The notes under the pieces were generated by a model, which saw only the letters and a list, made by a program, of their open reading frames with translations, was not told the DNA's origin and ran no database searches. This document shows positions 1-64,000 of a DNA stretch of 64,000 nucleotides, in pieces (position 1 is the first letter of the stretch; the number at the start of each line of letters is the position of its first letter). Where the stretch lies: NCBI RefSeq assembly GCF_055900595.2, contig NZ_CM148325.1. The stretch is one strand, 5' to 3'. Made by a program: the position numbers and the translations under genes.

Positions 1-958
1 TGAAACCACGCCGGAGCTGGATGCGCTGCATAAAACCGATCCGAATCTGACCGTGTTTAATAACGTGGTGACGTCTCGTCCGTACACCATTGAAATCCTG
101 CAACAGGCGCTGACTTTTGCCAATGAAAAGAACCCGGATCTGTATCTGACGCAGCCGTCGCTGATGAACATGATGAAACAGGCGGGTTATAAAACCTTCT
201 GGATCACCAACCAGCAGACGATGACCGCCCGCAATACCATGCTGACGGTATTTTCGCGCCAGACCGACAAGCAGTACTACATGAACCAGCAACGTACGCA
301 GAGTGCGCGTGAATACGACACCAACGTGCTGAAGCCGTTCCAGGAAGTACTGAATGACCCTGCGCCGAAGAAACTGATCATCGTTCATCTGCTGGGTACG
401 CATATCAAATACAAATACCGCTACCCGGAAAATCAGGGCAAGTTTGATGGCAATACCGATCATGTTCCGCCGGGACTAAGCGCAGAAGAGCTGGAGTCAT
501 ATAACGATTATGATAACGCTAACCTGTATAACGATCATGTGGTTGCCAGCCTGATTAAAGACTTTAAAGCAGCAGACCCGAACGGTTTCCTGGTTTACTT
601 CTCTGACCACGGTGAAGAGGTTTACGACACGCCACCGCACAAAACTCAGGGGCGTAATGAAGACAATCCGACGCGCCACATGTACACCATTCCGTTCCTG
701 CTGTGGACGTCAGAAAAATGGCAAGCGACTCATCCGCGTGATTTCTCGCAGGATGTTGATCGTAAATACAGCCTGGCGGAACTGATCCACACCTGGTCAG
801 ATTTGGCGGGCTTATCTTACGACGGTTACGATCCAACCCGTTCAGTGGTGAATCCGCAGTTCAAAGAAACTACCCGCTGGATTGGTAACCCGTATAAGAA
901 AAACGCACTGATCGATTACGACACTCTGCCGTATGGCGATCAGGTGGGTAATCAGTAA
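1..958 (+). CDS. eptC: Phosphoethanolamine transferase EptC (YijP), C-terminal part; 5' end lies outside the window
   Basis: ORF 53..958 continues in frame to the window edge; sulfatase-like C-terminal domain; sits next to yijO as in K-12. Confidence 0.85.
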   Translation, partial: ETTPELDALHKTDPNLTVFNNVVTSRPYTIEILQQALTFANEKNPDLYLTQPSLMNMMKQAGYKTFWITNQQTMTARNTMLTVFSRQTDKQYYMNQQRTQSAREYDTNVLKPFQEVLNDPAPKKLIIVHLLGTHIKYKYRYPENQGKFDGNTDHVPPGLSAEELESYNDYDNANLYNDHVVASLIKDFKAADPNGFLVYFSDHGEEVYDTPPHKTQGRNEDNPTRHMYTIPFLLWTSEKWQATHPRDFSQDVDRKYSLAELIHTWSDLAGLSYDGYDPTRSVVNPQFKETTRWIGNPYKKNALIDYDTLPYGDQVGNQ

Positions 959-978
959 TTATCAGCCAAGTGCTATTT

Positions 979-1045
979 GCCGGATGCGACGCTTGACGCG
1001 TCTTATCCGGCCTACAGATCGCGGCGGTAGGCCAGATAAAGCGAC
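979..1045. repeat. REP/BIME palindromic element in the eptC-yijO intergenic region
   Basis: gccggatgcgacgcttgacgcgtcttatccggcctac matches the enterobacterial REP consensus. Confidence 0.7.
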
Positions 1046-1155
1046 TGAAACTGCCGCAATGTTTACATCGCACTCCCATCAGGCCACACTTTTCAGGTGG
1101 CCTTTTTTCATAATGCCAGTTACTGTTTTCCCGTCTATGTACCTAAGGGAATAAC

Positions 1156-2007
1156 ATGTATCACGACGTCAGCTATCTGCTCTCCCGCCTGATCAACGGC
1201 CCGCTGTCCCTGCGCCAGATTTACTTTGCCAGCAGCAACGGCCCGGTGCCCGATCTTGCGTATCAGGTCGATTTTCCACGGCTGGAAATTGTGCTGGAAG
1301 GTGAGTTTGTTGATACCGGCGCTGGAGCAACGTTAGTTCCCGGCGATGTGCTGTACGTTCCCGCTGGTGGCTGGAATTTTCCACAATGGCAAGCCCCCGC
1401 CACTACCTTTAGCGTGCTGTTTGGCAAACAGCAACTCGGCTTCAGCGTCGTGCAATGGGATGGCAAACAATATCAAAATCTGGCGAAGCAACACGTCGCC
1501 CGACGCGGCCCGCGCATTGGTTCTTTTCTGCTACAAACGCTCAATGAAATGCAAATGCAGTCGCAGGAGCAGCAAACGGCCAGACTTATCGTCGCTAGCC
1601 TGCTTAGCCACTGCCGCGATTTGCTCGGCAGCCAAATCCAGACCGCCTCACGTAGCCAGGCACTATTTGAAGCTATTCGCGATTATATCGACGAACACTA
1701 TGCCACCGCGCTTACCCGCGAATCTGTCGCACAGGCGTTCTATATTTCGCCAAATTACCTCTCGCACCTGTTTCAAAAAACGGGGGCCATTGGTTTTAAC
1801 GAATACCTGAATCACACGCGACTGGAACACGCTAAGACGTTATTGAAAGGCTATGACCTGAAGGTAAAAGAAGTGGCGCACGCCTGCGGCTTTGTTGACA
1901 GCAACTACTTCTGCCGTCTGTTTCGTAAAAACACCGAACGCTCGCCGTCGGAATATCGTCGGCAGTACCACAGCCAACTGACAGAAAAACCGACTACTCC
2001 AGAATAA
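1156..2007 (+). CDS. yijO: AraC-family transcriptional regulator YijO
   Basis: 283-aa ORF with C-terminal AraC-type HTH (…YISPNYLSHLFQK…); synteny. Confidence 0.85.
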   Translation: MYHDVSYLLSRLINGPLSLRQIYFASSNGPVPDLAYQVDFPRLEIVLEGEFVDTGAGATLVPGDVLYVPAGGWNFPQWQAPATTFSVLFGKQQLGFSVVQWDGKQYQNLAKQHVARRGPRIGSFLLQTLNEMQMQSQEQQTARLIVASLLSHCRDLLGSQIQTASRSQALFEAIRDYIDEHYATALTRESVAQAFYISPNYLSHLFQKTGAIGFNEYLNHTRLEHAKTLLKGYDLKVKEVAHACGFVDSNYFCRLFRKNTERSPSEYRRQYHSQLTEKPTTPE

Positions 2008-2335
2008 GGTGGGTTTGCTGCGGCGCAGAAAGCACTTTGCGCACCGCGCTCATTACCCGCTGCGGCTCACGCAGGAATGCGTAGATGCTGCATTGCACAT
2101 AGCGGCAATGTTCAAATCGCTCGGCACCGGCAAGCTCGATATCCGTAATTAACAGCGCAACATCCGCCCGACGGATATCCTCGTCCGCTAAACGATTCTC
2201 CGTCCCCAGCGCGCCCTGAGTTTCAATGCTGACGCCCCACTTCTCTATCTGGCACAACTTTTCCAGCCGTTCCGCCGCCATATAAGTATGCGCCACGCCA
2301 CTGACACAGGCGGTTACTGCCACCAGGTATGCCAT
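1994..2335 (-). CDS. frwD: PTS fructose-like IIB component FrwD
   Basis: MAYLVAVTACVSGVAHTYMAAE… PTS IIB fold with active-site Cys; start trimmed to the internal Met to match the ~113-aa protein. Confidence 0.8.
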   Translation of the reverse strand: MAYLVAVTACVSGVAHTYMAAERLEKLCQIEKWGVSIETQGALGTENRLADEDIRRADVALLITDIELAGAERFEHCRYVQCSIYAFLREPQRVMSAVRKVLSAPQQTHLILE

Positions 2336-2336
2336 T

Positions 2337-3215
2337 TTAACCTCCCACGGTAACCTGAAATCCGGCCCGTTCTGCCATTTCGCGCATCGTTGCCACATCG
2401 GCTGACGACGGCGCTGGCACCTCTTTCATCGACCATGTTTTCCCCAGCAGACGGTATTTTGGTTCGCCGTACTGGTGAAACGGTAACAGATGGATCTGCC
2501 TGATATTCAGCGGGATCAGCACGTCCAGCGCCTGCTGCATATTCTCCCGGCTGAGTGTGAAACCAGGGATCAGCGGTAAACGCGGGGTCACGTTGACACC
2601 CTCACTCACCAGCAAACGCAAGTTCTCCAGCACGCGTGGCAGGTTCATCTTCACCACATCCCGCGCCTGAGTCACGTCCATAATTTTTAAATCGAACAAC
2701 ACTTCATCGCACAATTTCGCCAGCGGTAACAACTTGCTGGCTGGCGCGTCTCCGGCAGTTTCGATGGCGCATGACACACCCCATAGCCGCAGTCGCTGTA
2801 AAAAACGGGTCGCAAACTCCGCCTGCATTAACACTTCGCCGCCAGAAAGCGTGACGCCACCGCCGGACGCGCGAAAGAAAATGTCATCTTTCATCACTTC
2901 CCGCTCCAGCGCGTCAAGGCTGATATCGCGACCAATCCGTTCAAACGCGCCGGAGGGGCATTCATCCGCATCACGCAAACATTTTGCGCAGTGCAGGCAT
3001 TTCGCCTCTCTGCGCACCGTCTGGATTTTGCCGGAGATCGACTCCGGATTAGCACACCACGGGCAAAGATGCGGGCAGCCTTTAAAAAAGACCACCGTGC
3101 GGATGCCCTCACCGTCATTCAGTGAATAACGCTGAATGTTGAAAATGCGCGCCACGTCATCGCGGCGCGTTTCTACAACGTTACAGCTGATGTGCTGTCC
3201 GGCGGATGATGTCAT
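2337..3215 (-). CDS. pflC: Pyruvate formate-lyase 2 activating enzyme (radical SAM)
   Basis: CPHLCPWC radical-SAM cysteine motif; 292 aa from MTSSAGQ…; lies next to pflD. Confidence 0.85.
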   Translation of the reverse strand: MTSSAGQHISCNVVETRRDDVARIFNIQRYSLNDGEGIRTVVFFKGCPHLCPWCANPESISGKIQTVRREAKCLHCAKCLRDADECPSGAFERIGRDISLDALEREVMKDDIFFRASGGGVTLSGGEVLMQAEFATRFLQRLRLWGVSCAIETAGDAPASKLLPLAKLCDEVLFDLKIMDVTQARDVVKMNLPRVLENLRLLVSEGVNVTPRLPLIPGFTLSRENMQQALDVLIPLNIRQIHLLPFHQYGEPKYRLLGKTWSMKEVPAPSSADVATMREMAERAGFQVTVGG

Positions 3216-5478
3216 CCTGGATCTCCTTCGACAGTTCGACAAAGAAGGCGCTGTATCCGGCTACGCGCACCACCAGCCCGGCATAATCTTGTGGGCGCTG
3301 TTGCGCTTCCCGCAACGTGTCGGCGTTCACCACGTTAAACTGAATGTGTTGTAATTTAAGCTGGGTAAATGCCCGTAAGAAGTCGGCTAGTTTGCGTAAT
3401 CCCGCTTCACCTTCCAGGGTCGCCGGAGTGAATTTCACGTTCAGCAATGTACCGTTAGAAAGCAGCGTGTTATCGAGCTTGCTGACTGATTTCAGTACCG
3501 CCGTTGGTCCTTGTGCATCCTGGCCCAGCATGGGAGACAAACCACCGTCTGCCAGTTGTTCCCCGGCAAAACGGCCGTCTGGCGTCGCACCAACCACCGC
3601 TCCCAACGGGACATGAGCAGAAACGGTATACGATCCTGGCGTGAAGTAGCCACCGCGCGGGTTCTGGTATTTTTCCACTTCTTTGCAGTAATGACGCAGG
3701 AGTTCAGCGCTAATGTTATCCACCTCGTCGATATCGTTACCGTATTTCTCAAAGCGGTTAATTAAGCGAGCGCGGACTTTTTCGCCTTCTGGCGTTGCGA
3801 AGTTGGCTTTTAATACCGACAGCAATTCGTCAAAACTTAAACGCTGTTGCTCAAAAACCATCCCTTTCAACGCATGGAGAGAATCGCTCAGGTTGGCGAT
3901 ACCGATCCCCTGTACGCCGGAGAAGTTATAACGCGCGCCGCCATCGGTAATATCGCGGCCTTTTTCCAGACAATCGCTGATAAACGATGAGAGCAGCGGT
4001 ACAGGAGCCCAGTCACGATGGCCGATATCACAAATATTGCTGCCTTCAACCATCAGGGTGATGTAGTGGCTGATCTTGACGCGGATCTGTTCCAGCAAAC
4101 CTTCATAACTCAGCGCAGCATTACCTTCATTTTCATGCAGGCAGATTTCCATCACTTTCAGCAGGTTAAACATCGCGATGTCATGCAGACCGTAGGTTCT
4201 GCCGGGAATAGATAATTCCACGCACCCCACTACGGAATAGTCGCGCGCATCTTCCAGCGAAACGCCACGGTTGAGGAACGCTGGCACCACCACTTCATCG
4301 TTGAAGATTTGCGGAATACCCGTGCCGAGGCGGATGGTTTCTGCGGTTTTCATCAGGAACGGCGTGTCGATCAAGGCGTTAGTGCGCACGCCGAGGTTCG
4401 GTTGCGGCAATTGCACGCTTTGATAAGCGTCAAGGCAAAGGAACGAAAGCACGTTCACCGCGCTACGTCCGTTCTCGGTTAAACCGCCGAGCAGTGCGGT
4501 ATAGCCGGTCGGGAAACCTGCGAAATAACGCGCACTGCGGGTGGAGCGTAAAAGCACGATGTCATTGCATTTCACCCATAAAGATTCGAGCAGTTCTTTC
4601 AGGAACGCCGGATCTTCGCCCTGGGTTAATGATGCCTGATAGAATGGCAACATATACTGGTCGAAGCGCCCTAAAGACAGCGAGCTGGCGTTGGATTCGT
4701 ATTGCAGAATGATGTTCATGTACCAGAACAACTGGCACGCCTGCCAGAATGTCTGTGGCTTATGTTCGGCGTTATGGCGGGAGATCTCCGCCATAGTCAG
4801 CAGTTCTTCGCGACGCTGGGCATCAGTGCAGTTTGCCGCCATCGTTTCCGCCAGTTCGGCGTAACGCAAAATGTGTTTCTGCGAGGCTTCGAGCAATAAC
4901 AGCGCAGCCTGATAAAAGTGATTCTCCGGCTGTTGCTGGCAATGTTGCTGCATCTGCGCCACCAGCTCACCCAGCCCGTGATTCAGCAGGCGCGGGTAAT
5001 CAATAATGATGTGCCCCTGGCCTTTATCTGTCTGGTTGATACTGAAAATCTGCGTGCTGGTCGCGGCTTTTACTTCATCCGTCATCTGCCCGTTAATAAA
5101 ATCTTTCATCGAGCGTTTTTCCCAGTATGGGAACAGCTCTTCGCGGTAGATACGTTTATCTTCTTCACTAATGGCGAAGCGGTCCTGCGGTCGCGTCGGA
5201 AATTGATCCAGCTCTTTCAGCAGCCAGTAAGGGTCCATTTCCGGCGACATAATCCCGGCGCGCGGTTTTACGGTACGGTTACCAGCAATCAGTTCTTCAT
5301 CACGAATCGAAATTTCAACATGTTCAAGGATATACGCTGTTGCTTTCGCCCGGCGCAATATCACTGGTTCGCCTTCGGTTTGCCGATGGCTGGCGGTATA
5401 AAGCAGCGCCCGCTCCAGCGAGATTTCACGGGTATTAGCAAACAGTGCAGTTTTAAGGCGAGAGATACGATTCGTCAT
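3181..5478 (-). CDS. pflD: Formate acetyltransferase 2 (glycyl radical enzyme, PFL-like)
   Basis: 765-aa ORF with the C-terminal glycyl-radical motif (…VRVAGYSAFF…). Confidence 0.9.
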   Translation of the reverse strand: MTNRISRLKTALFANTREISLERALLYTASHRQTEGEPVILRRAKATAYILEHVEISIRDEELIAGNRTVKPRAGIMSPEMDPYWLLKELDQFPTRPQDRFAISEEDKRIYREELFPYWEKRSMKDFINGQMTDEVKAATSTQIFSINQTDKGQGHIIIDYPRLLNHGLGELVAQMQQHCQQQPENHFYQAALLLLEASQKHILRYAELAETMAANCTDAQRREELLTMAEISRHNAEHKPQTFWQACQLFWYMNIILQYESNASSLSLGRFDQYMLPFYQASLTQGEDPAFLKELLESLWVKCNDIVLLRSTRSARYFAGFPTGYTALLGGLTENGRSAVNVLSFLCLDAYQSVQLPQPNLGVRTNALIDTPFLMKTAETIRLGTGIPQIFNDEVVVPAFLNRGVSLEDARDYSVVGCVELSIPGRTYGLHDIAMFNLLKVMEICLHENEGNAALSYEGLLEQIRVKISHYITLMVEGSNICDIGHRDWAPVPLLSSFISDCLEKGRDITDGGARYNFSGVQGIGIANLSDSLHALKGMVFEQQRLSFDELLSVLKANFATPEGEKVRARLINRFEKYGNDIDEVDNISAELLRHYCKEVEKYQNPRGGYFTPGSYTVSAHVPLGAVVGATPDGRFAGEQLADGGLSPMLGQDAQGPTAVLKSVSKLDNTLLSNGTLLNVKFTPATLEGEAGLRKLADFLRAFTQLKLQHIQFNVVNADTLREAQQRPQDYAGLVVRVAGYSAFFVELSKEIQDDIIRRTAHQL

Positions 5479-5528
5479 GAGGAACTCCTGTGGGAAAGCG
5501 AACCCGCCCTTACGGGCGGGATAAGAAC

Positions 5529-5849
5529 TTAAGCGGTTTGCGCCAGGTGAGCTTCAATTTTGCTCATAATGGCATCAGCACGTTTTACCGCGTCGCTGAT
5601 GTTGACGCGCACAATGGTCTTGCCAGCAAAACGCTCTTCAAACTTGATGCCGATATCTTTGGTCAGAATCACCATATCGGCGCTCGCCACGTCTTCCGCA
5701 GTCAGTTCATTTTCCAGACCAATCGAGCCCTGGGTTTCTACTTTCACTTCCCAGCCTTTCGCTTTCGCGGCACTTTCCAGCGCCTCTGCCGCCATATAAG
5801 TATGGGCAACACCAGATGGACACGCGGTTACTGCAATAATTTTCGTCAT
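5529..5849 (-). CDS. frwB: PTS fructose-like IIB component FrwB
   Basis: MTKIIAVTACPSGVAHTYMAAE…, paralog of FrwD. Confidence 0.85.
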   Translation of the reverse strand: MTKIIAVTACPSGVAHTYMAAEALESAAKAKGWEVKVETQGSIGLENELTAEDVASADMVILTKDIGIKFEERFAGKTIVRVNISDAVKRADAIMSKIEAHLAQTA

Positions 5850-5863
5850 GGCTCGTTCCTCAA

Positions 5864-6943
5864 TTAATTAATTTCAAAATCCAAATCCAGGTCGTCTTCT
5901 TTTTCATCAGTCGAAGACCCATTTTTACGCGCCAGACTTTTCAGCACGTTCACGCAGACTGCCGTCACCACTGCTCCGACAGCCACTGCGGCGATATAAC
6001 CCAGCTTGCCTTCAACCACCGGCAGCACAATCAGACCACCCCAGCCTGCATAGCACTGCGCACCGACCAGCGCCGCAGTTACTGCACCACAAACTGAACC
6101 GACCATGATGGAAGGAATGACACGCAGCGGATCGGCAGCGGCGAAAGGAATCGCCCCTTCAGTAACACCAACGCACCCCATCACCAGCGCCGCTTTGCCG
6201 GTTTCGCGCTCTTCTGCAGAGAAATTTTTACGACCAATCAGCGTCGCCAGCCCCATGCCCAACGGTGGAACACAAATCCCAACAGCGGCAATAGCCACCA
6301 CGGTATAAACACCCTGAGCAACGCAAATCAGCATGAAGGCATAGGCCACTTTGTTAACCGGACCACCCATATCGAACGCCAGCATCAGCCCCATGATCAC
6401 CGCCAGCATAACAATGCTGCCCTGCTGCATCCCCTGTAGCCACTGAGTCAGGCTGTTGGTCAACGCACCCACCGGCTCGCCCAGTCCCCACATCATGACA
6501 CCAGCGGTAATCAGTGTGCCGACGATCGGAATGATGAAGATTGGCATCACCGAGCGCAGAACTTTATGCACCGGAATTTTCTTCAGATAATGCACCACGA
6601 TGCCGCCGATAATCCCTGCGATCAGCGCACCAAAGAAGCCCGCGCCAAAGCTGTTACCAACCCAGGCACCGATGGCGCACGGAGCCAGCGCAGAACGTTC
6701 TGCAATGGAATAACCGATGTACGCTGCGAGGAAAGGCACCATCAGCGTCAACCCCGCAACGCCGATATCAAACAGTTTTTTTAGATTCGGATCGGCTACG
6801 GCATCCGGCACTGCGCCTTTGCCATACAAAATGACGGAAACCTCCAGCAAAATACCGCCCGATACCACGAAGGGAATCATATGTGAAACGCCCGTCATTA
6901 AATGCTGACGGGTATTTTTCAGGATCTGCACCAACTCATTCAT
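5864..6943 (-). CDS. frwC: PTS fructose-like IIC permease FrwC
   Basis: Polytopic membrane ORF; start placed at MNELVQILK…. Confidence 0.85.
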   Translation of the reverse strand: MNELVQILKNTRQHLMTGVSHMIPFVVSGGILLEVSVILYGKGAVPDAVADPNLKKLFDIGVAGLTLMVPFLAAYIGYSIAERSALAPCAIGAWVGNSFGAGFFGALIAGIIGGIVVHYLKKIPVHKVLRSVMPIFIIPIVGTLITAGVMMWGLGEPVGALTNSLTQWLQGMQQGSIVMLAVIMGLMLAFDMGGPVNKVAYAFMLICVAQGVYTVVAIAAVGICVPPLGMGLATLIGRKNFSAEERETGKAALVMGCVGVTEGAIPFAAADPLRVIPSIMVGSVCGAVTAALVGAQCYAGWGGLIVLPVVEGKLGYIAAVAVGAVVTAVCVNVLKSLARKNGSSTDEKEDDLDLDFEIN

Positions 6944-7251
6944 AAGCTGCTCCCGGGCTTGCAAAAGCCCATGTCCATATTTTTGATGGAGGAAACAATA
7001 GGCAATCGCAGGCGGAGCAAACAGTGGATAAAAAGGCCATTTACTGGACTTTTGTAATATCAGTACAAAAATGCGATCCGCCTCATAACTTGCGATACCC
7101 CGGAAGCATGCCGCAGAACGGCGTCTTGTGAGACGCGTCGCAAATTGACGGTTACATTACATTTGTCCAGCTTTTGGCAGATTTGTCACATGGCAGGCCG
7201 TTGCCGTGCGCTCTTATCCTGTAAACAGAGAACCGTACCGGGAGAAAGGCA

Positions 7252-9753
7252 ATGGCCCTGATTGTGGAATTTATTTGTGAGCTACCTAACGGCGTACATG
7301 CCCGTCCGGCAAGCCACGTTGAAACGCTGTGTAATACTTTTTCATCACAAATTGAGTGGCATAACCTGCGCACTGACCGCAAGGGCAACGCCAAAAGCGC
7401 CCTTGCGCTGATTGGCACCGATACGCTGGTGGGCGATAGCTGCCAGTTACTGATTTCCGGGGCCGATGAACAGGAAGCGCATCAGCGTTTAAGCCAATGG
7501 CTGCGCGATGAATTTCCCCACTGCGACGCGCCGCTGGCGGAAATAAAATCTGACGAACTGGAGCCGCTGCCGGTATCATTAACCAACCTGAATCCGCGTA
7601 TTATCCGCGCCCGCACCGTATGCAGTGGTAGCGCAGGCGGCATTCTGACGCCAATCTCTTCTTTAGATCTCAACGCGCTGGGTAACCTCCCCGCAACCAA
7701 CGGCGTTGACGCCGAGCAATCCGCGCTGGAAAACGGCCTGACACTGGTACTGAAAAATATTGAGTTTCGTCTGCTGGATAGCGACGGTGCTACCAGCGCG
7801 ATTCTGGAAGCGCACCGATCCCTGGCTGGCGATACTTCCCTGCGCGAACATTTACTGGCAGGCGTCAGCGCCGGATTAAGCTGCGCCGAAGCAATTGTCG
7901 CCAGTGCGAATCACTTTTGCGAAGAGTTCGCCCGTTCCAGCAGCAGCTACCTGCAAGAACGCGCGCTGGATGTGCGCGATGTCTGCTTCCAGTTACTCCA
8001 GCAAATCTACGGCGAGAAACGCTTTCCGGCACCGGGCAAGCTAACGCAGCCCGCCATTTGTATGGCGGATGAACTGACCCCTAGCCAGTTCCTCGAACTG
8101 GATAAAAATCACCTCAAAGGATTGTTGCTCAAAAGCGGCGGCACCACCTCACACACGGTGATCCTTGCCCGTTCGTTCAACATTCCGACGCTGGTTGGTG
8201 TGGATATTGATGCCCTTACTCCGTGGCAGCATCAAACGATTTATATCGACGGCAACGCTGGGGCGATTGTGGTTGAGCCAGGAGAAGCCGTAGCCCGTTA
8301 TTATCAGCAAGAAGCCCGCGTACAGAACGCCCTTCGTGAGCAACAGCGTGTCTGGCTGACCCAACAAGCCCGTACCGCTGACGGTATCCGCATTGAAATT
8401 GCCGCTAACATCGCTCACTCCGTCGAAGCGCAGGCCGCATTCGGCAATGGTGCGGAAGGCGTTGGTTTGTTCCGCACTGAAATGCTCTATATGGATCGCA
8501 CCAGTGCACCGGGCGAAAGCGAGCTGTACAACATTTTTTGTCAGGCGCTGGAGTCCGCCAACGGACGCAGCATTATTGTGCGCACTATGGATATTGGCGG
8601 TGACAAACCCGTTGATTATCTGAATATTCCCGCAGAGGCAAACCCGTTCCTCGGTTATCGCGCCGTACGTATTTATGAAGAGTACGCCTCGTTGTTTACC
8701 ACGCAGCTACGATCGATCCTGCGCGCCTCCGCTCATGGCAGCCTGAAAATCATGATCCCGATGATCTCTTCAATGGAAGAGATCTTATGGGTGAAAGAAA
8801 AACTGGCAGAAGCTAAACAGCAGCTGCGTAACGAACACATTCCGTTTGATGAGAAAATCCAGCTCGGTATCATGCTTGAAGTGCCGTCAGTAATGTTCAT
8901 CATCGATCAATGCTGTGAAGAGATTGATTTCTTTAGTATTGGTAGTAATGACCTGACGCAATATCTGCTGGCAGTGGATCGCGATAACGCTAAGGTAACT
9001 CGTCACTACAACAGCCTGAATCCGGCATTCTTACGAGCGCTTGATTACGCCGTGCAGGCAGTGCATCGCCAGGGCAAATGGATTGGTCTGTGCGGTGAAC
9101 TGGGGGCGAAAGGTTCCGTGCTGCCGTTGCTGGTCGGTTTAGGGCTGGATGAGTTGAGCATGAGTGCACCGTCAATTCCGGCGGCGAAAGCGCGAATGGC
9201 GCAACTTGATAGCCGCGAATGCCGCCAGTTGCTCAACCAAGCAATGGCCTGCCGTACTTCGCTGGAAGTGGAACACCTGCTGGCGCAATTCCGCATGACG
9301 CAACAGGATGCACCGCTGGTCACCGCCGAGTGCATCACGCTGGAAAGCGACTGGCGCAGCAAAGAAGAAGTGCTCAAAGGCATGACCGATAACCTGCTGC
9401 TGGCGGGCCGCTGCCGCTATCCGCGTAAACTGGAAGCCGACTTGTGGGCACGCGAGGCCGTTTTCTCTACCGGTCTGGGCTTTAGTTTTGCCATTCCCCA
9501 CAGCAAATCAGAACACATTGAGCAATCCACCATCAGTGTAGCGCGTCTGCAAGCGCCGGTGCGCTGGGGCGATGATGAAGCACAATTCATCATTATGTTA
9601 ACCCTGAACAAACACGCTGCGGGCGATCAGCATATGCGCATTTTCTCGCGCCTCGCTCGCCGCATCATGCACGAAGAATTCCGTAACGCGCTGGTTAACG
9701 CCGCCTCTGCCGACGCTATCGCCAGCCTGCTGCAACATGAACTGGAACTGTAA
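7252..9753 (+). CDS. ptsA: Multiphosphoryl transfer protein PtsA/FrwA (HPr-like, enzyme I-like and IIA-like domains)
   Basis: 833-aa ORF with PEP-utilizing enzyme motifs (…[13 protein letters not shown]…). Confidence 0.9.
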
Positions 9754-9764
9754 AAGGAAACATC

Positions 9765-10427
9765 ATGGAACTGTATCTGGACACCGCTAACGTCGCAGAA
9801 GTCGAACGTCTGGCACGCATATTCCCGATTGCCGGGGTGACAACTAACCCGAGCATTATCGCGGCCAGCAAGGAGTCCATCTGGGAAGTGCTGCCGCGTT
9901 TGCAAAAAGCGATTGGTGATGAGGGTATTTTGTTTGCTCAGACCATGAGTCGTGACGCACAGGGTATGGTGGAAGAAGCGAAGCGCCTGCGCGACGCCAT
10001 TCCGGGCATTGTGGTGAAAATCCCGGTAACTTCCGAAGGTCTTGCCGCCATTAAAATGCTGAAAAAAGAGGGTATTACTACACTTGGCACCGCTGTATAT
10101 AGCGCCGCACAAGGGTTATTAGCCGCGCTGGCAGGGGCAAAATATGTTGCTCCGTATGTTAACCGCGTCGACGCCCAGGGCGGTGACGGCATTCGTACGG
10201 TTCAGGAGCTGCAAGCGCTGTTGGAAATGCACGCGCCAGAAAGCATGGTGCTGGCTGCCAGCTTTAAAACACCGCGTCAGGCGCTGGATTGTTTGCTGGC
10301 AGGATGTGAGTCCATCACCCTACCCTTAGATGTAGCGCAACAAATGCTCAACACTCCTGCGGTAGAGTCGGCTATAGAGAAGTTTGAGCACGACTGGAAT
10401 GCCGCATTTGGCACTACTCATCTCTAA
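9765..10427 (+). CDS. fsaB: Fructose-6-phosphate aldolase 2 (transaldolase-like)
   Basis: [13 protein letters not shown]… 220 aa. Confidence 0.9.
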
Positions 10428-10437
10428 AGGAGCAATT

Positions 10438-11541
10438 ATGGACCGCATTATTCAATCACCGGGTAAATACATCCAGGGCGCAGATGTCATTAATCGTCTG
10501 GGCGAGTACCTGAAGCCGCTGGCAGAACGCTGGTTAGTGGTGGGTGACAAATTTGTTTTAGGTTTTGCTCAATCCACTGTCGAGAAAAGCTTTAAAGATG
10601 CTGGACTGGTAGTAGAAATTGCGCCGTTTGGCGGTGAATGTTCGCAAAATGAGATCGACCGTCTGCGTGGCATCGCGGAGACTGCGCAGTGTGGCGCAAT
10701 TCTCGGTATCGGTGGCGGAAAAACCCTCGATACTGCCAAAGCGCTGGCACATTTCATGGGTGTTCCGGTAGCGATCGCACCGACTATTGCCTCTACCGAC
10801 GCGCCGTGCAGCGCGCTGTCTGTTATCTACACCGATGATGGTGAGTTTGACCGCTATTTGCTGTTGCCAAATAACCCGAATATGGTCATTGTCGACACCA
10901 AAATCGTCGCGGGCGCACCTGCACGTCTGTTAGCGGCGGGTATCGGCGATGCGCTGGCGACCTGGTTTGAAGCGCGTGCTTGCTCTCGTAGCGGTGCGAC
11001 CACAATGGCGGGCGGTAAGTGTACTCAGGCAGCGCTGGCGCTGGCTGAACTGTGCTACAACACGCTGCTGGAAGAAGGCGAAAAAGCGATGCTTGCCGCC
11101 GAACAGCATGTAGTAACTCCAGCACTGGAACGCGTGATTGAAGCGAACACCTATTTGAGCGGCGTTGGCTTTGAAAGCGGTGGGCTGGCTGCGGCGCACG
11201 CGGTGCATAACGGCCTGACTGCAATCCCTGATGCCCATCACTATTATCATGGTGAAAAAGTGGCATTCGGTACGCTGACGCAGCTGGTTCTGGAAAATGC
11301 GCCGGTGGAAGAAATCGAAACCGTAGCTGCACTTAGCCATGCGGTAGGTTTGCCAATAACCCTCGCTCAACTGGATATTAAAGAAGATGTCCCGGCGAAA
11401 ATGCGGATTGTGGCAGAAGCGGCATGTGCAGAAGGTGAAACCATCCACAACATGCCTGGCGGCGCGACGCCAGATCAGGTTTACGCCGCACTGCTGGTAG
11501 CCGACCAGTACGGTCAGCGTTTCCTGCAAGAGTGGGAATAA
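10438..11541 (+). CDS. gldA: Glycerol dehydrogenase
   Basis: [17 protein letters not shown]… 367 aa, iron-containing alcohol dehydrogenase family; the ORF track begins upstream at an alternative start. Confidence 0.9.
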
Positions 11542-11584
11542 TCTATGCCAAACTCCCGGCTTGTCCGGGAGTTTGAACGCAAAA

Positions 11585-11690
11585 TTGCCTGATGCGCTAC
11601 ACTTATCAGGCCTACGAAATATATGCAATGCATTGAATTTACGTGTTTTTTATGTCTGACAAGGCGTTCACGCCGCATCCGGCACTCTGT
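11585..11690. repeat. REP/BIME cluster in the gldA-yijF intergenic region
   Basis: gcctgatgcgctacacttatcaggcctac and ggcgttcacgccgcatccggca REP-type palindromes. Confidence 0.7.
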
Positions 11691-11812
11691 GCCATTAATC
11701 TGATACTCCCACGTTGTTCGGGAGTTTTTATCCGCTTCTGGACATTTTCTCCACAGAACAATCGTTAGCCCGGAAGGTCGAATCTGTGAATATTTTTTCA
11801 CGGACGAAACAG

Positions 11813-12430
11813 ATGAAAGCTTCACTGGCGTTGTTCAGTCTTCTGACGGTATTTACCAGTTACTCCTTAAAATCTCCCGCTGTTCCACCAACCGTGGTAC
11901 AAATCCAGGCCAACACCAATCTTGCCATCGCAGACGGTGCCAGACAGCAAATTGGCAGCACGCTATTTTACGATCCGGCGTATGTGCAGCTTACTTATCC
12001 TGGCGGTGATGTCCCGCAAGAGCGCGGCGTATGTTCCGATGTGGTGATCCGTGCCCTGCGCAGCCAGAAGGTCGATTTGCAGAAACTGGTTCACGAAGAT
12101 ATGGCGAAGAATTTTGCCGATTATCCGCAAAAGTGGAAGTTAAAACGCCCGGACAGCAACATCGATCACCGTCGGGTGCCTAATCTGGAAACCTGGTTTA
12201 CCCGCCACGATAAAACGCGCCCCACCAGCAAAAACGCCAGTGACTACCAAGCGGGCGATATTGTCTCCTGGCGATTAGATAATGGGCTGGCACATATTGG
12301 GGTGGTTTCAGATGGCTTCGCCCGCGACGGTACGCCGCTGGTGATACATAACATTGGCGCAGGCGCGCAGGAAGAAGACGTGCTGTTTAGTTGGCAGATG
12401 GTGGGGCACTATCGGTATTTTGCTAAATAA
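11813..12430 (+). CDS. yijF: DUF1287 family protein YijF (signal peptide)
   Basis: MKASLALFSLLTVFTSYS… ; start taken at the internal Met of ORF 11714..12430. Confidence 0.75.
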   Translation: MKASLALFSLLTVFTSYSLKSPAVPPTVVQIQANTNLAIADGARQQIGSTLFYDPAYVQLTYPGGDVPQERGVCSDVVIRALRSQKVDLQKLVHEDMAKNFADYPQKWKLKRPDSNIDHRRVPNLETWFTRHDKTRPTSKNASDYQAGDIVSWRLDNGLAHIGVVSDGFARDGTPLVIHNIGAGAQEEDVLFSWQMVGHYRYFAK

Positions 12431-12456
12431 GCGCTCGCCCCACATGAAGAAAAAAT

Positions 12457-13362
12457 TCAGATCCTTTTTACACTGACGGCTTCTTTTTTCTTACGGCTCA
12501 CCAGCGCCAGTGCCAGCACAATCAGCACAATACCGCTACCTTCAACGGCCCCCGGATTTTCACCGAGCAGCCACCAGGAAAAGAGTACGCCACAAACGGG
12601 AACAGCCAGTGTACTTAAGCTGGCAATACTGGCGGGCAAGTTTTTCAGCACAAACAACCATAAACTCCAGGCCAGCGCCGTCGCCAGAATCGCACTGTAG
12701 GCCAGCGCCCAGAATACGGTGGGCTGCCAGTCAATTTCACGTTGCGGCACCAGTAAAGCGACCGCACTCATCACCAGCGCCGCATACAACATCTGCCAGG
12801 ATGTTAACGACAATAAATCCACGCGCGGATGACGGGCGTAAAGGCGTTTAGCGACAATGGCACTCGCCCCCCAACTGACACCAGAGAGGATCGCCAGCAT
12901 GGCGCTTTTCATCGAAGAGAAATTGAGTTGCCACGGCTGCAACACCAAAAATAAGCCGAAAGCGGCAATGAGAATCGCGAAATATTGCCCGCGTCGCAGG
13001 CGTTCACCGAGAAACAACGCGGCGAAAATCACCACCCAGAATGGCATGGTATAGCTCAGGATTGCCACCTTCCCTGCTCCGCCGCTCACCAGCGCCCACT
13101 GCGCCAGGCCAACCATCCCGCAGGTTTGTAACAGGGCAATGGCTAAGGTGTATTTAAAGGGCGTCGGGCGCATGCCGCGACCGCGTAATAAAAGGACGAT
13201 GAATAAAACGAGAGCGCCGAAAATGCAGCGTAAAGCGGTAAAGTCGAAGGCACCGATGTAGCTGGTGACTTGCTTCATGAAAATCCAGCTATAACTCCAG
13301 ATAAGTGTGAGCACAACCAGGCCACTGATTGCCAGTGGGTTGCTCTTTCCTGCGGCAGACAT
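12457..13362 (-). CDS. yijE: EamA/DMT-family transporter YijE
   Basis: Polytopic membrane ORF; synteny between yijF and katG. Confidence 0.8.
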
Positions 13363-13455
13363 GAGAGATCCAGTGTGTAGTTTTCCTGTGGACACTATAC
13401 GCCGGTAAAGAAACTTCAGCGACTGCCTGAAAGACAGTCGCTGAAAAAGGTCAGA

Positions 13456-15690
<2,235 letters not shown>

Positions 15691-15964
15691 TTATAATTGA
15701 ATTAATCCACGGATGCGATAGTTGAGATCTTACATATTGTTGGTTAAAGAGATGTAGATCAAATTGATCGTAATTAAGCTTTTTTGATTATGTCCGAATT
15801 CGGACAAATGCTTTATAAAAAAGGGTTTTAGCTTCCTATTCTTCAAGGAAGGAGGGCGAAAACAAAGCTGACAACCTTATTTTTCCGCCCTCATTTCGAG
15901 GCAGCATTTTGTGCTCTGTTTAAAATTTGTGATCACAGTGTGATTTTCACAAAAGCCACACTAT

Positions 15965-16858
<894 letters not shown>

Positions 16859-16904
16859 TTACCTCATCAATCGCTTGTAGTTATATGTTGTGTTGTGCAC
16901 ATCT

Positions 16905-16940
16905 ATCCGTTTAGACGTCCAGATGTAAAGATGAAGGAAA
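16905..16940 (-). promoter_or_regulatory. metF promoter with tandem MetJ operator repeats (met boxes)
   Basis: agacgtcc agatgtaa agatgaag tandem 8-bp repeats matching the AGACGTCT met-box consensus, 50-80 bp upstream of metF. Confidence 0.6.
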
Positions 16941-17150
16941 AGCTGAAGGGCGTCAACCGAAAAATGACCAATGATGGTGAGGAAAAATCAGGGAAGATGA
17001 AAAAAACTCATCTTAATTAGAGGTAATAAAGAGATTTCTTTATAGCGCAATCAACCTCACTCGTTTTGACTGATATACAGGCAACACAACGGCACCTGTT
17101 CTCATTCGAAAAACAACGCCCTGCCACCAGATGGTGATGCTAAAGCATCT

Positions 17151-17181
17151 GATTCGGCCTGCGCTCTCGTGTAGGCCGAAT
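17151..17181. terminator. Stem-loop downstream of island nucleotidase paralog 1; possible terminator near the left island boundary
   Basis: attcggcct…aggccgaat inverted repeat. Confidence 0.3.
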
Positions 17182-17237
17182 ACAGAATCTGCGAAATCAA
17201 CTGGTAACAAACAGTAGAGTCAACTCAGTGCGTACTT

Positions 17238-18797
17238 TTATTTAATATCTTTCACGCGCATACCGTTGATCTGTTCATCCGTGATGGTGTTACCCGCTTT
17301 AAAGTAATCAACCACCGCGTGATAAACGTAATAACCGCCCGTCGTATTGCGCGCTTTACCCTCGGTAAACGCGGTAAAACCATCTCCACCATCAGCAAGG
17401 AAACTCTGAGTAGCAATGTGGTAAACCGTCGCATCTTCAATCGGTTTGCCATTCAGCGTCAGCGAGATAACCCGCTGACCAACCGGCTTGCTGCTGTCGT
17501 ACTTCATTTCCAGGCCTTTCGATACCTGTAAAACGCCATTACTTAAACTTGCGCCGTGTTCCATCAAACCGCGTAATTGTTTACCCGTGAGTTCCATCGT
17601 CACCAGTTCGTTGGGGAACGGGAAGGTACTGATGACGCCACCCATCGTAATTGCACCCGCCGGGATCTCATTGCGAATCCCACCAGAGTTGGTTAACGCC
17701 AACTGGGTATTTTTACCCGCCGCTACCAGTAAAGCGTCCGCCGCCAGGTTCCCCAGGGATGCCGATTCACCATAGGCACGTTTTAATTCAACTGGCGATT
17801 GCGCCACCGTTTGCTGCACGACTTCATCCAGCTTTTTATTCCAACTATCAATCACCTGTTTTGTTTGCGCATCGGGCTTCCACTCGTCGGCGTAAAGGGT
17901 TTTAAGCTCGAAGTTTTTCACCGTAAAAGTGTGCGGTTTCTCTTTGTAGTCGAGAACCAGTTTACCCACATCAATCCCACCGCTGTCAGTGGAGAGGATG
18001 AGCGTATTGCCGACTTTAATCGGTTCCGGCGTACCCACATGTGCATGCCCGGTGATCAAAATATCCAGCCCTTTCACCTGACTTGCCGTCTGAATATCTT
18101 TATCCAGTGCGCGGCGCACATCTGTGCCCCCCATACTGGACTGGCGGGCCGGAACACCTTCGTGAATCAGCGCAACGGTCAAATCAACCTTGCCTTTGAG
18201 TTCATCGATATAACGTTGTAGCCATTTAATTTCATCACGCGCCTCAATACCCACTCGCGTTGCCGCAGATACCGTATCATTAAAGGCAAATACACCGTGC
18301 AAACCTATAACACCAATTTTCACGCCGTCTTTTTCAATAATGGTATATGGCTTATCCCAGAATGATTTACTGCTGTTCTGATAAAAAACATTACCCTGCA
18401 CAATCGGGAATTGTGCCTGACTCAACTGTAATAACGTATTGTCCCAGCCGTGATCAAATTCATGATTACCTATAGTGGCCGCATCGAACGGCATGGTATT
18501 CATAATATCGATAATCGCCTTGCCTTTAGTCAGGCTGCTGATATACGGCCCGGTAAAATAGTCACCCGCATCAAAAAACCAGGTCGCTTTGTTTTTAGCT
18601 TTTTCTTGTTTAACAAGCGTAGTGATATTTGCCCAGCCGCCAATATCCCGTTTACCCTCAGCAATCCACGGCACTTTATAGGGCTCTACATGTGCGTGGA
18701 GGTCATTGGTATAAATAATGGTGACATCTTTGGCGCAGGCCCAAAACGGCAGTGTTAATGCGATACCCGCAGCAAGCATTTTAATTTTCATAAACAA
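17238..18797 (-). CDS. Island paralog 1: secreted 5'-nucleotidase/UDP-sugar hydrolase-like metallophosphoesterase (UshA family)
   Basis: N-terminal signal peptide; metallophosphatase motifs DLHAH, DAGDYF, GNHEFD, HEG, GHAH; C-terminal 5'-nucleotidase-like domain; no K-12 counterpart at this locus. Confidence 0.8.
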
Positions 18798-18850
18798 TCC
18801 CTTCCAGTGAGATAAAGGATTGCTACATTACGTTCTGAAAGGCTTTTTTA

Positions 18851-18866
18851 TGTGAGAATACTCACA
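18851..18866. promoter_or_regulatory. Perfect CRP-binding palindrome in the divergent intergenic region between island paralog 1 and the Zn-ribbon gene
   Basis: tgtga-gaatac-tcaca equals the TGTGA-N6-TCACA CRP consensus, with an A/T-rich flank. Confidence 0.55.
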
Positions 18867-18923
18867 TCCAGAGGCAATAACTGTAGGACAAAATCGACGA
18901 CCTTATGAAATCGTTGGTGATAT

Positions 18924-20051
18924 ATGTCAAATCTGTTTGCGATTAATGTCTGTAAAACGTTCGGTTGTCGAAATTTGGGATTGGCCTCATCGGAAGATTA
19001 CAGTTGGCCAGACTATAAACTGGGTTTTCCGGCACTGCACTGCCAGGCATGCGGAAGTTACCCCCCTTTGTTTGATGAACAACAATTTCGTGACTGGTTG
19101 TCAGTTCACATGACTGCGTGTGCCATAGAAACAGGGCATTTTTGTCCATCATGCTATTGTAAAGAAAAGATTTTTTATGGCCACAACCCGCATGGAACAC
19201 AACGCGTTCAATGCCGTTCATGCAAAAAAGTCTGGACTCCGAAACAGCAGCCAGCAAGAGAAATTACGTATCCCCAGTCCATTGAAACCGTTCAACTGTT
19301 CATGCCCTTTCAAGGAGCCAGCGCACTACAAAAGCTCTATGTTTTAGTCAGTCTTGACGCCACTCGTGGCAACATCCTTCATCTCTCCACGAATTATACG
19401 CAACATCAGACAGGAGACAGTCTGCGGTACAGTTACAGAGGCAATACAGAACCAACTGAGCACCATAGCGATATTGTGCAGAGGGTAGATATGCGTGAAG
19501 CGCAATTCTTGCGCCGGAGCCAGTTCGATGAAATTCAGTATGGCAGTGCTGTGCTCAAGCGCAATGGCAAGGGAGCCATACTACGCCCGGTTATCACGGC
19601 TCACGGGCATTTCAGAATACTGAAAATCCGCTTTCCACATGTCAAAACGCATATCATTTCACACGAATGTTTTCTGAGAGGCGCAATTATTACAGCCTGG
19701 GCAGATCAGTTCCGCCAACAACAAGGCGAACTTTGGTTCGTAGAAGAAGAAATCAGCGACCGTAACGCTGATATTCCCTGGCATTTTCAGGGAACGACAT
19801 ACCATGGTTGGTGGCAAAATCAGTGGCAACGCTGGGGGCAGGGGAATAACAGCAAGATGGTCTGCCTGCTCACAGGAGTCTCCTTAGAAAGGGGCGCAAA
19901 TGTTTCTCTGGCAACCAGTCGTTGCTTTATCACATGGCTGACAGACCAACACGACTTTACCCAAAGCGCGTTATTATCCGCAGGTCGCGTAACGAAAATG
20001 CTGACCTCACTGGCGTTAAAATACAATGAATCGCTCACTCCATCTTGTTAG
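18924..20051 (+). CDS. Cys-rich Zn-ribbon protein resembling an IS1595/ISXO2-family transposase; catalytic integrity uncertain
   Basis: FCPSCYC…(12 aa)…RVQCRSCKKVW follows the CPxCG…RYxCKxCxKxF transposase Zn-ribbon pattern; a downstream stretch (THIISHECF…FVEEEISDRN) loosely resembles the end of a DDE domain. Confidence 0.55.
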   Translation: MSNLFAINVCKTFGCRNLGLASSEDYSWPDYKLGFPALHCQACGSYPPLFDEQQFRDWLSVHMTACAIETGHFCPSCYCKEKIFYGHNPHGTQRVQCRSCKKVWTPKQQPAREITYPQSIETVQLFMPFQGASALQKLYVLVSLDATRGNILHLSTNYTQHQTGDSLRYSYRGNTEPTEHHSDIVQRVDMREAQFLRRSQFDEIQYGSAVLKRNGKGAILRPVITAHGHFRILKIRFPHVKTHIISHECFLRGAIITAWADQFRQQQGELWFVEEEISDRNADIPWHFQGTTYHGWWQNQWQRWGQGNNSKMVCLLTGVSLERGANVSLATSRCFITWLTDQHDFTQSALLSAGRVTKMLTSLALKYNESLTPSC

Positions 20052-20169
20052 TCAATACACTCGACAAACGACCATAAATTAATGGGATCACTATTTCTCA
20101 TTTAATTAAATATATGAATGTATGACTGAAAAATATAATCACAGTCAATGTTTAATTAATAACATTATT

Positions 20170-20185
20170 TGTTACTAAGATCACA
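20170..20185. promoter_or_regulatory. CRP-like site (one mismatch) in the AT-rich promoter region upstream of island paralog 2
   Basis: tgtta-ctaaga-tcaca, about 95 bp upstream of the ATG at 20281. Confidence 0.3.
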
Positions 20186-20280
20186 TAATACTTTCCTGAC
20201 CTATGCTTACATAAAAATAAGACACGGAGTTCCTTTTATTTAAATAATTCAACCAATGTAACAACCCCTATCAAGGAGGG

Positions 20281-21834
20281 ATGATGAGAACTGTATTTAC
20301 GACTTTATCAGTCATATTCAGCGTGATGTTTTCTCACAGTATACTAGCTCAGGACGTTACTATTTATTATACGAATGATATTCACGCACATGTCAATCCG
20401 GCAAAAATTCCCGCTGTTGATAAGAACAGACTTGTAGGTGGTATGGCTAATATTGCAGGCATCGTTAATGAAGCGAAGAAAAAAAACAAAGATGTCTTTT
20501 TCTTTGATGCAGGCGACTATTTTACCGGTCCGTATATCAGTACCCTGACCAAAGGTGAAGCTATTATTGATATCATGAACACCATGCCCTTTGATGCGGT
20601 GTCCGTTGGTAATCACGAGTTCGATCACGGCGTGCCCAATATGGTATCTCAGTTATCAAAAGCAAAATTCCCCATTCTGCTGGGAAATATTTACTACACC
20701 GATACAAATAAACCAGTTTGGGATCATCCGTGGACTATTATCGAAAAAGATGGTTTAAAGATTGGTGTGATTGGATTGCATGGTGCATTCGCTTTCTATG
20801 ATACAGTCGCGGCAAAAGCACGTGAAGGCGTAGAAGCCAGAGACGAAATTAAATATTTAAATAAAGCACTTGCAGAATTAAAAGGTAAAGTCGACATTAC
20901 CGTTTTGCTAATTCACGAAGGTGTTCCGGCGCGTCAATCAAGCTTTGGTAGTAAAGATGTGGAGCGGCTACTACAGGCAGATATTGAGACAGCTAAAAAA
21001 GTGAATGGTGTTGATGTCTTAATTACCGGTCACGCACATGTCGGAACACCGCAACCAATAAAAGTTAATAACACATTAATTGTATCTACCGATGCATACG
21101 GCACCGACATCGGAAAACTTGTGCTTGATTACAATCCGAAAACGAAGAAAATTGATAGTTATAATGGTGAGTTAATCACCATCTTCGCAGATCAATTTAA
21201 ACCTGACACCATCGTTCAAAATACTATCGATAAATGGAGTGCAAAGCTTAACAAAATAACACAGGAAGTTGTCGGCCATTCTCCCGTAGTTTTAACACGT
21301 GAGTATGGCAGTTCTTCTTCTACCGGTAACCTTATTCTTGATGCAATGATGGAAAAAACACCAGATGCCATTGCCGGATTTCAAAATAGCGGTGGGATGC
21401 GAGCTGATTTTCCTAAAGGTGATATCACGCTGGGAGATGTTATTAGCACATTCCCCTTTAATAATGACCTCATCGAGATGGATTTGACGGGCCGCGATCT
21501 CAAATCGTTGATGACGCATGCAACCAATCTAACTAACGGTGTGTTACAGGTTTCAAAAAGCGTTGCGGTTGTCTATGACAGCAAAAAACCACTGAACCAA
21601 CGGTTAATCTCTTTCACCATTAACGGCAAACCCGTGGAAGATAATCAAACATATCGTATTGTCACGCACTCCTTTTGTGCCAGTGGTGGTGACGGTTTTG
21701 AAGCATTTTTGAATGGAAAAAATGTGAAGACGATACCGGGAACAACCTCGGCGGAATCTATCATCGATTATTTCAAAAATCATAAACCTGTCACCCCAGA
21801 CTTAACTAAACGAGTAATGGACGTCGCCAAATAA
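20281..21834 (+). CDS. Island paralog 2: secreted UshA-family 5'-nucleotidase-like metallophosphoesterase
   Basis: Signal peptide; DIHAH, DAGDYF, GNHEFD, GHAH motifs; AT-rich codon usage. Confidence 0.8.
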   Translation: MMRTVFTTLSVIFSVMFSHSILAQDVTIYYTNDIHAHVNPAKIPAVDKNRLVGGMANIAGIVNEAKKKNKDVFFFDAGDYFTGPYISTLTKGEAIIDIMNTMPFDAVSVGNHEFDHGVPNMVSQLSKAKFPILLGNIYYTDTNKPVWDHPWTIIEKDGLKIGVIGLHGAFAFYDTVAAKAREGVEARDEIKYLNKALAELKGKVDITVLLIHEGVPARQSSFGSKDVERLLQADIETAKKVNGVDVLITGHAHVGTPQPIKVNNTLIVSTDAYGTDIGKLVLDYNPKTKKIDSYNGELITIFADQFKPDTIVQNTIDKWSAKLNKITQEVVGHSPVVLTREYGSSSSTGNLILDAMMEKTPDAIAGFQNSGGMRADFPKGDITLGDVISTFPFNNDLIEMDLTGRDLKSLMTHATNLTNGVLQVSKSVAVVYDSKKPLNQRLISFTINGKPVEDNQTYRIVTHSFCASGGDGFEAFLNGKNVKTIPGTTSAESIIDYFKNHKPVTPDLTKRVMDVAK

Positions 21835-21868
21835 AATATCATTTATCAGTCTATTTATTTAACAAGGA

Positions 21869-23494
21869 ATGCGAATGAAAACAGTGCAGCGTACTTTACT
21901 TGCCGCAACATTGCTGACTATTTTTTCGGTCTCAGCCATGGCGCAGGATGTCACGATTATTTATACCAATGATCTTCACGCTCATGTGGATTCTTATAAA
22001 GTGCCGTATATCGCAGACGGAAAACGCGACATTGGCGGCTTTGCCAATATATCTACTTTAGTAAAACAAGAGAAAGCGAAAAATAAAGCCACCTTTTATT
22101 TTGATGCTGGAGACTATTTCACCGGCCCTTATATCAGCAGTCTGACAAAGGGCGAAGCAATAATTGACATTATGAATACCATGCCTTTTGACGCAGTATC
22201 AATCGGTAATCATGAGTTTGACCATGGCTGGGATAATGCCCTGCGACAATTAAGCAAAGCGAATTTTCCTGTTTTATTGGGCAATGTTTATCATAAAGAG
22301 AGTGAGAAACCCTTCTGGAACAAGCCCTACACCATCCTGGAAAAAGATGGCATCAAGATTGGTATTATTGGGCTACACGGCGTATTTGCATTTAATGATA
22401 CGGTCTCGGAGCTCTCTCTCCAGGGACTCGATAATGACAATAATAACCGCTTTGATAAATCTTCCGAGACCCTTAAGAATCAGGGGATTGAAGCACGTGA
22501 TGAAGTGAAGTATTTGCAGCATTATATCGACGAGTTACGTGATAAGGTTGACCTCACTGTGGCGCTGGTTCATGAAGGCGTTCCGGCGCGTCAGTCCAGC
22601 ATTGGCAATACAGATGTTAGACGCGCTCTTGATAAAGATATTCAAACCGCTAGCAAGGTGAAAGGATTGGATATTCTGATTACCGGGCATGCCCACGTCG
22701 GAACGCCAGAGCCAATCAAAGTCGGCAACACCTTAATCCTTTCAACTGATAGTGGCGGTATCGATATTGGTAAATTAGTCCTTGATGTCAACCCTACAGC
22801 TCGTACCCATAAAATGAAGAGCTTTGAGCTGAAAACAGTTTATGCCGATGAATGGATACCCGATCCAACGACACAAAAAGTTATCAATGGCTGGAATAAA
22901 AAACTGGCGGATATTGTACGCCAACCAGTGGGTGAATCATCGATTGCATTAACTCGCGCCTATGGTGAGTCATCGCAACTAGGCAACCTGTTTACCGATG
23001 CAATGCTTGTCGCTGCTCCGACTGCACAGATTGCATTGATAAACTCCGGCAGCTTACGTGCGGATATAAATGCAGGCACGATTACCTTTGGCGACATTAC
23101 CAGTACATTCCCCTTCAAGAATGAACTTACTGAAATGGATCTCAGCGGTAAGGATCTGCGTAACCTACTGGAACACGGGGCATCGCTTACCAATGGCATC
23201 CTGCAAATGTCAAAAGGCGCAGAAATGCGCTATACCCCGCAGAAACCAGTAGGTCAGCGCATAGTATCTTTTAAAATTAATGGTGAAGAGATCGTTGATA
23301 CGAATATTTACCATGTTGCAACAACGACTTTCCTTGCACTGGGGGGCGATGGTTTTCTGGCATTCAAAGAAGGGAAAAATGTTCAGGTCCGCGCCGGAAA
23401 TAACATGTCCGATGTCGTGATCGATTATTTGAAGAAAGGCCACAAGATTACGCCTGCACAGGTAAATGAAATGCGGGTGGACGTTAGCAAATAA
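21869..23494 (+). CDS. Island paralog 3: secreted UshA-family 5'-nucleotidase-like metallophosphoesterase with a ~24-aa Asn/Asp-rich insertion
   Basis: Signal peptide; same motif set; closest by eye to paralog 1 but with an extra ELSLQGLDNDNNNRFDKSSETLKN segment. Confidence 0.8.
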   Translation: MRMKTVQRTLLAATLLTIFSVSAMAQDVTIIYTNDLHAHVDSYKVPYIADGKRDIGGFANISTLVKQEKAKNKATFYFDAGDYFTGPYISSLTKGEAIIDIMNTMPFDAVSIGNHEFDHGWDNALRQLSKANFPVLLGNVYHKESEKPFWNKPYTILEKDGIKIGIIGLHGVFAFNDTVSELSLQGLDNDNNNRFDKSSETLKNQGIEARDEVKYLQHYIDELRDKVDLTVALVHEGVPARQSSIGNTDVRRALDKDIQTASKVKGLDILITGHAHVGTPEPIKVGNTLILSTDSGGIDIGKLVLDVNPTARTHKMKSFELKTVYADEWIPDPTTQKVINGWNKKLADIVRQPVGESSIALTRAYGESSQLGNLFTDAMLVAAPTAQIALINSGSLRADINAGTITFGDITSTFPFKNELTEMDLSGKDLRNLLEHGASLTNGILQMSKGAEMRYTPQKPVGQRIVSFKINGEEIVDTNIYHVATTTFLALGGDGFLAFKEGKNVQVRAGNNMSDVVIDYLKKGHKITPAQVNEMRVDVSK

Positions 23495-23506
23495 TAAAAA
23501 AATTAT

Positions 23507-23541
23507 AATGCCATTCATTCACTGAATGGCATTATTTTTCT
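23507..23541 (+). terminator. Rho-independent terminator or attenuator between paralog 3 and the Tsx-like gene
   Basis: aatgccattcattcactgaatggcatt hairpin followed by atttttc. Confidence 0.55.
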
Positions 23542-23572
23542 CTAAATCAACAATAAATAATGAGATATATTT

Positions 23573-24433
23573 ATGTGTATAAAAAAGCACGGGATAGCTT
23601 TATCGATTCTATTAATACCTTGCATTGGAAACGCTCAGGAAATTAAAAGTGAGGAAGGCTGGTTACATCAAAGCTTGAATGTCATTGGTCGCACAGACTC
23701 TCGCTTTGGCCCAAGGCTGACTAACGACCTCTACCCTGAATATACTGTAGCAGGAAGAAAAGACTGGTTTGATTTTTATGGTTATGTTGATCTACCAAAA
23801 TTCTTTGGCGTCGGCAGTCACTATGATGTTGGGATCTGGGATGAGGGCTCACCACTATTTACGGAAATAGAACCTCGGTTTTCCATTGACAAATTGACCG
23901 GATTAAATCTTGCGTTCGGCCCTTTTAAAGAATGGTTCATTGCAAACAACTATGTCTATGATATGGGTGACAACCAGTCATCCCGGCAAAGTACATGGTA
24001 TATGGGGCTTGGTACAGATATCGACACGGGTCTACCAATTAAGCTTTCTGCCAATATATACGCCAAGTATCAGTGGCAAAACTATGGTGCCGCTAATGAA
24101 AATGAATGGGACGGATATCGATTCAAAATAAAATATAGCATTCCTCTTACCCATTTATTCGGAGGGCGATTGGTATACAATAGTTTTACTAACTTTGATT
24201 TTGGCTCCGATCTTGCGGACAAATCACACAATAATAAACGAACCAGTAATGCTATTGCTTCAAGCCATATCCTTTCCCTGCTATATGAACACTGGAAATT
24301 TGCATTTACACTACGTTATTTTCACAACGGTGGACAATGGAATGCTGGGGAGAAAGTTAACTTCGGAGATGGTCCATTTGAATTAAAAAACACAGGATGG
24401 GGAACCTATACTACTATTGGTTATCAATTTTAA
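23573..24433 (+). CDS. Tsx-like outer-membrane nucleoside-specific channel (Tsx/OmpK family paralog)
   Basis: Signal peptide; long collinear similarity to E. coli Tsx (…KDWFDFYGY…[17 protein letters not shown]…[16 protein letters not shown]…[26 protein letters not shown]…); C-terminal aromatic residue. Confidence 0.8.
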
Positions 24434-37952: not shown

Positions 37953-37980
37953 AAAAGGGGAATTAAATTCCCCTTTTTTA
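37953..37980 (+). terminator. rraA intrinsic terminator; left edge of the rraA-zapB islet
   Basis: aaggggaattaaattcccctt hairpin followed by ttttta. Confidence 0.7.
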
Positions 37981-38194
37981 TATGCAAAATATTCATAAAG
38001 ACTATCGTTTGTTTTTATTTAATTCATTTTAAATATCAATAGTTCACATCTGACAATATAAATTAATTATCGATAAATCATTTCATAAAAATATGCAGCA
38101 TTAAAAATTAATGCTATATGGTAAATTAACTATTCTGGGAATAGGGATATGAATCATCGTTAGTAGCGAACGTATTATATAATAAGGGATTGAT

Positions 38195-38911
38195 ATGAGA
38201 TACGTTATCTTATTAATACTATGGATAATAACTACTTTTCTTAGTCATCTTCAGCACAGCAACCTACTGTCTGGAGATCCTGGCATGGTTGGCGAGTATA
38301 TCGGTTCAGTATTTCTGGGGCCGTTGTTACTTCCCGTGCTTGTGTCAGGTATTCTGTGCGCATTTATTAAAAAAAAACGTAACTTCGCCAGTTTTACTCG
38401 CGGGTGCTGTTGGGTATTGGGAATCCTGCTTTTATCCAAAGTCGGCAATACGTTTCGTATGTTTACCCCGTGGCAATATACCTTTGAGAATGCTGCGATA
38501 ACAGTGACTATCCCGAACCGACACTGGAATACGGTTTCCATTAGTACTAATAAAACCATTGATATAAGAAGTGAGGATAATAGCGTCTTCATTTCTGCTT
38601 TCCGCCTGCCCGCAGGACGTAGCGCCGATGACCCGCTGGAAGCGTTAAAGAAGAAGCAGCGAGACAATCTCAAGGATCAATACAATGAGGAAGCCTTCCA
38701 GTTTCATGATTGTAATGCCAAACATTTCACCTGTAAGTATCAGGATGTGTTGATAAATTTTGATGGTCAGCAGAAAAGAACCATCAGTGTTTATCTTGAA
38801 GACACCCCCAGGGCTGTGGGGATCATTGCATTAATGGCGCCAGATACGGCAGATAAATATCGCCAACAGGCGATGGAGATTATGCTTTCCGCTAAAAATG
38901 CAGTGAAGTAA
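38195..38911 (+). CDS. Hypothetical membrane protein (three predicted TM helices plus ~150-aa soluble C-terminal domain); strain-specific insertion
   Basis: 238-aa ORF in a strongly AT-rich segment flanked by the rraA and zapB terminators; hydrophobic stretches at about residues 3-16, 33-56 and 70-82; no recognisable motif. Confidence 0.55.
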   Translation: MRYVILLILWIITTFLSHLQHSNLLSGDPGMVGEYIGSVFLGPLLLPVLVSGILCAFIKKKRNFASFTRGCCWVLGILLLSKVGNTFRMFTPWQYTFENAAITVTIPNRHWNTVSISTNKTIDIRSEDNSVFISAFRLPAGRSADDPLEALKKKQRDNLKDQYNEEAFQFHDCNAKHFTCKYQDVLINFDGQQKRTISVYLEDTPRAVGIIALMAPDTADKYRQQAMEIMLSAKNAVK

Positions 38912-38937
38912 AAAATAAGGCGCCTTGCGGCGCCTCT
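38911..38937 (-). terminator. zapB intrinsic terminator; right edge of the rraA-zapB islet
   Basis: aggcgccttgcggcgcct hairpin with a T-run on the minus strand (aaaaat on plus). Confidence 0.6.
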
Positions 38938-38949
38938 GCGTGGAAGAGA

Positions 38950-41997
<3,048 letters not shown>

Positions 41998-42032
41998 TAT
42001 CAGGCATCTGAACCAATTGCCTGATACTGATC

Positions 42033-42125
42033 GCCTGATGCGACGCTTACGCGTCTTATCAGGCCTACGAGCCGATGCCATTTTGTGTAGGCCGTATAAG
42101 GCGTTCACGCCGCATCCGGCATGTC
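42033..42125. repeat. REP/BIME cluster in the glpK-glpX intergenic region
   Basis: Multiple gcctgatgcgacgct…tatcaggcctac and ggcgttcacgccgcatccggca palindromic units. Confidence 0.75.
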
Positions 42126-42227
42126 GTAGACTCTGAAATCGTGCGGGGGCAACCCCCGCACACATCAATAATCCTGCCCTTCCCCTGTGCTACACTTCGC
42201 GCCATTCCTTACTGCTTAGAGTTTGCT

Positions 42228-43238
42228 ATGAGACGAGAACTTGCCATCGAATTTTCCCGCGTCACCGAATCTGCGGCGCTGGCTGGCTACAAATGGTTAG
42301 GACGCGGCGATAAAAACACCGCGGACGGCGCAGCGGTTAACGCCATGCGCATTATGCTCAACCAGGTCAACATTGACGGTACCATCGTCATTGGTGAAGG
42401 TGAAATCGACGAAGCGCCGATGCTCTACATTGGTGAAAAAGTCGGTACCGGTCGCGGCGATGCGGTAGATATTGCTGTTGATCCGATTGAAGGCACGCGC
42501 ATGACAGCGATGGGCCAGGCTAACGCGCTGGCGGTGCTGGCAGTAGGCGATAAAGGCTGCTTCCTCAACGCGCCAGATATGTATATGGAGAAGCTGATCG
42601 TCGGACCGGGAGCCAAAGGCACCATTGACCTGAACCTGCCGCTGGCGGATAACCTGCGCAATGTTGCGGCGGCGCTCGGCAAACCGTTGAGCGAACTGAC
42701 GGTAACGATTCTGGCAAAACCGCGCCACGATGCCGTTATCGCAGAAATGCAGCAACTCGGCGTGCGCGTATTTGCTATTCCGGATGGCGATGTGGCAGCC
42801 TCAATTCTCACCTGTATGCCAGACAGCGAAGTTGACGTGCTGTACGGTATTGGTGGCGCGCCGGAAGGCGTGGTTTCTGCGGCGGTGATCCGCGCATTAG
42901 ATGGCGACATGAATGGTCGTCTGCTGGCACGTCATGACGTCAAAGGCGACAACGAAGAAAATCGCCGCATTGGCGAGCAGGAGCTGGCGCGCTGCAAAGC
43001 GATGGGCATCGAAGCGGGTAAAGTGTTGCGTCTGGGCGATATGGCGCGCAGCGACAACGTCATCTTTTCTGCCACTGGCATCACCAAAGGTGATCTGCTG
43101 GAAGGTATTAGCCGCAAAGGCAATATCGCCACCACCGAAACACTGCTGATCCGCGGTAAATCACGCACCATTCGTCGCATTCAATCCATCCACTATCTGG
43201 ATCGTAAAGACCCGGAAATGCAGGTGCACATTCTCTGA
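42228..43238 (+). CDS. glpX: Fructose-1,6-bisphosphatase class II
   Basis: MRRELAIEFSRVTESAALAGYKWLGRGDKN… 336 aa. Confidence 0.9.
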   Translation: MRRELAIEFSRVTESAALAGYKWLGRGDKNTADGAAVNAMRIMLNQVNIDGTIVIGEGEIDEAPMLYIGEKVGTGRGDAVDIAVDPIEGTRMTAMGQANALAVLAVGDKGCFLNAPDMYMEKLIVGPGAKGTIDLNLPLADNLRNVAAALGKPLSELTVTILAKPRHDAVIAEMQQLGVRVFAIPDGDVAASILTCMPDSEVDVLYGIGGAPEGVVSAAVIRALDGDMNGRLLARHDVKGDNEENRRIGEQELARCKAMGIEAGKVLRLGDMARSDNVIFSATGITKGDLLEGISRKGNIATTETLLIRGKSRTIRRIQSIHYLDRKDPEMQVHIL

Positions 43239-43257
43239 GTGATTTGATCGATTGAGC

Positions 43258-43290
43258 CTTCCAGTCCTTCGGGACTGGAATTTTTTTGTT
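43258..43290 (+). terminator. glpX intrinsic terminator
   Basis: ccagtccttcgggactgg hairpin followed by aattttttt. Confidence 0.7.
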
Positions 43291-43334
43291 CGGAGAACGA
43301 AGATAAGGCAAGTCAATCAAAACAGGAGAAAAAC

Positions 43335-44081
43335 ATGGCTGATTGGGTAACAGGCAAAGTCACTAAAGTGCAGAACTGGACCGACGCCCTGTTTAGTCTC
43401 ACCGTTCACGCTCCCGTGCTTCCATTTACTGCCGGGCAATTCACCAAACTAGGCCTTGAAATTGACGGCGAACGCGTCCAGCGTGCCTATTCCTACGTTA
43501 ACTCTCCTGATAATCCCGATCTGGAGTTTTACCTGGTGACCGTCCCCGATGGCAAATTAAGCCCACGACTGGCGGCACTGAAACCGGGCGATGAAGTGCA
43601 GGTGGTTAGCGAAGCAGCTGGCTTCTTTGTGCTGGATGAAGTACCAGATTGCGAAACGCTATGGATGCTGGCAACCGGTACAGCGATTGGCCCTTATTTA
43701 TCAATTCTGCAACTGGGCAAAGATTTAGATCGCTTCAAAAATCTGGTTCTGGTTCACGCCGCACGTTATGCTGCCGACTTAAGTTATCTGCCACTGATGC
43801 AAGAACTGGAAAAACGCTACGAAGGGAAACTGCGCATTCAGAAGGTGGTCAGTCGGGAAACGGCGGCGGGTTCGCTCACCGGGCGAATACCGGCGTTAAT
43901 TGAAAGTGGTGAACTGGAAAGTGCGGTGGGCTTGCCGATGGATAAAGAAACCAGCCATGTGATGCTGTGCGGCAATCCACAGATGGTTCGCGATACGCAA
44001 CAGTTGCTAAAAGAAACCCGGCAGATGACGAAACATTTACGTCGTCGACCGGGCCATATGACAGCGGAGCATTACTGGTAA
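43335..44081 (+). CDS. fpr: Ferredoxin/flavodoxin-NADP+ reductase
   Basis: MADWVTGKVTKVQNWTDALFSLTVHAPVLPFTAGQFTKLGLEI… 248 aa. Confidence 0.9.
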   Translation: MADWVTGKVTKVQNWTDALFSLTVHAPVLPFTAGQFTKLGLEIDGERVQRAYSYVNSPDNPDLEFYLVTVPDGKLSPRLAALKPGDEVQVVSEAAGFFVLDEVPDCETLWMLATGTAIGPYLSILQLGKDLDRFKNLVLVHAARYAADLSYLPLMQELEKRYEGKLRIQKVVSRETAAGSLTGRIPALIESGELESAVGLPMDKETSHVMLCGNPQMVRDTQQLLKETRQMTKHLRRRPGHMTAEHYW

Positions 44082-44085
44082 GCGG

Positions 44086-44514
44086 TTACTTATCGATAAA
44101 CGGCACGATGAGCAGATCCGCTTTCAACTTATTGATCATCCCGCGGTATGCTGGCATCAAACGGTTGATAAATGAGTGGTGATGACCACAGACAAGGAGG
44201 TCGCACTGCTCTTGTTGCATAATATCCAGCAGTGTTTCCGGCATTTCCCCACGTTCAATACGCAGTTTTGTCTTCGGCCATTGAATATTTTTCGTCAGTT
44301 TATACAGCTTGTTATCCGACTTATTCTTCAACAATTGAAGAATATCCTCTGTTGCAGGGAAGTAGATACCCGGATACAACTCGCTTAAGCCATCATCAAT
44401 ATGAATTAACGTCAGGTGAGCGTCATTATGTCTGGCGAGCTCCAGGGCTTTATTCACCAGTAAGGCATCTTCTTCATTCCCGGAAATTGCCACGCCAATG
44501 TGTTTATAAGCCAT
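44086..44514 (-). CDS. uspD: Universal stress protein D
   Basis: [42 protein letters not shown]… 142 aa. Confidence 0.85.
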
Positions 44515-44540
44515 GTTTAACTCCTTCTAAAGCAACTCCA

Positions 44541-44840
44541 TCAAGCTAACGAACGCAGTGATAACTCAAAAATAATCATCTCGGCCTGGCATGAGAAGGT
44601 GAAGGCCGCATCAAGCTCAACTTGCCCCTCCAGATCCTTAATCTTATAGGCCACGCTGGCCCCTTCATCCGCAGAGGATGCAGCGGCGGCAAGCTCTTTC
44701 AGTTTAGTCATAAAGGACTCTGCTTCTTCGCGGGTGGCAAAAAAGCGCGAAAACTTACTGGTACAGTTGTCGTTATCAATCACCGTACCGATATCAATCG
44801 CACATCCTTTAGTACTGCATTTATCTACGACATCTTTCAT
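44541..44840 (-). CDS. yiiS: DUF406/UPF0381 family protein YiiS
   Basis: 99-aa ORF; synteny next to uspD. Confidence 0.8.
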
Positions 44841-45052
44841 AGGGCACCTCTGTATATTCGCCTCTCTGTCGATTACGACTTAAGAATAATGCGCCGTTAA
44901 GGGAAGAACAAACAAGTAATGATCTTATGGATTACCATTTTTTTTGATATTGCTTAAGGTGAAGAGATCAGAAGGATTTTCCGGGCATTGTCATTTTCAA
45001 CGTGGAAATAACAAACCCGGAAAAAAAATAGCAGTAAGAGATATATTAAAGG

Positions 45053-45493
45053 TTAATTACTTGATTTATTGTCGGCTTTATACTTCACATCCTGAGTGTC
45101 TTTACCATATTTATTTTCGCCTTGTGTGCCAACAAACGCACCAAGATCGATAAGCATCATCACCAGAATCAACGTCGGGACAAAACGCCCCACCGCCCAT
45201 TGCCAGACACCAGGTAAAATCGCCCAGTTACCCGCCAGCAGCATCCACGCCACAATCATCAGAAATGCCCATGCGCCGGAACGCCCGCGATCATGCAAGC
45301 GCTTAACGGTTACTGCCGCTGTTGGCCAAAGCAAGCACACAAGGCAAAACGCCGCGGTCTGAATATCGAGTAAATTTTTACCCGCCAGTGAGAAAAGCAC
45401 CAGCATGCCTGCGAACCACAGGCCTATCCAAATCCAGAAATCACGGCGTCCAATACGCCCTTTAAATGAAAATAACCATTGCTGTATGGTCAT
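45053..45493 (-). CDS. yiiR: DUF805 inner membrane protein YiiR
   Basis: 146-aa ORF with TM helices; synteny. Confidence 0.8.
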   Translation of the reverse strand: MTIQQWLFSFKGRIGRRDFWIWIGLWFAGMLVLFSLAGKNLLDIQTAAFCLVCLLWPTAAVTVKRLHDRGRSGAWAFLMIVAWMLLAGNWAILPGVWQWAVGRFVPTLILVMMLIDLGAFVGTQGENKYGKDTQDVKYKADNKSSN

Positions 45494-45593
45494 GTAAGTT
45501 CCTTGATGGTTGTCTTTTCCGGGATTCTACCCTTTTGACAAGGGCGACAGATATCGTTTTAATCGGAGCCAGTCATAACAAAAGGTACTGTCA

Positions 45594-46193
45594 ATGAAGC
45601 CAGGGTGTACGCTGTTTTTTCTCTTATGTTCTGCATTAACCGTTACAACAGCGGCGCATGCACAAACACCAGGTACGGCAACGACCGCGCCTTATCTGCT
45701 GGCTGGAGCCCCTACTTTCGATCTCTCCATCAGCCAGTTTCGAGAAGACTTTAACAGCCAGAACCCCAGCCTGCCACTGAACGAATTTCGTGCCATCGAC
45801 AGCAGTCCCGACAAAGCCAATCTCACTCGTGCTGCAAGTAAAATTAATGAGAACTTGTATGCTTCTACAGCGCTGGAGCGCGGTACCTTAAAAATCAAAA
45901 GCATTCAAATGACCTGGCTACCTATCCAGGGGCCAGAGCAAAAAGCCGCGAAAGCGAAAGCTCAGGAATACATGGCAGCGGTGATCCGCACACTCACCCC
46001 ATTAATGACCAAAACACAAAGCCAGAAAAAACTGCAGTCGCTACTAACGGCGGGGAAAAACAAACGTTATTACACCGAGACCGAAGGTGCACTGCGCTAT
46101 GTTGTCGCGGACAACGGCGAAAAGGGACTGACCTTCGCTGTTGAACCGATTAAGCTGGCGCTATCTGAATCGCTTGAAGGGTTGAATAAATGA
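45594..46193 (+). CDS. yiiQ: DUF1454 periplasmic protein YiiQ
   Basis: 199-aa ORF with signal peptide; synteny upstream of tpiA. Confidence 0.8.
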   Translation: MKPGCTLFFLLCSALTVTTAAHAQTPGTATTAPYLLAGAPTFDLSISQFREDFNSQNPSLPLNEFRAIDSSPDKANLTRAASKINENLYASTALERGTLKIKSIQMTWLPIQGPEQKAAKAKAQEYMAAVIRTLTPLMTKTQSQKKLQSLLTAGKNKRYYTETEGALRYVVADNGEKGLTFAVEPIKLALSESLEGLNK

Positions 46194-46300
46194 CAAAAAG
46201 CAAAGCCTTTCCGCGGATGAATCTCTATACTGTTTCACAGACCTGCTGCCCTGCGGGGCGGCCATCTTCCTTTATTCGCTTATAAGCGTGGAGAATTAAA

Positions 46301-47068
46301 ATGCGACATCCTTTAGTGATGGGTAACTGGAAACTGAACGGCAGCCGCCACATGGTTCATGAGCTGGTTTCTAACCTGCGTAAAGAGCTGGCAGGCGTTG
46401 CTGGCTGTGCGGTTGCAATCGCACCACCGGAAATGTACATCGATATGGCGAAGCGTGAAGCTGAAGGCAGCCACATCATGCTGGGTGCGCAGAACGTGGA
46501 TCTGAACCTGTCCGGCGCATTCACCGGTGAAACCTCTGCTGCTATGCTGAAAGACATCGGCGCACAGTACATCATCATCGGTCACTCTGAACGTCGTACT
46601 TATCACAAAGAGTCTGACGAACTGATCGCGAAAAAATTCGCGGTGCTGAAAGAGCAGGGTCTGACTCCGGTTCTGTGCATCGGTGAAACCGAAGCTGAAA
46701 ACGAAGCGGGCAAAACTGAAGAAGTTTGCGCACGTCAGATTGACGCAGTGCTAAAAACTCAGGGTGCTGCAGCATTCGAAGGTGCGGTAATCGCTTACGA
46801 ACCAGTATGGGCAATCGGTACTGGCAAATCGGCAACTCCGGCGCAGGCACAGGCTGTTCACAAATTCATCCGTGACCACATCGCTAAAGTTGACGCTAAC
46901 ATCGCTGAACAAGTGATCATCCAGTACGGCGGCTCTGTAAACGCGTCTAACGCTGCAGAACTGTTTGCTCAGCCAGACATCGACGGCGCGCTGGTTGGCG
47001 GTGCTTCTCTGAAAGCTGACGCTTTCGCAGTGATCGTTAAAGCTGCAGAAGCGGCTAAACAGGCTTAA
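46301..47068 (+). CDS. tpiA: Triosephosphate isomerase
   Basis: [32 protein letters not shown]… 255 aa. Confidence 0.95.
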
Positions 47069-47077
47069 GTCTGACAG

Positions 47078-47105
47078 GTGCCGGATTTCATATCCGGCAC
47101 TTACT
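47078..47105 (+). terminator. tpiA intrinsic terminator
   Basis: gtgccggatttcatatccggcac hairpin followed by a T-rich tract. Confidence 0.65.
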
Positions 47106-47122
47106 TTCCTTAACTCCTCGCC

Positions 47123-47878
47123 TTAACGCAAAATCTCACACTGATGATCCTGGATTTCCTCGGCTGAAGCACGGTTCAGCGTCAGTAGATTTCGTTGTGT
47201 CGCCAGCAACACAAACGAATTATCACTCTGCCGCACCATCGCCAGCCCGTAGCTTCCCATATGTTCCCGCGCCTCAGGCACTTCTTCTGCAAGCATCATA
47301 AATGGGCTGCGTTGTACCAGTTCGCTTTCCGTTACCCGACGCGCCAGGTATTCATGCCCGTGCAAACCACCTGGCAGTGGCAACCAGCGGCTGCTGATGT
47401 TCGCCAGATTGTTATCCAGCTGTTCGCGCACATCAGGACGAATACAAGAGATATGAATATGAAAATGGTTTTGCGTACGCCCGGTGCGAGAGTTGATCGC
47501 CAAAGAAACCGCGCGATCGGGAACCGGCTGGCCGTATTTTTTGCTCATAAAATCACGCGCCTGCCAGGCCAACCAAAAGAAGTTCGGCGTTGAAGGATCG
47601 GTCAACAAAGGACTTTCAGTACCGTTAATACGATACGTTGGCATCAACAGATATTGCAGTGGGCCATTAAGATCTTTTAAAACCACGTATCCGGCATTAG
47701 GTTTGACTTCCGCACATGGCGAAGGATTTTGATTTTGCTGCTGATTGGGCAAACATTCCTCAAGGACAATCTTACGTAATGTATCCGACTCTTCACCGGT
47801 TAATTTCCAGTAACCAATACCGGCAGCCACAACGGCGATAACTATCATCACCAAAAAAAGAAGACCCGCTTTTTTCAT
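47123..47878 (-). CDS. cdh: CDP-diacylglycerol pyrophosphatase
   Basis: [26 protein letters not shown]… 251 aa; the ORF track start at 48070 is an upstream extension. Confidence 0.85.
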
Positions 47879-47984
47879 CTTTTTTTCCCTGTACCTCAAA
47901 GAGATGCAAGGGTAACGCAAAATCGTGACAAATAAAAAACCCGGTCGCGAGAAACCACCGGGTTTGATAATTATCCTGGGGAAA

Positions 47985-48974
47985 TCAGCGTTTGCTGATC
48001 TGATCGAACGTACCGCCGTTAGCAAAATGCTCTTTTTGCGCTTTCGTCCAGCCGCCGAACTCTTCATCAATGGTGAATAACTTCAATTTTGGAAACGCAT
48101 TTTCGTACTTTTTCGCTACCTCAGCGTCGCGCGGACGGTAGTAGTTTTTCGCGGCAATTTCCTGACCTTCTGGCGAGTAGAGATATTTCAGGTAGGCTTC
48201 CGCCACCTCTTTAGTACCTTTTTTCTCAACCACTTTATCGACCACCGACACGGTTGGCTCTGCGAGAATAGACTCACTCGGCGTGACGATTTCGAATTTA
48301 TCTTTCCCCAGTTCATTCGCTGCCAGTAGAGCTTCGTTTTCCCAGGCGATCAGCACATCGCCAATCCCACGCTCGACAAAAGTGTTAGTGGAGCCGCGCG
48401 CACCAGAATCCAGAACTTCGACGTTTTTATACAGTGCCCGAACAAAATCCTGCGCTTTTGCCTGATCGTTGTTGTTGTGGTGCAGCGCGTAGCCCCAGGC
48501 AGCCAGGTAGTTCCAGCGCGCGCCACCAGAGCTTTTCGGATTAGGCGTGATCACCGAAACACCCGGTTTAATCAGATCGTTCCAGTCATGGATCTGCTTC
48601 GGATTGCCCTTACGTACCAGGAAAACAATAGTGGAAGTGTACGGTGCGGAGTTATCCGGCAGACGTTTGATCCACTCTTTATCAATCCGCCCGCGTTCCG
48701 CAATTGCGTCCACGTCATAGGCCAGAGCCAGAGTGACAACATCAGCTTCAATACCATTGATTACCGACGTCGCTTGTTTGCCTGAACCACCGTGTGACTG
48801 ACGAATCACCACGTTATCGCCAGTTTGCTGTTTCCAGTGGGCGCTGAATGCCTTGTTGTACTGTTCGTACAATTCGCGCGTTGGATCATATGAAACGTTA
48901 AGAAGCTGAATATCCTTTGCCATAACGCTGGTTGCCGCCAGCAAAAATGTTAACCCTACGCCCCACTTGTTCAT
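47985..48974 (-). CDS. sbp: Periplasmic sulfate-binding protein
   Basis: [36 protein letters not shown]… 329 aa. Confidence 0.9.
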
Positions 48975-49139
48975 CGCCCGACTCTCTTATGTTGTGTTGT
49001 GATGAGCAAAGCGTGCCAGAAGGTTAACCAAACATTAAAGAATAAAAAAAGATTGGCTATAACTTGCGGGTATATGTTGGGGGATTAAAAAGGCGGAAGA
49101 AATCCGCCTCATATTGCTGACAAAGTGCGCTTTGTCCAT

Positions 49140-49250
49140 GCCATATGCGGCGCGAACGCCTTATACGGCCTACAAAAGTTTGCAAATTCAATAAATTGCA
49201 GAATTCATGTAGGCCTGGTAAGCGAAGCGCATCAGGCATTTTGCTTCTGT
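49140..49250. repeat. REP/BIME cluster in the sbp-pfkA intergenic region
   Basis: atgcggcgcgaacgccttatacggcctac … gtaggcctggtaagcgaagcgcatcaggca palindromic units. Confidence 0.7.
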
Positions 49251-49292
49251 CATCGGTTTCAGGCTAAAGGAATCTGCCTTTTTCCGAAATCA

Positions 49293-50255
49293 TTAATACA
49301 GTTTTTTCGCGCAGTCCAGCCAGTCGCCTTTGAACGGACGCTTCATGTTTTCGATAGCGTCGATGATGTCGTGGTGAACCAGCTGTTCGTTCTGGATACC
49401 TACACAACGACCGCCGTAACCTGCCAGCAGCAGTTCAATGGCGTAAGCACCCATACGGGAAGCCAGAATACGGTCGTAAGGCACCGGAGAACCACCGCGC
49501 TGAATGTGGCCCAACACAGTTGCACGGGTTTCACGACCGGTTTCTTTCTCGATGAAATGCGCCAGTTCGTCAACATCACACATATGTTCGGTAATCGCCA
49601 CGATCGCGTGTTTTTTACCTTTCGCGATACCCGCTTTGATTTCGTTTACCAGGTCTTCACGGCTGAATTCAACTTCCGGAACTACAACGAATTCACAGCC
49701 ACCGGCAATGGCCGCAGCCAGGGTCAGATCGCCACAATAACGACCCATCACTTCCACCACGGAAATACGCTGGTGAGAAGAAGAGGTGTCACGCAGACGG
49801 TCGATCGCTTCTACAACGGTGCTCAGCGCAGTGAAGAAACCGATAGTGTAGTCAGTGCCTTTGATGTCGTTGTCGATAGTGCCCGGCAGGCCGATGCACG
49901 GGAAGCCCATTTCGGTCAGACGCATTGCACCCATGTAGGAACCGTCACCACCGATAACCACCAGCGCGTCGATACCACGTTTTTTCAGGTTTTCGATAGC
50001 CACGGCGCGGATGTTCTCGTCGCGGAATTCCGGGAAACGCGCAGAACCGAGGAACGTACCGCCACGGTTGATCATGTCAGACACGCTGTAACGGTCTAGC
50101 TGTACCATACGGTCTTCATACAGACCCAGATAGCCGTCATAAATACCCATTACTTCCAGACCTTCTGTCAGCGCAGAACGAACAACCCCGCGAATTGCGG
50201 CGTTCATGCCTGGCGCATCACCGCCGCTTGTCAACACACCGATTTTCTTAATCAT
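49293..50255 (-). CDS. pfkA: 6-phosphofructokinase I
   Basis: [32 protein letters not shown]… 320 aa; the ORF track extends 32 codons upstream. Confidence 0.95.
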
Positions 50256-50435
50256 GACTACCTCTGAACTTTGGAATGCAAAATGAAATCTGTTGCCGGA
50301 AGTCTTCTTGCACATCGAAGTGATCCAACGAATGTGCAAATAGTATAACAATCACTTCCTGCTGAATTGATTCAGGTCAGGCCAAATGGCGGTATTTTAT
50401 ACACAAAATGCGGGTCTGGCTCTCTTTTATACTGA

Positions 50436-51338
50436 TTATGAAAGCATAGACCGTTTACCCTCCCTGGGTACGACGGAACAGGGATCCTGATGGATAATCA
50501 CATCCGATCCCGGAAAACGCCGTAAAATAGCCTGCTCTACCTGATCCGCCACCATATGTGCCTGAACCAAAGGCAGAGAGTCTTCCATTTCCAAATGAAT
50601 CTGAATAAAGCGGGTCGGCCCTGACTGCCGCGTGCGAAGATCGTGAGCGCCGCTAACACCCGGCCAGGAAGTCACGATATCAATAATTTCTTGCCGTTCC
50701 TCATCAGGTAATGCGCGATCCAGTAATGACTGTACCGCCTCATATCCCATGCGTAACGCGCTATATAAAATATAGATGCCGATTCCCAATGCAAACAGAG
50801 CATCGGCGCGATGCCAGCCGTACCAGGACAACCCCAGCGCCAGCAGAATTGCGCCGTTCATCATAACATCAGACTGGTAATGTAGCATATCAGCCCGCAC
50901 CGCCTGGCTTTGCGTCCGGCGCACCACCCACCGCTGAAACGAGACAAGGATAATCGTACAAATTAGCGCCACAATTGTCACGATAACCCCGACGCCTGGA
51001 TCTGTCATCGGTGTTGGAGATACCAGATGTTGAATACCCGTCAAAAACAGGAATAGTGCCGAACCGGAGATAAACATACTTTGCGCCAGCGCCGCGAGGG
51101 ACTCAGCTTTACCGTGACCAAACGAGTGATTATCGTCGGCAGGTTGCAGGGAATATCGCACCACCAGTAAATTCGTCAACGACGCGCCGATATCCACCAG
51201 CGAATCCACCAGCGCGGCGAGAATACTCACCGACCCGGTATACCACCATGCAAAAATTTTAATCAGCAATAGCAGCGAAGCCATCGCCGTTGCAGCAATC
51301 GCCGCCCGACTGACCAGCCGTCCATAAGATTGATTCAT
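50436..51338 (-). CDS. fieF: Cation diffusion facilitator FieF (YiiP), Fe/Zn efflux
   Basis: [47 protein letters not shown]… 300 aa. Confidence 0.9.
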
Positions 51339-51420
51339 AAATACTCCCGCTATCAACTGACGGTAGTATAACGGAAGCAAATCATCTGCAATGCATTAAG
51401 CAGTAGGCAAATTGAGGATA

Positions 51421-51480
51421 AAAAAAACCCCCACATCATGTGGGGGAAGACAGGGATGGTGTCTATGGCAAGGAAAACAG
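51421..51480 (-). ncRNA. cpxQ: Candidate CpxQ sRNA (3'-UTR-derived fragment of cpxP mRNA) including the cpxP terminator
   Basis: Position immediately downstream of the cpxP stop, ending in the cccccacatcatgtggggg hairpin plus U-run; assignment rests on K-12 knowledge, exact 5' end not determinable here. Confidence 0.45.
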
Positions 51481-51486
51481 GGTTTA

Positions 51487-51987
51487 CTACTGGGAACGTG
51501 AGTTGCTACTACTCAATAGCTTCAACGATGAACTTTTTTGCCATTGCGTCACGTCGCGCAACTGCTCCATTCGTTGTTGATGTTTCTCGTTTAAAACCGC
51601 TTGCTGCTCCGGCGTTAACAGGCGATACATTTGATTGCGGACTTTTGCCATCTCAACCTGACGAGCAATTTGCTCATTCGCCATTTTTTCTGCCTGTGCG
51701 CGCACAGCGTTTTCATCAAATTTTTCTGCGGTGACAAGGCGATGCATTGTCTCCAGTTCGCTAACATTAACAGGCGGCTGTTCGTGCCGGGCCTGTTGCA
51801 TAAGATCTCGCATCTGCTGACGCTGATGTTCGGTTAAACTTATGCCGTCGAACATATGGCTCTGCGTACTGCGCTGCGTAAGTTCTTCACCCGGATGCCA
51901 GTTATCGCCTGAACCGACTTCAGCAGCGTGGCTTAATGAACTGACTGCCAGCGTTGAGGCCATGACGGCAGCGGTAACTATGCGCAT
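51487..51987 (-). CDS. cpxP: Periplasmic stress adaptor protein CpxP
   Basis: [48 protein letters not shown]… with LTXXQ motifs; 166 aa. Confidence 0.9.
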
Positions 51988-52066
51988 CATTTGCTCCCAA
52001 AATCTTTCTGTCGCGATTCAACGATAGAGAGTTTACGATTCAGGCTGCAAACATGCGTCAGGGGGT

Positions 52067-52081
52067 GTAAAACAACGTAAA
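52067..52081. promoter_or_regulatory. CpxR-P binding box in the divergent cpxP/cpxRA promoter region
   Basis: gtaaa-acaac-gtaaa equals the GTAAA-N5-GTAAA CpxR consensus. Confidence 0.7.
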
Positions 52082-52136
52082 GTCATGGATTAGCGACGTC
52101 TGATGACGTAATTTCTGCCTCGGAGGTATTTAAACA

Positions 52137-52835
52137 ATGAATAAAATCCTGTTAGTTGATGATGACCGAGAGCTGACTTCCCTGTTAAAGGAGCTGCTCG
52201 AGATGGAAGGCTTCAACGTGATTGTTGCCCACGATGGGGAGCAGGCGCTTGATCTTCTGGACGACAGCATTGATTTACTTTTGCTTGATGTCATGATGCC
52301 GAAGAAAAATGGTATCGACACATTAAAAGCACTTCGCCAGACACACCAGACGCCTGTCATTATGTTGACGGCGCGTGGCAGTGAACTTGATCGCGTTCTC
52401 GGCCTTGAGCTGGGCGCAGATGACTATCTCCCGAAACCGTTTAATGATCGTGAGCTGGTGGCACGTATTCGCGCGATCCTGCGCCGTTCGCACTGGAGCG
52501 AGCAACAGCAAAACAACGACAACGGTTCACCGACACTGGAAGTTGATGCCTTAGTGCTGAATCCAGGCCGTCAGGAAGCCAGCTTCGACGGGCAAACGCT
52601 GGAGTTAACCGGCACTGAGTTTACCCTGCTCTATTTGCTGGCACAGCATCTGGGTCAGGTGGTTTCCCGTGAGCATTTAAGCCAGGAAGTGCTGGGCAAA
52701 CGCCTGACGCCTTTCGACCGCGCTATCGATATGCACATTTCCAACCTGCGTCGTAAACTGCCGGATCGTAAAGATGGTCACCCGTGGTTTAAAACCTTGC
52801 GTGGTCGCGGCTATCTGATGGTTTCTGCTTCATGA
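52137..52835 (+). CDS. cpxR: Envelope stress response regulator CpxR (OmpR family)
   Basis: MNKILLVDDDRELTSLLKELLEMEGFNVIVAHDGEQAL… 232 aa. Confidence 0.95.
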   Translation: MNKILLVDDDRELTSLLKELLEMEGFNVIVAHDGEQALDLLDDSIDLLLLDVMMPKKNGIDTLKALRQTHQTPVIMLTARGSELDRVLGLELGADDYLPKPFNDRELVARIRAILRRSHWSEQQQNNDNGSPTLEVDALVLNPGRQEASFDGQTLELTGTEFTLLYLLAQHLGQVVSREHLSQEVLGKRLTPFDRAIDMHISNLRRKLPDRKDGHPWFKTLRGRGYLMVSAS

Positions 52836-54205
52836 TAGGCAGCTTAACCGCGCGCATCTTCGCCATCTTCTGGCTGACGCTGGCGCTGGTGTTGATGTTG
52901 GTTTTGATGTTACCCAAGCTCGATTCACGCCAGATGACCGAGCTTCTGGATAGCGAACAGCGTCAGGGGCTGATGATTGAGCAGCATGTCGAAGCGGAAC
53001 TGGCGAACGATCCGCCCAACGATTTAATGTGGTGGCGGCGTCTGTTCCGGGCGATTGATAAGTGGGCACCGCCAGGACAGCGTTTGTTATTGGTGACCAC
53101 CGAGGGCCGCGTGATCGGCGCTGAACGCAGCGAAATGCAGATCATTCGTAACTTTATTGGTCAGGCCGATAACGCCGATCATCCGCAAAAGAAAAAGTAT
53201 GGCCGCGTGGAACTGGTCGGTCCGTTCTCCGTGCGTGATGGCGAAGATAATTACCAACTGTATCTGATTCGTCCGGCCAGCAGTTCTCAATCCGATTTCA
53301 TTAACTTACTGTTTGACCGCCCGCTATTACTGCTGATTGTCACCATGCTGGTCAGTACGCCGCTGCTGTTGTGGTTGGCCTGGAGTCTGGCAAAACCGGC
53401 GCGTAAGCTGAAAAACGCGGCCGATGAAGTTGCCCAGGGAAACTTACGCCAGCACCCGGAACTTGAAGCGGGGCCACAGGAATTCCTTGCCGCTGGTGCC
53501 AGTTTTAACCAGATGGTCACCGCGCTGGAGCGCATGATGACCTCTCAGCAGCGTCTGCTTTCTGATATCTCTCACGAGCTGCGCACCCCGCTGACGCGTC
53601 TGCAACTGGGTACGGCGTTATTGCGCCGTCGTAGTGGTGAAAGCAAGGAACTGGAGCGTATTGAAACCGAAGCCCAGCGTCTGGACAGCATGATCAACGA
53701 CCTGTTGGTGATGTCACGTAATCAGCAGAAAAACGCGCTGGTGAGCGAGACATTGAAAGCCAACCAGTTGTGGAGCGAAGTGCTGGATAACGCGGCGTTC
53801 GAAGCCGAGCAGATGGGCAAGTCGTTTACAGTTAACTTCCCGCCGGGGCCGTGGCCGCTGTACGGCAACCCAAACGCCCTGGAAAGCGCGCTGGAAAACA
53901 TTGTTCGTAATGCTCTGCGTTATTCCCATACGAAGATCGAAGTAGGCTTCGCGGTAGACAAAGACGGTATCACCATTACGGTGGATGATGATGGTCCTGG
54001 CGTTAGCCCGGAAGATCGCGAGCAGATTTTCCGTCCGTTCTATCGCACCGATGAAGCGCGCGATCGTGAATCTGGCGGTACGGGCTTAGGGCTGGCGATT
54101 GTCGAAACAGCTATCCAGCAGCACCGTGGTTGGGTGAAGGCAGAAGACAGCCCGCTGGGCGGTTTGCGGCTGGTGATTTGGCTGCCGCTGTATAAGCGGA
54201 GTTAA
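52832..54205 (+). CDS. cpxA: Envelope stress sensor histidine kinase CpxA
   Basis: MIGSLTARIFAIFWLTLALVLMLVLMLP… H-box SHELRTPLTRL; 457 aa; start overlaps the cpxR stop. Confidence 0.95.
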   Translation: MIGSLTARIFAIFWLTLALVLMLVLMLPKLDSRQMTELLDSEQRQGLMIEQHVEAELANDPPNDLMWWRRLFRAIDKWAPPGQRLLLVTTEGRVIGAERSEMQIIRNFIGQADNADHPQKKKYGRVELVGPFSVRDGEDNYQLYLIRPASSSQSDFINLLFDRPLLLLIVTMLVSTPLLLWLAWSLAKPARKLKNAADEVAQGNLRQHPELEAGPQEFLAAGASFNQMVTALERMMTSQQRLLSDISHELRTPLTRLQLGTALLRRRSGESKELERIETEAQRLDSMINDLLVMSRNQQKNALVSETLKANQLWSEVLDNAAFEAEQMGKSFTVNFPPGPWPLYGNPNALESALENIVRNALRYSHTKIEVGFAVDKDGITITVDDDGPGVSPEDREQIFRPFYRTDEARDRESGGTGLGLAIVETAIQQHRGWVKAEDSPLGGLRLVIWLPLYKRS

Positions 54206-54212
54206 ACTCCGC

Positions 54213-54305
<93 letters not shown>

Positions 54306-54310
54306 GGGGG

Positions 54311-54985
54311 TTATTTTCCCCACAACCGCCGTGAAAAATCTTCAATCTTGCCGCTAAGTCGGCGCTTCTGCATCGTTCGCGTCCAGCTTTTCGATAGTCC
54401 GGCTGCGGAAAGCAAACGGTGATACTGCTCATCATCAAACGGCATATGCCATGCGATAGCAGCAGCCTCCTGCACGGTCACATCACTGACACGAGAAACC
54501 AACTCCAGCGGCGCATCAGCAGATACCAACCCTGGCGCAATCACGCTATACAACCACCCCACTTTACCCGTGTTTTGCATCAACTGCGCTATATCGCTGA
54601 TATCAAAATGGTAATTGAGTTTATAGCAAGGGGAGCGTGGCTGGCTGACCTGAATAAATGCCTCTCCCCAGCGGAAAATATCGCCAATATAAACATTACT
54701 TTCCGTCAGACCGTCGGTTGAGAGATTTTCGCCAAACGCAGGCGCAACAAACAACTCCGCCTGTTCCGGAAATTCCCGCGCCCAGTAGAGATAGTGCTCA
54801 CGAGGATAATGACACAGCGCTCTGTCTGGCCCGCCGTGAACCTTCTTCTCCACCTGCTCGTCACCTTCCAGCCCCAGCTCCGTCAGCATCAACTCACCAT
54901 CAACCTGGATTTTGGCAATTGCGCTGGGTTTGCCTTCGGGATAAGCCTGAATCTTGCCCGTGTATACATCAACCGGATATCGCAT
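54311..54985 (-). CDS. yiiM: MOSC-domain protein YiiM
   Basis: MRYPVDVYTGKIQAYPEGKPSAIAK… 224 aa; start trimmed relative to the ORF track. Confidence 0.8.
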   Translation of the reverse strand: MRYPVDVYTGKIQAYPEGKPSAIAKIQVDGELMLTELGLEGDEQVEKKVHGGPDRALCHYPREHYLYWAREFPEQAELFVAPAFGENLSTDGLTESNVYIGDIFRWGEAFIQVSQPRSPCYKLNYHFDISDIAQLMQNTGKVGWLYSVIAPGLVSADAPLELVSRVSDVTVQEAAAIAWHMPFDDEQYHRLLSAAGLSKSWTRTMQKRRLSGKIEDFSRRLWGK

Positions 54986-55133
54986 CTGTTCCCTCTCCAC
55001 GAGAAATTTCCCCATTAGACCATATTTATTTTATGTCAGGCGTGCTGTTTTCGCGGTATGTATCCAGGCAGGAGCTCAATCGCAAACCGGACGAACGTTA
55101 GTTCATCCGGCTGTGGGGATTAAGGAAGCAGGT

Positions 55134-56117
55134 TTATTTTACCGTGCCTAAAATTTCGATTTTCGCCACTCTGGCTTTGACTTTACGTGACCAGATAGAG
55201 GTAAGAATTGGCACCAGAATCGAAGTCACAATGACCGCCGTCGCGACCAGCGAAGTTGCTGCCGGAGCCATCGGTTTAAACGCAGGCACCATTTCAGCAA
55301 TCAGCACAGGTGTCGCTACCGCGGCCCCTGCGGAACTGGAAGCGGCAATTCCGGCAGTACCATCGCCACCGCCAATCAATTTATCGGCGATAATCAACGG
55401 AATACCGGTCACGATAATTACTGCCACACCCAACAGGATCCCCAGCAAACCTGTCTGGGCAATTACAGTCAAATCAATGGTATTGCCCAGCGCGAAGGCA
55501 AAGAATGGAATCAGCGTCTGCACCGCTTTGCTGAAAAATTCTCGTAATTCAGGGTCAAGGTTCCCAAGGGCAAAGCCCACCAGGAACGGTAATACTGCGC
55601 CGACGAAAACATGCGGTTCAAACGAGGCAATCCCGGCAGTGCCCAGAATAATCATCGTCATGAGCGGCCCGGACTCCAATGACATCAACACAAATGCCCC
55701 AGCTTCTTCTTTCGTACCGTACTGCTGCATGATGGAAGCGTAAAGTCCGCCGTTGGTCATATCCATCGCCGCCACCAGCGCCAGCGTTGAAAGTCCGGCA
55801 AAGAATCCAACTTCAACACCATGTTCCGGAATAATGCGCGAGGCAATTGCCGCAACCACCCACGCGACGGCAATTTTTGTTACCACCAGCGTACCGGATT
55901 TACGCAATACCGTTCCCGTCGCGCTTAATTTTATTGACGCCCCCATGCAAAAAAACCACACCGCCAGAATGGGCACCGTACCGGTAATCATCCCGTTGGT
56001 GAATGATCCAAAATATTTCCCCGCCCCCGGCGAGAAGGTGTGGCACAGTGCGCCAAGGAATAGCGGGACGAGCATCATCCCCCCCGGGATTTTTTCAATC
56101 GAGCGTTTTATCTGCAT
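55134..56117 (-). CDS. kdgT: 2-keto-3-deoxygluconate permease
   Basis: [42 protein letters not shown]… 327 aa. Confidence 0.9.
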
Positions 56118-56376
56118 TTCCATCACCTGTCGGCATATTTTTAAGGGCTGATGCGTAATTCCTCAACGGAGCATCAGTGTTGATGAAAACGAAGATAGAC
56201 ATTCATTTAATCAATAAAAGTGATCAAAACCACATCAATTGAAACACCGTTTTATTTTTATCGGATCATTGTTTTTATTTTGAAATTGATCACAAAAAAA
56301 CCACCGCCGTTGGCGATGGTTCATTTTTTAAGCTGATATGCGGCGTAAACGCCTCATTGCAGCAGGCGGCAAATGA

Positions 56377-56997
56377 TTATTTTTTCGCCGCGAAACGTGC
56401 CGCTGCTTCGTCCCAGTTCACCACGTTCCAGAACTCTTTGATGTAGTCAGGACGGCGGTTCTGGAATTTCAGGTAGTAAGCATGTTCCCACACATCCAGG
56501 CCCAGAATCGGGAAGCCGGAAGCGCCAGAAATAGCTTCACCCATCAGCGGGGAGTCCTGGTTAGCAGTAGAAACCACCGCCAGTTTATCGCCTTTCAGCA
56601 CCAGCCATGCCCAGCCGGAACCAAAGCGGGAAGCTGCCGCTTTCTCAAATTCTGCTTTGAAGTTATCAACGGAGCCGAAGTCACGTTCGATAGCCGCTTT
56701 CAGGTCACCCTGTAAGGTGGTGCCTTTTTTCAGACCTTTCCAGAACAGGCTGTGGTTAGCGTGACCGCCAGCGTTGTTGCGCAGTACGGTTTTCTTGTCT
56801 GCTGGCAGCTGGTCCAGTTTGGCGATCAGCTCTTCAACCGGCAGGTTGGCAAATTCTGGCAGGCTTTCCAGCGCCGCGTTGGCGTTGTTGACGTAGGTCT
56901 GATGGTGTTTGGTGTGGTGGATTTCCATGGTCTGCTTATCGAAGTGCGGTTCCAGGGCATCGTAAGCATACGGCAGGGATGGCAGGGTATAGCTCAT
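56377..56997 (-). CDS. sodA: Manganese superoxide dismutase
   Basis: [40 protein letters not shown]… 206 aa. Confidence 0.95.
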
Positions 56998-57070
56998 ATT
57001 CATCTCCAGTATTGTCGGGCGGCCGATTGTTAATGCCGCGTAAGCAGTTGGTTCATTATAGTTAATTAAA

Positions 57071-57092
57071 TGATATTGAAAATGATTATCAA
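57071..57092. promoter_or_regulatory. Fur-box-like sequence in the sodA promoter region
   Basis: tgatattgaaaatgattatcaa resembles the GATAATGATAATCATTATC Fur consensus, about 75-95 bp upstream of sodA. Confidence 0.4.
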
Positions 57093-57281
57093 TGCCGTAC
57101 TTTTCGTAAGGGTATGGTTTTGCAGGAAAATGCCCGAGATGTGAAGCAAATCACCCACTTAATGCCGTGATTGCCAGTAAATCGACAACGGCGGCAACAG
57201 GCGAAAGGTTAATCGACAGCACGATTTTTACACTCATCTCGTCGGAGATGTGACGCGGCGAAAAATGATGAGGATAAGAAG

Positions 57282-58316
57282 ATGAGTAACGCGATTACGA
57301 TGGGGATATTTTGGCATTTGATCGGCGCGGCCAGTGCAGCCTGTTTTTACGCGCCGTTCAAAAAAGTAAAGAAATGGTCATGGGAAACCATGTGGTCAGT
57401 CGGTGGGATTGTTTCGTGGATTATTCTGCCGTGGGCCATCAGCGCCCTGTTACTACCGAATTTCTGGGCGTATTACAGCTCGTTTAGTCTCTCTACGCTG
57501 CTGCCTGTTTTTCTGTTCGGCGCTATGTGGGGGATCGGTAATATCAACTACGGCCTGACCATGCGTTATCTCGGCATGTCGATGGGAATTGGCATCGCCA
57601 TTGGCATTACGTTGATTGTCGGTACGCTGATGACGCCAATTATCAACGGCAATTTCGATGTTCTGATTAATACCGAAGGCGGACGCATGACGTTGCTCGG
57701 CGTTCTGGTGGCGCTGATTGGCGTAGGGATTGTAACTCGCGCCGGGCAGTTGAAAGAGCGCAAGATGGGCATAAAAGCCGAAGAGTTCAACCTGAAAAAA
57801 GGGCTGGTGCTGGCGGTGATGTGCGGCATTTTCTCTGCCGGGATGTCCTTTGCGATGAGCGCCGCAAAACCGATGCATGAAGCAGCTGCCGCACTGGGCG
57901 TCGATCCACTGTATGTCGCTCTGCCAAGCTATGTTGTCATCATGGGAGGCGGCGCGATCATCAACCTCGGTTTCTGCTTCATTCGTCTGGCAAAAGTGAA
58001 GGATTTGTCGCTAAAAGCCGACTTTTCACTGGCAAAACCGCTGATCATTCACAACGTGTTACTCTCGGCACTGGGCGGTTTGATGTGGTATCTGCAATTC
58101 TTTTTCTATGCCTGGGGCCACGCCCGCATTCCGGCGCAGTATGACTACATCAGCTGGATGCTGCATATGAGCTTCTATGTATTGTGCGGCGGTATCGTCG
58201 GGCTGGTGCTGAAAGAGTGGAACAATGCAGGTCGCCGTCCGGTAACGGTGTTGAGCCTCGGTTGTGTGGTGATTATTGTCGCCGCCAACATCGTCGGCAT
58301 GGGCATGGCGAATTAA
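57282..58316 (+). CDS. rhaT: L-rhamnose-proton symporter
   Basis: [51 protein letters not shown]… 344 aa. Confidence 0.9.
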
Positions 58317-59161
58317 TCTTTCTGCGAATTGAGATGACGCCACTGGCTGGGCGTCATCCCGGTTTCCCGGGTAAACACCACCGAAAAATAGTTACTATCT
58401 TCAAAGCCACATTCGGTTGAAATATCACTGATTAACAGGCGGCTATGCTGGAGAAGATATTGCGCATGACACACTCTGACCTGCCGCAGATATTGATTGA
58501 TGGTCATTCCAGTCTGCTGGCGAAATTGCTGACGCAAAACGCGCTCACTGCACGATGCCTCATCACAAAATTCATCCAGCGCAAAGGGACTTTTCAGGCT
58601 GGCCGCCAGCCGGGTAATCAGCTTATCCAGCAACGTTTCGCTGGATGTTGGCGGCAACGAATCACTGGTGTAACGATGGCGATTCAGCAACATCACCAAC
58701 TGCCCGAACAGCAACTCTGCCATTTCGTTAGCAAACGGCACATGCTGACTACTTTCATGCTCAAGCTGACCGATAACCTGCCGCGCCTGTGCCATCCCCA
58801 TGCTACCTAAGCGCCAGTGTGGTTGCCCTGCGCTGGCGCTAAATCCCGGAATCGCCCCCTGCCAGTCAAGATTCAGCGTCAGCCGCTCCGGGCAATAAAT
58901 AATATTCTGCAAAACCAGATCGTTAACGGAAGCGTAGGAGTGTTTATCGTCAGCATGAATGTAAAAGAGATCGCCACGGGTAATGCGATAAGGGCGATCG
59001 TTGAGTACATGCAGACCATTACCGCGCCAGACAATTACCAGCTCACAAAAATCATGTGTATGTTCAGCAAAGACATCTTGCGGATAACGGTCAGCCACAG
59101 CGACTGCCTGCTGGTCGCTGGCAAAAAAATCATCTTTGAGAAGTTTTAACTGATGCGCCAC
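58313..59161 (-). CDS. rhaR: AraC-family rhamnose regulator RhaR (start uncertain; ORF extends to 59326)
   Basis: C-terminal AraC HTH; start placed at the GTG giving [13 protein letters not shown]… (282 aa); a 312-aa form starting at 59251 is also possible. Confidence 0.8.
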
Positions 59162-59234
59162 CGTGGCTACCTCGGCCAGAGAACGAAGTTGATTATTCGC
59201 AATATGGCGTACAAATACGTTGAGAAGATTCGCG

Positions 59235-60071
59235 TTATTGCAGAAAGCCATCCCGTCCCTGGCGAATATCACGCGGTGACCAGTTAAACTCTCGGCGAAA
59301 AAGCGTCGAAAAGTGGTTACTGTCACTAAATCCGCAGCGATAGGCGATGTCTGTAACGCTGGCCTCGCTGTGGCGTAGCAGATGTCGGGCTTTCATCAGT
59401 CGCAGGCGGTTCAGGTAACGCTGAGGCGTCAGTCCCGTTTTCTGCTTAAGCTGCCGATGTAGCGTACGCAGCGAAAGAGAAAATTGATCCGCCACGGCAT
59501 CCCAATTTACCTCATCGGCAAAATGGTCCTCCAGCCAGGCCAGAAGCAAGTTGAGACGTGATGCGCTGTTTTCCAGGTTCTCCTGCAAACTGCTTTTACG
59601 CAGCAAGAGCAGTAATTGCATAAACAAGATCTCGCGACTGGCGGTCGAGGGTAAATCATTTTCCCCTTCCTGCTGTTCCATCTGTGCAACCAGCTGTCGC
59701 ACCTGCTGCAACACGCTGTGGTTAACGCGCCAGTGAGACGGATACTGCCCATCCTGCTCTTGTGGCAGCAACTGATTCAGCCCGGCGAGAAACTGAAATC
59801 GATCCGGCGAGCGATACAGCACATTGGTCAGACACAGATTATCGGTATGTTCATACAGATGCCGATCATGATCGCGTACGAAACAGACAGTCCCACCGGT
59901 GATGGTATAGGGCTGCCCATTAAACACATGAATACCCGTGCCATGTTCGACAATCACAATTTCATGAAAATCATGATGATGTTCAGGAAAATCCGCCTGC
60001 GGGAGCCGGGGTTCTATCGCCACGGACGCGTTACCAGACGGAAAAAAATCCACACTATGTAATACGGTCAT
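59235..60071 (-). CDS. rhaS: AraC-family rhamnose regulator RhaS
   Basis: [44 protein letters not shown]… 278 aa. Confidence 0.9.
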
Positions 60072-60234
60072 ACAGGCCTCCTGATGTCGTCAACACGGCG
60101 AAATAGTAATCACGAGGTCAGGTTCTTACCTTAAATTTTCGACGAAAAACCACGTAAAAAACGTCGATTTTTCAAGATACAGCGTGAATTTTCAGGAAAT
60201 GCGGTAAGCATCACATCACCACAATTCAGCAAAT

Positions 60235-60250
60235 TGTGAACATCATCACG
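60235..60250. promoter_or_regulatory. CRP site in the rhaSR/rhaBAD divergent control region
   Basis: tgtga-acatca-tcacg near-consensus CRP palindrome upstream of rhaB. Confidence 0.55.
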
Positions 60251-60300
60251 TTCATCTTTCCCTGGTTGCCAATGGCCCATTTTCCTGTCAGTAACGAGAA
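60251..60300 (+). promoter_or_regulatory. Probable RhaS-binding region of the rhaBAD promoter
   Basis: Position between the CRP site and the rhaB -35 region; known architecture of PrhaBAD; half-sites not delimited by eye. Confidence 0.35.
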
Positions 60301-60325
60301 GGTCGCGAATTCAGGCGCTTTTTAG

Positions 60326-63084
<2,759 letters not shown>

Positions 63085-63085
63085 A

Positions 63086-63125
63086 CACTGCCGGATGCGG
63101 CGCGAGCGCCTTATCCGGCCTACGG
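63086..63125. repeat. REP element between rhaA and rhaD
   Basis: ctgccggatgcggcgcgagcgccttatccggcctac. Confidence 0.75.
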
Positions 63126-63166
63126 GTCGTGCATCCGACAACACCGAATTTACAGGAACACAGAAC

Positions 63167-63991
63167 ATGCAAAACATTACCCAGTCCTGGTTTGTCCAGG
63201 GAATGATCAAAGCCACCACCGACGCCTGGCTGAAAGGCTGGGACGAGCGCAATGGTGGTAACCTGACGCTGCGCCTGGATGACGCCGATATCGCACCGTA
63301 TCACGACAACTTTCATGCACAACCGCGCTATATCCCGCTCAGCCAGCCCATGCCTTTACTGGCAAATACACCGTTTATTGTCACCGGCTCCGGCAAATTC
63401 TTTCGTAACGTCCAGCTTGATCCTGCGGCTAACTTAGGCGTCGTAAAAGTCGACAGCGACGGCGCGGGCTACCACATTCTCTGGGGGCTAACTCACGAAG
63501 CCGTTCCAACCTCTGAACTTCCGGCTCACTTCCTTTCCCACTGCGAGCGCATTAAAGCCACCAACGGTAAAGATCGGGTGATCATGCACTGCCACGCCAC
63601 CAACCTGATCGCCCTTACCTACGTACTGGAAAACGACACCGCGCTCTTCACTCGCCAGCTTTGGGAAGGCAGCACCGAGTGTCTGGTAGTGTTCCCGGAT
63701 GGCGTCGGCATTTTGCCGTGGATGGTGCCCGGCACGGACGAAATCGGCCAGGCGACCGCACAGGAAATGCAAAAACATTCGCTGGTGTTGTGGCCCTTCC
63801 ACGGCGTCTTCGGCAGCGGTCCGACACTGGATGAAACATTCGGTTTAATCGACACCGCAGAAAAATCAGCACAAGTATTAGTGAAGGTTTATTCGATGGG
63901 CGGCATGAAACAGACCATCAGTCGTGAAGAGCTGATAGCACTCGGCCAGCGTTTCGGCGTTACACCACTTGCCAGTGCGCTGGCGCTGTAA
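63167..63991 (+). CDS. rhaD: Rhamnulose-1-phosphate aldolase
   Basis: [39 protein letters not shown]… 274 aa; the ORF track begins upstream inside the REP. Confidence 0.9.
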
Positions 63992-64000
63992 GGAGCAAAT

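Follow-up and report, generated by a model that had tools for sequence, protein, structure and literature searches.

The locus directly 3′ of cpxP is almost certainly the known Escherichia coli CpxQ small RNA gene, and it overlaps the attachment site of WΦ-type phages

CpxQ, as described in E. coli K-12 and Salmonella, is an sRNA of the Cpx envelope stress response that derives from a 3′ UTR and depends on Hfq. Transcription of its parental gene, cpxP, is activated by CpxR-P, and according to published work the sRNA arises by processing of the 3′ UTR of cpxP (PMC9438474, PMC4817254). RNase E cuts CpxQ from the cpxP mRNA, and Hfq, which binds CpxQ, sharpens the cleavage and protects the product (PMC9438474). 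CpxQ represses nhaB, skp, agp, ydjN, fimA and cfa, either by blocking translation initiation or through decay by RNase E, and is regarded as the non-coding arm of the Cpx response (PMC9438474, PMC4817254, PMC6755755, PMC10250213). It resembles SdhX, SroC, MicL and NarS in its release from an mRNA 3′ end by RNase E, in its 5′ monophosphate and in the use of the mRNA terminator as an Hfq-binding module (PMC9438474), whereas parental genes, seeds and targets differ. Features of its own among the 3′ UTR-derived sRNAs are a monocistronic parental mRNA and an extent that covers almost the whole 3′ UTR.

We analyzed a 64,000-nucleotide stretch of DNA, referred to below as the window. Judging from its sequence, the segment 51477..51420 on the minus strand, directly 3′ of cpxP, is almost certainly the known E. 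coli cpxQ gene. The window shares with the K-12 and Salmonella loci the order cpxP–cpxQ–fieF, the strand, the length, the pairing blocks and the processing-site context. Identity to K-12 is 57/58, and the sole mismatch falls at nt 42 (window 51436), the third base of the terminator loop, which is A here and C in K-12. The features of the locus are given below; R1 and R2 are our own labels for two conserved blocks, the CpxQ seed definitions having been taken from secondary sources.

52067..52081, plus strand: CpxR box GTAAA-N5-GTAAA between cpxP and cpxR, the only perfect match in 64 kb
51487..51987, minus strand: cpxP coding sequence, the CpxQ parental mRNA (ORF, Pfam LTXXQ, RefSeq annotation of identical genomes, K-12 start codon)
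51478..51486, minus strand: spacer from the cpxP stop to the CpxQ 5′ end, consisting of an in-frame second stop TAA plus ACCCTG, identical to K-12
51420..51477, minus strand: cpxQ, encoding the 58-nt CpxQ sRNA (UUUUCCUUGCCAUAGACACCAUCCCUGUCUUCCCCCACAUGAUGUGGGGGUUUUUUUU), 57/58 identical to K-12 ncRNA cpxQ b4716
51464..51477, minus strand: 5′ pairing block R1 (CpxQ nt 1–14, UUUUCCUUGCCAUA), invariant in 40 distinct orthologous sequences
51447..51461, minus strand: second pairing block R2 (CpxQ nt 17–31, CACCAUCCCUGUCUU), near-invariant, with a 1-nt deletion in 9 of the 119 loci listed
51428..51446, minus strand: intrinsic terminator stem-loop of 8 bp with a 3-nt loop (terminator scan, folding, ortholog folding)
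51420..51427, minus strand: U8 tail, read from the sequence; 7–9 U in all 50 orthologs
50436..51338, minus strand: fieF, next gene after cpxP and separated from it by the insulating CpxQ terminator (ORF, RefSeq and K-12 annotation)

The K-12 reference NC_000913.3 annotates an ncRNA cpxQ (b4716, "small regulatory RNA CpxQ", 58 nt) at the homologous place, starting 10 nt 3′ of the cpxP CDS; in the window, cpxQ starts 9 nt past the cpxP stop codon on the same strand. Read on the minus strand after the cpxP TAG and the in-frame TAA, the sequence is ACCCUG UUUUCCUUGCCAUAGACACCAUCCCUGUCUU CCCCCACA-UGA-UGUGGGGG UUUUUUUU. The initial annotation had proposed a likely CpxQ sRNA locus downstream of cpxP and had described the sequence as looking intact. 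Both proposals hold: the ORF upstream encodes CpxP, and nt 1–41 are the same as in K-12, leaving the terminator-loop base as the lone difference. The alignment to the reference CpxQ that it had suggested as a test for seed divergence reveals none, and the pairing blocks are invariant or nearly so in the 119 orthologous loci listed.

CpxQ is already known, and the copy in the window is intact and of the commonest E. coli allele. Of 5,424 E. coli records, 4,192 contain the window's 58-mer without any mismatch (100% identity), and a further 1,223 fall in the 95–99% identity band, to which K-12 belongs. At 51436, A is the base of all WΦ-type phage cores and of the majority of E. coli and of orthologs, and the AUGAUG loop region is present in 84 of the 119 orthologous loci listed. 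The window therefore carries the majority allele and K-12 a minor one. The window is part of an E. coli chromosome, and the 851 bases around cpxQ match 5,425 of 5,426 complete E. coli genomes, where the genes are annotated as cpxP, fieF and cpxR; the RefSeq name cpxP is given in genomes that are 100% identical across the locus. An annotation of cpxQ itself was seen only in the curated K-12 record, and in PGAP-annotated RefSeq E. coli genomes no feature lies under the 58-nt cpxQ match in 12 of the 12 matches listed.

The cpxP product matches Pfam LTXXQ with 76.8 bits (2.3e-21). The cpxR and cpxA genes diverge on the plus strand, and the minus strand carries, in order, cpxP, the intergenic stretch and fieF. 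The CC dinucleotide at –5/–4 relative to CpxQ is 97–99% conserved in the 119 loci listed, even though neither the mature sRNA nor the search pattern includes it, while positions –12 to –8 vary freely in the same loci. This pattern suggests that the dinucleotide marks the sequence context in which RNase E would cut. A promoter scan found no sigma-70-like site inside cpxP upstream of CpxQ, which fits production of CpxQ solely by processing; an independent CpxQ promoter inside cpxP was rejected for the same reason.

The terminator scan of the minus strand places the stem at 51446..51428, with 8 pairs, 6 of them G-C, around a 3-nt loop and followed by TTTTTTTT. The initial annotation had described a GC-rich hairpin and a U-run directly after the cpxP stop on this strand, and the scan recovers exactly this arrangement, with a T8 run. 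Some details need correction. The hairpin string quoted there, cccccacatcatgtggggg, has the right stem and is a plus-strand reading of a near-palindrome; the transcribed minus strand is CCCCCACATGATGTGGGGG, in which the loop centre differs. The interval proposed, 51421–51486, covers the right site, but 51421 clips the last U of a U-run of 8 nt (51427..51420), and the mature sRNA, going by the K-12 annotation, starts at 51477, not 51486. Together with the preceding U-rich GUCUU, the hairpin and the U8 tail would form the usual Hfq-binding 3′ module. The 67 nt 3′ of the cpxP stop fold with –17.4 kcal/mol (z = –2.35 against dinucleotide shuffles, of which 5 in 200 fold as well), and the 19-mer of the hairpin is unique in 64 kb, where no chance matches are expected. 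Terminator-like sites in the surrounding 2 kb number 2, compared to 2.2 in shuffles. This lack of excess implies that the significance of the element rests on the quality, position and conservation of the hairpin.

Conservation was assessed by searching a single genome of each species with a pattern anchored on the seed, which yielded at least 120 loci, 119 of them usable. Among the loci listed are representatives of the Enterobacterales genera Citrobacter, Salmonella, Enterobacter, Klebsiella, Yersinia, Pantoea and Erwinia, as well as of Dickeya, Brenneria, Lonsdalea, Cedecea, Buttiauxella and Mangrovibacter. The CpxQ unit is 57–62 nt long in the 119 usable loci listed, and in 104 of them it is preceded, at a distance of a few nucleotides, by the end of a CpxP-like ORF that carries an L[ST]xxQ motif. 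The pattern fixes 21 seed bases, so that their invariance is in part a product of the search; positions left free by the pattern are nevertheless essentially invariant, position 4 being U in 119 of the 119 loci listed. The 9–10 nt between blocks are UAGACACCAU in 110 and UAGACACAU in 9 of these loci. R2 includes a predicted weak 5-bp helix, AGACA/UGUCU, which never varies in the orthologs, and covariation can therefore neither support nor contradict it.

For the terminator, each sequence was folded separately and the pairs were tabulated from the base of the stem. The terminal hairpin forms in every one of 50 distinct orthologs, 49 of them from the loci listed in the genome scan and one being the K-12 allele, with 6–9 bp followed by 7–9 U. 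The 50 orthologs display 21 stem compositions with double-sided swaps, including CG, GC, AU and UA alternatives at stem positions 5 and 6. MAFFT combined with RNAalifold on 40 orthologs predicts just 3 pairs in the terminator, as indels throw the stems out of register. The compensatory changes point to conservation of the 3′ hairpin as a structure, serving as terminator and Hfq module, while the 5′ 30 nt, which contain the pairing blocks, are conserved as sequence and the terminator stem drifts.

We transfer the mechanism from the Salmonella ortholog and from K-12, whose CpxQ sequence is nearly identical. Envelope stress would signal through CpxA/CpxR, and CpxR-P would drive cpxP transcription that ends at the CpxQ terminator. 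RNase E, aided by Hfq, would then cleave the cpxP mRNA just past the stop codon, around CCCUG|UUUU, to give a stable sRNA with a 5′ monophosphate. The 5′ blocks of Hfq-bound CpxQ would pair with mRNAs such as nhaB, skp, agp, ydjN, fimA and cfa, and this pairing would block translation initiation or lead to decay by RNase E, lowering the load of inner-membrane proteins and Skp-mediated mistargeting. The hairpin would also simply end cpxP transcription ahead of fieF.

As a check on targets, the two conserved blocks were folded block-wise against K-12 target regions. R1 is predicted to pair with nhaB at +306..+315, cfa at –135..–128 and skp at –18..–6, and R2 with skp at –21..–12 and cfa at –179..–167. 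The nhaB site is the second-best R1 site in that gene and, in agreement with the published E. coli duplex, has U7 paired as G:U; the R1 site in cfa, in the long 5′ UTR, adjoins the G residues that, in the published description, immediately precede the site. In skp, the two blocks together are predicted to cover the Shine-Dalgarno region (–21..–6). Of the published sites, the block-wise scan finds again the one in the nhaB coding sequence and the one in the cfa 5′ UTR, while whole-region RNAduplex energies are better than those of shuffled sRNAs for cfa alone (z = –3.7, compared to z of about 0 for skp and nhaB). The predicted pairing is thus consistent with these targets but has no statistical support for skp and nhaB. 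Separately, an 11-pair duplex with two G:U pairs (–15.3 kcal/mol) is predicted between CpxQ nt 1–11 and the Shine-Dalgarno region of K-12 nhaB, –16..–6. The site in the Salmonella nhaB translation-initiation region has been described as not conserved in E. coli (PMC10250213).

The 58-mer search returned about 670 more places than records, and these include a 32-kb circular "plasmid" record. This record is the genome of a P2-like phage in which 45 bp of the CpxQ 3′ region (42 bp of them within the sRNA, nt 17–58) adjoin the integrase. The shared segment extends in WΦ-type phages to a 47-bp core, which gives the locus one further feature.

51417..51463, minus strand: 47-bp attB core of WΦ-type P2-like phages (CpxQ nt 15–58 plus ATC), unoccupied, at 100% identity to the phage segment

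Among 62 phage records that match, the core is found at 100% identity in WΦ and in further Peduovirus phages from Escherichia, Salmonella and Yersinia. In WΦ, it lies between ogr and int (L129 2501–2547, 47/47 identical), with paired TGTGGAC arm repeats on both sides that match the published P2-type arm consensus tgTGGaCa (PMC3448106). A lysogen, E. coli 23556, has the order cpxP, complete CpxQ (attL), int and, at the far end, ogrK, the 47-bp core (attR) and fieF. Its two cores lie 32,131 bp apart (L124 654–700 and 32785–32831) around a 32.1-kb P2-like prophage, attL being the same as attB on the cpxP side and attR on the fieF side. From this junction structure we infer integrase-mediated recombination at the core in cpxQ, by which integration would rebuild an intact cpxQ at attL and leave a 5′-truncated copy lacking R1 at attR, beside fieF. 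A 121-nt junction probe found the contiguous site in 4,591 of 5,425 E. coli genomes, leaving about 15% without a contiguous junction, an approximate value, since it is based on coverage thresholds rather than on counts in individual genomes.

In Erwinia sp. OLFS4, Yersinia pestis NCTC5923, Pantoea ananatis and Trabulsiella, CpxQ is followed by a WΦ-type integrase or what remains of one. In Y. pestis NCTC5923 (L071) this is a C-terminal integrase remnant of 99 aa, 67% identical, about 170–470 nt downstream of CpxQ. Yersinia genomes sequenced by 2011 were reported to have no attB matching the L-413C/WΦ core (PMC3448106). In O157:H7, a 31-kb prophage has been tabulated between cpxP and fieF (PMC7609406). 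For the WΦ attB itself, the original description was taken from secondary sources. After conversion from old to new coordinates, the WΦ site in MG1655 presumably falls inside cpxQ. It is listed as position 4104392 in older coordinates, and P2-type sites have been described as lying between genes (PMC3448106). The 47-bp identity between phage and host lies at cpxQ, attL and attR are seen in the lysogen, and the overlap with an sRNA gene does not appear in the attB literature searched; no paper linking the WΦ attB site to CpxQ was found among searchable papers. The overlap is analogous to the use of tRNA-Ile by phage 186 and of ssrA by Fels-2.

The phage-borne segment, CpxQ nt 15–58, contains R2 and the complete Hfq-binding terminator and might conceivably do more than restore cpxQ. 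Transcripts that end in attP or attR, through read-through or processing, might yield a 5′-truncated CpxQ-like RNA that competes for Hfq or regulates the subset of CpxQ targets that pair with R2. We consider this improbable; if true, such an RNA would tie lysogeny or infection to the envelope-stress regulon. A role of the phage core copy as the first terminator of ogr was rejected, as a separate terminator hairpin belonging to ogr precedes the core by about 100 nt in WΦ. This also makes strong expression of the phage CpxQ copy unlikely and lowers the probability of such a truncated RNA.

A scan of the window at Rfam gathering thresholds reveals nothing at the cpxQ locus. The best match below threshold is RF02628, Hrs1, with 44.5 bits against a gathering score of 56.4 (E = 3e-7) at 51420..51492 on the plus strand. 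By Rfam's own cut-off, E. coli CpxQ is therefore not a member of the Hrs1 family. In Erwinia amylovora, hrs1 (Hfq-regulated sRNA 1) lies between cpxP and fieF, co-oriented with both; the RNA depends on Hfq, ends in an intrinsic terminator and has been seen on northern blots (PMC4070566). Synteny, Hfq dependence and intrinsic terminator are thus the same as for CpxQ in the window, whereas the strand of the model is reversed and the score stays below threshold. The RF02628 model begins with an A-run followed by a hairpin and aligns along the whole of CpxQ. It scores 59.5–69 bits in four Erwinia loci (L042, L046, L079 and L111), and in the three of these with a strand listed (L042, L046 and L079) the match is again opposite to the CpxQ strand. 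Hrs1 is the Erwinia ortholog of CpxQ, and RF02628 is stored as its reverse complement. The reversal explains why E. coli CpxQ has no above-threshold Rfam match on the correct strand, and the orthology implies that the description of Hrs1 as Erwinia-specific (PMC4070566) does not hold.

Elsewhere in the window, above-threshold Rfam matches to naRNA4/CssrE (85.4 bits, 54220..54297, plus strand, downstream of cpxA) and ES036/CssrF (48.2 bits, 49175..49216, plus strand, downstream of pfkA) look like REP-type repeat elements. A ClpQY (hslVU) promoter element (63.6 bits, 34439..34496, plus strand) and a gammaproteobacterial L31 ribosomal-protein leader (60.1 bits, 29787..29839, minus strand), also above threshold, are expected chromosomal features.

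The same evidence bears on other readings of the locus. It is highly improbable that the element is only the cpxP transcription terminator, in a 3′ UTR with no trans-acting role. The hairpin and U-run are indeed a textbook intrinsic terminator, and cpxP needs one before fieF. A terminator, however, needs no 30 nt of invariant upstream sequence, and these nucleotides are fixed across genera while the stem drifts with compensation. Regulation of skp, nhaB and cfa by CpxQ has also been demonstrated genetically (PMC4817254, PMC10250213, PMC6755755), and for K-12 and Salmonella the published phenotypes of cpxQ deletion and pulse expression refute a role in termination alone. A similarly slight probability attaches to conservation that stems from use as a phage attB and not from sRNA function. 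Nucleotides 15–58 plus 3 nt do make up the attP core of WΦ-type phages, and roughly 15% of E. coli genomes have no contiguous junction there, but R1 (nt 1–14) lies outside the core and is equally invariant. In Yersinia, Dickeya, Lonsdalea and Cedecea the terminators differ from the phage core while the 5′ 30 nt are unchanged. The ortholog set also speaks against a seed conserved solely in lineages with WΦ-type prophages. Moreover, phages usually adopt conserved host RNA genes instead of causing their conservation, as established for tRNA and tmRNA sites (PMC3448106).

A functional RNA on the plus strand, antisense to the 3′ end of cpxP, has a practically negligible probability, even though the best Rfam match lies on that strand. 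On the plus strand an A-run precedes the hairpin and no U-run comes after it, leaving that strand with no terminator, whereas hrs1 itself is co-oriented with cpxP and fieF and ends in an intrinsic terminator (PMC4070566). As RF02628 matches the strand opposite cpxP and CpxQ in Erwinia too, the model itself is reversed, and in published strand-specific data from E. coli and Salmonella the reads come from the cpxP sense strand alone. The antisense RNA that the Hrs1 match would suggest was therefore rejected as a product of the reversed model.

With cpxQ as by far the preferred reading, the locus adds nothing new about CpxQ. The overlap with attB is more interesting than the reversed Rfam model, and both are minor side observations. 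An sRNA present in essentially every E. coli genome is missed by automated pipelines, PGAP placing no feature there and Rfam giving a sub-threshold match on the wrong strand. The overlap bears on how cpxQ is to be read in lysogens, where a second, 5′-truncated copy lies beside fieF. As a phage landing site, this sRNA gene acts like a tRNA gene: the phage carries the 3′ part, and the gene is rebuilt.

Follow-up and report, generated by a model that had tools for sequence, protein, structure and literature searches.

In E. coli K-12, RhaR (b3906; WP_001336056.1, 282 aa) is encoded by the second gene of rhaSR and activates the rhaSR promoter in an L-rhamnose-dependent manner (PMC9429829). A survey of initiation codons, which takes the GTG annotation for granted, has grouped rhaR with lacI, cra and mlc as genes that are almost exclusively non-ATG (PMC11445065). 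The window, by which we mean the whole 64,000-nt stretch of DNA that was analysed, has the same gene order, GTG start and 73-nt spacer between rhaS and rhaR as K-12, and the 131-nt junction is identical in K-12 derivatives. The encoded RhaR differs from that of DH1/K-12 by three substitutions (K125T, N138S and K227E in 312-aa numbering) and otherwise in nothing of substance. Two lengths of the protein have been in use. The 1987 sequence paper reportedly described RhaR as a protein of 312 aa whose gene overlaps rhaS, and later genetic work is said to have kept the 312-aa numbering. Counted in this way, the window has Asp at both 276 and 285, in keeping with the D276 and D285 reportedly named in genetic studies of RhaR. 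The legacy 312-aa annotation corresponds to a reading from the ATG at position 59251 of the window, and it finds no support in conservation, the ribosome-binding site (RBS), the family models or the crystallised construct.

The rha locus of the window runs in the order sodA, rhaT, rhaR, rhaS, rhaB, rhaA, as in E. coli, and the features that matter here are the following.

56377-57003, minus strand: sodA (ORF list)
57282-58316, plus strand: rhaT, an intact ORF of 344 aa (ORF list)
58313-59161, minus strand: rhaR from the conserved GTG, 282 aa plus stop (ORF list, RefSeq 849-nt CDS, NCBIfam)
59159-59161, minus strand: GTG initiation codon of rhaR (all 34 related loci have a start here; PDB 5U93)
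59169-59173, minus strand: Shine-Dalgarno (SD) sequence GAGGT, 7 nt from the GTG (16S pairing, conservation)
59162-59234, minus strand: rhaS-rhaR spacer, non-coding, 73 nt (variable length, REP-like insertions and in-frame stops in relatives)
59249-59251, minus strand: upstream in-frame ATG of the 312-aa reading, inside the rhaS codons GAT GGC; probably not a functional start
59162-59326, minus strand: open stretch 5' of the GTG, a mechanical extension to 337 aa (ORF list)
59235-60071, minus strand: rhaS, upstream gene of the rhaSR operon, 278 aa plus stop (ORF list, NCBIfam, RefSeq)
60359-61828, plus strand: rhaB (ORF list)

The first-pass annotation had described a minus-strand ORF at 58313-59326, 337 aa long when counted from its first GTG and overlapping the 3' end of rhaS, and every one of these coordinates is right. 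NCBIfam and RefSeq likewise uphold its naming of the two genes as rhaS and rhaR, and both of the starts that it had proposed are present. The ATG at 59251 yields 312 aa and lies 17 nt inside rhaS, 14 nt from the rhaS stop (TAA at 59237-59235), which is downstream of it. The GTG at 59161 is 73 nt past that stop and yields 282 aa beginning (M)AHQLK. The corresponding masses are ~32.3 kDa for the 282-aa protein and ~35.6 kDa for the 312-aa reading. We consider it very probable that translation of rhaR begins at the GTG at 59161, with ribosomes that load independently on its own SD, and that the upstream ATG is accidental. Against the GTG reading stand the open E. coli frame that follows the ATG, the greater strength of ATG as a start codon, a predicted hairpin at the GUG and the 312-aa numbering reportedly used in the older literature.

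The position of the start is conserved. A comparative scan with one genome per species gave 39 loci, 34 of which are enterobacterial with rhaS immediately upstream of rhaR; these include Escherichia, Citrobacter, Kluyvera, Leclercia, Silvania, Buttiauxella, Atlantibacter, Cedecea, Budvicia, Limnobaculum and others. All 34 have a start codon at the site that corresponds to 59161 (GTG in 27, TTG in the four loci of the Atlantibacter group, and ATG in three loci of the Budviciaceae, from Budvicia and Limnobaculum), and an SD-like tetramer, mostly GAGGT and ~7-8 nt 5' of the start, occupies positions -16 to -5 in 32 of them. As in regulators of the lacI, cra and mlc type, the GTG of rhaR (TTG in Atlantibacter) is conserved across the Enterobacteriaceae; unlike these, the Budviciaceae orthologues use ATG, and the likeness is one of start-codon sequence alone. 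The conserved weak GTG/TTG start would fit the idea that some sugar regulators are kept low by means of non-ATG starts, and in rhaR it probably holds synthesis of the activator low.

In contrast to the GTG, the frame 5' of it is open only in E. coli and Escherichia sp. MOD1, and stops close it in other genera. An in-frame stop falls within the rhaS-rhaR spacer in 30 of the 34 loci, typically 3-57 nt 5' of the start. The four exceptions are Escherichia sp. MOD1, which is arranged as E. coli; one Buttiauxella, in which the in-frame stop is the rhaS stop itself; and two Atlantibacter-like loci, in which the sole upstream candidate is a TTG deep within rhaS. No overlapping start homologous to the ATG at 59251 was found in the 33 loci other than that of Escherichia sp. 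MOD1. A divergent Escherichia (L004, 94% RhaR identity) carries a 1-nt deletion just 5' of the GTG and a stop 9 nt upstream, so that the 312-aa extension is already broken within the genus. The first-pass annotation had also raised an ATG-linked overlap with translational coupling of rhaR to rhaS. This found no support: only E. coli and the nearest relative sampled have the overlap, the conserved start lies 73 nt past the rhaS stop (71-158 nt elsewhere), and in the conserved arrangement rhaR follows a non-coding spacer with an SD of its own.

The spacer behaves as non-coding sequence, because its length varies across species from 71 to 158 nt and several species carry REP-like palindromes in it. 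REP elements are typical of transcribed non-coding intergenic DNA. The long spacers (128-158 nt) of Citrobacter amalonaticus (L005:2346-2521, L010, L034), Buttiauxella (L016, L020, L021, L023) and the Atlantibacter group (L022, L024, L025, L030) owe their length to inserted palindromic sequence, which has a conserved AATAAT block on one side and the rhaR SD on the other. The inserts of Citrobacter and Buttiauxella are REP/BIME-like, with the form GCCGGATG...CTTATCCGGCCTAC...CATCCGGC, and such palindromes could shift the relative stability of the rhaS and rhaR segments of the mRNA. The open frame of E. coli is unremarkable, because 33% of mononucleotide shuffles of the 73-nt spacer keep the same 24 in-frame codons free of stops. 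The ATG and its open frame would be a chance feature of the spacer in the E. coli lineage.

The stop-proximal half of the spacer (59190-59234 on the minus strand of the window; columns 1-48 of alignment A1) contains blocks that are conserved across the Enterobacteriaceae, in the order TAACGCGAA, ATCACCGTTTT, an inverted repeat made of a T-run and an A-run, and AATAAT. The E. coli copy of these blocks is degenerate (TCTCAACGTATTTGT...GCGAATAAT). RNAalifold returned zero consensus pairs for the spacer and initiation region, the stop-proximal blocks included, no promoter-like or terminator-like sites were found in the rhaS-rhaR junction, and no Rfam family matched the junction at E <= 1. In E. 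coli NCTC9064 (NZ_LR134315.1, L047:1-660), an IS1A copy sits in the spacer ~44 nt 5' of the GTG, at a point homologous to ~59205 of the window. The hypothetical 312-aa extension is disrupted there, and the RefSeq annotation of that strain retains an intact 282-aa rhaR.

The two candidate starts differ in their ribosome-binding sites as well. Duplexes with the 3' tail of 16S rRNA were computed with the requirement that the paired mRNA segment end 3-12 nt before the start codon. The first-pass annotation had proposed a prediction of RBS strength at both starts as a check; when it was run, the GTG at 59161 reached -7.3 kcal/mol through GAGGU (59173-59169), and the ATG at 59251 reached -3.0 kcal/mol through AGGG at a spacing of 5-9 nt. 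Only the GTG, of these two in-frame starts, therefore has a usable RBS. At a spacing of 12 nt the ATG attains -5.1 kcal/mol by a non-SD pairing, and the rhaS ATG at 60071, preceded by AGGAGG, attains -10.3 kcal/mol. A duplex of -7.8 kcal/mol at the upstream ATG was discounted, since it pairs up to position -1, that is, with zero spacing, and gives way to the -3.0 kcal/mol duplex at usable spacing. Predicted local folding, a weak indicator, places the GUG within a small local hairpin of 4 bp with a probability of being unpaired of ~0.

The protein itself is co-linear with its family only from the GTG onward. The three NCBIfam profiles for RhaR equivalogs (282, 282 and 290 positions) first match at residues 32-34 of the 312-aa form. 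The two best of the three, NF010025 and NF010027, exceed their curated cut-offs with full-length matches (572.6 bits versus 525 and 565.4 bits versus 384), their positions 2-281/282 corresponding to residues 32-311/312 of that form. RhaS in turn matches NF010028 over residues 1-278 of 278 with 546.9 bits. When RhaS is compared with the RhaR profiles, its residue 3-4 aligns from profile position 6-7, which means that the N-termini of the two paralogues coincide only with the GTG form, whose N-terminus is within ~3 residues of that of RhaS. Neither the RhaS paralogue nor any of the RhaR models contains anything that corresponds to the 30-residue extension. Downstream of it, the AraC-type cupin domain (PF02311, AraC_binding, residues 52-182 in 312-aa numbering) is followed by two HTH_AraC motifs (PF12833 at 229-305, with two PF00165 stretches), as belongs to RhaR. 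The gene also has the context of rhaR, being immediately downstream of rhaS and divergent from rhaBAD, with rhaT adjoining.

Structural data agree with this boundary. The window RhaR matches the N-terminal domain structures PDB 5U93 and 5U9E with E values of 1.7e-115 and 2e-108, and in 312-aa numbering their chains start at residues 31 and 33, respectively, with MAHQLKLL as the first residues of 5U93. Both chains are without the extension, which indicates that the folded RhaR domain does not need it. What the analysis shows is the conserved position of start and SD, the non-coding nature of the spacer and a fit to the curated models and the solved structure. From this we infer that cells of this strain start rhaR at the GTG, and that they do so independently of rhaS translation; independent, SD-driven initiation is the most likely mode at rhaR. 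Ribosomes would load on GAGGU at 59173-59169, within the 73-nt spacer, and would produce a 282-aa, ~32.3-kDa L-rhamnose-responsive activator of the AraC/XylS family. No direct experimental record of the RhaR N-terminus or of an initiation-site profile was found in the literature searched, and the supplements of TetRP, TRAINSPOTTER and INRI-seq hold no rhaR entries.

Among the alternatives, the one that survives best has both starts in use in E. coli: most of the protein would be the 282-aa form from the GTG, and the ATG at 59251 would give a minor 312-aa isoform specific to E. coli and Shigella, perhaps by re-initiation after the rhaS stop. We regard it as unlikely. The ATG is present and the frame open in all intact E. 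coli junctions that were sampled and in Escherichia sp. MOD1. However, the rhaS codons GAT GGC fix this ATG, and its conservation is for that reason uninformative about its use, while an open frame is expected by chance in about one third of shuffles. The AGGG motif 5' of the ATG is weak and pairs poorly with 16S rRNA at usable spacing (the -3.0 kcal/mol given above). Termination-reinitiation is established for coupled genes, and the rhaS stop is near enough for it in principle. Against the product itself stand the lack of a homologue of the extension anywhere, its breakage within the genus in L004, and the N-terminal domain construct, which could be produced and crystallised on its own with the extension missing. 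In its specific form, ribosomes that terminate at the rhaS stop would, in E. coli and Shigella only, move 14 nt backwards and start anew at the ATG, adding a lineage-specific tail of 30 residues to a minor isoform, and this we hold to be very unlikely. Were it true, a fraction of RhaR synthesis could be tied to that of RhaS.

Polymorphism near the ATG bears on the same question. Two SNPs were seen in a small sample of E. coli genomes, CGC>CGT and GGC>GGT, both of which are synonymous in rhaS; the second would replace Ala with Val at codon 2 of the hypothetical extension. Few as they are, and from a small sample, the SNPs would be consistent with coding in rhaS only.

Coupling might also act on the GTG itself. 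The 3' coding end of rhaS could pair with the rhaR SD and GUG, and ribosomes finishing rhaS would then melt the helix and so couple rhaR translation to that of rhaS. The MFE and centroid folds of 59131-59310 do place ~59296-59255 in a long interrupted helix with ~59185-59141, and the duplex between the two arms is strong in E. coli (-42.6 kcal/mol, z = -2.55, matched by 2 of 200 shuffles), with z ~ -2.5 in Escherichia. However, the z-score of the whole segment is no better than -1.49, a stability that 11 of 200 shuffles reach, and the median z of the inter-arm duplex over 36 loci is -0.65. Cognate arms also pair no better than non-cognate arms taken from other species, being on average 1.3 kcal/mol worse (14 of 31 better; Wilcoxon p = 0.16), and the consensus fold contains no pairs across the spacer and initiation region. 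The two arms lie in conserved coding sequence, and this alone would make complementarity recur. On the whole-segment score, the median duplex score and the comparison of arms, we rejected the helix as a conserved coupling device, and coupling of this kind seems very improbable.

That the ATG at 59251 is the sole start of a 312-aa protein, in an overlapping and translationally coupled rhaS-rhaR pair as in the legacy annotation, can be practically dismissed: the 312-aa protein is abundant in public collections and the reading is longer and begins with the preferred start codon, but all evidence for the GTG counts against it, and a tail found only in E. coli on an otherwise co-linear, conserved regulator is implausible.

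With the GTG at 59161 as the start, the ambiguity seen by the first-pass annotation is real in one respect, as the 312-aa and 282-aa proteins both circulate publicly, each on at least 1000 contigs, together with some 288-aa versions. It goes no further than that, because the GTG is favoured alike by the comparison of loci, the RBS, the curated models and the structures. The 1.2-kb region was found in 5423 of 5426 complete E. coli genomes, and in all eight E. coli genomes that were inspected RefSeq gives rhaR as an 849-nt CDS from the GTG, 73 nt after rhaS. The GTG start is thus already known, being reflected in RefSeq, the curated family models and PDB. The rhaR start question is an ordinary annotation matter that is effectively resolved in favour of the GTG, and the 312-aa ambiguity is a database legacy, which annotation by the longest ORF has probably spread. 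The correct start sets the residue numbering, the 312-aa numbering being offset by 30 from the 282-aa one, as well as the size of the rhaS-rhaR spacer in rhamnose-inducible expression cassettes. It also mends many 312-aa database entries, and matters little beyond such bookkeeping. The 288-aa proteins, found in some Shigella dysenteriae and E. coli records (P0007, P0012), imply a start six codons 5' of the GTG, where the window has CTG; the strains concerned presumably carry a variant at this codon.

The rhaB-rhaA pair, on the other strand, offers a comparison within the same window. Like rhaS and rhaR, rhaB and rhaA are adjacent genes of one operon. In contrast to rhaS and rhaR, which are 73 nt apart and of which the second is served by a separate SD, rhaB and rhaA overlap in an ATGA at 61825-61828, the classic coupled arrangement: the ATG occupies 61825-61827 and the TGA 61826-61828 on the plus strand, with AAGGAG upstream. 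The mechanical ORF list begins rhaA two codons early, at a TTG at 61819.

At the other end of rhaR, the gene converges on rhaT, minus strand against plus strand, and their stop codons overlap by 4 nt at 58313-58316 in a palindromic TTAA. This leaves no space for an intervening terminator, and the K-12 arrangement is identical. The rhaT gene is a pseudogene with an internal stop in E. coli Z0117EC0005 (L002:2635-3669), the closest match of the window at 99.9%.
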